From contig WRAC01000005.1 of NCBI GenBank assembly GCA_009780415.1, positions 14,835 to 78,834 of the forward strand: a stretch of DNA of 64,000 nt, written 5' to 3'. Below are positions 1 through 64,000 of this stretch, one piece after another; the stretch's first letter is position 1; each line of letters starts with the position of its first letter. Below the pieces are notes generated by a model. It did not search any database and was not told the DNA's origin. It was given only the letters and a program-made list of their open reading frames with translations. This DNA is from Defluviitaleaceae bacterium (lineage in GTDB: Bacteria; Bacillota; Clostridia; Lachnospirales; WRAX01). The translations under genes were made by a program, and so were the position numbers.

Positions 1-362
1 GGCGCGTCATTGCCGTTCTCCTTTATTTCCTCCGAAGAATGCATAAGCTGCACACAGACGGCGTATTCGCCGATATAAGCGGCTTTGCGCTGCTCCGCCA
101 CACGCGCGCGCTTCATGTCCTCATCGGTGTACGAAGCGTAAAGCCCGTCTCTGGGCGAGCCAGCGCCGTTCGACACCACAACGCCCGTGTACCAGAGTTC
201 AGTATGCCCGAAGCATTTCAAAATCCCGTCATAGGACATAAATTCCAAATCGTCCTGATGCGCTCCTATACCCATGTGGGTAGTGCGCGCAAAAGCCTGC
301 TCCGTGCCGGTTCCGTCAGGGATGAAGATGTCGCGGTCCGATTTGCTGAAGGATATGTTCAT
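1..362 (-). CDS. PIG-L/LmbE family deacetylase, N-terminal part (runs off the window start)
   Basis: Not in the ORF track. Hand translation of the minus strand from ATG 362 gives MNISFSKSDRDIFIPDG...THMGIGAHQDDLEFM...VVVSNGAGSPR...EQRKAA, with an AHxDDxE metal motif. GGAGG RBS lies upstream. Confidence 0.8.
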   Translation of the reverse strand, partial: MNISFSKSDRDIFIPDGTGTEQAFARTTHMGIGAHQDDLEFMSYDGILKCFGHTELWYTGVVVSNGAGSPRDGLYASYTDEDMKRARVAEQRKAAYIGEYAVCVQLMHSSEEIKENGNDA

Positions 363-414
363 TGCGGTTCATGCCTCCGAATGTCTTTTTCAAGTGCCAA
401 GCGTATAATAAACA

Positions 415-1794
415 TCAGACCATACTCGCCGCGGCTACGCTCTGACCTACGCGGCGGTTACGCTCATCGGGGAGACGCAGCGTTATTTTTTCGCTTAGCG
501 CGCAATACTCATCCCTCAATACCATCTCCGCGTTTTCAAGGATTAATGCGCCGCCCCCGCCGGACATGACGCGTCCGAGCAGCAGCAGGTGCTTAATATC
601 GTAAAAACGGCTGTAGTACGCCAATGTATAGCCTAAGTATATCCCTATGGAAATAAATATATCGCGGGCGCGGGTATCCCCATCCTTCATTAAATCCTGC
701 ACAGCCTTCAATTTTTCGGCGGGCGAAAGGCTTTCGTCAAGCTCTATGCCCGCGGCAGGCGCAAGCTTTATAACCGCATCCTGAGAGAAGTACTTCACCC
801 CGCGCCCTGTATCGCGTGACCACTCGTCATAACAGGCCTCCGGGGAGGCGTCGATGGGGACGAACGCAAGCTCGTTCAGCCAGCCCGTAATGCCGCCGCT
901 TTCGTTTATATACCCGCCGGCCTCGCTGGTTCCCATTGCGATACCCAAAACGCGGCCTTCGCCGTATTCCATCGCCCCCGCCAATGCGGTGACATCACCG
1001 TCGTTTGCCACAACCAGCGGCACATTGCCTATTTCAGCCGCCGCCCGGGGATAGATATCCTTTACATGTTCGTCAAATTTATGCTTGGGAACCTTTAAAA
1101 ACAGGGACGCCGCCATTGTACGGTTATCAATATAAATACCCGCCGAGCTTACGCCGATTGAATCGACGCGCGGCATTTTTGACGCCGCCAGTTTCATCGC
1201 GCCCACAATATGCCCGAAATGGTAGCCGGGGTCTTTGTTCAGCTTGGGATGCCATACGATTTCCTCAGAAAATACCGGAACACCGTCTACTACGGCGGAT
1301 ACCTTTATGTCGCTTCCCCCGGCGTCAAAGCCCAGACGGCAGCCGTCCAGCCCGCCTCCGATTTTCCCGCCGCCGGAATCCTTTCCTTCCGGCAAATCCT
1401 CAAACGCAACGGGCATTACCTTAAATTCCGATTCAAACACATTTGCCATAAAAACAAAGTCAAACGCCATCTTACCGCTTCCAAGGCTTTCAATATACCC
1501 GGCAAGGGCGCCGCTCCCAGCGACGTAAACCTTACACCCGCCGTAAATCCACAGCATCCCGGTTAAAACCCGCCATGCCATATACTTGTCCAAATCCGTT
1601 AAGTTTTCGGCATTTTCCACGTTATATGCAATACGGTTTACACCGTTGGCGCGTTCTACGGCAACAACAACCCCATCGCCGTTTTCAGCCTTTTCCGCAT
1701 AGGCCGATAAAAGTTTGTCCAACGGCAAAAAACCCGCGTCCAAAGGCGGATGATGTTTAAAAGAAACGTCCAGTCCCATAAATGACCTGTTCAT
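415..1794 (-). CDS. ROK family sugar kinase with N-terminal extension
   Basis: LGFDAGGSDIK, ANDGDVTALAG and GIAMGTSEAGG motifs. Start moved to MNRSF (1794); the ORF is open to 1848. Confidence 0.75.
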   Translation of the reverse strand: MNRSFMGLDVSFKHHPPLDAGFLPLDKLLSAYAEKAENGDGVVVAVERANGVNRIAYNVENAENLTDLDKYMAWRVLTGMLWIYGGCKVYVAGSGALAGYIESLGSGKMAFDFVFMANVFESEFKVMPVAFEDLPEGKDSGGGKIGGGLDGCRLGFDAGGSDIKVSAVVDGVPVFSEEIVWHPKLNKDPGYHFGHIVGAMKLAASKMPRVDSIGVSSAGIYIDNRTMAASLFLKVPKHKFDEHVKDIYPRAAAEIGNVPLVVANDGDVTALAGAMEYGEGRVLGIAMGTSEAGGYINESGGITGWLNELAFVPIDASPEACYDEWSRDTGRGVKYFSQDAVIKLAPAAGIELDESLSPAEKLKAVQDLMKDGDTRARDIFISIGIYLGYTLAYYSRFYDIKHLLLLGRVMSGGGGALILENAEMVLRDEYCALSEKITLRLPDERNRRVGQSVAAASMV

Positions 1795-1864
1795 TAGAGC
1801 AAAACCCCCGGTAAATTCAATCATCCATATTTTAGCAAACCCGGACATTTAACGCAAGCACTGC

Positions 1865-2371
1865 TTAACTTCTTTTTTGCGGCGGGAACGCTTTAAGGAT
1901 TGCAATAAGCGCCAGCCTGGCGCAAAGTCCCGTAACAACGCCGGCTGCGGCCCCCGATACAATTAGAATTGGCAAATAATATAATATACCCGCGTTTTCA
2001 ACAACCAGGGCCGCCGCTAAAAGCTGGCCTATATTGTGGAACACCCCCCCGGCTATGCTTACGCCAATAACCGTCGGGAAGCGCGTTTGCTTCAACCCGA
2101 TCATTACGGCGCAGGACAAAAACCCGCCCGCCGCGCTGTAGATAATACCCGACACGCCGCTGTACATAGCCCCCGTAAGAAGGACGCGCACCGCGGTGAC
2201 GCCGAACGCGCAGCCGCCTCCGAACAAATGCATTGTTATAAGCGTAACGGTATTGGAAAGCCCAAGTTTTACGCCCGGAACCGCCGCGTCCAGAGGTATC
2301 AGCCGCTCCAGCCAGGCGAGGCAGACCGCCAAAGCGGTTAAAATGCCTATATACGCCGTTTTTTTAGCCAT
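1865..2371 (-). CDS. Gx transporter family / heptaprenyl diphosphate synthase component I-like membrane protein
   Basis: LERLIP..PGVKLGLSN and GGVFHNIGQL motifs; multi-TM protein. Confidence 0.85.
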   Translation of the reverse strand: MAKKTAYIGILTALAVCLAWLERLIPLDAAVPGVKLGLSNTVTLITMHLFGGGCAFGVTAVRVLLTGAMYSGVSGIIYSAAGGFLSCAVMIGLKQTRFPTVIGVSIAGGVFHNIGQLLAAALVVENAGILYYLPILIVSGAAAGVVTGLCARLALIAILKAFPPQKRS

Positions 2372-2374
2372 ATG

Positions 2375-2767
2375 CTACCTCGTGACCGCGTCAATATGGG
2401 GGTCGCGGTTTTCGCCGGCAACTTCCACAACTACCCTATTCGGCAGGCAGACAATAAACTGCCCGGCCCGCGATATGCTTCCCTGTCTGACGCAGGAGCC
2501 GCCGGGGCAGCCCGCGTATGCCATGCGCACCGTTCCGCCGCGGATTTCCAGTATGTTTACACCGCTGTAAGCGGGAATGATGCTGTATTCCGGGACGTCC
2601 TCCGACAGCGGCAGCTCAGCCGCGACGCTTCCGTTCACGCTGATACGGGCGTAGCCCCCTTGGGGGGCATTGCGCCCCGTTATAAAGAATATCGCCGAAA
2701 GGGCAACAGCCGCTCCCAGCGATATCAGCAGTATCAGCACATCATATTTGTTAAAGAGCCTTTTCAT
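2375..2767 (-). CDS. NusG domain II-like (DUF1312/Lin0431 family) membrane-anchored protein
   Basis: N-terminal TM, CPxxxCVxxG and IVCLPNRVVV motifs; adjacent to the Gx transporter gene. Confidence 0.85.
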   Translation of the reverse strand: MKRLFNKYDVLILLISLGAAVALSAIFFITGRNAPQGGYARISVNGSVAAELPLSEDVPEYSIIPAYSGVNILEIRGGTVRMAYAGCPGGSCVRQGSISRAGQFIVCLPNRVVVEVAGENRDPHIDAVTR

Positions 2768-4212
2768 TTTCCTATTATCTTGTTATACAGCTTGATATAC
2801 TTACGCGCCGAGCTTTCCCAGGAATAATCGCAGGACATTGCGTTCCTTACCGCGGCGGCCATCATGTCCTTATTTCCGTAAACGTCCAGCGCGTCGCTGA
2901 TGGCCCACATAAGGCCGCTGGCAAGGTAGTCCTCAAAGCTGAACCCGTTGCCGGACATTGTTTTCTTGTCGAAATGCTGCACCGTGTCGGCCAGGCCGCC
3001 GGTGCGGCGGACGATGGGAAGCGCGCCGTATCGCATGGCGGTAAGCTGGCCCAGCCCGCATGGCTCAAACAGTGACGGCATGAGGAAGAAATCCGACGAA
3101 GCGTATATTTTCTGCGCCAACGTGTCGTTGAACCCCAGGTAAATATTGCATTTTTCGGGGTATTTCCAGCGGAAATAATTGAGCATATGCTCATAACGCC
3201 CGTCGCCCTGACCCAGCATGATAAGCTGTACGTCGCGGTTCAGCAGCTCGTCCATAATAATGGATAATATGTCGAAGCCCTTTTGATCCGTAAGGCGTGA
3301 AATTATGCCGAGTACGGGCACATCGGGGCGTTGCGGCATTTGAAGCTCCTTTTGCAGGCCCGCCTTGTTCGTGGCTTTGCCCGCTACGGCGTTTTGGATG
3401 GTATAATTCTCAAAAATATGCCTGTCCGTTTCGGGATTATTCCTGTCATAATCAATGCCGTTTAAAATCCCGTACAGATCGGCGGAGCGTGACCGTATGA
3501 CACCGTCCATGCTGAATCCGTACGACGGCGTCGTTATCTCCTGCGCGTAGGTCTCGCTTACCGTCGAAACCGCTGAGCTGTGCGCGATGCCCGCTTTTAA
3601 CAGGCTTATATTATTATAGAACTCAAGCCCTGAAACGGAGAAATAGCCGTCGTTTAGATCCAGGTCGGACAGCACGCCGCGCCCGAAGACCCCCTGATAT
3701 TGCAGGTTATGTATGGTAAACAGGCTTTTGGTTTCCTCATAAAAGACATATTTGGACAGCTTGTCACGTAAATAAACCGGAGCCAGCCCCGTCTGCCAAT
3801 CATTTGTGTGGATTATATCCGGCTTAAAATCAACAGCCCCGGCCATTTCAACGGCGGCCTTGGAGAAAAACCCGAACCGCTCGTGATCGTCGCCGTAGCC
3901 GTAATACCCGTCCCTGTCAAAGAAATAATCGTTCCCGATAAAATAGGTTATAACCCCGTCCCACTCCAGCTGATAAACCGAAGCGTGCTGTTTGCGCCAG
4001 CCCATGCTTGTTTCAAAGCTTTTTCTGTAAACAAGCCCGTCCAGCAGACGCGCCGGGATTTTTCCGTATTTCGGCGTAACCACGCGGCAGTCTACGCCTT
4101 GCTTGACAAGCTCTTTCGGCAATGCCGCCGCAACCTCGCCCAGCCCGCCGCTTTTGGAAAAGGGTGTTACTTCTGAGGAAATGAATAGTATTTTAAGTTT
4201 ATCTTCTGTCAT
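2764..4212 (-). CDS. glgA: Glycogen synthase
   Basis: KSGGLG, HTNDWQTG, TIHNLQYQG and PSLFEPCGLGQ motifs; AGGAGA RBS before ATG 4212. Confidence 0.95.
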   Translation of the reverse strand: MTEDKLKILFISSEVTPFSKSGGLGEVAAALPKELVKQGVDCRVVTPKYGKIPARLLDGLVYRKSFETSMGWRKQHASVYQLEWDGVITYFIGNDYFFDRDGYYGYGDDHERFGFFSKAAVEMAGAVDFKPDIIHTNDWQTGLAPVYLRDKLSKYVFYEETKSLFTIHNLQYQGVFGRGVLSDLDLNDGYFSVSGLEFYNNISLLKAGIAHSSAVSTVSETYAQEITTPSYGFSMDGVIRSRSADLYGILNGIDYDRNNPETDRHIFENYTIQNAVAGKATNKAGLQKELQMPQRPDVPVLGIISRLTDQKGFDILSIIMDELLNRDVQLIMLGQGDGRYEHMLNYFRWKYPEKCNIYLGFNDTLAQKIYASSDFFLMPSLFEPCGLGQLTAMRYGALPIVRRTGGLADTVQHFDKKTMSGNGFSFEDYLASGLMWAISDALDVYGNKDMMAAAVRNAMSCDYSWESSARKYIKLYNKIIGK

Positions 4213-4235
4213 AGCGTCTCCTGTAAAGTTTGTTT

Positions 4236-4260
4236 GGGCAGACATGAAGTCTGCCCCTAC
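4236..4260 (-). repeat. GTAG-type REP hairpin (GTAG-GGGCAGAC-TTCAT-GTCTGCCC)
   Basis: GTAG tetranucleotide followed by a GC-rich palindrome; its TAG is the recR stop codon. Confidence 0.75.
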
Positions 4261-4856
4261 AGCTCTCTCCGCCCATCCAGCGCCCGCGCCAGCGTCGCTT
4301 CGTCTACATACTCAAGGTCGCCGCCTACGGGTACGCCGTGCGCTATACGCGTGACTTTGATTTCAAGGGGTTTGATCAGGCGGCTTAGGTACATTGCCGT
4401 CGCTTCCCCTTCGATGGTTGGGTTTGTGGCTATTACAACCTCGTGGAGCTCCTCGCCGCCGAGACGGGTCAGAAGCTCCTTAATTTTAATTTCAGCCGGG
4501 CTGATGCCGTGCAGCGGTGATATGGCCCCGTGCAGGATATGGTAAAGCCCCTTGAACTCGCGGGTTTTCTCATATGCCGCCATCGCCCTGGGGTCCTCCA
4601 CCACCATAATCATGCCCCTGTCGCGGGCCTCGTCCTCGCAGATATGGCAGGGGTCGGCATCCGCCAGATTTTGGCATACCTGACAGTATTTAACCGTTTT
4701 CCTGGCCTCCGTTATGGTGTTTGCCAAATCAAAGGCCTTTTCCCGGGGCAGGTTCAGGATATGGAACGCGATACGCTGCGCCGATTTCGGCCCTATGCCC
4801 GGAAGCCGGGACAGCTCCTCAATCAGGCGGGCGACAACTTCGCCGTAATAATTCAT
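4257..4856 (-). CDS. recR: Recombination mediator RecR
   Basis: [11 protein letters not shown] HhH, C4 zinc finger, Toprim [11 protein letters not shown]. Confidence 0.98.
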
Positions 4857-4859
4857 ATT

Positions 4860-5204
4860 TTAAAACGGCAGGTTAAGGCCGCCGGTTATCTTGCCCATTT
4901 CGTTTTGCGACAGCTCATCGGCGGCGCGGATGGCCTCGTTTACAGCCGTAAGCACCAGATCCTGGAGCATTTCGATATCGTCCGGGTCAACGACGTCCGG
5001 GCTTATGACAATCTCCTGCAGCTCTTTCTTGCCGCTGATAACGATCTTAACCGCGCCGCCGCCGCTTGTGACCTCAAGGGTGCGCTGTTCAAGGGCTTCC
5101 TGCGCGGCCTCCATCTGCTGCTGCATTTTTTGCGCCTGCTTCATTAACTGGTTCATATTGCCCATGCCGCCGGGCATACCGCCAAAAGGTTTCTTGTTCG
5201 CCAT
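4860..5204 (-). CDS. YbaB/EbfC nucleoid-associated protein
   Basis: [14 protein letters not shown] and [10 protein letters not shown] motifs; dnaX-ybaB-recR synteny. Confidence 0.95.
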
Positions 5205-5229
5205 TATTAATCCTCCACTATCTGTATTG

Positions 5230-6654
5230 TCAATTTTTACGTATTATAAACTCCACTTCGGCGTTAAAGCCGTATTTTTCCTTTATCCTTGCCTTTAAGC
5301 TTTCCCTCTTGGTTTTAAGTATATCGTAAATGCCGGGGTTTTGGCAAATAACATGGATCATACCGTTTCCGGCGTACTCCGCCGATGTGGAGAGCAGTAA
5401 GCTCCGCTCCGCCGCGCCGAACCCCGCTATAATGCCGCCCCATTCGTCCCGGATGCGGGAAAGGGGGTTATCCGGCGGTTCTGTTTCTTGCGGTTTGTTT
5501 TCTTGCTTTTTCTCTTGCTTTATTTCTTGCTTTTCTATTATTTTAAGCTCTTCCTTTTTCTCTGTTTTCTCAGCCGTTAAGCCAATGCACTCCGCTTCCA
5601 GCAGAATCCTCGGATTCCCGGCGTAACGCATTTTCGGCACAAGTTCACTGAAAACACTTATAAAACGCGTCAATACCCCCGCCGTAATCCCGGCGGCGGC
5701 TTCTCGCAGACGGTTTACCTTTTCAACGGATAAATCGAGTATATGCGCCGCGCTGTCCCCGGCGGCAAGGGCGATAAGCGTATCGCGCAAATGGCTGAGG
5801 AATTCCGCCGTAACCTGATGCACATCCTTGCCGTTTTTTACCAGATTACTGATAATCTCCAGGCAGGATGCCGTATTTCCCGCGGATATACCGGAAAGCA
5901 GCCGGGAAAGGGCTTCCGTGCCGACTGAACCCGTAACTTCCATAATTTTCTCAAGGGTTATGCGCTCGTTCATATAAAAAGCCGCGCACTGGTCTAAAAC
6001 CGAAAGGATATCGCGCATGGAGCCGTCCGCTATACGCGCGGCGTACCTTACGGCGTCGCCGTCGCAGACGATGCCCTCCGCCTCAAGATATCCCTCAACG
6101 GTCACAGCCATTGTTTCAAGGGACAGGCGCTTAAAATCAAACCGCTGACAGCGCGAATGGATGGTGGGCGGGATTTTTTGCGGGTCTGTGGTGGCAAGGA
6201 TGAAAATAACGCCCTCTGGCGGCTCCTCAAGGGTTTTTAACAGCGCGTTGAATGCGCTTGTGGAGAGCATATGCGCCTCGTCAATAATATAAACCTTGTA
6301 ACGCCCCTCGGCGGGCGGGTACTTCACTTCCTCGCGTATGTCGCGTATGTTGTCCACGCCGTTGTTTGATGCCGCGTCTATTTCGATAACGTTAAACCCG
6401 GTACCCCTGGAGATTGCTTCGCATGGGGCGCATGTTCCGCAGGGTTCGCCGTTTTTCTTTGCGCCACAATTTATCGCCTTGGCAAAAACAAGGGCGGTTG
6501 TGGTCTTGCCCGTGCCTCTGGTGCCGCAGAACAGATACGCGTGGGAAACCTTGCCCATCGTTACCTGGTTGCGCAAAGTCCGTACTATATGCTCCTGGCC
6601 CACTATGTCGGCGAAAAGCCGGGGCCTTAATCTCCTGTACAGCGCGGAATACAA
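5230..6654 (-). CDS. dnaX: DNA polymerase III subunit gamma/tau
   Basis: [28 protein letters not shown] and SRC motifs; TTG start. Confidence 0.97.
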
Positions 6655-6740
6655 ACGGCTTCATTCCCTATGGTTTAATCGGACAAAACTTCCAATTGCT
6701 ATTATACTAAATTTTTTGAAAAAATGCCATAAAAATTTAA

Positions 6741-6769
6741 TTGTATTTTTTAAATTGCTGATATATAAT
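6741..6769 (+). promoter_or_regulatory. sigma-A-type promoter TTGTAT-N17-TATAAT
   Basis: Near-consensus hexamers with 17-nt spacing upstream of 6840. Confidence 0.55.
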
Positions 6770-6839
6770 TAGTTTCAAACATATTCCCGCCGCGCGCGTA
6801 TATTACGAGTACAATTTATTAACCGGAGGGGTTAGGTTT

Positions 6840-7598
6840 ATGATGAAAAGAATTTTTGCGTTAGTTATGGCGTTTGCTTGTTCCGCATTTGCTTTGAGCG
6901 GTTGCTTCACGCTTGGGGATGTGACGGTCGGATACACCGGAACCGCGCTGAGAGGGAACGGGAATTCAGTTACTGTTGTAAACGTTATTTACGAACCGAT
7001 ACGCAGAATTGAAGCAGCCAATGTATCCGTTACATTAAATATTTCCGCCGAAAGCAGCACTTCGGTAATCCACACGGCTGACAGCAACCTGGACGAACAT
7101 TTATCCGTAAGTCTGAAAGACGGCGTGCTGACGATAGACTCCAATAACCGCCGGTATCTGGGAATGGACAACAGTATAATCTTTACCATAGGTACGGATG
7201 TTCTTGAGGGGCTGAAAATATCCGGGGATGCCGTAATCAACGGGGACGGGACGTTTACCGCCGATACGTTTAGCTTAAACATAAGCGGCGTTGCGAACGG
7301 GCAGCTTGACCTTGACGCCAGCACGGTTGAGATGACCGTTAGCGGCGCGGGCGCGTTCACGCTTACGGGCGGAACGGATAAACTGGATATAAGGAGCAGC
7401 GGCGCGTCCAGCATTAATACGCGCGGCCTGCTTGCAAGGGATGCGAAGGTGAACCTCAGCGGAGCGGGCTCCGTCAGCGTTTACGCTTCGGAAAACTTGG
7501 ATATGGGCATTACCGGGGTAGGTTCTATAACTTACTTTGGCAGCCCGGATGTGTCGCAAAGGATAACAGGGATAGGTTCCATAAGAAAAGGTGACTAA
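6840..7598 (+). CDS. DUF2807/GIN-domain (beta-helix adhesin-like) lipoprotein
   Basis: Signal peptide with lipobox LSGC; repeated [I/L]SGxxx beta-helix units; ends ITGIGSIRK. Confidence 0.75.
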   Translation: MMKRIFALVMAFACSAFALSGCFTLGDVTVGYTGTALRGNGNSVTVVNVIYEPIRRIEAANVSVTLNISAESSTSVIHTADSNLDEHLSVSLKDGVLTIDSNNRRYLGMDNSIIFTIGTDVLEGLKISGDAVINGDGTFTADTFSLNISGVANGQLDLDASTVEMTVSGAGAFTLTGGTDKLDIRSSGASSINTRGLLARDAKVNLSGAGSVSVYASENLDMGITGVGSITYFGSPDVSQRITGIGSIRKGD

Positions 7599-7623
7599 AG
7601 CTTGTATAGGATAGTGATGCTCC

Positions 7624-8658
7624 GTGTTCGGATGTGATATAGGCATTGATCTGGGCACGGCGAGCGTTCTGGTCTATGTGCGCGGGCGGGGGATAGTGCT
7701 GCAGGAGCCTTCGGTGGTCGCGGTCATCAACTCAACCGGCGAAGTGCTTGAGGTAGGGGCGGCGGCCCAGCGGATGCTGGGCAGGACGCCGGGAAGCATA
7801 TCCGCCATACGCCCGTTAAAGGAAGGCGTAATATCAAATTTCGATATAACGGAAAAATTGCTGCAATATTTCATCCGCAAGGTTGTAGGCAAGGGCATAT
7901 TCTCACGCAAGCCGCGCATAGCCATCTGCGTGCCATGCAGGGTGACTGAGGTTGAGCGCAGGGCGGTTGAGGACGCCGCAAGGGAAGCGGGCGCCAGGCA
8001 GGTTTACGTCATAGAGGAACCCATAGCCGCCGCAATCGGCGCGGGTATAGACATAACCGCCGCGCGGGGCAGTATGGTTGTGGATGTGGGCGGCGGCACA
8101 ACGGATGCCGCGGTTATCGCCCTTGGCGGTTTTGTGACGTCGGTCAGCATAAAAACGGGCGGCGACCACATGGACGACGCTATCATAAATTATGTGCGCA
8201 AAAAGTATAACCTCCTTATAGGGGAGCGCACGGCTGAATCGGTAAAAATAAGCATAGGCACGGCTTATCCCGCGCTTATAAAGGAATCTATAGAGATACG
8301 CGGCAGGAGCCTTAGCTCCGGGCTGCCGGAAAACCGTATTATTACGTCGGACGAGATTGCCGGGGCGTTGTCCGAGCCCATATCGGCGATAATGAGGGCT
8401 GTGCGCAATGTGCTGGAAACGACGCCGCCGGAGCTTGTGGCGGATATAGCCGACAGGGGTATCGTCCTGACCGGCGGCGGGTGCCTGCTGCACGGGCTTG
8501 ATGTGCTGATGGCCGAGCAAATGGGCATTGACGTGGTTGTGGCGGACGATGCCGTAACCTGCGTGGCTTCGGGCACGGGCAAGTATGTGGAGCATATAGC
8601 GAGATATAACGCAAATGATTTCCTTGCCGGCAAAACGGGAAGGGAACTGGAGTTTTAA
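7624..8658 (+). CDS. mbl: MreB-like rod shape protein (Mbl)
   Basis: IGIDLGTA, EEPIAAAIGAG and DVGGGTTD motifs; lies upstream of the flagellar rod genes as in Bacillota mbl-flhO-flhP. Confidence 0.85.
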   Translation: MFGCDIGIDLGTASVLVYVRGRGIVLQEPSVVAVINSTGEVLEVGAAAQRMLGRTPGSISAIRPLKEGVISNFDITEKLLQYFIRKVVGKGIFSRKPRIAICVPCRVTEVERRAVEDAAREAGARQVYVIEEPIAAAIGAGIDITAARGSMVVDVGGGTTDAAVIALGGFVTSVSIKTGGDHMDDAIINYVRKKYNLLIGERTAESVKISIGTAYPALIKESIEIRGRSLSSGLPENRIITSDEIAGALSEPISAIMRAVRNVLETTPPELVADIADRGIVLTGGGCLLHGLDVLMAEQMGIDVVVADDAVTCVASGTGKYVEHIARYNANDFLAGKTGRELEF

Positions 8659-8679
8659 GGTTGAAAAGGAGGCCGAAAC

Positions 8680-9474
8680 ATGCTAAGAGGCTTATATATA
8701 TCAGGTATCGGAATGCAGGCGCAAATGAACAGGATGGACGTTTTATCCAACAACCTTGCCAATGCGGATACCACGGCATTTAAAAGGGACGCGACGGCCT
8801 CGCGCGCTTTTACGGATGAGCTGATGCAGCGCATCCACGGCGAACAGTCCAATCCCGTCGGTATGCAAAGGCACGGGCGTCATATCGGGCAGTTCAGCAG
8901 CGGCGTTTTTGTTGATGAGGTATATACGGACTTTACGCAGGGAAGGCTGCGGAACGTGCATGACCCCTACACCGCGGCGATTGAGGGCCCCGGTTTCTTC
9001 GCGGTCAGCGTGGCGCTTCCCACCGGTGAGGTTGCGACGCGTTATACAAGGGACGGCAATTTTACGCTGAACCCCAACGGTATGCTTGTGACCAAGGACG
9101 GCGGCATGGTGCTTGACCAGAACGATATGCCCGTCTACATATCAATCGCGGACGGAGATACGGCAATCGGCCTGAGGGGTGAGGTTTTATCCGGCGGCAA
9201 CTATATCACCACCCTCCAGCTTGTGGATTTTGAGGATTACACGACCCTGCGCAAGGTTGGCAATAATTACTACGATATCACGGAGCAGACGCAGCAGGTT
9301 GTTTTCACAGGTGCCGTCATTCACATGCATGTTGAGGATTCCAACATAAACGCCGTGCGTGAGATGATTGAGATCATTAACGTATCGCGGATTTATGAGG
9401 CTAACGCCCGTTTTGTGCAGGTAATGGACACGACGCTGGGCAAGGCCGTGAATGATATAGCGCGGAAGGGATAA
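8680..9474 (+). CDS. Flagellar basal-body rod protein (FlgF/FlhO type)
   Basis: SNNLANADT, YTRDGNF and EDSNIN..EM motifs. Confidence 0.9.
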   Translation: MLRGLYISGIGMQAQMNRMDVLSNNLANADTTAFKRDATASRAFTDELMQRIHGEQSNPVGMQRHGRHIGQFSSGVFVDEVYTDFTQGRLRNVHDPYTAAIEGPGFFAVSVALPTGEVATRYTRDGNFTLNPNGMLVTKDGGMVLDQNDMPVYISIADGDTAIGLRGEVLSGGNYITTLQLVDFEDYTTLRKVGNNYYDITEQTQQVVFTGAVIHMHVEDSNINAVREMIEIINVSRIYEANARFVQVMDTTLGKAVNDIARKG

Positions 9475-9559
9475 TGAAAAAATTCCTTGTTGAAAAAATT
9501 TTGCAATTGTGTTAGTATATTATGAACGGCAATAGGATGCAGGACAGGGGGCATATATT

Positions 9560-10381
9560 ATGATGCGTTCGTTATGGACAGGGGCTTCGGGCATGATAGC
9601 CCAGCAAACCAACGTCGATGTTATCGCGAATAACCTCGCGAACGTAAACACCACGGGATATAAGAAAGAAAGGCTTGAATTCAAGTCGCTGCTATACCAG
9701 ACCCTCGCCCAGGCGGATCTGGACCCCGCGAACGGAATGGGTTCGCGCCCCGTAAACCTTCAGGTGGGTTTGGGCGTACGCCCCGTCGCCACTGCGAGGA
9801 TGTTTGACCGCGGGAACCTTGAGGTAACGGAAAACAACCTGGACTTTGCCATTGAGGGTTTCGGATTTTTCGCCGTAGAAACGCCGAACGGAGTCGCGTA
9901 CACGCGCGACGGCTGTTTTAAGCTTGCGACGACCGTCCAGGGCTCATACCTCGTTACTTCCGACGGTTATATGGTGCTTTCCACAGACGGAGGCCCCATC
10001 ATCCTTCCGCCCGAAGTCACCATGCACGATGTAGAAGTGGATTACAGAGGCAGGTTCTTATTCATGGGTGAAGAAGGGGAGCAGATAGAACTGGGTTTCC
10101 AATTGGAGATTGTGCAGTTTTCCAACACCCAGGGGCTTGAAGCCGTCGGCTCAAACCTTTTCCGCGAAACCGTGGCCTCCGGTCTGCCTTTATCGGAACC
10201 CGGCGGCGATGTGCCCAGCCTGAGCAAAGTAATACAAGGCGTGCGCGAAATGCCAAACGTGCAGATAGCGGAAGAGATGGTGCGCCTGATAATCGCGCAG
10301 CGCGCTTACGAAATTAATTCCAAGGTCATAAGCACCTCGGACGATATGCTGCAAACGGCGAACGGCCTGAAGAGACCGTAG
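9560..10381 (+). CDS. flgG: Flagellar basal-body rod protein FlgG
   Basis: MMRSLWTGASGM, ANNLANVNTTGYK and IIAQRAYEINSK motifs. Confidence 0.93.
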   Translation: MMRSLWTGASGMIAQQTNVDVIANNLANVNTTGYKKERLEFKSLLYQTLAQADLDPANGMGSRPVNLQVGLGVRPVATARMFDRGNLEVTENNLDFAIEGFGFFAVETPNGVAYTRDGCFKLATTVQGSYLVTSDGYMVLSTDGGPIILPPEVTMHDVEVDYRGRFLFMGEEGEQIELGFQLEIVQFSNTQGLEAVGSNLFRETVASGLPLSEPGGDVPSLSKVIQGVREMPNVQIAEEMVRLIIAQRAYEINSKVISTSDDMLQTANGLKRP

Positions 10382-10423
10382 TTAACAATTAATATTTAGC
10401 AATTAATATAAGGAGGCGCGGCT

Positions 10424-10843
10424 ATGAGTATATCTATTGGGAACATACCGGCTTATGTGCCTCCGTCCAGCGCATATGTTGCGGAGGCGGCGACGCATCT
10501 GCAATCGGAAATGGCAAAGACGGATAACCTTGTAAATGATATCCGCAACGCCCAGAGCGGGGAGTGCCCCGTCGCGCTTATGGATGCGTGCAAGGCGTTC
10601 GAGTCGTATTTCCTGCAGATTATGTTCAAGGAGATGCGGAATACCATTCCAGAGGCGAAGGACGGCTTTTTTGTCAAATCCAACGCGGAGAAGATATTTG
10701 AGGGAATGCTGGACGAACAGATGTCGATAATGGCGGCAAATAACGGCGGCATCGGCCTTGCCGCGTTTATGTTCCGGCAAATGCAGCGCGAGGGCCTCAC
10801 ATACGAAAACGCCGGGAGCCTCGGACAAGGGCAGCCGGAATGA
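10424..10843 (+). CDS. flgJ: FlgJ rod-binding (rod cap) domain protein without muramidase
   Basis: ACKAFESYFLQIMFKEMR..MLDEQMS..GIGLA motif; follows flgG. Confidence 0.8.
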   Translation: MSISIGNIPAYVPPSSAYVAEAATHLQSEMAKTDNLVNDIRNAQSGECPVALMDACKAFESYFLQIMFKEMRNTIPEAKDGFFVKSNAEKIFEGMLDEQMSIMAANNGGIGLAAFMFRQMQREGLTYENAGSLGQGQPE

Positions 10844-13080
10844 CCAATGGGGTTGTGACGCTTGAAGGCTCCGTTGAAAACGTAATTTTTAGGAATGATC
10901 AGAACGGATATACGGTTTTTGAAGTTTTAAGCGTTTCCGGCGGGGATTTGCCCGGCGCGGAAAGTAAGGTTACCTGCACCGCCTTTTTGCCCGATATCAG
11001 TACCGGCGAAAATGTGCGGCTGACAGGTAATTTTGTTATGCACCCCTCTTACGGGATGCAGTTTGGCGTACAAGCCTTGGAACGCAGCGCGCCTACCTCT
11101 GTCCCGGGGATTATTAAGTATTTGTCAAGCTCCGTAAAGGGCATCGGCGAGCGGACGGCAAAGCGCATAACGGATATGTACGGCGCGGAAACGTTTGATA
11201 TAATCGAGCGGCATCCCGATATGCTGGCAAAGGTACCGGGTATAACACATAAAAAGGCGCGGGCGATAAGCGAATTGTTCAAGGAACAGAGTTCCCTGCG
11301 CCACACAATGATGTATTTGCAGCAGTTCGGCGTATCCCCGGCGTTTATAAATAAAATTTACAGGCGGTATAAGGAAGAGAGCATCGAAATCGTCCGGCGC
11401 AACCCGTACCTTCTTGCGGAGGATATCATCGGCATCGGCTTTAAGACTGCCGACGCTATCGCCGGACGTGTCGGTATTGAGCCGGATTCGGAGTTCCGCG
11501 TCAGGGCGGGGATTAAGTTTATTTTAAACGAAGCCGCAAGGGGCGGTCATGTGTATTTGGAAAAGGACGAGCTGTGCCGGGAAACGGCGGAGCTTCTGGG
11601 CGTGGACGGCGACACCGCGGAGAACGCGCTGCATAAATTGCAATTCGAACGGCAGGTTATGCAGGACAATCAAAACGGGATAACTGCCGTTTATCTGAAC
11701 AGGTATTTTTATGCGGAGAGTTTTGTCGCAAAGAAGCTGCTTGAGTTGAATTCCGGCGTTAAGAGGACTATTATTGGCGAGGAAAATGAAATTTTCCGGC
11801 GGGAAGGCGGGTTTGCGCTGGCGGAATGCCAAAAGCAAGCGGTACGCGCTGCGTTTGATTCCGGCGTTTTGGTTATTACCGGCGGTCCCGGGACGGGTAA
11901 AACAACTGTAATAAATACATTGATATCCCTGTTCGACAAATGCGGCCTTACTGTAGAACTGGCGGCCCCAACCGGGCGCGCGGCTAAGCGCATGGAGGAA
12001 GCCGCCGGGCGGGAAGCCAAGACCATCCACAGGCTTCTGGGCATGAGCGGCGGCGACGAGGGCCGCGACAATAAGGTTGAGCGGGATGAGGACAATCCCA
12101 TCGAGGCCGATGTTGTAATTATTGACGAAAGCTCGATGGTTGATATAACGTTGATGTATTATCTGCTTAGGGCTATTAAACGCGGCACAAGGCTTATCCT
12201 TGTGGGCGACGCCGATCAGCTGCCCTCCGTCGGGCCGGGCAATGTTTTAAAAGATATTATTAAGTCCGGCGAAATCGTTGTGGCGCGGCTTACGGAGATT
12301 TTCCGGCAGTCCAGAGAAAGCGCCATTGTGATGAACGCGCATCGCATAAATCAGGGAGAGCGTCCCGAGCTTAACGCCAACGGGCGCGGGTTTTATTTTA
12401 TGACATGCAAAAGCATGGAGAGTGTGCAGGAGGCGATAACGGGCCTTGTGCGAGACAGGCTGCCGGGATACGCGAACGCAGACCCCCTGACCGAAATACA
12501 GGTGCTTACCCCCATGCGAAAATCCGGGCTGGGCGCGCAGCATTTGAACCATATATTACAGCAGGCGCTGAACCCGCCCGACTCAGGGCGCAGGGAGAAG
12601 GAGCTGGGCGGCTATATCCTCCGCGAGGGGGACAAGGTTATGCAGATAAAGAACAACTATAATCTGGCGTGGCGTACGGGTGACGGGGCAACCGAGGGAA
12701 CGGGCGTATACAACGGGGACGGCGGGGTTATCGTTAAAATCGACGAGGACAGCGAACTGCTGCGCGTATGCTTTGACGGAGGGCGGCTGGTGGATTACGA
12801 ATTCGGCAGGCTTGATGAATTAACGCCCGCATATGCCGTAACCATCCATAAATCCCAGGGCAGTGAATATAAGGTTGTTGTAATACCGGTATTCAGCGGC
12901 CCGCCGCAGCTTATGACGCGCAACCTCCTATATACCGCCGTAACCCGCGCCAGGGAGCTGGTCGTACTGGTAGGCCTGCCTGAAACTATGTACGCGATGG
13001 TGCGCAATAACCGTGAGGTTCGCCGTTTTTCGGCCCTTGACCACAGAATTAATAAGATTAAACATATGATGGCTGATTAA
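10840..13080 (+). CDS. recD2: ATP-dependent RecD-like helicase RecD2
   Basis: N-terminal OB/HhH region, TGGPGTGKT, IIDESSM, LVGDADQLPSV and AYAVTIHKSQGSE motifs. Confidence 0.93.
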   Translation: MTNGVVTLEGSVENVIFRNDQNGYTVFEVLSVSGGDLPGAESKVTCTAFLPDISTGENVRLTGNFVMHPSYGMQFGVQALERSAPTSVPGIIKYLSSSVKGIGERTAKRITDMYGAETFDIIERHPDMLAKVPGITHKKARAISELFKEQSSLRHTMMYLQQFGVSPAFINKIYRRYKEESIEIVRRNPYLLAEDIIGIGFKTADAIAGRVGIEPDSEFRVRAGIKFILNEAARGGHVYLEKDELCRETAELLGVDGDTAENALHKLQFERQVMQDNQNGITAVYLNRYFYAESFVAKKLLELNSGVKRTIIGEENEIFRREGGFALAECQKQAVRAAFDSGVLVITGGPGTGKTTVINTLISLFDKCGLTVELAAPTGRAAKRMEEAAGREAKTIHRLLGMSGGDEGRDNKVERDEDNPIEADVVIIDESSMVDITLMYYLLRAIKRGTRLILVGDADQLPSVGPGNVLKDIIKSGEIVVARLTEIFRQSRESAIVMNAHRINQGERPELNANGRGFYFMTCKSMESVQEAITGLVRDRLPGYANADPLTEIQVLTPMRKSGLGAQHLNHILQQALNPPDSGRREKELGGYILREGDKVMQIKNNYNLAWRTGDGATEGTGVYNGDGGVIVKIDEDSELLRVCFDGGRLVDYEFGRLDELTPAYAVTIHKSQGSEYKVVVIPVFSGPPQLMTRNLLYTAVTRARELVVLVGLPETMYAMVRNNREVRRFSALDHRINKIKHMMAD

Positions 13081-14229
13081 ATGGACAACGGTCTGGAAAA
13101 ATCTTTGAACGGCATAGCGGCAGCCGCGCCGGAAAAACTGGTATTAAGCGGCCCGGAAAAAGGGGCGGCTTTTAGGCGCGTAAACATAAGGCTGGGCAAA
13201 CAAGGTTATCAGGTTGAGAAACTTACTGAAACCCAGGCATTTCATGAACGTATCGGCGAAGGAAAGCTTGCGGCGTATTTAAGCGGCTTGTTCGGAATGG
13301 GTTTTCGGCAGCTTCACGCCTGGGACGCGGACGGCAGGGAATATGCCGTGCGGGTTGCGAAATCCGGTAAGGTTATATCGAATAAACGGAATGCCGGGGT
13401 TAAGCCTGTTGAACGGACGGAGCATGACCGGGACAAACGGTATATTATTTCCGAGGGCGCGGATGTGCCGGCCTTTAGGGATATGGGGATTTTTACGGCA
13501 TCGGGCAAAGTCGCCGCCAATATGTACGATAAATTCAAACAAATAAACCGATTCCTAGAAATAATTGATGATGTCTATAAATCCGGCGTCCCCAATCCCG
13601 TGCGCGTGGCGGACTTCGGGTGCGGCAAGAGTTACCTCACTTTCCTTGTTTATTATTATTTTACCGTAATAAAAGGGGTTTCCGCCGAAATAGTGGGGCT
13701 GGATTTGAAAGAGGATGTTATAAAGTCCTGCCGGGAAACGGCGGAACGGTACGGCTATACCGGGCTTTCCTTCAAACGCGGGAATATTGCGGAATACGAT
13801 AATTTTCAGGCGGATTTGCTGATATCCCTGCACGCGTGCGACACCGCGACGGACTATGCCCTGTTCAACGCCGTTAAAAACAATGCGCGCGTAATTCTTG
13901 TATCCCCGTGCTGCCAGCATGAACTGAACGGGCAGATGAGGGCGGAAAACCTTGGCCTGTTCACGAGGTACGGATTGTTAAAGGAGCGCGCCGCCGCCGT
14001 TCTGACCGACGCGATACGCGCGAACCTGCTGACATACGCCGGATACAAGGTGCAGATACTGGAATTCGTTGACCTGTCGCACACACCGAAAAATGTGCTT
14101 ATCCGCGCGGTTAAAGCAAATCTCCCCCGGGAAAATCGGCAGGCGGCATACGAAGAGGCAATGGCGGCAATAAAGGAATTTAACCTTGACCCGGCGTTTT
14201 TAAGACTTTTAAATGACATGAAATTTTAA
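13081..14229 (+). CDS. SAM-dependent methyltransferase (Methyltransf_32 type)
   Basis: DKFKQINRFLE, DFGCGKSYLTF, SLHACDTATD and PCCQHE motifs. Confidence 0.85.
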   Translation: MDNGLEKSLNGIAAAAPEKLVLSGPEKGAAFRRVNIRLGKQGYQVEKLTETQAFHERIGEGKLAAYLSGLFGMGFRQLHAWDADGREYAVRVAKSGKVISNKRNAGVKPVERTEHDRDKRYIISEGADVPAFRDMGIFTASGKVAANMYDKFKQINRFLEIIDDVYKSGVPNPVRVADFGCGKSYLTFLVYYYFTVIKGVSAEIVGLDLKEDVIKSCRETAERYGYTGLSFKRGNIAEYDNFQADLLISLHACDTATDYALFNAVKNNARVILVSPCCQHELNGQMRAENLGLFTRYGLLKERAAAVLTDAIRANLLTYAGYKVQILEFVDLSHTPKNVLIRAVKANLPRENRQAAYEEAMAAIKEFNLDPAFLRLLNDMKF

Positions 14230-14230
14230 T

Positions 14231-14259
14231 TTGACATTGATATAAAGGGGTATTATAAT
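14231..14259 (+). promoter_or_regulatory. Perfect sigma-A promoter TTGACA-N17-TATAAT
   Basis: Exact consensus at 14231-14236 and 14254-14259. Confidence 0.85.
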
Positions 14260-14276
14260 TGTTAAGGTGATGGGAG

Positions 14277-15032
14277 ATGAACGAAGCCAGATTTGACGGA
14301 ATGGGGAAGGAATATTCACAATTCCGCCCGTGCTATCCGGATGCCTTCATGGATTATTTATACTCTGATATCGGAATGGCGGAATGCGGTGCCGTCGCTG
14401 ATATAGGCTCCGGCACGGGGATACTGACCAAACAGCTTCTTCTGAAGGGGAGCCGGGTATACGCTGTTGAACCTAATGACAGTATGCGCGCGGTTGCCGA
14501 GGATGATTTAAAGGCCTTTACGTATTTTTATTCGTATAACGGAACGGCTGAAGACACGGGGCTGCTTGATGGATGTGTCGATTTCGTTACGGCGGCGCAG
14601 GCGTTCCATTGGTTTGACAGGCGGCGTTTTAAGGCCGAGTGCGGGCGGATACTAAAGCCCGGCGGGAAAGTAATCCTGGTTTGGAACAGGCGTGACGAAA
14701 GCAGCGTATTGGTTCAGGAAACGGATATTATCCATAAGGAATACTGCCCGGACTTCAAGGGTTTTTCCGGCGGTATGCGCGGAGCCGGGAACGCAGGCGA
14801 ATTCAATGATTTCTTCGTTAACGGGTATGAGGCAAAGGTATTTGAAAACGGTCTGGAATATACCGAGCAAGGCTTTATCGGGCGCAATCTTTCCGCTTCA
14901 TATGCGTTGAAGGAAGATAACCCGCGATATGCCGATTATATCCGCGAATTGAAAGCGGTTTTCGCAAATCATTCAAAAGACGGCATTTTGGTAATGCCAA
15001 ACCAGACGCATAGTTTTACGGGTAATGTATAG
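14277..15032 (+). CDS. Class I SAM-dependent methyltransferase
   Basis: ADIGSGTG, AVEPN, AAQAFHWFD and RILKPGG motifs. Confidence 0.88.
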   Translation: MNEARFDGMGKEYSQFRPCYPDAFMDYLYSDIGMAECGAVADIGSGTGILTKQLLLKGSRVYAVEPNDSMRAVAEDDLKAFTYFYSYNGTAEDTGLLDGCVDFVTAAQAFHWFDRRRFKAECGRILKPGGKVILVWNRRDESSVLVQETDIIHKEYCPDFKGFSGGMRGAGNAGEFNDFFVNGYEAKVFENGLEYTEQGFIGRNLSASYALKEDNPRYADYIRELKAVFANHSKDGILVMPNQTHSFTGNV

Positions 15033-15044
15033 TATATATTTAAC

Positions 15045-15266
15045 ACATTGACGGGGACAGAGGCCGGAAGCAAAGAAAAACAGAGAATAACGGCAGAGCT
15101 GAAAGCCGCTGTGACAAACAGGCCGAAACCACCTCCGAGTGGCTTTAATAGAGTCCGTTGATTACGTTATAATCTATAGAGAGGCATATTATTTGGTATG
15201 CAATTTGGGTGGAACCGCGGGAGATGTCCCGTCCCTTGTTTATGACAACGGACGCGGGCATTTTTA
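15045..15266 (+). ncRNA. T-box riboswitch leader, threonine specifier (ACC)
   Basis: AGAGA box, GCTGAAAG, specifier loop GAA-ACC-A (ACC 15128-15130), T-box AATTTGGGTGGAACCGCG (15202-15219), antiterminator and terminator hairpin with T-run (15224-15265); thrS lies downstream. Confidence 0.92.
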
Positions 15267-15289
15267 ATTTATATTAAAGGAGCGTACAT

Positions 15290-16507
15290 ATGGAAATACG
15301 CAAAATAAAGAACCATGAAGAGTTTGACTTAACTAAGATCGGGCACATCTGCTTCAGCGTCCCGGGGCAAAAGGACGTTGACAAAGAAGCCTTCGTTTCC
15401 CGCATGAAATCAGAGGACGCAAGCTGGAACCCCGACGCGGAGAAAACAGGGGACTATGCCGCGTTTACCGGCGGCTATATGGTCGGCGCCGTGTTAACTC
15501 CCGAATACACCGTTTATTTCGACGGCGGGCAGTATAATATGCGCGGCATCGGCGGCGTCTGCGCTTTGCCGGCTTATCGCAAGCAAGGGGTCGTCCGCGG
15601 GATTATGGAGCGGGTTTTACGGGATATTTACAACGATGGCGCTGTTTTTTCCGTACTGTATCCGTTCAGCTTCGATTTCTACCGCAAGATGGGTTACGAA
15701 TGCGCGCTGGCTATGACCACATATGATGTCAAAATCACGGCTTGCCCGGAGGGGGATTTCGGAGGTTCCTTCATTTTATGCGAAACAAGGGCTCACTTTA
15801 ACGATGCCGCCGCGGTTTACAGCACGTACGCCGAACGTTCCGCCCTTGCCGCCGTCCGCAATGACTCCCGCTGGGACGCCATTTTTACAAAGAAACCCTC
15901 CGTAGACGGGATTACCACCTATATATGGAAGGATAACGACGGCAAACCCCGCGCTTATATTACCTATGAGATCGGTAAAAACGAAGGCGAAATGTTTCTT
16001 GACGTAAAGGAGCTGTGCTTCACGGACAGCACGGCGCTCCGGGCCTTGATCAGCTTCGTGCGCGGCTCGTTCCTGGGATTTTACGGCTTCATGCGCATAA
16101 CCGTCCCCGCCGGCGCGGATATCCGCTTTTTGTTCACCGAGCATAACTCCATTAAGGGAACGACCAATTTCAGGGGCATGACGCGTATCGTGAACGTGAA
16201 AAAGACCTTTGAAGCCGTGAAAGCTAAGGGTTTTGGCGTGGCCTATATCGAGGTGACCGACAGGCAAATCCCCGAAAACAACGGCTGCTGGCGCGTTGAA
16301 TCCGGCGAGGGCGGCATTAAGGCGGAAAAAGCTGACGGTGTGAATCCGTGCATGTCGGCGCCGGTCTGCGCGCTGAGCGCGATGCTTACCGGGGTTATAG
16401 ACTTTGAGCATGTTGATTTTTTCCCCGCCGTTACCGTTAACGGGAACAGGGATATGCTCTCCGGCCTGTTCTGCAGCAGAACCAATTTTCTCTATGAGTA
16501 TTTTTAA
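15290..16507 (+). CDS. Eis-like GNAT acetyltransferase with C-terminal SCP2-like domain
   Basis: GIGGVCALPAYRKQG acetyl-CoA motif, LYPFSFDFYRKMGYE, MTRIVNV, and DRQIPENNG SCP2-like end; 405 aa. Confidence 0.85.
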   Translation: MEIRKIKNHEEFDLTKIGHICFSVPGQKDVDKEAFVSRMKSEDASWNPDAEKTGDYAAFTGGYMVGAVLTPEYTVYFDGGQYNMRGIGGVCALPAYRKQGVVRGIMERVLRDIYNDGAVFSVLYPFSFDFYRKMGYECALAMTTYDVKITACPEGDFGGSFILCETRAHFNDAAAVYSTYAERSALAAVRNDSRWDAIFTKKPSVDGITTYIWKDNDGKPRAYITYEIGKNEGEMFLDVKELCFTDSTALRALISFVRGSFLGFYGFMRITVPAGADIRFLFTEHNSIKGTTNFRGMTRIVNVKKTFEAVKAKGFGVAYIEVTDRQIPENNGCWRVESGEGGIKAEKADGVNPCMSAPVCALSAMLTGVIDFEHVDFFPAVTVNGNRDMLSGLFCSRTNFLYEYF

Positions 16508-16524
16508 ATGAAAGGATAAAAAAC

Positions 16525-18423
16525 ATGATTACTCTGACATTGAAAGACGGCAAGGAGCTTATGTTAGAAGCCGGGTTGTCCGTTTACGACATAGCCGGAA
16601 GGCTCAGCGAAGGCTTACAGCGCAACGCTCTGGCGGCTCTGGTTGACGGCGGGCTTTCGGATCTGCGCGCGGTTCTTGACAAGGACGCATCCTTGGAAAT
16701 CCTGACCTTTAACGACGAAGGCGGTAAATGGACGCTTAGGCATACCGCGGCGCATTTGCTTGCCCAAGCCGTGCTGAACCTTTACCCCGGGACGCTGCTT
16801 GCGATTGGCCCCGCCATCGACGACGGGTTTTACTACGATTTTGAATTCGCCAAACCCCTTACGGCTGATGAATTGCCCGCCATTGAGGACGAAATGAAAC
16901 GCCTTGCTAAAACCGGAATGAAGCCTAAACGTTACGCCCTCTCCCGCGCCGATGCCTTAGAGTCCGTAAAAAACGAGCCCTATAAGACCGAGCTGATAAC
17001 CGACCTGCCCGAGGGCGAGGAGATTTCGTTCTACGAACAGGGCGGCTTCACCGACTTATGCGCCGGGCCGCATGTGATGGACACGAAGGCCGTGAAAGCC
17101 GTAAAGCTTACGTCCGTCGCCGGGGCATATTGGCGCGGCAGCGAAAAAAATAAGATGCTTACGCGTATTTACGGCACGGCTTATACAAAGCAAGCGGATT
17201 TGGACGCTTATCTGGAGCGGCTGGAGGAAGCCAAGAAGCGCGACCACCGTAAGCTTGGGAGGGAGCTGTCGCTCTTTGCCATGCTTGACGAGGGTCAGGG
17301 ATTTCCGTTTTGGCTGCCCAACGGGCTTATCCTTAAAAATATCCTGACCGATTATTGGCGCGGAGTGCATAAACGCGAGAATTATATGGAAATCTCCACA
17401 CCCCTAATGCTGGACGCGAATCTTTGGGATGTCAGCGGACATAGGAAAAGCTTTGGCGAAAAAAATATGTACGCAACCAAGATTGACGATTACGAATATT
17501 TTATGAAACCCATGAACTGCCCGGGCGGTATACTCATTTATAAGCAGGACTTACATTCCTACCGCGAGTTTCCACTGCGTATAGGCGAATTGGGTATCGT
17601 CCACCGCCACGAGAAATCGGGGACGCTCCACGGGCTGATACGTGTGCGGAGCTTTACGCAGGACGACGCGCATATATACATTACGCCCGATCAGATCAAA
17701 GACGAGGTTAAGCATGTAATGGGCTTAATGGACGAGATATACGGGACTTTCGGGTTTACCTATAAATTGGAGCTGTCAACGAGGCCTGAAAATTCCGTGG
17801 GTACGGACGAGATGTGGGAGAACGCCACGAACGCGCTGCGCGAAACATTGGAAGAAACGGGCAAGGTTTATAAGGTAAACGAGGGCGATGGGGCGTTTTA
17901 CGGGCCTAAGATAGATTATCACCTGACGGACGCTATCGGGCGCACCTTTCAATGCGGTACTATACAGCTTGATTTCAATCTTCCCGAACGGTTCGGAATG
18001 GAATATGTCGCGCCCGACGGCAGCAAACAGCGCCCGGCAATGATCCACCGCACGATTTACGGGGCGCTTGAACGCTTTTTGGGCTTGCTGATTGAGCATT
18101 ACGCCGGACAGTTCCCGCTGTGGCTTTCGCCCGTGCAGGCTATCGTTCTGCCTATCTCCGACAAATTCCTTTCCTACGCCCGGTCCGTCGAGAACCGCTT
18201 AAACGCCGAGGGCTTCCGCGTCGAGACAGACCGGCGCCAGGAAAAAATCGGTTATAAAATCCGCGAGGCGCGTAACCGCCGCATCCCATATATCCTGGTA
18301 GTGGGCGAGGCTGAAGAGGCCGCGAACACCGTATCCCTGAGAAGCCGTGAGGGCGACGAAGGGGCGCAGGCCGCGGACGCTGTGATTTCGCGTATGCGTG
18401 ACGAGGTGAAGGAGAAGAGGTAA
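16525..18423 (+). CDS. thrS: Threonine--tRNA ligase
   Basis: TGS domain, RHTAAHLLAQA, DLCAGPH, KRDHRKLG, KPMNCP and QCGTIQLDF motifs. Confidence 0.98.
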   Translation: MITLTLKDGKELMLEAGLSVYDIAGRLSEGLQRNALAALVDGGLSDLRAVLDKDASLEILTFNDEGGKWTLRHTAAHLLAQAVLNLYPGTLLAIGPAIDDGFYYDFEFAKPLTADELPAIEDEMKRLAKTGMKPKRYALSRADALESVKNEPYKTELITDLPEGEEISFYEQGGFTDLCAGPHVMDTKAVKAVKLTSVAGAYWRGSEKNKMLTRIYGTAYTKQADLDAYLERLEEAKKRDHRKLGRELSLFAMLDEGQGFPFWLPNGLILKNILTDYWRGVHKRENYMEISTPLMLDANLWDVSGHRKSFGEKNMYATKIDDYEYFMKPMNCPGGILIYKQDLHSYREFPLRIGELGIVHRHEKSGTLHGLIRVRSFTQDDAHIYITPDQIKDEVKHVMGLMDEIYGTFGFTYKLELSTRPENSVGTDEMWENATNALRETLEETGKVYKVNEGDGAFYGPKIDYHLTDAIGRTFQCGTIQLDFNLPERFGMEYVAPDGSKQRPAMIHRTIYGALERFLGLLIEHYAGQFPLWLSPVQAIVLPISDKFLSYARSVENRLNAEGFRVETDRRQEKIGYKIREARNRRIPYILVVGEAEEAANTVSLRSREGDEGAQAADAVISRMRDEVKEKR

Positions 18424-18879
18424 ATGAGGCGAACGGACAGGGAAAGAGACGCCGCTTTTGCTTTTGACGTGCTGAGGGATTGCGAATACGCGACCCTTGC
18501 CACCGTTAACGCGGACGGAACGCCGTATTGCATACCCATATCTATCGTTTTGGTTGATAAAAGCGTATATTTCCATTGCGCGGCGGAAGGGCGCAAATTG
18601 GACAATATCGGAAAGAACAACGCCGTTTGCATCAGCGGCGCGCGCCATACAAAGCTTTTACCCCATAAATATACAACGGAGTATGAAAGCGCGGTTGCTT
18701 TTGGAAAATGTGATATAATAACCGATGAAGCGGAGAAAATATCGGCGCTTAGGGTTATTTGTGAAAAATACGCTCCGGGCAATATGGGCGGCTTTGACGA
18801 AAAGATAGCCCAATTATTGCACAGAACCTTGGTTTGTAAGGTAACTATCGAAGAAATAACCGGCAAGGCCAACATGTAG
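18424..18879 (+). CDS. Pyridoxamine 5'-phosphate oxidase-like / NimA family flavin-binding protein
   Basis: PYCIPIS, YFHCAAEGRKLD and YESAVAFG motifs. Confidence 0.8.
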   Translation: MRRTDRERDAAFAFDVLRDCEYATLATVNADGTPYCIPISIVLVDKSVYFHCAAEGRKLDNIGKNNAVCISGARHTKLLPHKYTTEYESAVAFGKCDIITDEAEKISALRVICEKYAPGNMGGFDEKIAQLLHRTLVCKVTIEEITGKANM

Positions 18880-18898
18880 TATTAATGGCGGTGATTTT

Positions 18899-20062
18899 AT
18901 GCATTTACAGGATAAAGTATGGCTGATGGTTAATTCCGCGCGTTTTGACGTGTCGGAAGAGGATGTTTTCTTTGAGTCCAATCTTAGCGGCGGCGGATGC
19001 GCGAAATTACCGCCGCCGAACAAGGTGCCGAAGGTCTTTATGACCAACGAATGCGCGTTTAACTGCCAATACTGCACATGCCGCAGGTCAAACGAGGAGC
19101 GCCGGAACTTTGTTTTGCCGCCCAAGGAATTGGCTGATATTGCTGTGAAGGGGGCCGCCGCGAACGCTGCCGGCATATTTCTGACATCGGCGGTTTATAA
19201 GTCCCCCGATTATACGCAGGAGCTGATAAACCGCACACTGCTTGAAATACGCGGCTCACACGGATACAAGGGTTACCTGCACGCGAAGATCATGCCCGGT
19301 GTGGACGAAAGGCTGATATACGAAGCCGGGCTTTTAGCGGACAGGCTGAGCGTAAACATTGAGCTGCCGCACAGCTCGGGTTATCAAACCATAGCGCGGC
19401 AAAAAAGCAGGGAGAACATCCTGCGTCCCATGGGAGCTATCAGCAGGATGATCAGGGATTTAAACGGAACCCAATTCGCCCGCAGCCAGATTACCCAGCT
19501 TATGGTAGGCACGATGGACGAGGATGACCGCACGATTATAACCTTGTCGGAGGCTATGTATAAGAAATACGGCCTTAAACGCGTCTACTACAGCGCGTTT
19601 TGGCCCGTGCAAGCCACATCGGCGCTGCCGGAAAACAACACCCCGATATGGCGCAGAAACCGCCTGTACCAGGCCGACAGGCTTCTCGCCCTGTACGGCA
19701 TGACCGCGGAAGAACTTGCGCCGGGAAACACCCCGTTTCTGGAGCATGACATAGACCCCAAAACAGCGTGGGCTTTACGTAACTTGCAATTATTCCCAAT
19801 CGAAATAAACAAGGCCGATTACGAAATGCTTTTGCGCGTCCCGGGCATCGGCGTAACCGGCGCGAAACGGATAATCCAAGCCCGCAGATACGGACGCGTA
19901 ACACCGGAAATATTAAAGAAAATGCGCGTATCATTAAAAAACAGCCGTTATTTCCTGACATTCAGCGGCAAATATTACGCAAGCCCTGCCCCCGGCAACG
20001 AAATGTTAAGGGCAAGGCTGTCCAGTGTTGCTGTCAGGCCGGAGCAGTTGTCATATTTATAA
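18899..20062 (+). CDS. Putative DNA modification/repair radical SAM protein with HhH (TIGR03916-like)
   Basis: CAFNCQYC, YKGYLHAK, DRLSVNIELP, RLYQADRL, DPKTAWAL and LLRVPGIG motifs. Confidence 0.85.
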   Translation: MHLQDKVWLMVNSARFDVSEEDVFFESNLSGGGCAKLPPPNKVPKVFMTNECAFNCQYCTCRRSNEERRNFVLPPKELADIAVKGAAANAAGIFLTSAVYKSPDYTQELINRTLLEIRGSHGYKGYLHAKIMPGVDERLIYEAGLLADRLSVNIELPHSSGYQTIARQKSRENILRPMGAISRMIRDLNGTQFARSQITQLMVGTMDEDDRTIITLSEAMYKKYGLKRVYYSAFWPVQATSALPENNTPIWRRNRLYQADRLLALYGMTAEELAPGNTPFLEHDIDPKTAWALRNLQLFPIEINKADYEMLLRVPGIGVTGAKRIIQARRYGRVTPEILKKMRVSLKNSRYFLTFSGKYYASPAPGNEMLRARLSSVAVRPEQLSYL

Positions 20063-20075
20063 ATACGAAACAGAA

Positions 20076-20126
20076 GGGTCAAGGGACGAATGTCCCTTGC
20101 GGGGGTTTGGGGGCGGCGTCCCCAAG
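20076..20126. repeat. Tandem GC-rich double hairpin between convergent genes (REP-like or bidirectional terminator)
   Basis: CAAGGGAC-GAAT-GTCCCTTG (20080-20099) and TTGGGGGC-GGC-GTCCCCAA (20107-20125), each preceded by GGGT. Confidence 0.6.
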
Positions 20127-20129
20127 GTT

Positions 20130-20771
20130 TTATTTATTTAAAATCGCCTGCTTAGCGGCCTCGGCGGCGGAAGCGGCGTCGGCGGTGTAGATATCGGCGC
20201 CGGCGCTGTTGCGGAAGCTGTCCGTCACGGGCGCCCCGCCTATCATTATCGTCACGCTGTCACGGATGCCGGCGGCCGTGAACGCTTCGACGGTGTTTTT
20301 CATTTCGCCCATTGTCGTGGTCAGAAGCGCGGATAAAGCGACAACGTCCGGTTTTTCGGTTTCATAGGCTTCCACGAATTTTTCGGGGGAAACGTCTACG
20401 CCAAGGTCGACGACTTCGATGCCCTTGCCTTCAAACATCATGCGGACAAGATTCTTGCCGATATCGTGCAGATCGCCCTTTACCGTGCCGATAATCGCCT
20501 TGCCGATGGGTTTGGCCCCGGCTTCGGCAAGATGCGGCTTCAACAGTGTGGTTCCGGCATTCATCGCCCGCGCCGCTATTAATACTTCAGGGACGTACAC
20601 CTCGTTTTTTTGGAACTTATCCGCGACGATATCCATACCCGCCAGCAAGCCTTTTTCCAAAATGTCCTTGGAACTGACGTTTTCGGACAGGGCCTGCTCG
20701 ATCAGTTCCGTAACGGCTTTGGCTTTGCCGCTTTGCAGCGCTTCCGAAATTTGGTTAATAAGTTCGCTCAT
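20130..20771 (-). CDS. Corrinoid (B12-binding) methyl-carrier protein, MtaC/MttC family
   Basis: Cap domain (VYVPEVLIAARAM), DLHDIGKNLV (DxHxxG), SALLTTTM and MIGGAPV motifs. Confidence 0.93.
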   Translation of the reverse strand: MSELINQISEALQSGKAKAVTELIEQALSENVSSKDILEKGLLAGMDIVADKFQKNEVYVPEVLIAARAMNAGTTLLKPHLAEAGAKPIGKAIIGTVKGDLHDIGKNLVRMMFEGKGIEVVDLGVDVSPEKFVEAYETEKPDVVALSALLTTTMGEMKNTVEAFTAAGIRDSVTIMIGGAPVTDSFRNSAGADIYTADAASAAEAAKQAILNK

Positions 20772-20836
20772 GTAATATTGCCTCCCAAGGTTAATTATTT
20801 GTATGATATCAAAAAATTCACAGTTTGTCTAACATT

Positions 20837-21913
20837 TTAGTATTTTCCCAGCTCCAAACCCTTTTCCAGAAAATACCGGAACGAGTCGTAACGCACCGTC
20901 GGCGGTATGGAATGGTCGCTGCTAAGAATGTATCCGAAACCGTCTTTTACAACGGGTATTTTGGATTTTAACTCCGCGCCGATGATGTCCCGGTCGTTGG
21001 AATAAAGGCAGCGCACATCAATGCCGCCAAGCAAGGCAATTTTATCTCCGTAATTTTTATGTATGCGGAGCAAGTCCATCCCCGCCTTTATTTCAATGGT
21101 TTGATAACCGTTTATGCCCGCTTCGATCATCTTAGGAAGAAGCGGCTCAACATAACCGCAGGAATGCATAATCACGGGTAACTTCAAAGAACGCGCAAAA
21201 TCAATCGTTTTCTTGTGCGACGGGAAAATCAGCTCACCGTACATTGCGGGAGACATAAACGGCCTTTCCTTAAAACCCATGTCCTCGCAAAACCAAAGGC
21301 CGTCCGGCTTGCCTTCTCTGGCAAACAATATTTCCATCAGCGCTACCGTCAGGTTCGCGTATGTTTCCGCCATATCCAAAATCCACCCGGGGTCAAGCGC
21401 CATCCCGGCCAACATATGCTCATGGCCCGCGATGGGGTGCATACACTCAAACACATTAACGCCGCTCCATGTGAAGAAACGGTTTGCTTTACGGGCGGCT
21501 TCCTTTGACTGCCTGTACCGCTCAAAATTAATCCTGCGCTCGTCCGGTTTAACCAGGAAAGGCTTGTATTCCTCCCAGTCGCGGCGCGTTTTGACCGTGA
21601 AATCAACGTGTTCCGGCGTGGTTTCTCGTTTTTTATGCCTTCTGAGGTATGCCCCGTTTCCGTCAAGGGTCGTTACGGTTTCATCCGTCTCGGCAACTAT
21701 TTTGACGGTAAAATCAAGGTCGGCGGTGAGGTTAAAGGGCCAGCCCTCCTGCATGTCAAACCCGAAATGATCCTCAAAGCTTTCGTCCGCGCCGACTTTG
21801 CCGTCTTTGCGGTATTCGGGGTAAGTCCCGTCCCAAAAATGCTCGTAAACGCCGAGCCTGTCCACGGGTTTCTTGTTCAGGATATTTGAAATACGCTCTA
21901 TACCCGTCATCAT
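20837..21913 (-). CDS. Uroporphyrinogen decarboxylase-superfamily protein (probable corrinoid methyltransferase)
   Basis: EDMGFK..FMSP, HSCG, LGGID and SSDHSIPP motifs; ATGA overlap with the upstream SGNH gene. Confidence 0.8.
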   Translation of the reverse strand: MMTGIERISNILNKKPVDRLGVYEHFWDGTYPEYRKDGKVGADESFEDHFGFDMQEGWPFNLTADLDFTVKIVAETDETVTTLDGNGAYLRRHKKRETTPEHVDFTVKTRRDWEEYKPFLVKPDERRINFERYRQSKEAARKANRFFTWSGVNVFECMHPIAGHEHMLAGMALDPGWILDMAETYANLTVALMEILFAREGKPDGLWFCEDMGFKERPFMSPAMYGELIFPSHKKTIDFARSLKLPVIMHSCGYVEPLLPKMIEAGINGYQTIEIKAGMDLLRIHKNYGDKIALLGGIDVRCLYSNDRDIIGAELKSKIPVVKDGFGYILSSDHSIPPTVRYDSFRYFLEKGLELGKY

Positions 21914-22554
21914 ATTACGCCAACGTGGCGCAGCCATTCCCGCGCAATCAACGCATGCCCGTAATCAGTGGGGTGTACGCCGTCCTCCGCTATATCGCGG
22001 GCCGGGACTCCCTGAACGGCGAAACGGGCCAGCAAGCCGTCCAACGGTATGTAGATATCGGCAAATTCCCCCGCCAGCTCGCGCACGGCCTGTATCTTGG
22101 GCTCAAGGTCTTCGCGCCAGGCGTTCTGGCCCGGCAAGACGTGCAGGAGAAAGGGATCCATCATGATGATTTTTGTTTCGGGGAGATCCCGTTTTATAAA
22201 TGACAGCAGCTCACGGTAACCGCCGGTAAAAGTGTCTTCCGCTGTTGGGTCGCCGCTGTCATATCTGCGCCAGACATCGTTTATCCCGATAAGAATGGAC
22301 AGCGCATCAGGCTTTAGCTCCAAAATATCCGCGGCATACCGCGCAAGCACGTCGCGCACGCGGTTCCCCGAAACGCCCCGGTTTAAAAATACGGTTCCCG
22401 AATCCGGGCACAGGGAGTTGTAAATATCAGCGGCACGTTTTACATAGCCGTTTCCCAATGAGCCGCAATCACAGCGGTCACGCCCGCAGTCCGTAACGGA
22501 ATCCCCTTGAAACAATACTCTCTGTTTATTAAAAATATACTTCATACGCGTCAA
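21910..22554 (-). CDS. SGNH/GDSL esterase
   Basis: FQGDSVTD, NRGVSG, IGIND and DGVHP blocks. Confidence 0.9.
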   Translation of the reverse strand: MTRMKYIFNKQRVLFQGDSVTDCGRDRCDCGSLGNGYVKRAADIYNSLCPDSGTVFLNRGVSGNRVRDVLARYAADILELKPDALSILIGINDVWRRYDSGDPTAEDTFTGGYRELLSFIKRDLPETKIIMMDPFLLHVLPGQNAWREDLEPKIQAVRELAGEFADIYIPLDGLLARFAVQGVPARDIAEDGVHPTDYGHALIAREWLRHVGVI

Positions 22555-22728
22555 TCCCTTTTGAATTATTGCGTTAACTTATTTAAATACGTTTCCGCAG
22601 CGGAGCGCGGCTTATCGCATAAAACCAATTAAGGTTCCTTATATAGAATACCACATGGGTATACATATGTCTATCCGCTCTTTCTGTTTTATGTATAGGA
22701 ATACACCCCGGGCAACACATGAATAAAT

Positions 22729-22757
22729 TTGACATTGAACAATCGCGGTGATATACT
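22729..22757 (+). promoter_or_regulatory. sigma-A promoter TTGACA-N17-TATACT with extended TG
   Basis: Near-consensus promoter 50 nt upstream of the hybrid kinase start. Confidence 0.75.
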
Positions 22758-22806
22758 GTAATGGCAAATGTAAGCACCGCAAAGACTGTACCTAAGGTGG
22801 TCCACA

Positions 22807-25800
22807 GTGAAAACACTCAGGAGTATAACGTACTTTCTTCTTTTTGCGATGCTGTTTACCGCCGTTTGTTCGGGCTGCCGGGATACCGGCGTACATAAAT
22901 CCGCCGGAGCGCCGGCGTTCTCCACATACCGCGATATCCCCGGCGTTACAGCCGCGGAAATAGCGGCGATAGAAGCGTTGCGCGGGCAAACCGACTATTT
23001 TACATACGGAATGATGCACAGTACCGAGGCATTCATTGATGTTGACGGCAATACCGGCGGGTATGCCGTTTTGGTATGCGAATGGCTGACTGATTTGTTC
23101 GGGATTTCGTTCGTTCCAAGGATTGTTACATGGGAAGGCCTGTTTGAAGGGCTTGCAAACGGCGGGATTGATTTTACCGGAACCTTGACGGCTGCCATGG
23201 AACGCGAACAAATATACCATATGACCACCCCCATCGCATGCCGCACGATAAAATCCTTCCGAATCATAGGAAGCGAACCCCTTCCGGAAATCGCGCTAAA
23301 GCGCCTGCCGCGATATGCGCTCCTCCAGGGCGCGGCAAGCGCCGCCGATATCCTGCTTTACGCTATTGAAGACTTTGAACCCGTATTTGTCAATGAATAC
23401 ATAGACGCGTACCGGCTGTTAAAATCCGGGGAGGCTGACGCCCTTCTCGCTGAAAATTCCGCGGAAGCTATTTTCGATGAATACGGCGATATATTAACAT
23501 CGGTTTATATACCGATGATTCGCGCTTGCGTGTCTTTCGCAACGCAAAACCCCGAGCTTGCGCCGATTGTCTCAGTCATGCAAAAAGCGCTGGATAACAG
23601 CGGTAATTATTATTTAGACGAGTTATATTACGAGGGCCATCAAGTGTATTTAAAGCATAAGATGCTTATGCGGCTTACCGATGAGGAGGTTGAGTACATA
23701 AGCAACAATCCCGTTATACCGCTTGGAGCCGAATTCGATAATTATCCCGTAAGTTTTTTTAATACCCACGATAACGTGTGGGAGGGGATAAGCTTTGATG
23801 TTCTCAAGCAAATTGAACTATTGACGGGGCTTGCATTTGAGGTAAAGAATAATAAAAATACGGCGTTCTTCGAACTTCTCCAAATGCTTCGGAATGGGGA
23901 AGTATATATTGTTTCAGAGGTAATACGCACCGACGACCGGGAAGGGTTGTATTTATGGCCCGAAAACTCGTTTATGGAGGAACGGTCGGTGCTGATATCC
24001 CGGATAGACCATCAAAATATCAGCATAGACAGGATCCACGCCGAAACAATCGGATTAAGCAGAGGCACCGCCCACGCCGAATTTTTCCGCAGACTGTTTC
24101 CGCATCACCCGGATACAATTGATTACGAAAGCCAGGAAGCCTCCTTTGACGCCCTGAGACGGGGCGAGGTGTGTATGGTGATGAACAGCTACAGCACGCT
24201 CCTGCATCTTACGCACTATCTGGAAGACCCTGATTTCAAGGCGAATTATATTTTCGACAACATGTTTACGTCAACCTTCGGCATTAACGTAAATCAACCC
24301 GTTTTACGCTCCGTCATCGATAAGTCGCTTGATTTTATCGACACCCGCGCAATCTCGGAGCAGTGGCGGCATAGGACATACGATTACGAGCTGAGGCTGG
24401 CCCGGGCAAGAATGCCGTGGTTTATCGGCACAACGGTTTTGACCGTGCTTGTCCTCATCCTTGTCGCCGCCGTGCTTGTCAGAAGCCGCCTTCATGAGAA
24501 GCGGCTGGAAAAAATCGTAGGGGAGCGCACCCACGAACTGGCGATCCAAACAACCACGCTCAGCACATTGTTTGATTCAATCCCCGACCATATATTTACA
24601 AAGGATTTTGACCTGCGTTATACGCATGTGAATAAAGCGCTTTTGGAACACCACGGCAAGCGCTTGGAAGACGTCATCGGTAAAACCGACTCGGAGGGCC
24701 TTGGCATACCCGAGGATATGGCGGCATTTTTTAATTACAATGACCGTGTGGTAATGCGCGAGGGGCGGACGGTTGTAATTCAGGAACACATACCCAATGT
24801 CAGCGGGGCGAACCCCCTTTACGAAACGGTAAAAATGCCGCTTATTGTGGACGGCGAAGCAGTCGGGATCATGGGCGTGGCGCATAATATTACAAAGCTT
24901 AAAGAATCGGAGCTTGCCATGGCGGCCCATTTTGAATATGTTAAGAAGCTGAGCGACGCGCTGGCGTTCATTACAAAATCCCCAACCATTTCCAACGGTA
25001 ATCTGAAAAGCGCCGCCGATGTTATCGCACAGAAGGGCGGCCTTGCGCTGGACGCCGGCAGCGTCAGCGTTTGGCGCTTGGCGGAAGGAAGGGATGTTCT
25101 TGAAAACATCACAAAGTATGTTGTTTCAACCTGTGCGATTACCACTCAGGAAGACTTCGATATTTCACAAAGGCCTGAATACGAGCGTCTCCTCAGAAAC
25201 GAGCGGCTTATCGTTATAAATGATATAGTCACGAACGACCCGGGGGATTATTACAAATACAATACCAAGCTGCGCGCCATTCTTGAAGCCCCCATACGTA
25301 TCGGCGGCAAGCTGTACGGGTTGGTCAGCATAGAGCAGGAAGCCTGCGAACGGTATCCGGGAAGGCGCGACTGGACGACTGAGGAGCAGAATTTCGCCTC
25401 GTCCCTTGCCGATATCATGGCGGTCGCTGTGACGAGCTACGAGCGGCGCATGGCAAGCGAGGAAGCGGAAATGGCCAATCAGGCCAAGTCCACTTTCCTG
25501 GCGAATATGAGCCACGAAATACGAACGCCGATGAACGCCATCCTGGGCGTTACCGAAATCCTTATGCAGGATGATACGCTTTCCGGCGAGGTTGAGGAAG
25601 GGCTTGACAAGATATATAATTCGTGCAATCTGCTTCTGGGCATCATCAACGATATACTGGACTTCTCCAAGATAGAGGCGGGGAAGATGGACATAACACC
25701 CGCGCGGTATAAGGTCGCCAGCCTGATAAACGACGCCGTGCAGCTTAATATGATGCGGATAGACAGCAAACCCATCGAATTTGAGCTTCAAATTGACGGG

Positions 25801-27849
25801 GACGTCCCGGAAAAACTGGTTGGCGACGAGGTACGCATAAAACAGATTTTGAACAACCTGCTTTCCAACGCCTTTAAATACACGGATTCCGGCAAGGTTA
25901 CGCTGTCGGTCTCAGCGGAACCCGGGGTGGATAAAGACGTGGTAACGCTGATTTTCGGCGTGCGCGATACGGGCTTTGGCATGACGGAGGCTCAGCTTGG
26001 CAAATTGTTTGACGAGTATTCCCGGTTTGCAAAGACCGACGCAACCATCGAGGGCGCGGGATTGGGCCTTGCCATCACCCAACGGCTGACCGGCCTTATG
26101 GAGGGCGGGATACATGTTGAGAGCGAGCCCGGCGCAGGCTCCATGTTTACGGTGTGGCTGCCTCAGGGGAAGGTTGACGGCAATGTGCTGGGCGGGGATG
26201 TCGCCGAAAACCTGAAGCAATTCCGCACGAACTATATGGCGAATAAGAAAAGGCCCCAGATTGCCCGTGACCCGATGCCTTACGGGAACATCCTCCTTGT
26301 CGACGACGTGGAGACGAACCTGTATGTCGCCGTGGGCCTGATGAAGCTTTACAAGCTGCGGATCGACACCGTAATGAGAGGGCGCGATGCCATCGACAAA
26401 ATAAAAGCCGGCAATGTGTACGATATTATATTTATGGATCATATGATGCCGGAAATGGACGGCATAGAGACGACGAGGCATTTGCGCGATATGGGGTATA
26501 CAAGACCCATTGTGGCGCTGACGGCCAACGCCGTGTCCGGCCAGTCGGATATGTTTTTGCAAAACGGCTTCGATGAGTTCATTTCAAAGCCGATTGACGT
26601 ACGCCAGCTGAACTCCATACTTCTGCGGCTTGTAAGGGACAAGCAGCCCCCCGAGGTCATTGAGGCCGCGCGCCTGGAAATGGACAGGCAAAAAGGAGCG
26701 CAGGACGAGGACGGCGAGCATCCGAAAACGGACGCGATGCTGATGGAGTCCTTTATGCGGGATGCCCGCAAGGCGATAGAGGCTTTGGAAGAGCAGCGCG
26801 AAAAAGGCGGGTTTGAGGACGCCGAATCCCTGCGTAAGTTTACCGCCATCGTACACGGCATGAAAAGCTCCCTGCTTTATATCGGCGAGCCGGCGCTTTC
26901 AGACGAGGCGTTTAAACTGGAAACAGCGGGGCGCAAGCAGGATACGGACTTGATAACGTCGTCCGTTTGCGGGTTTGTGGATGAATTACGTTCGCTTATA
27001 GATAAACTGACAAAAACCCGTGAAGCCGCCGGCACAGCCGGGGATACGCGGGATATACGCGGCAGGCTGCTGGCCATTGCGGAAATGTGCGCGGATTATA
27101 ACAGGAAGGATGCCTTGAAAGCCATTGCCGGGATCGAAAACCCCTCCGCCGGAACAAGGGCGGTATTGGTTAATATTAAGGAACTGATTCTGCACAGTGA
27201 ATTTGAGGAAGCCGAAAGCGTGCTGGAAGCATACGCATCCGGCCTGACCGGCGGCTGTGACTCAAAAACACCGCCTATTATCCAAAACAAGGAAATAACC
27301 GGGCTGGACATTGCCAAAGGCATAAAACGGTATGACGGCGACGAAAATACATATATCAAAATACTGCGCTCATATGCCGCAAACATCCGCTCCATATTAG
27401 ATTCATTGGGGACTGTAGGCGAAGAGAGCCTTAAAGAGTATAAAATCAAGGTACACGGCATCAAAGGGGCAAGCTTTGATATCTTTGCCCCCGAAATAGG
27501 CGAAGCGGCGAAAAAACTGGAGGAAGCGGCAACCGTCGGCGACCTCGTTTATATACACGGGCATAATCCGGCATTCGTTGAATCCGCGCGGATATTCATA
27601 GGCGATATTGACGGTGTGCTCTCAGCCATAGACGCGGAAAACCCCAAACCCAAAAAAGACAAGCCGGACCCCGGGGTGCTGTCAAAGCTGAGCGATGCCT
27701 GTGTCATCTACGATATAACCGGCGTGGACGCCGCGATGGACGAGATAGAAAAATACCGGTATGAATCCGATGGCGGCCTTGCAAGCTGGCTGCGGGAGAA
27801 CGTGGATATGATGAGATTCCCGCAGATCGTTGAAAAACTTACGGAGTAA
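22807..27849 (+). CDS. Hybrid sensor histidine kinase (2x SBP3, TM, PAS, GAF, HisKA, HATPase, REC, 2x HPt)
   Basis: FLANMSHEIRTPMNAI, QILNNLLSNAFKYT, GAGLGLAI, FMDHMMP; HPt motifs VHGMKSS and VHGIKGAS. Confidence 0.9.
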   Translation: MKTLRSITYFLLFAMLFTAVCSGCRDTGVHKSAGAPAFSTYRDIPGVTAAEIAAIEALRGQTDYFTYGMMHSTEAFIDVDGNTGGYAVLVCEWLTDLFGISFVPRIVTWEGLFEGLANGGIDFTGTLTAAMEREQIYHMTTPIACRTIKSFRIIGSEPLPEIALKRLPRYALLQGAASAADILLYAIEDFEPVFVNEYIDAYRLLKSGEADALLAENSAEAIFDEYGDILTSVYIPMIRACVSFATQNPELAPIVSVMQKALDNSGNYYLDELYYEGHQVYLKHKMLMRLTDEEVEYISNNPVIPLGAEFDNYPVSFFNTHDNVWEGISFDVLKQIELLTGLAFEVKNNKNTAFFELLQMLRNGEVYIVSEVIRTDDREGLYLWPENSFMEERSVLISRIDHQNISIDRIHAETIGLSRGTAHAEFFRRLFPHHPDTIDYESQEASFDALRRGEVCMVMNSYSTLLHLTHYLEDPDFKANYIFDNMFTSTFGINVNQPVLRSVIDKSLDFIDTRAISEQWRHRTYDYELRLARARMPWFIGTTVLTVLVLILVAAVLVRSRLHEKRLEKIVGERTHELAIQTTTLSTLFDSIPDHIFTKDFDLRYTHVNKALLEHHGKRLEDVIGKTDSEGLGIPEDMAAFFNYNDRVVMREGRTVVIQEHIPNVSGANPLYETVKMPLIVDGEAVGIMGVAHNITKLKESELAMAAHFEYVKKLSDALAFITKSPTISNGNLKSAADVIAQKGGLALDAGSVSVWRLAEGRDVLENITKYVVSTCAITTQEDFDISQRPEYERLLRNERLIVINDIVTNDPGDYYKYNTKLRAILEAPIRIGGKLYGLVSIEQEACERYPGRRDWTTEEQNFASSLADIMAVAVTSYERRMASEEAEMANQAKSTFLANMSHEIRTPMNAILGVTEILMQDDTLSGEVEEGLDKIYNSCNLLLGIINDILDFSKIEAGKMDITPARYKVASLINDAVQLNMMRIDSKPIEFELQIDGDVPEKLVGDEVRIKQILNNLLSNAFKYTDSGKVTLSVSAEPGVDKDVVTLIFGVRDTGFGMTEAQLGKLFDEYSRFAKTDATIEGAGLGLAITQRLTGLMEGGIHVESEPGAGSMFTVWLPQGKVDGNVLGGDVAENLKQFRTNYMANKKRPQIARDPMPYGNILLVDDVETNLYVAVGLMKLYKLRIDTVMRGRDAIDKIKAGNVYDIIFMDHMMPEMDGIETTRHLRDMGYTRPIVALTANAVSGQSDMFLQNGFDEFISKPIDVRQLNSILLRLVRDKQPPEVIEAARLEMDRQKGAQDEDGEHPKTDAMLMESFMRDARKAIEALEEQREKGGFEDAESLRKFTAIVHGMKSSLLYIGEPALSDEAFKLETAGRKQDTDLITSSVCGFVDELRSLIDKLTKTREAAGTAGDTRDIRGRLLAIAEMCADYNRKDALKAIAGIENPSAGTRAVLVNIKELILHSEFEEAESVLEAYASGLTGGCDSKTPPIIQNKEITGLDIAKGIKRYDGDENTYIKILRSYAANIRSILDSLGTVGEESLKEYKIKVHGIKGASFDIFAPEIGEAAKKLEEAATVGDLVYIHGHNPAFVESARIFIGDIDGVLSAIDAENPKPKKDKPDPGVLSKLSDACVIYDITGVDAAMDEIEKYRYESDGGLASWLRENVDMMRFPQIVEKLTE

Positions 27850-27869
27850 GGTTTAAAGGAGTTTTGAAC

Positions 27870-28667
27870 ATGAACGGCACGCGTAAGAAGATTATGCTGA
27901 TTGACGACATCAATTACCACTTGATGTCCACAAAGGAAAGGTTAAAGGCATATTACGATGTTTATACCGCCAGGACTGCGGAGATTTTCTTTGAGACGCT
28001 GGAAAATGTTACGCCCGATATTGTATTGCTGGATATTAATATGCCGGATGCGGATGGTTATGAGGTTTTTGACCGGTTTAAGGCCGATACGCGTTTTGAC
28101 GGGATACCGGTGGTGTTTCTGACATCGCAGAACGACAGGAAGAATATAATCAAGAGCATGAATCTGGGCGTGTCCGATTTTATAACCAAGCCCTATACCG
28201 ACACGGAATTGACCGAATGCATAGAGTATCAGCTGCATCCTGAAAAACGCGGCACGAACAAACCTATAATCCTGGCTGTTGACGACAACCCCAGCATCTT
28301 AAAAACGCTCAACGCTTTATTGCAGGAGGATTACACGGTATATACGCTGCCGGAACCGGATAAGATGCAGGTGCTGCTGGGTATTGTAACCCCGGATTTA
28401 TTTCTGCTGGACTATATGATGCCCGTAATAAACGGGTTTGACCTTGTCCCGGTAATACGGAAAATTCCGGTGCACGCGGAAACCCCGATAATGTACTTGA
28501 CATCCGAGGCTACGATTGATAACATTTCCGTGGCGATGACCATCGGGGCCTGCGATTTCCTGGTAAAGCCAATCAACGACAGGATATTGCGTGAAAAAGT
28601 AGCTATGCATACGAAGAATTTTATTATGATGCGCCGTTTGAGGGAGCTTGACACAAACAGAAGATAG
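27870..28667 (+). CDS. Tandem receiver (REC-REC) response regulator with no output domain
   Basis: IDD/LLDINMP/KP followed by VDD/LLDYMMP/KP. Confidence 0.85.
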   Translation: MNGTRKKIMLIDDINYHLMSTKERLKAYYDVYTARTAEIFFETLENVTPDIVLLDINMPDADGYEVFDRFKADTRFDGIPVVFLTSQNDRKNIIKSMNLGVSDFITKPYTDTELTECIEYQLHPEKRGTNKPIILAVDDNPSILKTLNALLQEDYTVYTLPEPDKMQVLLGIVTPDLFLLDYMMPVINGFDLVPVIRKIPVHAETPIMYLTSEATIDNISVAMTIGACDFLVKPINDRILREKVAMHTKNFIMMRRLRELDTNRR

Positions 28668-28680
28668 GGGGAGTTTTGCC

Positions 28681-29046
28681 TTGCAGGGATTGGTTTTTAT
28701 TGTTGACGATAACGACGCCAACCTGACCGTAGCCGCGTCGGCGCTGGAGAACGATTACCGTGTGCTGACGATGCCTTCCGCGCAAAAAATGTTTGCGCTT
28801 TTGAATAAAAAGAAACCGGATATAATTCTGCTGGATGTTGAAATGCCAGAAATGAGCGGGCTTGAAGCTATTGTTGAATTGAAGAGGAATCCGGAATGGA
28901 GCGGTATCCCCGTTTTTTTTGTTACAGGCTGGATTGACGACGGGCTTATAAACAAGGCCATGGAATTGGGCGCGGTGAACGTTATAAGCAAGCCGTTCGT
29001 GCCGTCGGCGCTGCTTGAATGCATAAAAAATAGCGTAAAGGTGTAA
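28681..29046 (+). CDS. Single-domain response regulator
   Basis: IVDD, LLDVEMP and SKPF motifs; TTG start with GGGGAG RBS. Confidence 0.85.
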   Translation: MQGLVFIVDDNDANLTVAASALENDYRVLTMPSAQKMFALLNKKKPDIILLDVEMPEMSGLEAIVELKRNPEWSGIPVFFVTGWIDDGLINKAMELGAVNVISKPFVPSALLECIKNSVKV

Positions 29047-29049
29047 AAC

Positions 29050-29949
29050 ATGGGTAAGAAACATAGCGTGCTTGTTATCGACGATCAGGAAACAACCATT
29101 TGGGCCCTTACGAGGATGTTAAACTCCGATTATAACGTTTATGCGGCAAAAAGCGGGGTTGAGGGCATATTAGCCGCTGAAAGGCATCTGCCCGACGTTA
29201 TTTTGCTGGACATACTTATGCTGGATATGGACGGTTACGCCGTAATTACGGAACTTAAAAAATCCGAGAAAACAATGCACATCCCCGTCATTTTTATCAC
29301 GGGGCTATATGGTGATGACAACGAGGAGAAAGCGCTTGCTTTGGGGGCCGCCGATTATATCACCAAGCCATTTTCCCCCGATATCGTGAAGCTTAGGTTA
29401 AGGAACCAGATAAGAATGCTTGAGCAGCTTAGGACAATCGAGCGGCTTAGTATGCATGACCAGCTTACGGAACTGCCCAACAGGCGCAGTTTTGAGATAC
29501 GGCTGAAGGAAGAATGGGGAAGGTCTGCGCGTGAGCATACCCCGCTCAGCGCTCTGGTGGTTGATATAGATAATTTTAAAATATATAACGATACTTATGG
29601 ACACCAGCAGGGGGACGCCGCGCTGCAGGCCGTCGCCGGGATATTCCCCCGGGTATTGAAACGCACAAGCGACTTTGCCGCGCGCTGGGGCGGCGAGGAG
29701 TTTATAGTGCTTTTATACAACACATGCGCGGACGGCGCAAAGGACGTCGCGGAGCAATTGCGCAAACATGCCGAGGACATGGAAATCCCCGGCCCCGACG
29801 GAATAACAAAGGTAACCGTCAGCATCGGCGCGAACACGCGGGAGCATGGCAACAGCTGCTCTGTAAACGAATTTATCTCCGCCGCCGATATGGCGCTTTA
29901 TGAAGCTAAGAACAAAGGCCGTAACCGGGTTTGCTGCAATGTAAATTAG
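29050..29949 (+). CDS. REC-GGDEF diguanylate cyclase
   Basis: REC domain, DQLTELPNRR, DIDNFK, and I-site RTSD before GGEEF. Confidence 0.93.
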   Translation: MGKKHSVLVIDDQETTIWALTRMLNSDYNVYAAKSGVEGILAAERHLPDVILLDILMLDMDGYAVITELKKSEKTMHIPVIFITGLYGDDNEEKALALGAADYITKPFSPDIVKLRLRNQIRMLEQLRTIERLSMHDQLTELPNRRSFEIRLKEEWGRSAREHTPLSALVVDIDNFKIYNDTYGHQQGDAALQAVAGIFPRVLKRTSDFAARWGGEEFIVLLYNTCADGAKDVAEQLRKHAEDMEIPGPDGITKVTVSIGANTREHGNSCSVNEFISAADMALYEAKNKGRNRVCCNVN

Positions 29950-31316
29950 CAATCGGCCGGCTTCAATACGGCGATAACCTCAACATGCCGTGTCCTTGGA
30001 AATAGATCCGCCGCCCGCGATTTAATCACCGTATACCCATATTTGCCCAGCAGGCTAATATCGCGCGAGAGCGTCGCCGGGTCGCATGAAATATATACTA
30101 TACGGCGCGGATGGGCGGCGGCTATGGCGGAAACGGTATGATTACCAAGGCCTTTCCTCGGCGGGTCAACGATGACGGCGGAAAAACCGCTTACCAGCCG
30201 GCTTATATCATTGCCGGAAAAATCAAGGTCGGCCTGAACAAACCGTATATTATTTACCGCGTTATGTTTAGCGTTTTCGCGCGCGTCCGCAACCGCTTTC
30301 CCATCAATCTCAACCCCCGTAACGTTTATGTCCGGGCGTTTTTTAGCGAAAAACAAACCGATGGCCCCCGCTCCGCAAAACAAATCCAAAACGGTCTCAT
30401 TCTCTTCCAAATCAGCCATATCAAAAGCCGCCCCGTACAATTCCTCCGCGGCCGATGTGTTCACCTGATAAAAAGCGCCCGCGCTTATCCGCATCTCCAG
30501 CCCGCAAATATTGTCCATAATATAATCGCGCCCGTACAGCACGGACCAGCCGCTTCCAAGGTTGGCGTTGCCGCGCGCCGTGTGCGTGTTGATCAGCACG
30601 CCCCGTACCGCGGGAAACTCGCCGGCAAGCATCGCGGCAAGCTCATCCCCGTCTTTCAAACATTCCCCATTTATCACAAAACAAACCATTATCTCGCCGG
30701 AACGCTCCCCGCGCCGTAAATATAAATGGCGCAGAATCCCTTTTCCCGTTTCCTCGCCGTAAGCGGGTATGCGTCTTGCGTTCAAAAAACCAAGCGCTTT
30801 CCTTTGAATGCTTGCAAAGATATCGGGGCATAAATCGCAGTATTCTGCCGGCACAAGCCTGTGACTTCGCCCGGCGTAAAATCCCAGGCGCACATCGCCG
30901 CATTCGCCGCCAAAGGGCAGAACCGCTTTGTTACGGTAGCCCGAAATCAAGGTCGACGGTATTATTCCACATGGCTTTATATCCGTCCCTCCAATGCGTT
31001 TTAACGCGCTTGCCGCGATATTCAGCTTGGCCCTAAGCTCGGCGTCATAACTCATATGCCTGAACGCGCAGCCGCCGCATTTGCCGTATACGGGGCAGCC
31101 GGCTTCCGCGCGCTCCGGCGAGGGCTTTATGATTTTCAATACCTTCGCAAAGGCATGGTTCTTGTTAACCTTTAAAATAAGCGCCTCAACCACCTCGCCG
31201 GGCGCGGTAAACGGCGCAAAGACGACAAGCCCGCCAAACTTAGCCACACCCTGGCCTTCCGCCGATATGTCCGTAACAGAAAGCGTTACAACATCATTTT
31301 TGCTTACCGCTTCCAT
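29946..31316 (-). CDS. rlmD: 23S rRNA (uracil-1939-C5)-methyltransferase
   Basis: TRAM domain, CPVYGKCGGC, AFYQVN, VDPPRKG, YISCDP and DLFPRT motifs; start at MEAVSK. Confidence 0.93.
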   Translation of the reverse strand: MEAVSKNDVVTLSVTDISAEGQGVAKFGGLVVFAPFTAPGEVVEALILKVNKNHAFAKVLKIIKPSPERAEAGCPVYGKCGGCAFRHMSYDAELRAKLNIAASALKRIGGTDIKPCGIIPSTLISGYRNKAVLPFGGECGDVRLGFYAGRSHRLVPAEYCDLCPDIFASIQRKALGFLNARRIPAYGEETGKGILRHLYLRRGERSGEIMVCFVINGECLKDGDELAAMLAGEFPAVRGVLINTHTARGNANLGSGWSVLYGRDYIMDNICGLEMRISAGAFYQVNTSAAEELYGAAFDMADLEENETVLDLFCGAGAIGLFFAKKRPDINVTGVEIDGKAVADARENAKHNAVNNIRFVQADLDFSGNDISRLVSGFSAVIVDPPRKGLGNHTVSAIAAAHPRRIVYISCDPATLSRDISLLGKYGYTVIKSRAADLFPRTRHVEVIAVLKPADC

Positions 31317-31365
31317 CCGATTTCCGCCTTTTTTTATGTTTTTATGTCTTATGCGGTTGTATAAT

Positions 31366-31395
31366 AAAAAACTCCATGACGTAGTCGCCATGGAG
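31366..31395 (-). terminator. Intrinsic terminator after csp
   Basis: Minus strand reads CTCCATGGCG-ACTA-CGTCATGGAG-TTTTTT. Confidence 0.8.
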
Positions 31396-31477
31396 GGTCG
31401 TGTGCTATAAAACCATTTAAATATTTACGCGTGATATCTTTGTGTCGTTTTCCAAAGCGCTTAAAAAATCGTAACCA

Positions 31478-31493
31478 GGTTTCACGTGAAATA
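31478..31493. promoter_or_regulatory. parS-like palindrome GGTTTCACGTGAAATA
   Basis: 14/16 match to TGTTTCACGTGAAACA, in an intergenic position. Confidence 0.55.
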
Positions 31494-31527
31494 GATTTCG
31501 TGGGTTTAAAGCTTACGAATAGTTGTT

Positions 31528-31728
31528 TTAGAGCTTGATAACGTTCGAAGCCTGCGGGCCTTTCGCGCCGTTTACGACTTCAAACTCGACCTCCTGGCCT
31601 TCTTCAAGCGTCTTGTAACCATCGGAGTTGATAGCGGAGAAATGTACGAATACATCGTCCTCACCCTGTACGGAAATAAATCCGAAACCCTTTTCTGCGT
31701 TGAACCATTTCACGGTACCTTTTTTCAT
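31528..31728 (-). CDS. Cold-shock protein (CspA family)
   Basis: [18 protein letters not shown] and DVFVHFSAI motifs; 66 aa. Confidence 0.97.
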
Positions 31729-31848
31729 GTTGCATCCTCCTGGATATAAATAAAAATGCGTGTACGGTGCAGTATGCCCGCACATCGTTTATTATGCTAA
31801 CACAGTTTTCCCGGTATGTCAACATAAAAATAAATAATTCAATTCCCT

Positions 31849-33558
31849 TTATCCGGCACCTTCCTCCGCAAAGAACTTCCGGGTATTTTCCGCAATGGCT
31901 GATATGTTGTCGTAGGACGCGTTTACGCTGGCGCTGATCTTCACTATCATCTCGTTGACGGAACTGATGGCGCCTGTTGCCTTAACGGAGGTATCCTTTG
32001 TCTGTTTTGCTGATTCGGCGGATCTGGTAGCCAGCGTTCTTATCTCCTCCGCCACAACGCTGAACGCGCGCCCCGCCGTACCGGCCCTGGCGGCTTCGAT
32101 TGAGGCGTTCAGCGATATAATATTAATCTGCATCGCTATTTTTTCAATTTCCATGACCATCTTATTATACGCGGTGATGGCATCGGTGATATCCTTTATG
32201 TTTGATACGATGCCCTCGGTCAGCTCCTTTGTATTTGCGGTGTCGGTAAGTATATATTCAAAGTTGCTCAAATTCGCCTTGGCTTCGGCATGTTCGCGCT
32301 GAACGTCCTTATGCGCCTTGTCAACGCAGTTGCCGGGAATATCAAGCCCCTTCGCTATCCTCAGCACCATTTCATGGCAAGTGTCGCAGCCGCAAGCGCC
32401 GCAGTCGAACGTCCTGCCGGCTTCATCATGCTTGCCAAGCGCTTCGTAAATCTTTTTGATGGCTTCCTGTGAAACCTGTATACGGCGGGTCGGGAGGGGT
32501 TTGTAATGTCTTATGAAATCCTCCAGGCGCAGTGTTCTGTCAAATTCCTCAAACAGCTCGTCCAGATACTGTCTCTTGTCCTCGCGGATTGAGTTTTTGC
32601 GCGCGGAATCCATTGATGTGTTCATATCAAACACGTTTTTGTTATGGATACAGCCGGTGCCAAGGTTGCATCCCTCCGCGCAGTTGAGTACGTCAAACAC
32701 TGCGGGAAGCGCGTTGACCGGCTGGATGGCATATTCGTCCAGGGCTTTATAGACGACGTCCGGCCCTTCCGATTTATCTATGCGGAGGGCTTTGCCTATG
32801 TAATACTCCACATTTTCCTTCAACCCTCCGGGCATCGGGTAAAGCGAACCCAATCCTGAGTCATAATGGTCGAACCCGGATGACTGGACGGGGAGGCTGA
32901 TGCGGTGACTGTCCATATACTCTTGGAGCTTTTTGAAAGTGACGTTGTATTCCGCAAGGCCGGTGGCCTCGAATTCGTGGGTTTTCGCGATGCATGGGGA
33001 AAGCGCCGCGATTCTGGTATTTACATTGGCGTACTTTTTCATATATACCGCGGAGCAGAGCATGGGCGAATGTACGGGGGACAGCTTCTTGACCAGTTCA
33101 TTTTTATGCAGCAGCACGTAATTCACAATAGCGGGGCATGGCTGTGAGATTATGGGGTTTGCGCCGTGTTTCTGGATATATCTGATATGCGCCCATGTGC
33201 AGATGTCCGCGCCAAGGGAAACATCGTGGATTTCCCTGACTCCAAGCTGACGCAGCCATGTCAGCATACGCTCCCAGTCATTGAAGTTCGTTTTAAAAGC
33301 CGGCGCGGCAAAGACGCTGATGGGAACGCCGCTTTTCAGGTCACTGAAGAATCGCTCCGTATCGTCCTCGTACTGCCTCGCGCCGTGATGGCACGCGCTG
33401 ATACAAGCTCCGCAGCTTATACATTTGCTGCTGTCCACCTCGACTTTGACATCTCCGCCGATTAGCCTGGAGATATTTGCTTCGTCAATAGGGCATACTC
33501 TAACGCAGCGGTTGCATCCGACGCAATTCTCGCTCAGGTTGATGATCAGGTTCCTCAT
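31849..33558 (-). CDS. [FeFe]-hydrogenase-like sensory domain fused to an MCP signalling domain (soluble chemoreceptor)
   Basis: 2x[4Fe-4S] (CVGCNRCVRVCP, CISCGACISAC); H-cluster-like motifs SQPCP, SPCIAKTHE and LNCAEGCNLG; FeS motif DCGACGCDTC; MCP hairpin ISLNASIEAARAG..GRAFSVVAEEIR. Confidence 0.88.
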   Translation of the reverse strand: MRNLIINLSENCVGCNRCVRVCPIDEANISRLIGGDVKVEVDSSKCISCGACISACHHGARQYEDDTERFFSDLKSGVPISVFAAPAFKTNFNDWERMLTWLRQLGVREIHDVSLGADICTWAHIRYIQKHGANPIISQPCPAIVNYVLLHKNELVKKLSPVHSPMLCSAVYMKKYANVNTRIAALSPCIAKTHEFEATGLAEYNVTFKKLQEYMDSHRISLPVQSSGFDHYDSGLGSLYPMPGGLKENVEYYIGKALRIDKSEGPDVVYKALDEYAIQPVNALPAVFDVLNCAEGCNLGTGCIHNKNVFDMNTSMDSARKNSIREDKRQYLDELFEEFDRTLRLEDFIRHYKPLPTRRIQVSQEAIKKIYEALGKHDEAGRTFDCGACGCDTCHEMVLRIAKGLDIPGNCVDKAHKDVQREHAEAKANLSNFEYILTDTANTKELTEGIVSNIKDITDAITAYNKMVMEIEKIAMQINIISLNASIEAARAGTAGRAFSVVAEEIRTLATRSAESAKQTKDTSVKATGAISSVNEMIVKISASVNASYDNISAIAENTRKFFAEEGAG

Positions 33559-33684
33559 TTACCCCACCCCAGTTATGGATTTGAAGAAAATATTATACGG
33601 CAAGTGTATATAAAAATTAAAATAACATAGGTTTATACAAAATGCAAGTGAATTAAACATTCCTCGCCAAAAAGAATTTACCGT

Positions 33685-33713
33685 TTGCATTTTTGGAAAT
33701 ATAGCTGTATACT
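33685..33713 (+). promoter_or_regulatory. sigma-A promoter TTGCAT-N17-TATACT
   Basis: Near-consensus promoter upstream of 33742. Confidence 0.6.
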
Positions 33714-33741
33714 GGGAGAAAATAGGTAAAGGGGCATTGTC

Positions 33742-34920
33742 ATGATTGGTGTGGCATTGATTGGTACCGGCGATATAAGCGGTATTTACTTGAAAAATAT
33801 AACCCAGGTTTTCCGCGGCGTTAACCTTATCGGCGTTTGCGACCTCATAGGCTCCCGCGCGGAAAAAGGCGCCGCTTATGTCAGCGAATTAAATCCGAGG
33901 AAAACCGTTAAGATTTACAAAGACATGTACGAAGCCTTTAACGACCCGGATGTCAGCGTTATCTTAAACCTGACGAGGCCCGGCGAGCATTACGGGGTCA
34001 GCAGGCAGGCACTGCTCCACGGCAAGCATGTCTACGCCGAAAAACCCATATCCGTAAGCATGGAGGAAGCGACGGAGCTGCTTGCGCTTGCGAAGGAAAA
34101 AAACCTTTTAATGGGCGGCGCGCCGGACACATTCATGGGAGCGGGCATACAGACCTGCCGCAAGCTTATTGACGGCGGCATTATAGGCGATGTTATCGGC
34201 GCGGATTGCGCAATGATCTGCAGGGGGCACGAGACATGGCATCCCGACCCGGAATTCTACTATAAACGCGGAGGCGGCCCGATGCTGGACATGGGCCCGT
34301 ACTACCTGACCGGACTCCTTAACCTCCTTGGCGAAGCTAAAGGCGTCACGGGCATGACAAAGCGCTCTTTTAAAAGCCGTCCCATCAGCTCGCAGCCGCG
34401 TTTCGGCGAAATCATCTCCGTGGATGAGGACACATACGCCGCCGGCTGTATAGAGTTCACAAGCGGCGCGGTGGCGCAGGTCATCACGACGTTCGACGTA
34501 CACTACACCACCCAGGCGCGTTTTGAGGTTTACGGCACCGAAGGCACAATGATCGTCCCCGACCCCAACACCTTCGGCGGCCCCATCCTCCTTTACCGCC
34601 GCGAGGACGCCGCGAACCTGCCAAGCGTTGACCCCGCCCTCATAAAACCCGAGGAAATCAGCCTGTACCGCGGCTACCGCCAAATCCCGCTAATGTTCGG
34701 CTACCGTGAAAACAGCCGCGGCCTGGGACTTGCGGATATGTGCAGGGCTATAGAGTCAAAGAGGCTCCACCGCGCCAACTCCGAGCAGCAAATCCATGTA
34801 TTGGAAATCATGACGGCCTTTGGTGAGTCCAGCCGCCAAAAACGCTGCATAGACTTAAAAACAAAATACACCCGTGCCGAACCGATGAAGAACGCGGATT
34901 TGCCGGGTGTATTGGAATAG
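33742..34920 (+). CDS. Gfo/Idh/MocA oxidoreductase
   Basis: IGTGDIS, GKHVYAEKP and GGGPMLDMGPY motifs. Confidence 0.9.
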   Translation: MIGVALIGTGDISGIYLKNITQVFRGVNLIGVCDLIGSRAEKGAAYVSELNPRKTVKIYKDMYEAFNDPDVSVILNLTRPGEHYGVSRQALLHGKHVYAEKPISVSMEEATELLALAKEKNLLMGGAPDTFMGAGIQTCRKLIDGGIIGDVIGADCAMICRGHETWHPDPEFYYKRGGGPMLDMGPYYLTGLLNLLGEAKGVTGMTKRSFKSRPISSQPRFGEIISVDEDTYAAGCIEFTSGAVAQVITTFDVHYTTQARFEVYGTEGTMIVPDPNTFGGPILLYRREDAANLPSVDPALIKPEEISLYRGYRQIPLMFGYRENSRGLGLADMCRAIESKRLHRANSEQQIHVLEIMTAFGESSRQKRCIDLKTKYTRAEPMKNADLPGVLE

Positions 34921-34934
34921 TTAAATTTCGGTGT

Positions 34935-35933
34935 TTACGCCTTTTCGTAAGCCTCGATAATAGCCGGGATGACCGTGTACAAATCCCCCACTATGCCATA
35001 ATCCGCCACTTCAAATATAGGCGCGTTTTCATCTTTGTTTATGGCGATAATGCAGTCGGCGTTCTGCATACCCGCCAGATGCTGGATCGCGCCGGAAATG
35101 CCGCATGCGATGTAGATTTTGGGTTTTACCGTTGTGCCGGTCTGGCCTACCTGGTGGTTTTTGGATATCCAGCCCGCGTCAACCGCGGCGCGGCTGGAGC
35201 CTACCAAGCCGCCGAAGGTTTTCGCCAGCTTGCCGATCAGCTCAAATCCATGAGGGCCTCCAAGCCCGCCGCCGCCGGAGACTATGACATCGGCGTCGGT
35301 TAGGGAAACGGCTTCGTGCACGGTTTTTACTATTTCCAATATTTTCTGGCGCGCGTCGTTTTCGGTGAGGGATATGTCAAGCTTTACCAGCTCGCCTTTT
35401 CTGCCGGGCGTTCTTTCGGCTTTTTCCATTACGCCTGGGCGAACGGTCGCCATTTGCGGGCGGTTGTCCGGCGTAATGATTGTCGCCATAAGGTTTCCGC
35501 CAAAAGCGGGGCGGGTTTGCAGCAGTTTTTTATCCTCCGGGTCTATCTCAAGCTTTGTGCAATCCGCCGTAAGCCCCGCGCCCAGCCTTAACCCCACGCA
35601 AGGCGCAAGGTCGCGCCCGATGTGCGTCGCGCCCATCAGGATAATCTCGGGCTTATATTTCGCCGCCGCGTCCGCCATAACCTTTGTGTACGCGTCGTTG
35701 GTATAATTCTTTAATTCCGGGGCGTCGGCGGCGTATACGGTGTCCGCGCCCAGTTCAAATAATTCCTGTATCAAATGCTCCACATTTTCGCCGCAAAGCA
35801 CGGTTCCAAGGCTCGTCCCGGCCGCTTCGGCCAGCTTACGGCCTTCGCCCAAAAGCTCCATGACCACGGGCATAAGCTTTCCGCCGCGGCTCTCCGCAAA
35901 AACCCACACACCGCGATATTCATTAATCGCCAT
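34935..35933 (-). CDS. etfA: Electron transfer flavoprotein alpha subunit
   Basis: [21 protein letters not shown] and CGISGAIQH motifs. Confidence 0.96.
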
Positions 35934-35937
35934 AACC

Positions 35938-36735
35938 TTAGCCCTCCTTCTTCAGCATATTCTTATGATTAAGCGCGTCAATCAGCGCGGCGGCGGCGTC
36001 CCCGGCGCTGCCCCCAAGCATCTGCCCCTTACCCTTGGGCGGCGGCGTAAAACTCTTCCACACCTTGGTCGGGCTTGCTTTCAAGCCGCATTTCTCGGGC
36101 TCTATGTTTAAATCCTTTTCGTCCCATACCGTAATTTCTCTGGCATACGCGTCCTCAATGCCCATAAGTGTCATGTAACGCGGGCTGTTAAGCTCCTTCA
36201 CAGCCGTAAGCACGCAGGGCAGGGGAATCTCAATAACCTCGTAGCCGTCCTCCATCTGCCGCTCCACGATGACGCTTTTTTCCTTAACCTCACGGATCGC
36301 CTGCACATATGTCACGACGGGAAGCCCCAGCCTTCCGGCTATCTGCGGGCCGACCTGCGCGGTGTCGCCGTCTATGGCCTGGCGCCCGGCAAAGATGATA
36401 TCAAAGCCGCCGATTTTTTTAATACCCTCGGCAACCGTATTCGCCGTGACATATGTGTCCGCCCCGCCGAAAACGCGGCTGGACAGCAGGACGGCGTCAT
36501 CGGCGCCCATGGCAAGGCACTCGCGCAGCATATACTTCGCCTGACCCGGCCCCATGGAAATTACATGCACTTCCCCGCCGTAAGTGTCTTTCAGGGAGAG
36601 GGCGGCTTCCAGCGCGTTCGCGTCGTCTGGGTTCAATATCGACGGAACTCCCTCGCGTATCAATGTCCCCTTTACGGGATCGATCTTAACCTCGTTAGTA
36701 TCCGGCACCTGCTTGGCGCACACGATTATCTTCAT
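35938..36735 (-). CDS. etfB: Electron transfer flavoprotein beta subunit (bifurcating type)
   Basis: [15 protein letters not shown] and [14 protein letters not shown] motifs. Confidence 0.96.
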
Positions 36736-36748
36736 ATATAAAACTCCT

Positions 36749-37897
36749 TTATCTCTTCAGCAGTTGCGCTGCCATAACCATTTTCTGCACTTCGCTTGTG
36801 CCCTCGTAAATCGGCAGTATGCGCGCGTCGCGGTACAGGCGTTCAACGCGGTAGTCCTTCATAAAGCCGTAGCCGCCGTGGATCTGGATGGCGTCGTAGG
36901 CGATCTGGTTTACCGCCTCGGCGGAATAGAGCTTGCAGGTGGAGGCGGCAAGGGATATCTGCCCGCCCGTAACGCCCGCGTCAACCAGCAGGGCGGCCTG
37001 ATAAGTAAGCTCTTTCGCGGCCTGAAGCTTCGCGTACATATCGGCGAGCTTGAAGCTAACGCCTTGGAACTCGCCTATGCGCTTGCCGAACTGCTTGCGT
37101 TCGTTGGCGTATTTAACGGATTCATCCAAGCAGGCTTGTCCTATGCCGATGGCTTGGGCCGCGATGCCTATGCGCCCGATATCCAGCGTTCCCATGGCGT
37201 TGGCAAATCCCCTGCCCAAATCACCCAGCAGGCCGCTTTTATGAACCCGTACGTTTTCCATGATAATATCGCTTGTCGGGCAGCCGCGGATGCCCAGCTT
37301 GTTTTCCGGTTTCCCCAAAGAAACGCCGGGGGCGCGCATATCCATTACAAAGGTGGAGATGCCGCGCAAACCCTTGTCCGGGTCGGTCTTTGCGTAAATA
37401 ATCGCGATATCGGCCGTAGGCGCGCCTGTGATAAATGTCTTGCGCCCGCTTAGGATATAGTAATCCCCGTCAAGGACGGCCCTTGTGGTCATACCGCCCG
37501 CGTCACTGCCCGCGCCGGGTTCGGTCAGGCCGAATGCGCCGATGTATTCGCCGGATGAGATAGGCGGCATGTATTTCTCCTTTTGCTCCCTGCTGCCCGA
37601 AATCATGATTGGCATACTGACAAGGGAATTCTGTGTGGAGATGTACAGCCCGAAAGCCGCGCTGGCCCGGCACATTTCTTCCGTGGCGATAACATAGGCC
37701 AAACAGTCCGAACCCTGCCCGCCCAGTTCCTTCGGCGTTTTAATGCCAAAAAACCCAATCTTACCCATCTTGTCCAACAACGCCCGGTCAAAATAACCTC
37801 TTTCCTCCGCCTCGTCAAGCACCTCGGAGGTCAGCTCGCGGTCAGCGAAGCCCTTGGCAAGCTTACGTATAAGCTCATGCTTTTCTTGAAAAATCAC
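36749..37897 (-). CDS. bcd: Acyl-CoA (butyryl-CoA) dehydrogenase
   Basis: FGLTEPGAGSDA, GRIGIAAQA, QIHGGYGF and IYEGTSEVQ motifs; upstream of etfBA; GTG start. Confidence 0.88.
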   Translation of the reverse strand: MIFQEKHELIRKLAKGFADRELTSEVLDEAEERGYFDRALLDKMGKIGFFGIKTPKELGGQGSDCLAYVIATEEMCRASAAFGLYISTQNSLVSMPIMISGSREQKEKYMPPISSGEYIGAFGLTEPGAGSDAGGMTTRAVLDGDYYILSGRKTFITGAPTADIAIIYAKTDPDKGLRGISTFVMDMRAPGVSLGKPENKLGIRGCPTSDIIMENVRVHKSGLLGDLGRGFANAMGTLDIGRIGIAAQAIGIGQACLDESVKYANERKQFGKRIGEFQGVSFKLADMYAKLQAAKELTYQAALLVDAGVTGGQISLAASTCKLYSAEAVNQIAYDAIQIHGGYGFMKDYRVERLYRDARILPIYEGTSEVQKMVMAAQLLKR

Positions 37898-37914
37898 TTA
37901 ACCACCCTCTACAT

Positions 37915-38658
37915 CTATATAGTGTTCGCAGGGGCAGGCATGAGACCCGCCCCCGCGTTGCAGACTGTTACGCAAACATTTCCAATAAGAATTCTTCGTA
38001 AATCTTCTTTTAACTCGGAGGGCTCATAATGGATGTTATTGAAGTCGTATTTGGCATAGAATTTGAGTATGTTATCCCGGTCATTCATAAAATTTCCAAA
38101 ATCATGCACATCAAAGCCCTCGGGCACATCAATGACGAATTCATGCCCATTCCCGAACAAACCCACTATTTTATCTTTTCCGTCGTTGCCTTTAATGAAA
38201 AAAATGGAAAATTCATAGGGAACATATCCCCCGTATGAAGCCTGCACCGTCCCGTTAAAACGGCTGCTTGCGCCGGCTGTCTTTTGCTCTTCAATTTCAT
38301 TCAGATCAAGCATCCAATCGGCGTACTCCTGCGTGAATATGCCCAATTCAACCATTTGCGCATAATAGGTTTTTAAATCGACCATGTAAAATTCCGGTCC
38401 GTACTCCTCAAGTAAATAGGGTATTTCCTTCGGCCAAAATTCCTCCGCCGGCGTCGGAATATTATGACTGTTCAGTTTCGTGGGATAAAACAGGGGGTTC
38501 ATAGAACCAAGCGGCCTTATTTCGCGTTGGCTTGCGTTGGATCCGGCAAGCGCCGCCCCGAACGAGCTGCCTGATTTCGGCGGTGACGCTGAGTTTCTCT
38601 GTGACGCCCATTTTACATGGGCATTCCCTAAACTGCTGATACAAATACCGTTTGTCAT
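37915..38658 (-). CDS. Hypothetical protein (orphan, 247 aa)
   Basis: Long ORF with GGAGG RBS; no recognisable motif; S/N-rich N-terminus. Confidence 0.7.
   Translation of the reverse strand: MTNGICISSLGNAHVKWASQRNSASPPKSGSSFGAALAGSNASQREIRPLGSMNPLFYPTKLNSHNIPTPAEEFWPKEIPYLLEEYGPEFYMVDLKTYYAQMVELGIFTQEYADWMLDLNEIEEQKTAGASSRFNGTVQASYGGYVPYEFSIFFIKGNDGKDKIVGLFGNGHEFVIDVPEGFDVHDFGNFMNDRDNILKFYAKYDFNNIHYEPSELKEDLRRILIGNVCVTVCNAGAGLMPAPANTI
37928..37956. repeat. REP-like hairpin GCAG-GGGCAGG-CATGAGA-CCCGCCC
   Basis: GC palindrome resembling the GTAG-GGGC REPs elsewhere in the window. Confidence 0.5.
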
Positions 38659-38717
38659 TGACTGCTGCCTCCAGAGTCCTGCGTCCGTGCTATATATTTG
38701 AATCCTTCATGTTAATT

Positions 38718-38725
38718 ATATCGGC
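38718..38725 (-). promoter_or_regulatory. sigma-28 (SigD/FliA) -10 element GCCGATAT
   Basis: Exact -10 consensus about 60 nt upstream of the orphan ATG; no TAAA -35 seen. Confidence 0.5.
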
Positions 38726-38732
38726 ATAATCC

Positions 38733-38757
38733 GGTCCGGCACAAGGTTCGTCCCTAC
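38733..38757 (-). repeat. Degenerate GTAG REP (GTAGGGACGAACCTTGTG...)
   Basis: Left arm resembles GTAGGGGCGAAC; right arm decayed; its TAG is the HD-GYP gene stop. Confidence 0.45.
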
Positions 38758-39830
38758 ACATGCTTGAACCTATCCTCCATAGAGAGAAACAGGTTTACCA
38801 AATGCGGGTCGAATTGCGTCCCGCGCCCTTCTTTTATTATTTCAACGGCCTTTTCGTGGGAATAGGCGGCCTTGTATACCCGCTGCGAGATCAGGGCGTC
38901 GTATACGTCTACAATAGCCAGGAGACGCGCCGGCAGCGGGATATCCGTACCGGATAAGCCGTTGGGATAGCCTTTGCCGTCCCAGCGCTCGTGATGCCCC
39001 TCGGCTAAAACCTTGGCGTAGTTCAGGAAGGCCTGCTCGCTTGTTTTTGACTGTATTTTATTTATAACCTGCCCCCCGAAGGCGGCGTGTTTCTTCATCA
39101 GCTCAAACTCTTGCTGGCTCAGGCGTTCGGTTTTTGTCAATATATTGTCGCTTATGCTTATTTTACCTACATCGTGGAGCTGTGCGGACAGGACGAGCAA
39201 ATCGACATCCCATGCGGATGTTTCCTCGCTGTACAGGCCGCTTTCAATCAATCCGTCAACCAGCAGCCTCATATACTTCTGCGTACGGTCTATATGCCCG
39301 CCGGTTTCGTTGTCGCGCCATTCAACCAGCTCCGCCATCGTTTCAAGCACCGCGTTTTGCAGCTCTAAAACGGATTGCGTTTTCTTTGTCACCATTTCCT
39401 CAAGGTTGTTGTTCAGATCCAGCAGTTCCTTGCGCTGTTCGTCCACCAGCAGGTGCGCTTCGATACGCTTCAGCAGCAGCGGCGGGGAATAGGGCTTGTA
39501 GATATAGTCCACCGCGCCCAGTGAAAACCCCTCAAGCTCGCTTCCAAGGTCGGATTTCGCCGTGACAAACACCACCGGGATATGGTTAAAATCCGGGAGG
39601 CTCTTGATTATTTTCATTACGTCATAGCCGCTCATAACCGGCATCTCAACATCCAGCAAAATCATGTCCGGCGTAATTTTCTGCATCAAAAGAAGCAGCT
39701 TCTCGCCCGATGGCACGGTAAACACATCATATATATGAGACAGGACGTTTCTGCCGATGTTCAGGTTGGTTATCTGGTCGTCAACCAAAACTATTTTTTT
39801 TCTTGCCGTTGCGGTACCTACAGCGTTCAT
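38754..39830 (-). CDS. REC + HD-GYP cyclic-di-GMP phosphodiesterase
   Basis: REC domain, ETGGHIDR, LHDVGK, HHERWDGKGYP and DVYDAL motifs. Confidence 0.93.
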   Translation of the reverse strand: MNAVGTATARKKIVLVDDQITNLNIGRNVLSHIYDVFTVPSGEKLLLLMQKITPDMILLDVEMPVMSGYDVMKIIKSLPDFNHIPVVFVTAKSDLGSELEGFSLGAVDYIYKPYSPPLLLKRIEAHLLVDEQRKELLDLNNNLEEMVTKKTQSVLELQNAVLETMAELVEWRDNETGGHIDRTQKYMRLLVDGLIESGLYSEETSAWDVDLLVLSAQLHDVGKISISDNILTKTERLSQQEFELMKKHAAFGGQVINKIQSKTSEQAFLNYAKVLAEGHHERWDGKGYPNGLSGTDIPLPARLLAIVDVYDALISQRVYKAAYSHEKAVEIIKEGRGTQFDPHLVNLFLSMEDRFKHV

Positions 39831-42829
39831 GCGCTAAGCGTTCCTTTCAAATCATCTATTAATCTGCCGGCGTTGTCAAAATCAAACCGCTCGAAAGCGC
39901 TCACCATATCCGCCACCATACGGTTAATGTCCCCGCCAAAATCCGTTTTTATCAGCGGGTCCAGCGTTTCCAGAGCCAGAGCGCTGTCAAAGAACTCGCA
40001 GGCCATCTCCAGCGCGGACATGCTGGCGGAAAGCGCGCCCGTACCGTCCGCCCTGCGTTTGTGCGTATCGGCGTTGTTGAAAACCGCCATTACCCTTTCA
40101 ACAAAGTGCGTAAGCGCACCCGCGAAGGAACGGTGCAGCTCGGCGCAGGCTTCGCCTTCGCCGTCATTTGCCAGGATTTCCAGCTTATACGCGATTTCGC
40201 CAAGCCCATATGCCCCTATGTTGTTCAGCACGCCCTTTATGCCATGTATCCCGACGGCGTAGAGCTTTAGGTCCGTGGCAAGGGTGTTATTTATTTCCTC
40301 GATATTTTCCGGCAAAAGCCGCACGGCTACTTTGACAATACGTTCGTAGGTCTCCTTGGAGCCGTTTACCATAAGAAGCGCCTTGTCAACCGAAAGCTCG
40401 GGGATATCCGTCAGCGCCGCCGCCATACCCTCAGCGGAGGCGCTGTGCCTGACTTCCGCCGGCTTGCGGCGTTTCGCGCGCGGAATCCATCTGTCCAGAA
40501 TAGCGCCCAGCTTCACCGTTTCTATGGGTTTCGCAAGGTAATCGTTCATGCCTTCGTCAATAAACCGCTCCCGCCCGCCCGCCGCGGCGTTTGCGGTTAG
40601 GGCTATGATGGGAAGCTTTTCGTAGTATTCCCCGGTGTTGGCCCGGATAAGCTTCGTAGCCTCGATACCGTCCATTTCCGGCATCATGTGGTCCATAAAC
40701 ACCATGTCGAATTGTGTTGTGGAGATAAGCCCCACGGCGTCGGGGCCGTGCTGGCACAGCGTTACCTGCATTTCGTAGGGCGACAGCAGGCCCTCCATAA
40801 CCTCAAGGTTGGCCTTGACATCGTCAACTATCAGGATCTTCGCCTCAGGGGCGGTAAAATCCGCTTCCATCACGTACGAAATGCCGTCCTGGATATTATT
40901 GAGCACATTCGAGATGGTCAGCGTATGGGCCGGCATTATAAGCATACGCGCGTCCTGCGCCGCCATTGTTTCCGTGATATCGGTCAGAAGCGTCAGGTTT
41001 GGCGGATTTTCTATATTTTTTATTATCGGCGCGATACGTTCGTAAACAAAGGACGGTGTAAATATATGCGGATACTTCGAAAGATTTTCTATAAGCTGCG
41101 AAATATTATCCGCGCATTTGTATTCGACGCCTAAATCCTCAAAGCTTCTGACGACGGATTCGCGGTAGACGCGGCGCGTTTCGTAGAACAGAACCTTTGT
41201 CGGGTTTATTACCTCGGCGAAGGGCTTGTGTTCCTTTATCTTTTGCGGCAGGGTCATGGTAAACGCGCTGCCCTTGCCGTATGTACTCTTAACCGTGATA
41301 TCGCCGCCCATCGCGACGCACAGGCTACGCGTTATAACAAGGCCCAGGCCGGTACCCTCGATGTCCCTGTTCCTGTTCACGTCAAGCTGCACGAAATCCT
41401 GAAAGAGCTTGCCAAGATCCTCTTCCCTTATACCAATGCCGGTGTCCTCAATCACCGCGGTCAGCAAGACGCTGTTCCCCTCCGCTTCGCCCGTGATATC
41501 CAGCGATATATGGCCTTCCTGCGTATATTTGACCGCGTTAGCCAAAAGGTTGAGGAGTATCTGCCGGATACGCACCTCGTCGCCCCACAGTACGCCGGGC
41601 AGACGGCTGTCGATGTTTGTCGTAAACAGGACGGGCTTTTCGGTCAGGCGCATACGCATGATGTTCGCGACGTCGTTTATAAGAGCGGATAGCTCATATT
41701 CGCCTTCCATTATTTCGTAGCCGCCTGATTCCAATTTGGAAAAGTCCAGAACATCGTTGATTATAGAAAGCAAATTAACGCTGGCGCTTTTTATGCCTAT
41801 GGCTTTTTCGTAAAGATCGCGGGAGATATCCTTGCGCAGGATCAACTCGCTCATGCCCATTATAGCGTTCATGGGCGTGCGTATTTCATGGCTCATTTTC
41901 GCAAGGAAGTCGCTCTTTGCCTTGTCCGCCGCCTCAGCCAGATTCCTGGCCTCAACCAGCGGCGTTATGTCTACCCATTCGAAAAACCGCGCCGCCGTAT
42001 GTTTCCCCACCAAAGAGGAGCGCATCATCAGCCAGCTCATTTCATCGTCCATCGGCACGTGGAAATTTTTCTCCACATAGCCGTCCTCCGGTGAAAGCTG
42101 CCGAACCGCGTCCTTCAGCTCCTGAAACTTAAACAAATCCGGCAGAGGACGGCCTAAAATCTGACTTTCATCTTCAAGCCCCAGTGATTCGATCATAGCC
42201 GCGCTCATATGCGACACTTCGCCCTTGTCGTTGGTTATGGCAAGGAAAGTAGGGATTTTAGCCATAATCATATCGCAGGTCAGGCTGCCCTCGTGGTATT
42301 TTTCACTTTTTGCCACTAATCTGATACCAACGGAAACAAAAACCAGGCTAAGAAATACAAAGGCTATAATATTACCGGCATAATCCCGGAAACCATAACC
42401 TTCGCCAAGCATGGGGAAGCCTAATATCACAACAAACGTAAATACAATGATATTGGAAAAGCCTATGTACATCGCAAGGGTCTTGAGGTCCAAATGAACC
42501 AGGCAAAAGCCTACCAGGCCGATTTGGAACAGGAAGTACGAGTGATCCCCGCCGCCTGCGGCGCACATTATTGAGTGGATAAGCGAAAGCACGACGGAGG
42601 TCATCACAGTGCCTATCCTGCCGCTAAAACGCTTACTGATTGCATAGGGCAAAACAGCTGCGACCATAGCCGCCCCCCCGACGGCCCTGGGGATAAGAAG
42701 ATGGCTGTATGTATCTATCGCAAGGCTTAACGTTATAGTTACGGCAACATACAAAACAAGGAGCATACTGGCTATGCGCCTTGTTTTATCCTGTACGGAC
42801 ATCTCCGCAAAACCGCCGAATCCTCGCAT
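39827..42829 (-). CDS. Membrane hybrid histidine kinase (multi-TM, PAS, HisKA, HATPase, pseudo-REC, REC, HPt)
   Basis: FLAKMSHEIRTPMNAI, EGTGLGL, FMDHMMP and IHGIKG motifs. Confidence 0.9.
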   Translation of the reverse strand: MRGFGGFAEMSVQDKTRRIASMLLVLYVAVTITLSLAIDTYSHLLIPRAVGGAAMVAAVLPYAISKRFSGRIGTVMTSVVLSLIHSIMCAAGGGDHSYFLFQIGLVGFCLVHLDLKTLAMYIGFSNIIVFTFVVILGFPMLGEGYGFRDYAGNIIAFVFLSLVFVSVGIRLVAKSEKYHEGSLTCDMIMAKIPTFLAITNDKGEVSHMSAAMIESLGLEDESQILGRPLPDLFKFQELKDAVRQLSPEDGYVEKNFHVPMDDEMSWLMMRSSLVGKHTAARFFEWVDITPLVEARNLAEAADKAKSDFLAKMSHEIRTPMNAIMGMSELILRKDISRDLYEKAIGIKSASVNLLSIINDVLDFSKLESGGYEIMEGEYELSALINDVANIMRMRLTEKPVLFTTNIDSRLPGVLWGDEVRIRQILLNLLANAVKYTQEGHISLDITGEAEGNSVLLTAVIEDTGIGIREEDLGKLFQDFVQLDVNRNRDIEGTGLGLVITRSLCVAMGGDITVKSTYGKGSAFTMTLPQKIKEHKPFAEVINPTKVLFYETRRVYRESVVRSFEDLGVEYKCADNISQLIENLSKYPHIFTPSFVYERIAPIIKNIENPPNLTLLTDITETMAAQDARMLIMPAHTLTISNVLNNIQDGISYVMEADFTAPEAKILIVDDVKANLEVMEGLLSPYEMQVTLCQHGPDAVGLISTTQFDMVFMDHMMPEMDGIEATKLIRANTGEYYEKLPIIALTANAAAGGRERFIDEGMNDYLAKPIETVKLGAILDRWIPRAKRRKPAEVRHSASAEGMAAALTDIPELSVDKALLMVNGSKETYERIVKVAVRLLPENIEEINNTLATDLKLYAVGIHGIKGVLNNIGAYGLGEIAYKLEILANDGEGEACAELHRSFAGALTHFVERVMAVFNNADTHKRRADGTGALSASMSALEMACEFFDSALALETLDPLIKTDFGGDINRMVADMVSAFERFDFDNAGRLIDDLKGTLSA

Positions 42830-42869
42830 AAAATATCACCGTTTTTATTCATCGGAAAATTGCATAGTA

Positions 42870-42898
42870 ATTATACCACAGCGGAGCATTCCGCGCAA
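42870..42898 (-). promoter_or_regulatory. sigma-A promoter TTGCGC-N17-TATAAT with extended TG
   Basis: Read on the minus strand upstream of the kinase at 42829. Confidence 0.6.
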
Positions 42899-42907
42899 TA
42901 TCTTATG

Positions 42908-44353
42908 TCAGAGGAATTTTTCGACTAAATTAAGCAAAGATGGACAGACTCCCAGCAGCTTGCAAATGCCAAGGGCGTCGTTCGGCACGGAATCCGCCGG
43001 CTGCGCCTTGATCAGCCTGTAATCCATCAGCCCCGGTATCATTTCCGGCGATAAACGTTTTTTATCGGATTCCAGCGCGGCCAGGAGTTCTTTTTTCAAT
43101 CCCGCCGCCATGTAGCAATTATATTCTTCTTTAGCCACATTGTCATAATGGGTGGAAAGGATGGATATGGATGACAGCCCGTTTAAACACGCGGCCAGCC
43201 CCGCCGCTATGGCGCGGCCCTCGCGGGGGTTCGTGCCCCTTGCCGGTTCGTCCAGGATGATGAGGGAGAAGCCGTTCAAAGCGCGTTCAAGCAAGGCGTT
43301 AACATTGGACATTTCCGCGCCGAAGCTGGACAGGCCGGAGTAGACGCTCTGCTCATCGTCAAAGATAAAGTCGATATTGTCAAATAAAGGCAGCCCGGCT
43401 TCGGCGGCAAACACCAAAAAACCGCATTGGAACAGGTAGCAGTTAAGCGCAACGGTTTTGAGCGCGACGCTCTTGCCCCCCATGTTCGCGCCGGTTAAAA
43501 CAGCCGTTCCGGGCGCGAGGCTCAAGCTTACGGGTGTAACGCGCCCGCCGCGTTCTTTCAGGGCGGCGTCCGCTTCCGGGCTGTAAACGTCTTTCAGCAT
43601 TATTGTATTTTCGGTAATCGACGCTTTTACGCAGCCGTATTCACGTGCCAGAGAAGCCTTTGCCAAGGTCAGATCCAGCCTTGCCAGGGCATCGATATTC
43701 ACGTCGAAATCCATTTTGTGCGTTGCAAGCCTAAACGTAAGCGCGGTACGCACCGCCAGCTCCTCTTCCTCCTCCTCAGCCACAATTTTCAGGCGTTCGC
43801 GCTCCAGCTCTTTTAGGGTTTCCGCGTTATTCACGGCGTTTAACCCGGCATCGATTATCAGTTTTTTCTCACGTATTATACGAAGCTTTTCCGAATATTT
43901 TTCATTGACATAAAAACTACGCAGGCGCGTCCTTTCCGGGTCCAGTACCAGCAGCGCGTCCTCCATGGGAGCAATCCCTATGCCTGTAAGCCCGGCGGAT
44001 CCGTTAAAGCGCGCGTACGCCTCCGCCAACTCGCTAAGGGCAAGCAGAAAGGATTTAACCTCAAACAGCTCCACCTCACCCAGCGCTTTGCCTTCTTCAC
44101 CGGTCAGCTTTTTTACCGAACCCCTGATATCGCGGAATTTCGGTAATATTCTGGTGAAGGCTGAATTATCCGCGCCGGAAAAAGCCGCGCGCTCCACATT
44201 TTCCAATTCTATCGCAAGTGCGCCCGCCTGAGCCTTTAAAAACGGCGCAATATGCCTTGCCGCGTCCCTTCCGTATGGCGTGACGGGGGTAAGCTTATTC
44301 AGCGCGTACGCCGCTCCAACCGTGCGCAGTTGTTTATCCGTAAACCGTTTCAT
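42908..44353 (-). CDS. MutS-V ATPase, KamC-like (B12 aminomutase reactivase subunit)
   Basis: TGANMGGKS, GLSSFGAEM, ILDEPARGTNP and STHYD motifs; no mismatch-binding or Smr domain; overlaps the KamB-like gene. Confidence 0.75.
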   Translation of the reverse strand: MKRFTDKQLRTVGAAYALNKLTPVTPYGRDAARHIAPFLKAQAGALAIELENVERAAFSGADNSAFTRILPKFRDIRGSVKKLTGEEGKALGEVELFEVKSFLLALSELAEAYARFNGSAGLTGIGIAPMEDALLVLDPERTRLRSFYVNEKYSEKLRIIREKKLIIDAGLNAVNNAETLKELERERLKIVAEEEEEELAVRTALTFRLATHKMDFDVNIDALARLDLTLAKASLAREYGCVKASITENTIMLKDVYSPEADAALKERGGRVTPVSLSLAPGTAVLTGANMGGKSVALKTVALNCYLFQCGFLVFAAEAGLPLFDNIDFIFDDEQSVYSGLSSFGAEMSNVNALLERALNGFSLIILDEPARGTNPREGRAIAAGLAACLNGLSSISILSTHYDNVAKEEYNCYMAAGLKKELLAALESDKKRLSPEMIPGLMDYRLIKAQPADSVPNDALGICKLLGVCPSLLNLVEKFL

Positions 44354-45239
44354 GTTCCTCCACATCAAAGACAGGGACAGATACCCTGTCACGAACCGCC
44401 GCGAGAAACTCAGCCCGGTCAAAGGCATAGCCGAGACCGGGGGCGGTTGGGTTGAGGGCCGCCGCGATTAAATCAGCCGGCTTGTTAACATAAATCTTTC
44501 CGCCCCTGTGCAGAAATCTGTCCAGAACGGCGGATTTTACGAAGATTTTTGACATATCGGCTGCAATTACCGCCGTTATTTTAATATCGGCGCAGTCTGT
44601 GATTTCCCCAAGGATTTCGTCCGTCAGCGCGCCGCTTATCCGACGTATAACCGCGTCTTCTCTGCATTCCGCCTCCAGCGGCAGATTCATTAAACGGCAG
44701 ATATGCGCGCATTCGGCGGCTACCGCGTTTATATCGCGGTTAAGCGCGGCCCCGGCGCATAAAATGACCCCTCCGGAAGCTTGGGCGAATGTGCGCCTGT
44801 CGCCTGAGCCGTCAACCAAAATTTGGCCCGCTCCGATTTCCGCGCGCATGTAGCGGCATAGTTCACCCAGCTGGCTGTTGACGGACGGCCCGGCAAGGCT
44901 TACGCGCCCGTCGGACAGGGCTTCCGCTACGATAACCTCGCCCAAAGGCGTGGAGATGCCCGTCGTATGGACGATGCGCCTGGTGAAATCGCAATCCCTC
45001 AGTACCCCGGCGGCTGTTGCGGCGTACATCCCTTTGTATATGCGGATTTCGGGAAAAACGCCGCCCTGCCCGACGGATGTAACGGCTAACGGGGGCAGGG
45101 CTTGGGCATTGCTTTTGGTATATCGTTTATATGCGTGGATCAAATGCTTTAAAACAGTGGTTTTACCGGCCGATTTCGACAATCCGACCAGCGAAACGAC
45201 CGGATACGGACGGCAAAGGCTGAACAAATCATTTTGCAT
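44334..45239 (-). CDS. KamB-like P-loop protein (B12 aminomutase reactivase subunit)
   Basis: VSLVGLSKSAGKTTVL, TPLGEV, LAGPS, ILVDG and NPTAP motifs; paired with the KamC-like gene. Confidence 0.7.
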   Translation of the reverse strand: MQNDLFSLCRPYPVVSLVGLSKSAGKTTVLKHLIHAYKRYTKSNAQALPPLAVTSVGQGGVFPEIRIYKGMYAATAAGVLRDCDFTRRIVHTTGISTPLGEVIVAEALSDGRVSLAGPSVNSQLGELCRYMRAEIGAGQILVDGSGDRRTFAQASGGVILCAGAALNRDINAVAAECAHICRLMNLPLEAECREDAVIRRISGALTDEILGEITDCADIKITAVIAADMSKIFVKSAVLDRFLHRGGKIYVNKPADLIAAALNPTAPGLGYAFDRAEFLAAVRDRVSVPVFDVEEHETVYG

Positions 45240-46074
45240 AGCTGAAAAAGCCTTCTCCGGTCTTTTTACCCAGCCTGCCCGCCCTTACCATTTTGCGGAG
45301 CAGCGTGCTGGCGCGGTATTTGGTGTCCCCGGTTTCCGTAAGCAAGGTGTCCATAATAAACAGCACAACGTCGTTGCCGATGAGGTCGGACAGCGCCAGC
45401 GGCCCGATGGGATGGTTCGCGCCCAGCGTCATCGCCTTGTCGATGTCCGCGGCGGAGGCCACGCCCTGCTCCAGCACGCAAATGGCCTCGTTAATCATCG
45501 GCACAAGAATCTTGTTCACGACAAAACCCGGCGCTTCCTTTACCTCGACAGGCTCCTTGCCGATTTCCCTCGAAAGTTCAACAACCCTTTCAAATGTCTC
45601 GTCGGATGTCAGGAACCCGCGGATAACCTCGACAAGCTTCATAACAGCCGCCGGGTTGAAGAAATGCATACCGATAACCTTGTCCGGGCGGCTTACGGCC
45701 TGAGCAAGCTCGGTTATCGAAATGGACGATGTATTCGACGCGAGAATGGTGTCAGGCTTACAAATCTTATCAAGTTTGCCGAACAGTTCTTTTTTAATAG
45801 CCGGGTTTTCAATTACAGCCTCAACAGCTAAATCACAATCCGCCGCAGACGATAAATCGGCTGTACCGCTTATACGCCCCATAATTTCGCTTTTTTTACC
45901 CGCTTCAATCTTGCCTTTTTCAACCAGCTTTGAAAGGCCCTTGTCCAGCCCCGCGACGCCCTTTGCCGCTATCTCATCCGAAATATCATATAAAACCGCC
46001 GTATGCCCGGACTGGGCGAAAACCTGCGCGATGCCCGCGCCCATGGTTCCCGCGCCCGCTATGAATACCCTCAT
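45229..46074 (-). CDS. hbd: 3-hydroxybutyryl-CoA dehydrogenase
   Basis: GAGTMGAGIAQ, ASNTSSISIT, GMHFFNPA and GANHPIGPL motifs. Confidence 0.95.
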   Translation of the reverse strand: MRVFIAGAGTMGAGIAQVFAQSGHTAVLYDISDEIAAKGVAGLDKGLSKLVEKGKIEAGKKSEIMGRISGTADLSSAADCDLAVEAVIENPAIKKELFGKLDKICKPDTILASNTSSISITELAQAVSRPDKVIGMHFFNPAAVMKLVEVIRGFLTSDETFERVVELSREIGKEPVEVKEAPGFVVNKILVPMINEAICVLEQGVASAADIDKAMTLGANHPIGPLALSDLIGNDVVLFIMDTLLTETGDTKYRASTLLRKMVRAGRLGKKTGEGFFSYAK

Positions 46075-46112
46075 GTCTACACCCCTCTCTTTTACTTTTT
46101 GCTTATTACCTT

Positions 46113-47294
46113 TTAACTTTCCCTCTCCACCGCCACGGCTATACCCATACCGCCGCCGATGCACAGTGCGGCCAGCCCCTTCCGTACGCCGCGCTTTTCC
46201 ATTTCGTATAAAAGCGTTACGAGGATCCGCGCGCCGCTGGCTCCGATGGGGTGGCCCAGAGCGATTGCGCCGCCGTTTACGTTTACTATGTCCATGTTTA
46301 ATTTAAGCTCTTTCGCGACGGAAAGCGACTGCGCCGCGAATGCTTCGTTGGTCTCAATCAGCTCAACCTCGTCCATGCTCCAGTTTGCCGCCGCGAGGGC
46401 GTTCTTGACGGCTTGGACGGGGCCGATTCCCATAATTGCGGGGTCCACGCCGGCTTGTCCCATGGCTTTTATCACCGCCAGCGGTTTAAGACCGCGCTTT
46501 TCGACTGCGGCTTCGGAAGCGAGCATCAGAGCCGCCGCGCCGTCGTTGATGCCGGAGGAATTGCCCGCCGTAACCGTGCCGCCCTCTTTAAAGGCGGGGC
46601 GCAGCCGGGCGATCTTTTCGATGTTGGTATCGGGGCGCGGGAATTCGTCGGTTTTGAATTGGACGGTTTCCTTATTTACCGTAATCTCCACCGGTACGAT
46701 CTCGTCGTTAAAACGCCCGGATGTAACGGCGTCGGCTGTTTTGCGCTGGCTTTCCACCGCGTATATGTCCTGCTCAAGGCGGGAAATGCCGTATTTTTCC
46801 GCAAGGTTTTCCGCCGTAATGCCCATATGGATGTGATTCATGGCGCAGAGCAAGCCGTCGTTGATCATTGTGTCAACAACCGCGCCGTTGAAAAGCTTGT
46901 AGCCGAAACGCGCGTCCAACAGGGCGTAAGGCGCTTTGCTCATGCTTTCCATGCCGCCGGCGGCCACGATGTCATTGTCACCGGCTATAATGCTCTGCCG
47001 CCCCAGGGTAAGCGACTTTAAGCCCGACCCGCACAGCATGTTGACCACCGTTGCGCATACGTTTTCGCCAATCCCGGCTTGAAGGGCGGCCTGTCTTGCC
47101 ACGTTCTGCCCGAACCCGGCGGTCAGCACCGCGCCCATTATAACTTCGTCCACGTCGGCGGGGGTAAGCCCCGCGCGTTTTACGGCTTCTGCTATTGCCA
47201 CGGCTCCCAGCTTCGGCGCCGGGACGTTCATCAGCGCTCCGCCCATTGACCCGATTGCGGTTCTTGCCGCTCCCACAATATACACCTTGCTCAT
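46113..47294 (-). CDS. thlA: Acetyl-CoA acetyltransferase (thiolase)
   Basis: NMLCGSG, NEAFAAQ, GHPIGASG and LCIGGGMG motifs. Confidence 0.95.
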   Translation of the reverse strand: MSKVYIVGAARTAIGSMGGALMNVPAPKLGAVAIAEAVKRAGLTPADVDEVIMGAVLTAGFGQNVARQAALQAGIGENVCATVVNMLCGSGLKSLTLGRQSIIAGDNDIVAAGGMESMSKAPYALLDARFGYKLFNGAVVDTMINDGLLCAMNHIHMGITAENLAEKYGISRLEQDIYAVESQRKTADAVTSGRFNDEIVPVEITVNKETVQFKTDEFPRPDTNIEKIARLRPAFKEGGTVTAGNSSGINDGAAALMLASEAAVEKRGLKPLAVIKAMGQAGVDPAIMGIGPVQAVKNALAAANWSMDEVELIETNEAFAAQSLSVAKELKLNMDIVNVNGGAIALGHPIGASGARILVTLLYEMEKRGVRKGLAALCIGGGMGIAVAVERES

Positions 47295-47304
47295 TTAAAG
47301 GCTC

Positions 47305-47727
47305 CTATTCAACTTTTACTCTTGGCGGGCTGATGATTCCTTCCCCTTCAAGGACTGTAACGCCGTCTTGATTTACGCAGGCGGCTTTGATTTTAATTTT
47401 CGACTTTTCAAGCTTTTCCGCAATCTCGACAACGGCGGTAATAGTATCCCCAAATTTAACCGGAGCCATAAAATTAAGCTGCTGGGAAATCCAGATAGTG
47501 CCGTGGCCCGGCATAATATTGCCGAGCACGCCCGACACAAGTCCCGCCGATATCAGCCCGTGGGCTATCCTTGTTTTGAAGAATGTGTTCTTCGCGTATT
47601 CCTCACTGAGGTGAGCCGGGTTTATGTCGCCCGAAATCCCCGCGAAAAGGTATACGTCCGTCTCCGTGACGGTCTTGCTGAAAGATGCCTTTTGGCCTAC
47701 AGACAGTTCGTCGTACAGATAATTCAT
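47305..47727 (-). CDS. MaoC/PhaJ family (R)-specific enoyl-CoA hydratase
   Basis: FAGISGDINPAH..RIAHG hydratase-2 motif. Confidence 0.9.
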   Translation of the reverse strand: MNYLYDELSVGQKASFSKTVTETDVYLFAGISGDINPAHLSEEYAKNTFFKTRIAHGLISAGLVSGVLGNIMPGHGTIWISQQLNFMAPVKFGDTITAVVEIAEKLEKSKIKIKAACVNQDGVTVLEGEGIISPPRVKVE

Positions 47728-47769
47728 GATAACCCTCCTTATACTCAGCCAACTTCTAAAAAATGTTTA

Positions 47770-48447
47770 TTATTTACAAGCCTCGATAAAAGGCCTGAAT
47801 AATTCAATCATCAACGCGTGCTCCGGGGATTCCAGCATAGCCTCGGGATGCCATTGGTAACAGGCGCAGAACCAATCCCCGCTGTATTCATAAGCTTCTG
47901 TGAAACCTTCGGCGGAACGCGCCGTAACGATAAAACCGGGGGCCAGCTTATCCGCAAGCTGGTGGTGGAAGCTGTTAACCCGGACGGAGCTCTGTCCAAG
48001 CCATTTGCGCAGTTTAGTCCCGTCCGTTATGTCAATGCTGTGCGTTGCGGTGCTTCTGGCGTCTTTTTGGTCGTGGCCGTCTATATGCTGGATGAGATTT
48101 CCGCCCAAGGCTACGTTGATGACCTGCTCACCCCGGCAGATGCCCAGCAGCGGCTTCTTCGCCTCGAAAGCGAGCCTTGCCAGCGTAATCTCGAACATAT
48201 CTCGCTCCTCGGATATACCGGACACTTTCTCATGGTTATCCTGACTGAAATATTTAGCCTGTACATCGCCGCCGCCGCTGAAGAGCAGGCCGTTGCAGGC
48301 GGCAAGGTATTCATTCTCAAAACCCGGCTTATTTGGCAGCACAACGGGAATGCCCCCTGCCGCCGCCACGGCGTTTACATATGTTTTTTGCACCGACGTA
48401 AGGGTTTTATCGGCTGCGGATGATGTTATGCCAATTATTGGCAGCAT
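47770..48447 (-). CDS. Peptidase C26 / gamma-glutamyl-GABA hydrolase (PuuD) family
   Basis: SGGGDV, LGICRGEQ, VNSFHHQ and QWHPE motifs. Confidence 0.9.
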   Translation of the reverse strand: MLPIIGITSSAADKTLTSVQKTYVNAVAAAGGIPVVLPNKPGFENEYLAACNGLLFSGGGDVQAKYFSQDNHEKVSGISEERDMFEITLARLAFEAKKPLLGICRGEQVINVALGGNLIQHIDGHDQKDARSTATHSIDITDGTKLRKWLGQSSVRVNSFHHQLADKLAPGFIVTARSAEGFTEAYEYSGDWFCACYQWHPEAMLESPEHALMIELFRPFIEACK

Positions 48448-48507
48448 TTAAATCCTCCTTAAAGATGGCTTTCGTTTTATTATTGTTTGTCAGGCTTCTG
48501 CAAAAAA

Positions 48508-48557
48508 ATGACAAGATTGTCATACTAATTATACAACGAATATGAAGCTTATGGCAA
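48508..48557 (-). promoter_or_regulatory. Promoter TTGCCA-N18-TATAAT with operator-like palindrome ATGACAA-N2-TTGTCAT over the predicted +1
   Basis: -35 at 48557-48552, -10 at 48533-48528, perfect inverted repeat at 48508-48523. Confidence 0.65.
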
Positions 48558-48564
48558 TCATTTT

Positions 48565-51564
48565 TTACTTTATTTGATTTTGCAGAATCTCCGCGGCAAT
48601 GTGAGCGGGGAGGGTGTCCAGAAGCCTGAATTCCGGCGGGCAGAAATAGAACCCCTGCCCGTAATCTACGCCCAACTCGATCAGGGCGCACAATTCCTGC
48701 GCGGTTTCCACGCCCTCCGCTATGACCTTGGCGCCGTGAAGGCGGGCCAGCTCAACGGCTTCCAGGGCTTTTGCGCTGTTGCCGCCGTCTTTGTGGATGC
48801 CGCGCACGATTTCCGGGGACAGTTTGAGGAAATCCGGATTCAATTCGGAAACGCGCTGTTTTTCCGATTCGGTGCAGCTATAGTCGTCCATTGAGATACG
48901 GATGCCGTTGCGGCGCGCGCGGTCTATTTTGCGCTTTTGCAAGGCCGTGTCGGTATAACGGCTTGACGAGACCTCCATAACAATGGTTACGCTGTTATCA
49001 TCCGCCTCGCCAAGCTGGTGCAGATGCGTGAAAAAGTCCCCGTCAATGAGGTATTGGTCATAGATGGTGTTGAACGTTATGGCGTAGCCGCTGAGGCGTT
49101 TCAGGTTGTAATGCGTCCACTTGCAGAAATTTTCAAACAGGAACAGCTCAAGCTCGTAAAGCTTGCCCTCGTTTTTGGCCTGGTCAAGAATTTCGTAAGG
49201 CGTGTATGTGATCTGCGCGGCGGGCCGCATGATGGCTTCGTAGGATGTAATCCGGCCTGTCCTGAGATCGACGATGGGCTGGAAGGCGTAGCGCACCTCG
49301 CGCCCCATCAACAGGGCGGAGAGATAGGAAACGTTGTTGGTATGCGTTCCGCTGCGGTCGTAGCGTGTGCGGTCGAATTCAAAAATGCTGCCCCTTGCGC
49401 TCTGCTTGACCTCGTACATGGCGAAATCGGCGTATTTGACCAAGGACTCCGCGTCGTTGGAATCATATGGATAAAACGCCAGGCCCGCGGAAAACTGCAG
49501 CTCAACTATTGTCCCGTCGGCAAGCTCCACCTTTCTGTTCTTGGCCCTTTCAAGCTGGTTCACCATCCTGTCCCTCATCTCTTCGCGGCTGTCCCCGCCG
49601 TGCAGGTACAGAACAAACTCGTCCCCCGCGATACGCGCGGCAACGCCGCCTATATGGTCAAACACGGAGAACGCCTTGCCCGCCAGCATGATGTATTGGT
49701 CGCCGTCGTTGTGCCCGAATGTATCGTTCAGGCGTTTCAGCTTATCCAGGTCAATAAAAGCCAAAACGCCGGCCTTATCCGGTTCGGCTTCGATGTAAGA
49801 GCGTATCTTTTTGAGGTAGGATGTTCTGTTCAAAAGCTTTGTCAGCATGTCATATGTGCTTTCGTAAATCAAACGTTCCTTTTCGCGCACCCTGTCCGTA
49901 ACATCGGTTATAGCGCCGTAAATTAATGTATTCTCGTCCCACTCCTGTACGTTAAGGCGCATGTCCAGCCAATATGTGCCATTGGCGCGCGTGACCTGGA
50001 ACAGCATCTCCGTCAGACCCTCGTTCATTGCCTGCCTGTATTGCGGCAAGAAGGCCTCAAGCCTGCGCAGCGGTATGAATTGCGGCTGCCAGACGTCATC
50101 GGGGCACGGGATATCAATCAGCCTGTACATGGATTTCGTTAAGAATACCATGCCCGTGGCCTTTGAGACCTCAAAAACGCCTATGCCGAGGCCCATAAGG
50201 TCGATGATGGAAGACATCTTCGACGCCTGGTGGGCGATATCCGCGCTCATATGCTCTATTGTGGACAGCAGGGAGTCTATCTCGCGGATATTTGTTTTGG
50301 GAAAGCTGGGCACGTCGGTCAGGCCGCTCATTTCTTTTACGATGTTTACGGCTTTCTTGATCTTTCCCGCGTCATACCGGCTGATAAGGTACGAGGCCAG
50401 GAGCGCCGCGGTTATCGAGATCAGCAGAGCCAAAGCCAGCATATTCAGCGTATTCCTTGAGCTTGCCATAACCTCGGCCCTGTCGGCAAAGGAGAACATA
50501 TAAATATCATTGGTGAAATACGAGCTGGGGCCGGTCAGGTTAAGCGGCATGTGCGAAAACACCATCTGCTGGGAGCCGACGGTTGTCTGCCTCAGGGTCC
50601 CGCCTGAGGAGCCTACGGGGTTGGAATTCAGGATATCCGGGATATTCCGCAGGAACGCCGCGGGCGCGGCGCTCCCGGCTGTAAGCGATGCGCCGTCTAT
50701 GCCGTATCCCGTAAATTTCCCTATGGCGTAAAAACCGTTGTCAAAGGGTATATCGCCGCCGTATACCAGCATGTTCAAATGTCTTTTGTCCAGCTCGAAC
50801 CCCAGAACGCCGGCTGCCTCACCCGTTCTCGCCGAGATGGGTACGGTGTAGAATAAGGTCTGCCCGCTGTCCTGCGCAAAACATTTGCTTAGGCTCCAGT
50901 ACCCGAGGTTCGCCGCGCTGGCGTCGGGTAAAGCCGAAAACGCCTCCAGAGGCATAAGAAAAAAATCATCGCGTTCATTGCCGGATAGCGAAAACTCCAT
51001 GCTCCAGCTGTGGTCAACCGTAATGCTGCGCCCGCTCAAGCTGTTGAGCTGGGGATACCCCCACAGCAAAGCCATGGGATCTCTTCCGTGCACATAGGGG
51101 CCCAGGTTCGGCGTTCGCAGGTAAAGGGCCGGGTATCTGCCCGCCGCCCCGTCACGCGAAGGGGCGGTCAGGATAAAAAACGCGCCGGATACATCGTTTG
51201 TCGCTAAAAAACGGTCCATATCATCAAAGACGCGGTTGAAAAGCTCGTCAATCAGCCCGGGGTTCTCCCACAGGCACGAAACGTCCATATTATTGGCAGT
51301 CAGAAGGCTGTTCAGCTTGATTTGTATATTGCTCCGCACACCCCATAAAGCGCGGCTGTGATGCATCAATGTGTTTTCCGCCAGCGACGCGTTGCCCGCG
51401 TTCATGTTTATTACGGATTCAAATGCGATTTCGTCAAGCTTCCCGATGGTTCCGGTGGCGACAAGGCTTGCCGCGAGGCTAAGCACCACCACAATTATTG
51501 TAAACATCGTGGCCCGGAATATCTGTTTTTGCAAGGTAGGACTTTTGTTTTTTTGTCCCGTCAT
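48565..51564 (-). CDS. Membrane sensor with GGDEF (AGDEF) and degenerate EAL domains
   Basis: Two TMs around an extracellular domain, DMLTKLLNR, RIAGDEF, FQPIVDL..EAIMR, AEGVET and QGFY motifs. Confidence 0.88.
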   Translation of the reverse strand: MTGQKNKSPTLQKQIFRATMFTIIVVVLSLAASLVATGTIGKLDEIAFESVINMNAGNASLAENTLMHHSRALWGVRSNIQIKLNSLLTANNMDVSCLWENPGLIDELFNRVFDDMDRFLATNDVSGAFFILTAPSRDGAAGRYPALYLRTPNLGPYVHGRDPMALLWGYPQLNSLSGRSITVDHSWSMEFSLSGNERDDFFLMPLEAFSALPDASAANLGYWSLSKCFAQDSGQTLFYTVPISARTGEAAGVLGFELDKRHLNMLVYGGDIPFDNGFYAIGKFTGYGIDGASLTAGSAAPAAFLRNIPDILNSNPVGSSGGTLRQTTVGSQQMVFSHMPLNLTGPSSYFTNDIYMFSFADRAEVMASSRNTLNMLALALLISITAALLASYLISRYDAGKIKKAVNIVKEMSGLTDVPSFPKTNIREIDSLLSTIEHMSADIAHQASKMSSIIDLMGLGIGVFEVSKATGMVFLTKSMYRLIDIPCPDDVWQPQFIPLRRLEAFLPQYRQAMNEGLTEMLFQVTRANGTYWLDMRLNVQEWDENTLIYGAITDVTDRVREKERLIYESTYDMLTKLLNRTSYLKKIRSYIEAEPDKAGVLAFIDLDKLKRLNDTFGHNDGDQYIMLAGKAFSVFDHIGGVAARIAGDEFVLYLHGGDSREEMRDRMVNQLERAKNRKVELADGTIVELQFSAGLAFYPYDSNDAESLVKYADFAMYEVKQSARGSIFEFDRTRYDRSGTHTNNVSYLSALLMGREVRYAFQPIVDLRTGRITSYEAIMRPAAQITYTPYEILDQAKNEGKLYELELFLFENFCKWTHYNLKRLSGYAITFNTIYDQYLIDGDFFTHLHQLGEADDNSVTIVMEVSSSRYTDTALQKRKIDRARRNGIRISMDDYSCTESEKQRVSELNPDFLKLSPEIVRGIHKDGGNSAKALEAVELARLHGAKVIAEGVETAQELCALIELGVDYGQGFYFCPPEFRLLDTLPAHIAAEILQNQIK

Positions 51565-51630
51565 AAGGATAAACTACCGCCGATCCAATTAATTGTTCCC
51601 ATTTATTTCCGCATGATTTATAATACCTTT

Positions 51631-51659
51631 ATAATACTTTTACGGCACCCTTTTGTCAA
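51631..51659 (-). promoter_or_regulatory. sigma-A promoter TTGACA-N17-TATTAT
   Basis: Minus strand, upstream of 51564. Confidence 0.7.
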
Positions 51660-51729
51660 CTGAAATAAGCCGGATAAATACAATAGTAAAGGATCTACTC
51701 ATATGCTTAACGGATGGAGTTGTTAAATC

Positions 51730-52797
51730 ATGAATAAACCGAATGATGACAGGACGAAAGTTGCCGTGCTGTTAGGCGGGCGCGGCGCCGAGCACGAGGT
51801 CTCCATACAATCCGGGAGGGCTATTATAGCGGCTCTTTTGGAATCGCGGGATAAATACGAGGTTTTACCGGTTTATATAACAAAAGACGGGCAGTGGCTT
51901 CTGCATGAAAACGCCTCAGGCCTTGATACATTGGAGCATACCGGCGCCCCGGTCGCGGTAAATCCCGGCAACGGTTTTATGCTGGCGAACTACGGTTTTA
52001 CGCCGGTCCCTGCCGATGCGGTCTTTCCCGCGCTGCACGGCGAATACGGCGAGGACGGCACCATACAGGGGTTATGTGAGCTGGCGGGCTTGCCCTGCGT
52101 CGGCTCCGGTATGCTAAGCTCCGCAATGTGCCTGGATAAACCCGTGTCAAAGCGGCTGGCCGCCGGAATCGGGGGCCTTTTCCGCGTGCCGTTCCTTGAG
52201 TTCAACGCATCCGATCCGTCGCGGTTTGAGGAAATAGCCGCGAAGGTGCGGGACGCGCTGGGGTACCCCTGCTTTGTGAAGCCGGTCAATACGGGTTCGT
52301 CCTGCGGTATATCCAAGGCTGTAAACGGGGATGGGCTGTTTGAGTCCCTGCGCCTTGCGGCGGGATTTGCCCCGAGGATTATTGTTGAAGCGGCGGTGAA
52401 GGGACGGGAATTGGAGGTGGGCGTGCTGGGCAACGATTCGCCCGTTGCGTCCGGGGTCGGCGAGATTATAACATCCCATGGTTTTTACGATTATGATTCA
52501 AAATACACGGAGGGCGCGGCGGAAGTCGTCGTTTCCGCCGATATAGACAAGAATATTGCGGAATCAATAAGATATTACGCCCTTGAGGTATATAAAATCA
52601 TGGGCTGCCGCGGTATGGCGCGCGTGGATTTTTTCCTTGAAAACGGGACGAACCGCGTGTTATTTAACGAAATCAACACAATACCCGGCTTTACGCCGAC
52701 AAGCATGTATCCGAAGCTCTTTGAACACGAAGGAATCCCCATGGCGCGGCTTGTGGATAAACTTGTCGAATTGGCTATTGAAGGAAGAGACAAGTAA
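51730..52797 (+). CDS. ddl: D-alanine--D-alanine ligase
   Basis: GGRGAEHEVS, LHGEYGEDG, FYDYDSKY and NEINTIPGFT motifs. Confidence 0.95.
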   Translation: MNKPNDDRTKVAVLLGGRGAEHEVSIQSGRAIIAALLESRDKYEVLPVYITKDGQWLLHENASGLDTLEHTGAPVAVNPGNGFMLANYGFTPVPADAVFPALHGEYGEDGTIQGLCELAGLPCVGSGMLSSAMCLDKPVSKRLAAGIGGLFRVPFLEFNASDPSRFEEIAAKVRDALGYPCFVKPVNTGSSCGISKAVNGDGLFESLRLAAGFAPRIIVEAAVKGRELEVGVLGNDSPVASGVGEIITSHGFYDYDSKYTEGAAEVVVSADIDKNIAESIRYYALEVYKIMGCRGMARVDFFLENGTNRVLFNEINTIPGFTPTSMYPKLFEHEGIPMARLVDKLVELAIEGRDK

Positions 52798-52845
52798 TGT
52801 TATAATAATTCAATATATTACGAATGATTGCGGAAGGGTGCCTGT

Positions 52846-53661
52846 ATGCCTGCGGACCGGAACGCACCGATAGGTATTTTTGACTCCGGCGTCGGGGGGC
52901 TGACCGTGGCTCGCCGCGTTATGCTGGATATGCCGGAGGAACGGATAGTTTATTTTGGCGACACGGCGCGCGCTCCCTACGGCATCCGTACCAAAGAGCG
53001 CATCACGGCCCAGAGTATGCAGATAATGCGGTTTCTTGAAACTCATGGGTTGAAAATGGCAATAATAGCATGCAACACCATTTGCGTGTCCAGTTATTAC
53101 GAACTGACCGGGGCTTTTGATGTGCCGATAATGGAGATCGTCTCCCCGGCGGCGGCGGATTGCGTTAACGGCAGCCCTCCCGCCGTTAAGGTTGGCGTGA
53201 TCGCAACGGCGGCAACGGTAAAAAGCGAGGGCTACCGCATAGAAATCCATAAACTGAACCCACGCGCCGAGGTGTTGCAGAAAGCCTGCCCTGATTTAGT
53301 AACGCTGGCGGAAAGGGGTCTGGCGGAAAGCGCCGCCGGCGCGCTGCAATGCGAGATTTATCTGAGGAGCTTTAAAGAAGCCCGCATCGACACGCTTGTG
53401 CTGGGGTGTACGCATTTTCCGCTTTTTTACGGCCACATAGCGGCGTACATGGGCGGAAACGTGCGGCTGATAGACCCGGCGGCCGCGTCCGGCGCCAAGG
53501 TGAAGAAAGAGCTGGCCGAGGCGGGCTTGGCGGCGGAAAGGCGGGACAAGCCGGAACACGCGTTCTACATAAGCGGCGACCCCGGCACATTTGAGCAAAT
53601 CGCCCGTAACATTCTGGGCAAGCCCGTCCGCCCCGAAAAAATAAATATATGCAAATATTGA
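52846..53661 (+). CDS. murI: Glutamate racemase
   Basis: FDSGVGGLTV, IACNT and LGCTHFP motifs. Confidence 0.96.
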   Translation: MPADRNAPIGIFDSGVGGLTVARRVMLDMPEERIVYFGDTARAPYGIRTKERITAQSMQIMRFLETHGLKMAIIACNTICVSSYYELTGAFDVPIMEIVSPAAADCVNGSPPAVKVGVIATAATVKSEGYRIEIHKLNPRAEVLQKACPDLVTLAERGLAESAAGALQCEIYLRSFKEARIDTLVLGCTHFPLFYGHIAAYMGGNVRLIDPAAASGAKVKKELAEAGLAAERRDKPEHAFYISGDPGTFEQIARNILGKPVRPEKINICKY

Positions 53662-53686
53662 TAAATATTAAAAAATCGTATAAACT

Positions 53687-53723
53687 GTAGGGGCGAACTT
53701 GTAGGGGCGAACTCAGTTCGCCC
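53687..53723 (+). repeat. GTAG REP with duplicated left arm (GTAGGGGCGAACTT + GTAGGGGCGAACTCAGTTCGCCC)
   Basis: 13-bp direct repeat followed by a perfect 8-bp palindrome. Confidence 0.8.
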
Positions 53724-53753
53724 GATAATCCAATACACAAGAGGAGCACGGCT

Positions 53754-54779
53754 ATGTTTAACAGAGATTTGGGAATAGATCTGGGGACGGCTAACACGCT
53801 GGTGTACGTCAAAGGTAAGGGCGTTGTGGTGAACGAGCCGTCGGTTGTGGCTTACAACACCACAAACAGCAAAATTCTGGCGGTTGGCGACGGCGCGAAG
53901 CAGATGATCGGGCGCACCCCGGGCAACGTCGTTGCCATACGCCCCATGAAGGACGGCGTAATAGCCGATTTTGAGACAACACGCGCCATGCTGCGCTACT
54001 TTATAAACCGGGCGAACCGTACGGGGCTTTTCAGCAGCAAACCGCGCGTGGTGGTCTGCATACCGTCGGGCGTGACAGAGGTTGAGAAACGCGCGGTGAA
54101 GGAGGCGACGATCTCGGCCGGGGCAAGGCAGGCCGGGCTGATCGAGGAGCCGATGGCGGCGGCGATAGGCGCTGGGCTGCCCGTTGAGGAGCCCAGCGGC
54201 AGCATGGTCGTCGATATCGGCGGCGGCACAAGCGAGGTCGCCGTCATATCACTCGGGGGCATCGTCACAAGCAAATCCCTCCGCGTCGCGGGGGACGAGC
54301 TGGACGACCATATCATCCAGTACGTAAAGAAAGCCTTCGGACTGGCCATCGGCGAACGTACCGCCGAAACGATCAAATTAAGCATATGCAGCGTTTACAA
54401 CCCCGACCCCGACGTAAGCATGAGCATACACGGCAGGGATTTAAGCTCCGGGCTTCCCCGCACCATACGCGTCTCGTCGGATCAAGTCGCCGAAGCCGTG
54501 CACGAACCCATTTCATCTATCATCGACGCTATAAAATTCACATTGGAAAAGACTCCGCCGGAGCTGGCCTCAGATATAATGGAATCGGGCATAATGCTGA
54601 CCGGCGGCGGCGCGCTTATACACGGGCTGGATCAGTTGATTTCCGTTGAGACCGGAATGCCCGTTTATGTGGCGGAGGAACCGCTGAACAGCGTGGTTCT
54701 GGGCACCGGTATTTTTATAGAGAACACCAACGCTTTCCGGGATGTTCTGGTAGACCCGGAGAGAAGAAAACCCCATTAG
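53754..54779 (+). CDS. mreB: Rod shape-determining protein MreB
   Basis: GIDLGTANT and [16 protein letters not shown] motifs; precedes mreC/mreD. Confidence 0.96.
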
Positions 54780-54788
54780 TACGTCGTT

Positions 54789-55634
54789 ATGAAACGCCTG
54801 AAGCGCCGCAAGCGCGCGTTTATCATATCGCTTATAATCTTTTGCCTGCTGCTGATAACGGTTACGGCTTTGGCAGGCGGAGGGCCGACATTTTTAGGCA
54901 GGGCCTTTGTTACCGTTACAAGCCCCGTCCAATCCGGCCTTACCGGCACGGGTAACTGGCTTGGCGAGCGGCTTGGTTATTTCAGGGGTATGGCTGCGCT
55001 GTATGAGGAAAACCGGCGGCTTACGGCTGAAAACGCGCTGCTGGTTATGGAAAACAGCCTGCTGAGGTACCTTGAGGAAGCCGTTGAGGAATACGCGATG
55101 CTGCTGGACACCCAGCTTAGATATTCCAATTACGATACAATGGTTGCCCAGGTCCGCGCCTCCGACCCGGGGAACTGGTATAACCGCTTTATTATAGACA
55201 GGGGCTCGTCCCACGGCATCGAGGTTAATATGCCTGTGCTGGCTAACGGGGCGTTGATAGGCCGCATATCGAAAACCTGGCCTTATTCCGCGCTTGTGGA
55301 GTCCATTATCGACGATGGGAGCGGCGTAAGCGCAAAGGTTTACCGCACAAACCACGTCGGCGTTGTGCGCGGGGATGTGGAGCTGATGATGGAGGGCCTT
55401 GTGCGCATGGGGTTTACAAGCCTCGGCGTTGACGTGGCGGTGGGGGACGAAATCCAGACCTCGCAGCTTTCCAGCTATTATCCGCCTGGGATCACCATCG
55501 GGCATGTCGTGAGCGTCGAGGTGGATTCCAGGGGCATCGCTTCGGCTATAGTCCAGCCCACAGCCGATTTTTCGCCGGTTAAATCCGTGTTGGTTATTAC
55601 GGAGCTGTTTTATTTGGAATACGGTGATTGGTAA
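54789..55634 (+). CDS. mreC: Rod shape-determining protein MreC
   Basis: TM plus coiled coil, IDRGSSHGI and YPPGITIG motifs. Confidence 0.92.
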   Translation: MKRLKRRKRAFIISLIIFCLLLITVTALAGGGPTFLGRAFVTVTSPVQSGLTGTGNWLGERLGYFRGMAALYEENRRLTAENALLVMENSLLRYLEEAVEEYAMLLDTQLRYSNYDTMVAQVRASDPGNWYNRFIIDRGSSHGIEVNMPVLANGALIGRISKTWPYSALVESIIDDGSGVSAKVYRTNHVGVVRGDVELMMEGLVRMGFTSLGVDVAVGDEIQTSQLSSYYPPGITIGHVVSVEVDSRGIASAIVQPTADFSPVKSVLVITELFYLEYGDW

Positions 55635-56143
55635 TGCTGAGAGCTGTTGTTATCGGATCGGTTATATACGGTAATTTCCTGTTGCAGACCACGCTGCTGC
55701 GGCATATAGCCATCCTCGGCGTTGTGCCGATGACGGCGATGCTGGTGGTGGTTTCCTACGCCATTTTGCGCGGGGATGTTGAGGGCGCAATCGCCGGTTT
55801 TTGCGCGGGCCTTCTACAAGACGTTTTTTTTATGGAGTACATCGGCCTGTACGCGCTGCTTTTTGCCGTTACGGGCTTTATATGCGGCAAGCCCTTCCGG
55901 GACTTTTTTACCGACAGCTTTATACTGCCCGTAACCCTTACGCTGTTTGCCATGATCGGCTATGAGGTTGTCTTTTATTTCATCAATTTCACTATGCGCG
56001 GGCGGCTGATGGATTATTTCAGGTATATTATCCTGCCGGAAACCATTTATACCATGCTGCTTGCCATACCGGTCTACCGCCTGATGTTCGCGCTTAACAA
56101 ACGCCTGGAACGGCATGAAAAGAAATATAGGAGCATTTTTTAG
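55634..56143 (+). CDS. mreD: Rod shape-determining protein MreD
   Basis: Hydrophobic protein with GFCAGLLQD motif; synteny. Confidence 0.9.
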   Translation: MLRAVVIGSVIYGNFLLQTTLLRHIAILGVVPMTAMLVVVSYAILRGDVEGAIAGFCAGLLQDVFFMEYIGLYALLFAVTGFICGKPFRDFFTDSFILPVTLTLFAMIGYEVVFYFINFTMRGRLMDYFRYIILPETIYTMLLAIPVYRLMFALNKRLERHEKKYRSIF

Positions 56144-56145
56144 CT

Positions 56146-58674
56146 ATGAAGGAAATCCTATCAAAAATAAAATCGCTTTTAACAAATAGATTAATCGTTT
56201 TGCTTGTGATACTGACGGCTATGTTCATCATTCTCGCCACAAGGCTGTATGATTTGCAAATTGTGCACGGGCATGAATACCAAACGGTGAGAAGGCAATT
56301 TACCAACGAGCGCGTTATTTCAGCCCCGCGCGGCGAAATTTTTGACCGGAACGGGCAGCCCCTTGCCATAAACCGTACCACGGCGATGGTGAAGATGGAT
56401 CCAAACGTCCGCGTACACGGTAACAACCACGCGCTGATCAATGAGAACCTCCTGAGTTTTATCCGCCTGATGGACCGCTACGGTGAGGTTATTGAAGACG
56501 AGCTGCGCATTTCAGAGTCCCAGCCGCGCGAGTTCCTGTTCGGCGGGAGCAGAAGCCGCGAGGAGCTGTGGAAAAGGGATATGAACCTGCCGCTTGACAT
56601 ATCGGCGCAGGATGCCTACGATAGGCTGGTAGCGCGGTTCCGTATCCCAGTGGACGATATGACGCCGCGGGAGGCGCGCTTGGTGCTGTCTATGCGCCAG
56701 AGCCTTCTCCGGCAGCAGTGGCACCGGAACCCCATTACGGTGGTGCTGAGCGTCAGCCCGGCCGCGCAGGCCGCGCTGGAGGAGCGTAATCAGGAGTTTC
56801 CGGGCTTTTACATCGACATCGATTATCTGCGCGAGTACCCTGAGGGCATGTATGTCTCGCATATCATAGGCTATATAAGGCGTATAAACAGCGATCAGCT
56901 TGAGCGCAACAGGGTGTTCGGCTACATTGAGGACGACCTCTTCGGGCAGGAGGGGGTTGAAAGCGCTTTTGAGCTGTTCCTGCGGGGCGAAAGGGGCAGC
57001 GTGACCATCGAGACGGATTCCGCGGGCAGACGCATCGGAATTCTGGATACCAACCCCGCAATAGCGGGCGATAATGTTTATCTGACCCTGGATATAAATC
57101 TGCAAAGGGAAATCTACCATATTATAGAACGCCGGCTGACGGAAATCATCATCGGCAAGCTGACAAGCAACCCGCGCAGGGAGCGCGCGCGGCCCGAGGA
57201 TCATATCCCCGTCCGCGACCTGCTGGTTTCCATGATAAAATCGAACAATATCTCCATAGGCGCGATTATGACGGCGGGTGAGGAAAACCTGGCCTGGCCC
57301 ATAAGGGCGTATGTTGAAAACAACAGTGATTTTGACATCGCGAGCGAAACATACCAGCGTGAGCTTAGGGATTTTGTGGCCGATGCCGTTGACAAGGGGC
57401 GAATTACGGAGAATCAGCTCCTTCTGGCGATGTATGAGCAGGGGCTTGTCGCCCCGACGGATGCGGAGCTTGAGCGCATGAAGCGCGGAAATCAGCAGAC
57501 CCTTGCGTTTATTGTGCGGATGCTGAACGAGGGCTACATAACCCCCGCCATGACGAACGTCCATCCCAGCACGGCTTCAGTCGTTGTGCTGGACGTAGAC
57601 ACCGGCGCGGTGCTGGCGTCCGTTTCCTATCCTTCTTACGACAATAACCGTTTGGTTAATAATTTTGATAATAATTACTGGGCAAGGCTGATGAACGACC
57701 CCGCAAGGCCGATGTTCAACCGCGCGTTTCAGGAATTGCGGGCCGTGGGCTCGACGTTTAAGATGCTTACCACCGTGGCGGTACTGGAGAATGAGGTGGT
57801 TAGGCCCAATACCCGCATATTTGACGAATTTACCTTTACCAGCGCCGGTTTGCCCCACGCCCGCTGCAACACGCGCCACGGAAGCGTAAACGCCGAAGAA
57901 GCCATAATGGTGAGTTGCAATTATTATTATTACGAGACCTCTTTCCGCCTGGGCAACTCGCGCAGCGGCAATATGCTGGAGGGTATCTGGAAGCTGAACG
58001 AGTACATGTCGTACTTTGGGCTGGGACACCCGACGGGCGTGGAAATCTTCTGCGAGTTTGACAGGCTGTTCGAGCGCCTGCCCCACGGGCTCCTGCCCAT
58101 CTCGTCGCCGGAATACCGCCTGCACAGGGGAAGGGGCGGCTGGAGCGACGGCGAAACCATCCGCACAGCCATAGGACAGTCGGAAAACGCCCTGACATGC
58201 GCCGTTATGGCTAAATACACCGCCACAATCGCATCGGGCGGGGTGCGCTACGAAATGCATTTTTTAAGTCATGTTGAGGCCTACGACGGATCCCTTGTAT
58301 CAAGGAGAACGCCTGTAATTGAAGATATCGTGCCCATGTCGGAATCCACGCTGAATACGGTGCGCCGCGGGATGCTTGGGGTGACGGCTAATTCAAGGGG
58401 AACCGCGCACAGGGTATTCCGTGACCTCCCAATACAGGTGGCGGGCAAAACGGGAACCGCCCAGGAGGAGGGCTGGCCTAACCATATGTCCTTCTCGGCT
58501 TTCGCTCCTTATGACGACCCCGCAATCGCCCTGTACGTGCTTGTCCCCGGGGGTTACCGGAGTTCGTCCGATAACCCCGCCGCCGTCGTCGCCCGTGATG
58601 TTATAGAGGCTTATTTTAAGCTGGATGCGGAACCGCAGAGGCCGGTTAAGGATAACACGCTTGTTATGAGATAA
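56146..58674 (+). CDS. mrdA: Class B penicillin-binding protein (PBP2/MrdA) with large insertion
   Basis: APRGEIFDRNG, GSTFK, SCN and GKTGTAQ motifs. Confidence 0.88.
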   Translation: MKEILSKIKSLLTNRLIVLLVILTAMFIILATRLYDLQIVHGHEYQTVRRQFTNERVISAPRGEIFDRNGQPLAINRTTAMVKMDPNVRVHGNNHALINENLLSFIRLMDRYGEVIEDELRISESQPREFLFGGSRSREELWKRDMNLPLDISAQDAYDRLVARFRIPVDDMTPREARLVLSMRQSLLRQQWHRNPITVVLSVSPAAQAALEERNQEFPGFYIDIDYLREYPEGMYVSHIIGYIRRINSDQLERNRVFGYIEDDLFGQEGVESAFELFLRGERGSVTIETDSAGRRIGILDTNPAIAGDNVYLTLDINLQREIYHIIERRLTEIIIGKLTSNPRRERARPEDHIPVRDLLVSMIKSNNISIGAIMTAGEENLAWPIRAYVENNSDFDIASETYQRELRDFVADAVDKGRITENQLLLAMYEQGLVAPTDAELERMKRGNQQTLAFIVRMLNEGYITPAMTNVHPSTASVVVLDVDTGAVLASVSYPSYDNNRLVNNFDNNYWARLMNDPARPMFNRAFQELRAVGSTFKMLTTVAVLENEVVRPNTRIFDEFTFTSAGLPHARCNTRHGSVNAEEAIMVSCNYYYYETSFRLGNSRSGNMLEGIWKLNEYMSYFGLGHPTGVEIFCEFDRLFERLPHGLLPISSPEYRLHRGRGGWSDGETIRTAIGQSENALTCAVMAKYTATIASGGVRYEMHFLSHVEAYDGSLVSRRTPVIEDIVPMSESTLNTVRRGMLGVTANSRGTAHRVFRDLPIQVAGKTGTAQEEGWPNHMSFSAFAPYDDPAIALYVLVPGGYRSSSDNPAAVVARDVIEAYFKLDAEPQRPVKDNTLVMR

Positions 58675-58682
58675 ATTTGAGC

Positions 58683-58705
58683 GGGCGAACACAGTTCGCC
58701 CCTAC
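58683..58705 (-). repeat. GTAG REP (GTAGGGGCGAACTGTGTTCGCCC)
   Basis: 21/23 identical to the copy at 53701-53723, in the opposite orientation. Confidence 0.8.
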
Positions 58706-58716
58706 GGATAGGTGAT

Positions 58717-59400
58717 ATGATGAGAAAAAACAACAGCGTTATTTTTAAGGGGCGGAAAGACGGCATCGTGATTTTGCTTGACCGGGACGTGGGCTTTGGT
58801 GAGATACGGGAAGCGCTGTCGAACAAGATGGCGGACGCTAAGGGTTTTTTCAGTGACGGGAAATCGGCTATAACCTTTAAGGGGCGTGAATTGAGCGATG
58901 ATGAGGAGCAGGAGCTTCTGGACATTATCGCCGCCCAGACGGATATGTCCATAACCTTCGCGCAAAGTGTGGGGGACGGTGACAACAGCCGCGTTGCCGT
59001 GACGGAGGACGCCAAAACGGACGAAACGGAGGCTTTGGCGCGGACTATTGAGTCTTTTGCCGAGAACAATACGCTTTTTAAGATCGACAGCCTGCGTTCG
59101 GGGCAAAGCCTATGTTTTGAGGGAAGCGTTGTGGTTATCGGCGACGTTAATCCCGGGGCGGAAATAATTGCCGAGGGTAACGTTGTTGTGCTGGGTAAGC
59201 TGCTTGGCGTCGCCCATGCCGGCTGTTCCGGCGTGGCGGATTGTTTTGTGGCGGCGTTAAGGCTCCAGCCCGTACAATTGCGGATTGGGGACAAAATCAC
59301 ATATTTCCCGAAAAGCTTCGCCAAGGATGATATGTATTCGAGGAAACCGCTCTACGCCTTTGTCAGGGATGAGCAGATCCATATAGCGCCGTTGATGTAA
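58717..59400 (+). CDS. minC: Septum site-determining protein MinC
   Basis: IFKGRKDG, LRSGQ and GDVNPGAEIIAEGNVVV motifs. Confidence 0.93.
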   Translation: MMRKNNSVIFKGRKDGIVILLDRDVGFGEIREALSNKMADAKGFFSDGKSAITFKGRELSDDEEQELLDIIAAQTDMSITFAQSVGDGDNSRVAVTEDAKTDETEALARTIESFAENNTLFKIDSLRSGQSLCFEGSVVVIGDVNPGAEIIAEGNVVVLGKLLGVAHAGCSGVADCFVAALRLQPVQLRIGDKITYFPKSFAKDDMYSRKPLYAFVRDEQIHIAPLM

Positions 59401-59423
59401 GAATAACATAATGAGGTGATAAA

Positions 59424-60239
59424 ATGGTAACACAAAAAAGCTCTTATCTTACCGAAAAAGCCAAGGACATACGCAGGGAGACCATTAAATGCATAGGGAA
59501 TCTGGGTGTTGGGCATATAGGGGGCTGTTTGTCCGTGGCGGAGGTTTTGTCGGTTCTTTATTTCGACGCCATGAAAATTGACCCGCAAAACCCTAAAATG
59601 CCTGACCGGGACAGGTTGATTGTGTCGAAGGGCCACGCGGGGCCGGCGGTTTATGCGGCGCTTGCGCTGCGCGGGTATTTTGGCGTTGAGGAATTGATGA
59701 CCTTGAACAAAAACGGCACCAGCCTGCCCAGCCATTGCGATATGAACAAGACCACGGGGATTGATATGACCACGGGTTCGCTGGGGCAGGGGTTCTCTAT
59801 CGCGACAGGCATGGCTCTGGGCGCGAAAATGGATAATCTGGGGATTACGATCTATACGATTATCGGGGACGGCGAAAGCCAGGAGGGGCAGATCTGGGAG
59901 GCGGCAATGTTTGCCGGGAACAGGAAGCTTGATAATCTGGTAGCGTTTACCGATAATAATAAGATCCAGCTTGACGGCTGGACGGGCGAAATAAACAGCC
60001 TGCATCCGCTGGAGGATAAATGGAAGGCCTTCGGCTGGCATGTACAGCATGTAGACGGGCATAACGCGCATGAGATAAGCCGGGCCATAACCTGCGCCAA
60101 AAGCGCTTTCGGTTTTCCGTCCATGATTATATTGGATACGGTAAAGGGCAGGGGCGCGTATTTTTCGGATAACAACCCGGATTCCCACAGCATGACCGTA
60201 ACGGAAGAAATGTGGCGCAAAGCCGTGGCAGAACTGTAA
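59424..60239 (+). CDS. Transketolase, N-terminal (TPP-binding) subunit
   Basis: GHIGGCLS, SKGHA, TGSLGQG and GDGESQEGQIWEA motifs. Confidence 0.92.
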   Translation: MVTQKSSYLTEKAKDIRRETIKCIGNLGVGHIGGCLSVAEVLSVLYFDAMKIDPQNPKMPDRDRLIVSKGHAGPAVYAALALRGYFGVEELMTLNKNGTSLPSHCDMNKTTGIDMTTGSLGQGFSIATGMALGAKMDNLGITIYTIIGDGESQEGQIWEAAMFAGNRKLDNLVAFTDNNKIQLDGWTGEINSLHPLEDKWKAFGWHVQHVDGHNAHEISRAITCAKSAFGFPSMIILDTVKGRGAYFSDNNPDSHSMTVTEEMWRKAVAEL

Positions 60240-60253
60240 AAGGGGTGAGTTTA

Positions 60254-61189
60254 ATGCTTGAGGAGAGAATGTTAAGGGACACATACTGTGATTTATTGAT
60301 AGAGCACGCAAAGGAAAACAAGAACATAGTCCTGCTTGACGCGGATTTGTCGAAGGCGGGGGGCTTGAAGCGTTTTATGGCGGCCTTCCCCGACAGGTTC
60401 ATTAACGTGGGCGTCGCCGAAGCGAACATGATTGGCATAGCGGCGGGCCTTTCGGCCATGGGTTGGATACCCTTCACGCACACCTTCACGCCCTTCGCCA
60501 CGCGCCGTGTATGCGACCAGGTTACGCTGTCCGTGGCTTATGCGGGGCTTAACGTGAAAATGGCGGGCAGCGACCCCGGCATCGCCGCCGAGCTGAACGG
60601 CGGGACGCATATGAGCCTTGAGGACGTCGCTATTATGCGCAACATCCCCGGCATGGTGATCTTTGAACCCGTTGACAGCGCGCAGTTGAAGAGCGTGTTC
60701 CCGCAGATCCTTAATTATGATGGCGGCTGCTATATCCGGCTGTTCAGGAAGAACGCCGTGAAGGTTTATGAGGACGGTACGGAATTTACGCTGGGGAAGG
60801 GGCATGTGATTAAATCCGGCAAGGATGTCACGATTATCGCTACGGGCATTATGGTTTCGGAGTCGGTTAAAGCCGCTGACGAACTGGAAAAGCTTGGCGT
60901 AAGCGCGGAACTTATCAACATCCACACCATAAAGCCGCTTGATACGGATTTGATTTTGAACAGCGCAAAGAAAACCGGAGCGGTTGTCGCGGCGGAGAAC
61001 CACAGCGTGGTAAACGGCTTGGGCAGCGCGGTTGCGGAGTTCCTGTCCGAGAATTTCCCCGTCCCCGTGAAGCGCATCGGCGTCAGGGACCGCTTCGGCG
61101 AGGTGGGCAAGACGGATTACCTTAAAACCATTATGAATATGCGGGCCGAAGATATTGTACAGGCTGCGCAATCGGTGATCAAGAGATGA
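60254..61189 (+). CDS. Transketolase, C-terminal subunit
   Basis: NVGVAEANM, NGGTHMSLED, HTIKPLD and ENHS motifs. Confidence 0.92.
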   Translation: MLEERMLRDTYCDLLIEHAKENKNIVLLDADLSKAGGLKRFMAAFPDRFINVGVAEANMIGIAAGLSAMGWIPFTHTFTPFATRRVCDQVTLSVAYAGLNVKMAGSDPGIAAELNGGTHMSLEDVAIMRNIPGMVIFEPVDSAQLKSVFPQILNYDGGCYIRLFRKNAVKVYEDGTEFTLGKGHVIKSGKDVTIIATGIMVSESVKAADELEKLGVSAELINIHTIKPLDTDLILNSAKKTGAVVAAENHSVVNGLGSAVAEFLSENFPVPVKRIGVRDRFGEVGKTDYLKTIMNMRAEDIVQAAQSVIKR

Positions 61190-62247
61190 GCGCGGAACAA
61201 ATAGCGGCCCGTTTCCGGCTGGACGGCTCCCCCGTGTACTGCGAGCGGTACGGGAGCGGGCATATAAACGATACGTATCTTGTGGTTACCGGCAAAAACC
61301 GGGAATATATTCTGCAAAAAATCAACAAATTTGTGTTTAAGGAGCCTGAGGCGGTTATGCGGAATATTGCCGCGGTTACGCGATTTTTGCGCGATAGCTG
61401 TGTTAGCGGCGGTTCCGTGCTGGCCCTTGTGCCGACTTATGAGGACACGGATTACTATGTGGATGGGGAAGGCGAATACTGGCGCGTTTATGACTATATC
61501 GCCGGCAGCCTGAACCTTGACCGCGCGGAAAGCCCCGCGGATTTTTACGAAAGCGGCGCGGCTTTCGGGCGTTTCCAGCAGGCCTTGTCGGATTTTGACG
61601 CGTCCACGCTGACGGAGACAATACCGCGCTTCCATGACACACCCAACCGTTTTACCCAGTTGAAGGAGGCCGTTGCAAAAGACGCGAAAAACCGCGTGAA
61701 GGACGCCGGTCCGGAGATTGCGTTTGCCTTGGCGCGGGAGGAATACGCGGCGACGCTGGTGCGGCTGCAAAAGGACGGTATATTGCCCCTGCGCGTGACG
61801 CATAATGATACTAAGCTGAATAATGTGCTGTTTAACGCGGATCGCAAGGCGATCTGCGTTATCGACCTGGATACGGTTATGCCCGGGCTGGCGGTGAACG
61901 ATTTCGGCGATTCAATCAGGTTTGGAGCGTCTACGGCGGCGGAGGACGAGCCGGATTTGTCGAAGGTGTCCCTCTCGCTTGAAATGTACGAGGCGTATAC
62001 GCGCGGCTTCTTGCAAAGCGGCGGCCTAACGGATGCCGAACGGGAGCATCTGCGCGACGGGGCAAAGATGATGACATTGGAATGCGGCGTGCGTTTCTTA
62101 ACGGATTACATAAACGGCGACGTCTATTTCCATACAGCGCGGGAAGGCCATAATATGGACCGCTGCCGCACGCAGTTCAAGCTGGTTGAAGATATGGAAC
62201 GGAAATGGGAAGATATGGAGCGTATTGTAGCGGAGGTGCGGAGATGA
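61186..62247 (+). CDS. APH-family phosphotransferase, N-acetylhexosamine 1-kinase-like
   Basis: GSGHINDTY, LQKIN, HNDTKLNN, VIDLDT and DFGDSIR motifs. Confidence 0.8.
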   Translation: MSAEQIAARFRLDGSPVYCERYGSGHINDTYLVVTGKNREYILQKINKFVFKEPEAVMRNIAAVTRFLRDSCVSGGSVLALVPTYEDTDYYVDGEGEYWRVYDYIAGSLNLDRAESPADFYESGAAFGRFQQALSDFDASTLTETIPRFHDTPNRFTQLKEAVAKDAKNRVKDAGPEIAFALAREEYAATLVRLQKDGILPLRVTHNDTKLNNVLFNADRKAICVIDLDTVMPGLAVNDFGDSIRFGASTAAEDEPDLSKVSLSLEMYEAYTRGFLQSGGLTDAEREHLRDGAKMMTLECGVRFLTDYINGDVYFHTAREGHNMDRCRTQFKLVEDMERKWEDMERIVAEVRR

Positions 62248-63263
62248 CGGTTTTTGTGGCGGGCGGCGCGGGTTATATCGGAAGCCATATGTGCATGGAG
62301 CTTTTGGGGCAGAATTACGATATCGTTGTGGCGGATAATTTCTCAAACAGCAAGCCTGAGGCGTTGAAGAGGATTAAAGAATTGTCGGGCAGGGATTTTC
62401 CGTTTTATGAGGCGGATTTATGCGATCCGAACGTTACCTCCGCGATATTTGAGAAGCATCAGATAGGCTGTGTTATCCATTTCGCCGGGTTGAAGGCCGT
62501 TGGCGAGTCCGTTAAATTCCCGGTTGAATACTATAATAATAATTTGATGTCCACAATATCCCTATGCGGCGCGATGAAACTCCACGGCGTTAATAATTTC
62601 ATTTTCTCATCCTCCGCCACCGTTTACAGGGGCGACAACGAGATGCCGCTGACAGAAAATTCCAAAACCGGCGATTGCTCAAATCCGTATGGCTGGACTA
62701 AATACATCTGCGAGCGGATTTTAAGGGACGCCGGCGCCGCTAACCCGGATTGGTCGGTTGTGCTGCTTCGTTACTTTAATGTAATCGGCGCGCATGAAAG
62801 CGGCAAGATAGGCGAGGATCCAATGGGTATCCCAAATAATATTTTACCCGCGATAGCCCAGACCGCCGTTGGGCGCATAGAGCGCCTGCCGGTTTACGGT
62901 ACGGACTATCCCACGCCTGACGGTACTTGCGTGCGTGATTATATCCATGTTACGGACTTGGTAAAGGGTCATGTCGCGGCGATAAAATACAGCGAAATCA
63001 ATACGGGCGTTGAGACGTTCAATCTCGGTACGGGGCGCGGCACAAGTAATTTTGAAATGATAACGGCGTTCGAGCGGGCCTCGGGCGTGAAGCTTCCCAC
63101 AAATATAACCGCGCGCCGCCCCGGTGATCTGCCGGTTAACTACACCTCCACCGAAAAAGCCGCGGAAAAACTGAAATGGCGCGCGGAAAAGACGGTTTCG
63201 GAGGCCTGCGCGGATGTCTGGCGCTGGCAGAGCCAAAATCCTCATGGATATGCACAGCCTTAG
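62244..63263 (+). CDS. galE: UDP-glucose 4-epimerase
   Basis: GGAGYIGSH, FAGLKAVGES, SSSATVY, YGWTK and RDYIHV motifs. Confidence 0.95.
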   Translation: MTVFVAGGAGYIGSHMCMELLGQNYDIVVADNFSNSKPEALKRIKELSGRDFPFYEADLCDPNVTSAIFEKHQIGCVIHFAGLKAVGESVKFPVEYYNNNLMSTISLCGAMKLHGVNNFIFSSSATVYRGDNEMPLTENSKTGDCSNPYGWTKYICERILRDAGAANPDWSVVLLRYFNVIGAHESGKIGEDPMGIPNNILPAIAQTAVGRIERLPVYGTDYPTPDGTCVRDYIHVTDLVKGHVAAIKYSEINTGVETFNLGTGRGTSNFEMITAFERASGVKLPTNITARRPGDLPVNYTSTEKAAEKLKWRAEKTVSEACADVWRWQSQNPHGYAQP

Positions 63264-64000
63264 CACCGATAAAATCCTTGTTTTTGACTCTTTGGAATCA
63301 ACAAACATAACCGCGAAGGAAATGGCGGCATCCGGGGCGTGTCACGGCACGGTGGTTATCGCGGAGCGGCAGTCCGCCGGGAAAGGCCGGATGGGGCGCG
63401 CGTTTTTCTCACCGCCCGGATGCGGGATATATATGAGCGTTGTCCTTTGCCCGGATTTGCTGGGGTTCGGCACGCCTTCGCTGGTTACCGCCCTCGCCGC
63501 CGTATGCGTGTGCGAATCCATCGAGCAAATGTGCGGCAAAGAGCCGCGCATAAAATGGGTAAACGATATATTCTTGGACGGCAAAAAGATATGCGGCATA
63601 TTAACGGAGGCGGTTACAAATCCTGGCGGCCGCATTGAACGTGTTGTTCTCGGCGTAGGCGTAAACTTCAGCACGCCTGAAACGGATTTCCCCCCGAATT
63701 TACAGCAAACCGCAGGTTCGATATTCCCGAACGGAAATCCGCCCGTAACGCGCCCGCAGTTTGCCGCCGATATCATAAATCGTATAATAAAACCCCCGGA
63801 GCCTCCAAGCACGGCAACTATGCTTGGAAAATATAAGAAACGCATGATGATGCTGGGGAGCAGGATCACGGTTTCCGGGACGGGTGAAGCCTTTGAAGCA
63901 ACGGCTGTTGATATAGACGACGCGGGCCGTCTGATAGTTAAGACTGACAGAGGTGATATAATTAAATTAACATCGGGCGATATAAGCATAAGAGAAGGTT
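63244..64000 (+). CDS. birA: Biotin--protein ligase without HTH (stop lies beyond the window end)
   Basis: Not in the ORF track. Hand translation gives ...SLESTN...AERQSAGKGRMGRAFFSP...IKWVNDIFLDGKKICGILTE...SGDISIR. Confidence 0.92.
   Translation, partial: MDMHSLSTDKILVFDSLESTNITAKEMAASGACHGTVVIAERQSAGKGRMGRAFFSPPGCGIYMSVVLCPDLLGFGTPSLVTALAAVCVCESIEQMCGKEPRIKWVNDIFLDGKKICGILTEAVTNPGGRIERVVLGVGVNFSTPETDFPPNLQQTAGSIFPNGNPPVTRPQFAADIINRIIKPPEPPSTATMLGKYKKRMMMLGSRITVSGTGEAFEATAVDIDDAGRLIVKTDRGDIIKLTSGDISIREG

Follow-up and report, generated by a model that had tools for sequence, protein, structure and literature searches.

A kamB-kamC pair in a thiolase-Hbd operon probably serves a lysine 5,6-aminomutase encoded on another contig

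The operon and its surroundings

We describe an operon in a 64-kb stretch of DNA (hereafter the window, 64,000 nucleotides in all) from the genome of a Defluviitaleaceae bacterium. It consists of six minus-strand genes in the order PuuD-like, MaoC, thiolase, Hbd, kamB, and kamC, as a preliminary description of the sequence had read them. The operon opens with a PuuD-like class I glutamine amidotransferase (Peptidase_C26; 47770-48447), which matches PF07722 (E 6.6e-55) and scores 89.8 bits against NF008471, under the cut-off of 266. It is followed by a MaoC-like hot-dog enoyl-CoA hydratase (47305-47727; PF01575), the single tblastn match in the genome; crotonase (PF00378) has no match there. 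The thiolase (thl; 46113-47294; TIGR01930, 462 bits, cut-off 240) is the sole copy in the genome, and the 3-hydroxybutyryl-CoA dehydrogenase Hbd (45229-46074; NF004474, 426.9 bits, cut-off 408) is also single. The last two genes encode a variant of KamB, a P-loop protein of 301 aa (44334-45239), and KamC, a MutS_V ATPase of 481 aa (42908-44353) whose ATG at 44353 is preceded by GGAGG. The overlaps seen earlier are confirmed: the end of hbd and the start of kamB share 11 nt, and kamB and kamC share 20 nt; the remaining gaps are 42, 10, and 38 nt. The relative L127 carries the same six genes as an operon, including the PuuD-like gene in the same position; in the relative G008, this gene stands immediately before kamB.

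The genes bcd-etfB-etfA (butyryl-CoA dehydrogenase/Etf; 34935-37897, minus strand; Pfam and NCBIfam matches) lie 5 kb downstream, with a two-component pair in between, and hold the only Bcd match in the genome. In lysine fermentation, Bcd and the thiolase catalyze downstream steps: Bcd-Etf is step 6, and the thiolase is step 8 according to PMC3149608. Upstream of the operon, a sigma-70-like promoter candidate (TTGCCA-18-TATAAT; 48528-48557, minus strand; 11/12 matches) is weak evidence, as the promoter scan stands at chance level (3 sites seen vs 4.6 expected from shuffling); the terminator scan is likewise at chance level. Rfam, at the gathering threshold, gives 0 matches in the window and five genome loci.

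The KamC and KamB proteins

By its sequence, KamC is a MutS2-core ABC ATPase with its ATPase motifs in place: the alignment contains the Walker A GANMGGKS, GLSSFG, DEP, and STH. It scores 449.6 bits against NF052383 (cut-off 300), and a tree of 44 rows with a MutS2 outgroup places it inside the KamC family, apart from MutS2 (SH-aLRT 100). MutS2, an endonuclease and ribosome-collision ATPase, shares PF00488 with KamC, and its core gives the best Foldseek matches of the KamC model (TM 0.74-0.76). Unlike MutS2, KamC has 481 aa rather than about 790 and reaches only 163 bits against TIGR01069 (cut-off 400); separate MutS2 genes of this genome lie on contig C17.

KamB misses the equivalog cut-off of NF052386 by 2 bits (208.1 vs 210). 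That profile is its only NCBIfam match (E 1.6e-61), and TIGR00750 (MeaB) gives no match. The protein retains the Walker A GLSKSAGKTT and is encoded immediately upstream of kamC. The identification of the pair as KamB/KamC, made before any database search, proved right. The preliminary description had also noted that KamB appears to lack a conserved loop, and the deletion is real: at 45045-45080 (minus strand), TSVGQGGVFPEI stands in place of TSIGRDGExxDxVTxTxKPxI, an in-frame loss of 9 residues in the alignments, and the RDGE..D loop is retained in 72/72 assessable GTDB KamBs and in 15/17 relatives. A middle segment of ~45 aa is absent as well, as in most family members. With its score 2 bits under the cut-off and its loop missing, this KamB may have an altered function.

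The predicted KamB model (pLDDT 91.9) points to a SIMIBI-type P-loop fold. VIA-align gives Z 10.8 to Get3/TRC40 and 10.0 to the IcmF GTPase domain, top values that are tied and resolve only the P-loop class; Foldseek returned nothing clear (1 match at E <0.001, TM 0.16). Neither sequence nor fold search found a solved structure of KamB or KamC. The predicted fold is shared with the GTPase chaperone MeaB/MMAA (Z 9.5-10.0), helper of AdoCbl methylmalonyl-CoA mutase, and KamB likewise helps an AdoCbl mutase. Unlike MeaB/MMAA, to which it is 15-16% identical, KamB pairs with a MutS-like ATPase and is not linked to an acyl-CoA mutase; the true MeaB of this genome is on contig C8, beside an acyl-CoA mutase.

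The lysine pathway in the rest of the genome

KamB/KamC is the reactivase of lysine 5,6-aminomutase (Darbyshire and Wolthers 2024, doi 10.1021/acs.biochem.3c00653, as cited in PMC12633315). The pair described here resembles that system in being adjacent and overlapping, with a KamC over its cut-off and inside the KamC tree. It differs in its location, a puuD-maoC-thl-hbd operon outside the kam cluster, and in a KamB (208 vs 210) without the RDGE..D loop and the ~45-aa middle segment.

A Pfam scan of 36 window proteins shows no kamA, kamDE, or B12 mutase, and a methyltransferase-type corrinoid protein (20130-20771) is the only one that binds B12. This absence, already reported in the preliminary description, holds for the window only, since the genome has kamA, kamD, and kamE on another contig, C19. 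That contig carries kal-kce-kdd-kamA-kamD-kamE, without kamBC, and kamA abuts kamD, so there is no space for kamBC between them. All three exceed their cut-offs (kamA, TIGR03820, 621 bits vs 525; kamD, NF052384, 861 vs 600; kamE, NF052385, 380 vs 280). KamE retains DAHTVG and the NMKG lysine found in solved 5,6-LAM beta chains. Judged by these profile scores, KamDE, the client of the KamBC reactivase, is encoded in the genome. The genome, whose listed completeness is 100%, has one kamB and one kamC, both in the window. The genes for conversion of lysine to butyrate and acetyl-CoA are spread over at least three loci: C19; C5, which holds thl, hbd, maoC, kamBC, and bcd-etf; and C42, which holds atoD-atoA. 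The preliminary description had named first a repurposing of the pair for a different B12 enzyme, an acyl-CoA mutase for instance, and then the alternative that the pair is a displaced piece of a lysine pathway. The first idea finds no support, as an intact kamA/kamDE cluster sits on C19 and the only kamBC copy is the one described here, a finding that the description itself had named as counting against it; the second is borne out.

Co-occurrence and gene order in other genomes

KamB occurs in 18/61 genomes, exactly the 18 with full-length KamD, and is absent from 2 OraE-only genomes and from 41 with neither; thus, KamB is always found with KamDE among the genomes searched. Because related genomes are not independent, the 18/18 co-occurrence is overstated. 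Three relatives have kamB and kamD with no kamC found (G003, 94% complete; G011, 86%; G016, 68%), and the two genes are thus not recovered as a pair in every genome.

Displacement of kamBC from kamD is common. The expectation that kamBC normally sits inside kamA-kamBC-kamDE clusters did not hold: by hand count of 80 GTDB loci, kamC stands directly before kamD in only 25, precedes kal/kce in 43, and has a fetched flank free of lysine genes in 12. These 80 loci are the best among at least 592 found with a KamC alignment, a sample biased towards Bacillota. In 10 of the 12 stand-alone cases, among them every one of the 5 whose flanks reach 7 kb or more on each side, kamD is present elsewhere in the genome; the other two genomes, whose completeness is not given, yield no kamD match. 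Only 2 of the 18 KamB genomes place kamB between kamA and kamD. The kamBC of this genome lies outside that location, which is not a real defining feature. The gene arrangement is ordinary apart from the loop-less KamB. A metagenome scan returned one locus among 83 candidates, and a search of full-text literature other than subscription journals turned up no publication that describes a split kamBC or a KamB lacking the loop.

A single lineage of loop-less KamBs

The loop deletion marks one lineage of 9 sequences. This genome (G000), G006, and G008 group together in the KamB, KamC, and KamD trees with support of 99-100, and an MreB tree groups G000, G008, and L127 at 100/100; MreB was not found in G006. 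The trees draw on every third GTDB locus plus relatives (a quick IQ-TREE search for KamC, FastTree for KamB and KamD). Seven of the 9 loop-less KamBs scored lie under the NF052386 cut-off, so annotation pipelines would miss most of them.

KamB erodes further within the lineage. In G006 and L127 the Walker A and the C-terminus are also lost, and across four clade members KamB falls from 240 to 83 bits, whereas KamC holds 365-466 bits. These losses could mean that the pair is a decaying relic, with KamB function gone and KamDE running without reactivation or with KamC alone. The loop is deleted in all clade members, and conserved columns changed in 7/7 clade rows tested number 10/49 in KamB, compared with 1/73 in KamC and 9/174 in MreB; about half of the 10 stem from the single loop deletion. 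However, kamB has no stops or frameshifts, its pN against L127 (0.30) is well under its pS (0.69, with dS saturated), the kamB-kamC order is retained in G006, G008, and L127, the KamB model is confident, and the KamC motifs are intact. We consider decay of the pair very unlikely.

Co-evolution of KamE with loop loss was considered and rejected. In KamE, 8/130 conserved columns are changed in all three clade genomes, and two of these adjoin the B12 His, but the MreB control (9/174) has the same rate (Fisher p 0.80) and the lineage stem is long.

Other candidate clients

Searches for B12 mutases in the genome found KamDE, OraE, and an acyl-CoA mutase, and did not find glutamate mutase E. The acyl-CoA mutase, on C8, raises the idea that loop-less KamBC was redirected, or extended, to this enzyme, linking it to the thiolase-Hbd operon. 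PF01642 occurs in 4/61 genomes, and 3 of these 4 are the three loop-less-KamB genomes; the predicted KamB fold is in the class of the MeaB/IcmF GTPase domain (Z 10.0, rmsd 3.2, 162 aligned); and kamBC is co-oriented with hbd and overlaps it. But the three genomes fall into a single clade in the KamC, KamB, and KamD trees, which cuts the co-occurrence, taken as support for repurposing, to one event. In addition, G032 has an acyl-CoA mutase without KamB, 15/18 KamB genomes have no acyl-CoA mutase match, and the mutase adjoins meaB, an epimerase, and a decarboxylase in G000 and G008. At what we take to be the specificity positions of acyl-CoA mutases, the C8 enzyme has Tyr and Arg in common with human methylmalonyl-CoA mutase, whereas the 2-hydroxyisobutyryl-CoA mutase has Ile and Gln; with these residues it does not resemble a butyryl-CoA mutase, and by sequence it is of the methylmalonyl-CoA type. 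Redirection alone would also deprive KamDE of a reactivase. We regard such a switch as very improbable, and give as little credence to the milder version, in which loop loss and the move into the thiolase-Hbd operon accompanied a wider client range, with KamBC also reactivating the acyl-CoA mutase. If true, a MutS-type reactivase of a PLP aminomutase would have crossed over to an acyl-CoA mutase.

Service to ornithine 4,5-aminomutase OraSE or another B12 enzyme is the least credible reading and can practically be set aside: OraE is present (split across the ends of C44 and C50) and homologous to KamDE, but oraE has a GlmL-related gene of its own behind it (NF040744, 672 bits vs 600), KamB is missing from both OraE-only genomes, and glutamate mutase E and EutB have no match in the genome. 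A search for diol dehydratase, run with no positive control, was blank. OraF/GlmL-type helpers of ornithine aminomutase and glutamate mutase have a reactivase role and, like KamBC, assist B12 aminomutases; unlike KamBC, they belong to an unrelated family, with a separate copy beside oraE on C50. The other B12 mutases here have their own helper genes, MeaB and an OraF-like gene. KamBC is reportedly specific for 5,6-LAM over OAM.

Proposed role of the pair

We conclude that the sole kamB-kamC of this genome, placed in a thiolase-Hbd operon apart from the C19 cluster, very probably reactivates the lysine 5,6-aminomutase of that cluster in trans, driven by ATP. Upon suicide inactivation of KamDE, KamC would hydrolyse ATP and help exchange the damaged cobalamin for fresh AdoCbl, a swap suggested by family membership and the published name. 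In this lineage, where the loop at the switch-I position of the P-loop fold is gone, KamB would work mainly as the non-catalytic adaptor of KamC; its further erosion in two members beside an intact KamC suggests this role, which we propose tentatively, as a possibility just short of even.

As a system, this is of little import, a reactivase already known within a lysine-fermentation pathway that has been rearranged, as well as a reminder that genes missing from a 64-kb window need not be missing from the genome. KamB itself forms a natural deletion series beside an intact KamC, first without the loop and then, in G006 and L127, without the Walker A and C-terminus; these are ready variants for asking which KamBC subunit hydrolyses ATP.

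Identity and setting of the gene pair

Six genes on the minus strand of the window are co-oriented, as the preliminary description claimed. They encode a PuuD-like amidotransferase, MaoC, a thiolase, Hbd, a P-loop protein of 301 aa (44334-45239), and a MutS_V ATPase of 481 aa (42908-44353). The reported overlaps are also present: 11 nt between hbd and the P-loop gene, and 20 nt between the P-loop and ATPase genes. By NCBIfam, the ATPase is KamC, as had been proposed (449.6 bits; cut-off 300), and its predicted structure matches the MutS2 core ATPase. KamB is the sole NCBIfam match of the P-loop protein (208.1 bits, just under the cut-off of 210). B12 mutases are, as stated, absent from the 36 window proteins scanned. 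We propose with considerable confidence that this pair is a lineage-specific form of the known KamBC reactivase that has been relocated and most probably acts in trans on lysine 5,6-aminomutase (KamDE). The KamBC reactivase was reportedly characterised by Darbyshire and Wolthers in 2024.

The PuuD-like gene (47770-48447) accompanies kamB in the related genome G008 and in metagenome locus L127. Crotonase (PF00378) has zero matches in the source genome (G000), where the single hydratase candidate is the MaoC-like protein (47305-47727), beside Hbd (45229-46074); MaoC-like hydratases are usually R-specific and Hbd usually S-specific. In relatives G011 and G007, a short-chain dehydrogenase gene lies close to maoC, downstream of kamE. 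Elsewhere in the window, a corrinoid protein (B12-binding plus B12-binding_2) adjoins a URO-D-like protein (20130-21937), a methyltransferase-type module and not a mutase. At 31849-33558, a domain resembling [FeFe]-hydrogenase, with 4Fe-4S motifs, is fused to an MCP signalling domain, likely forming a sensory chemoreceptor.

Lysine pathway genes elsewhere in the genome

In G000 (2.53 Mb, 85 contigs, listed as 100% complete), contig C19 holds kal, kce, kdd, kamA, kamD, and kamE, all above their curated cut-offs. There kamA ends at 32959 and the kamD frame starts at 32907, so kamBC does not lie between them. The genome has a single kamB and a single kamC, both within the window; the remaining NF052383 matches fall under the cut-off, two of them, on contig C17, being MutS2-type. 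The suggestion of a relocated part of a lysine pathway is thereby borne out. Thiolase, Hbd, MaoC, and Bcd are each present in one copy, all inside the window, and homologues of AtoD and AtoA lie on contig C42. PMC3149608 assigns steps 6-8 of lysine fermentation to Bcd, the AtoA/AtoD CoA transferase, and thiolase; the pair has therefore come to lie with later-acting genes of its own pathway. A reactivase is needed because KamDE undergoes substrate-dependent suicide inactivation, according to PMC3958899.

Between kce and kdd on C19 lie two small ORFs (plus strand, 93 aa; minus strand, 73 aa), and a lipoate ligase gene directly follows kamE (together L020:10106-10618 and 15257-16213). C17 holds two MutS2-family genes (791 and 650 aa) at a distance of 7 kb, each above the TIGR01069 cut-off (L021:6436-8811 and 15531-17483).

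Loss of a conserved KamB loop

The preliminary description had a conserved loop missing from the window KamB, and it was right: TSIGRDGExxDxVTxTxKPxI is kept in 72/72 assessable GTDB KamBs, those whose contig includes the N-terminus (71 recognised by pattern and 1 by eye); a further 3 are truncated, and 5 loci yielded no KamB. It is also kept in 15/17 relatives. Among 20 database homologues, 12 have the loop, 7 lack it (two of them from G008 and L127), and 1 is fragmentary. The nine loop-less KamBs (window, G006, G008, L127, P0001, P0002, P0003, P0005, and P0007) form one clade (support 99), and KamC and KamD of the loop-less genomes likewise cluster (support 100).

The predicted KamB structure (pLDDT 91.9) resembles Get3/TRC40 (Z 10.8, rmsd 3.7, 177 aligned), FlhF (Z 10.6), BioD (10.5), and the IcmF GTPase domain (10.0); the modelled fold thus appears to be that of SIMIBI-type P-loop proteins. 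The lost loop lay after the second strand, presumably the place of switch I in such proteins. Walker A is kept in the window KamB and lost, along with the C-terminus, in G006 and L127. Within the clade, bit scores run from 240 down to 83 for KamB and hold steady at 365-466 for KamC. Against its L127 homologue, kamB has pN 0.30 and pS 0.69 and so remains under purifying selection. On the simplest reading, the KamB nucleotide site would be dispensable in the loop-less lineage, and KamC, a MutS2-core ATPase, would supply the ATPase.

Candidate B12 clients

The genome search proposed earlier recovered KamDE (C19), OraE of ornithine 4,5-aminomutase (C44/C50), and an acyl-CoA mutase (C8); searches of G000 for glutamate mutase E and EutB gave no match, and neither did one for diol dehydratase, run without a positive control. 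OraE is divided between C44 and C50, with a GlmL-related gene of its own after it. On C8, genes for the small subunit, MeaB, an epimerase, and a decarboxylase subunit come after the mutase. At what we take to be substrate-specificity residues, the mutase shares Tyr and Arg with human methylmalonyl-CoA mutase in the alignment, in place of the Ile and Gln of 2-hydroxyisobutyryl-CoA mutase. Among the B12 mutases found, KamDE alone has no adjoining helper gene.

Repurposing of KamBC for the acyl-CoA mutase, as the preliminary description suggested, is very improbable: the genes of the likely client, KamDE, are on C19, and the C8 mutase sits next to its own meaB, a GTPase chaperone. Acyl-CoA mutase matches occur in 4/61 genomes (G000, G006, G008, and G032), that is, in all three loop-less genomes and only one other, but the three form one lineage, so loop loss and mutase co-occurrence amount to a single coincidence, for which a causal link is conceivable. 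That lineage rests on MreB for G000, G008, and L127 (joined at 100/100) and, since MreB was not found in G006, on KamD, KamB, and KamC, which group G006 with G000. A KamE co-evolution signal was dropped as support for a KamDE client because the MreB control showed a like rate (8/130 columns vs 9/174, p 0.80).

Distribution and gene order

In the 61 genomes covered (G000 itself, 19 from the family, and 41 from the order), KamB matches occur in 18, the same 18 as full-length KamD; OraE only in 2; and neither OraE nor KamD in 41. Because kin are not independent, such counts show a pattern and do not amount to a statistical test. In the 20 family genomes, a profile search found one kamB each in 14. 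KamC is present in 14/17 KamB-positive relatives and was not found in G003, G011, and G016 (94, 86, and 68% complete), which could reflect assembly loss or replacement. The loci with kamB and kamD where kamC was not found are L087:14226-18131 (G011), L093 (G016), and L098 (G003); downstream of kamB in G011 and G016 come three genes, the last encoding an ATPase of the acyl-CoA dehydratase activase type (TIGR00241, 201.8 vs 125.4 for G011).

Only in 2/18 KamB genomes (G012 and G036) is kamB flanked by kamA and kamD; most family members have it pointing outward from a thl/atoDA/kal block or on a separate contig. Of at least 592 GTDB kamC loci, the best 80 were classed by hand: kamC is immediately 5' of kamD in 25, kamBC is ahead of kal or kce in 43, and the fetched flank is without a lysine gene in 12. 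In 10 of these 12 genomes kamD lies elsewhere (above cut-off in 9, interrupted by a contig end in 1), a kamD search gave no match in the other 2, and 2 of the 12 loci are repeats of G055 and G007. L127 has exactly the window's order, puuD-maoC-thl-hbd-kamB-kamC behind ddl-murI-mreB, with hbd-kamB-kamC in G006 and puuD-kamB-kamC in G008; the arrangement is inherited within a single lineage.

In several relatives, a homologous gene of ~260 aa, which we take to be PhzF-like, lies directly 5' of kamB (L091:5580-6359, L092, L094, L095, L096, and L098); its G000 homologue is on C4. KamC of G018 (L086:3927-6014) has 695 aa, ~230 aa above the usual length, possibly through fusion with the next gene. 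The Asgard archaea Lokiarchaeum and Promethearchaeum (L143 and L205) have kamC-kamD-kamE, within kamA-kamB-kamC-kamD-kamE at L143.
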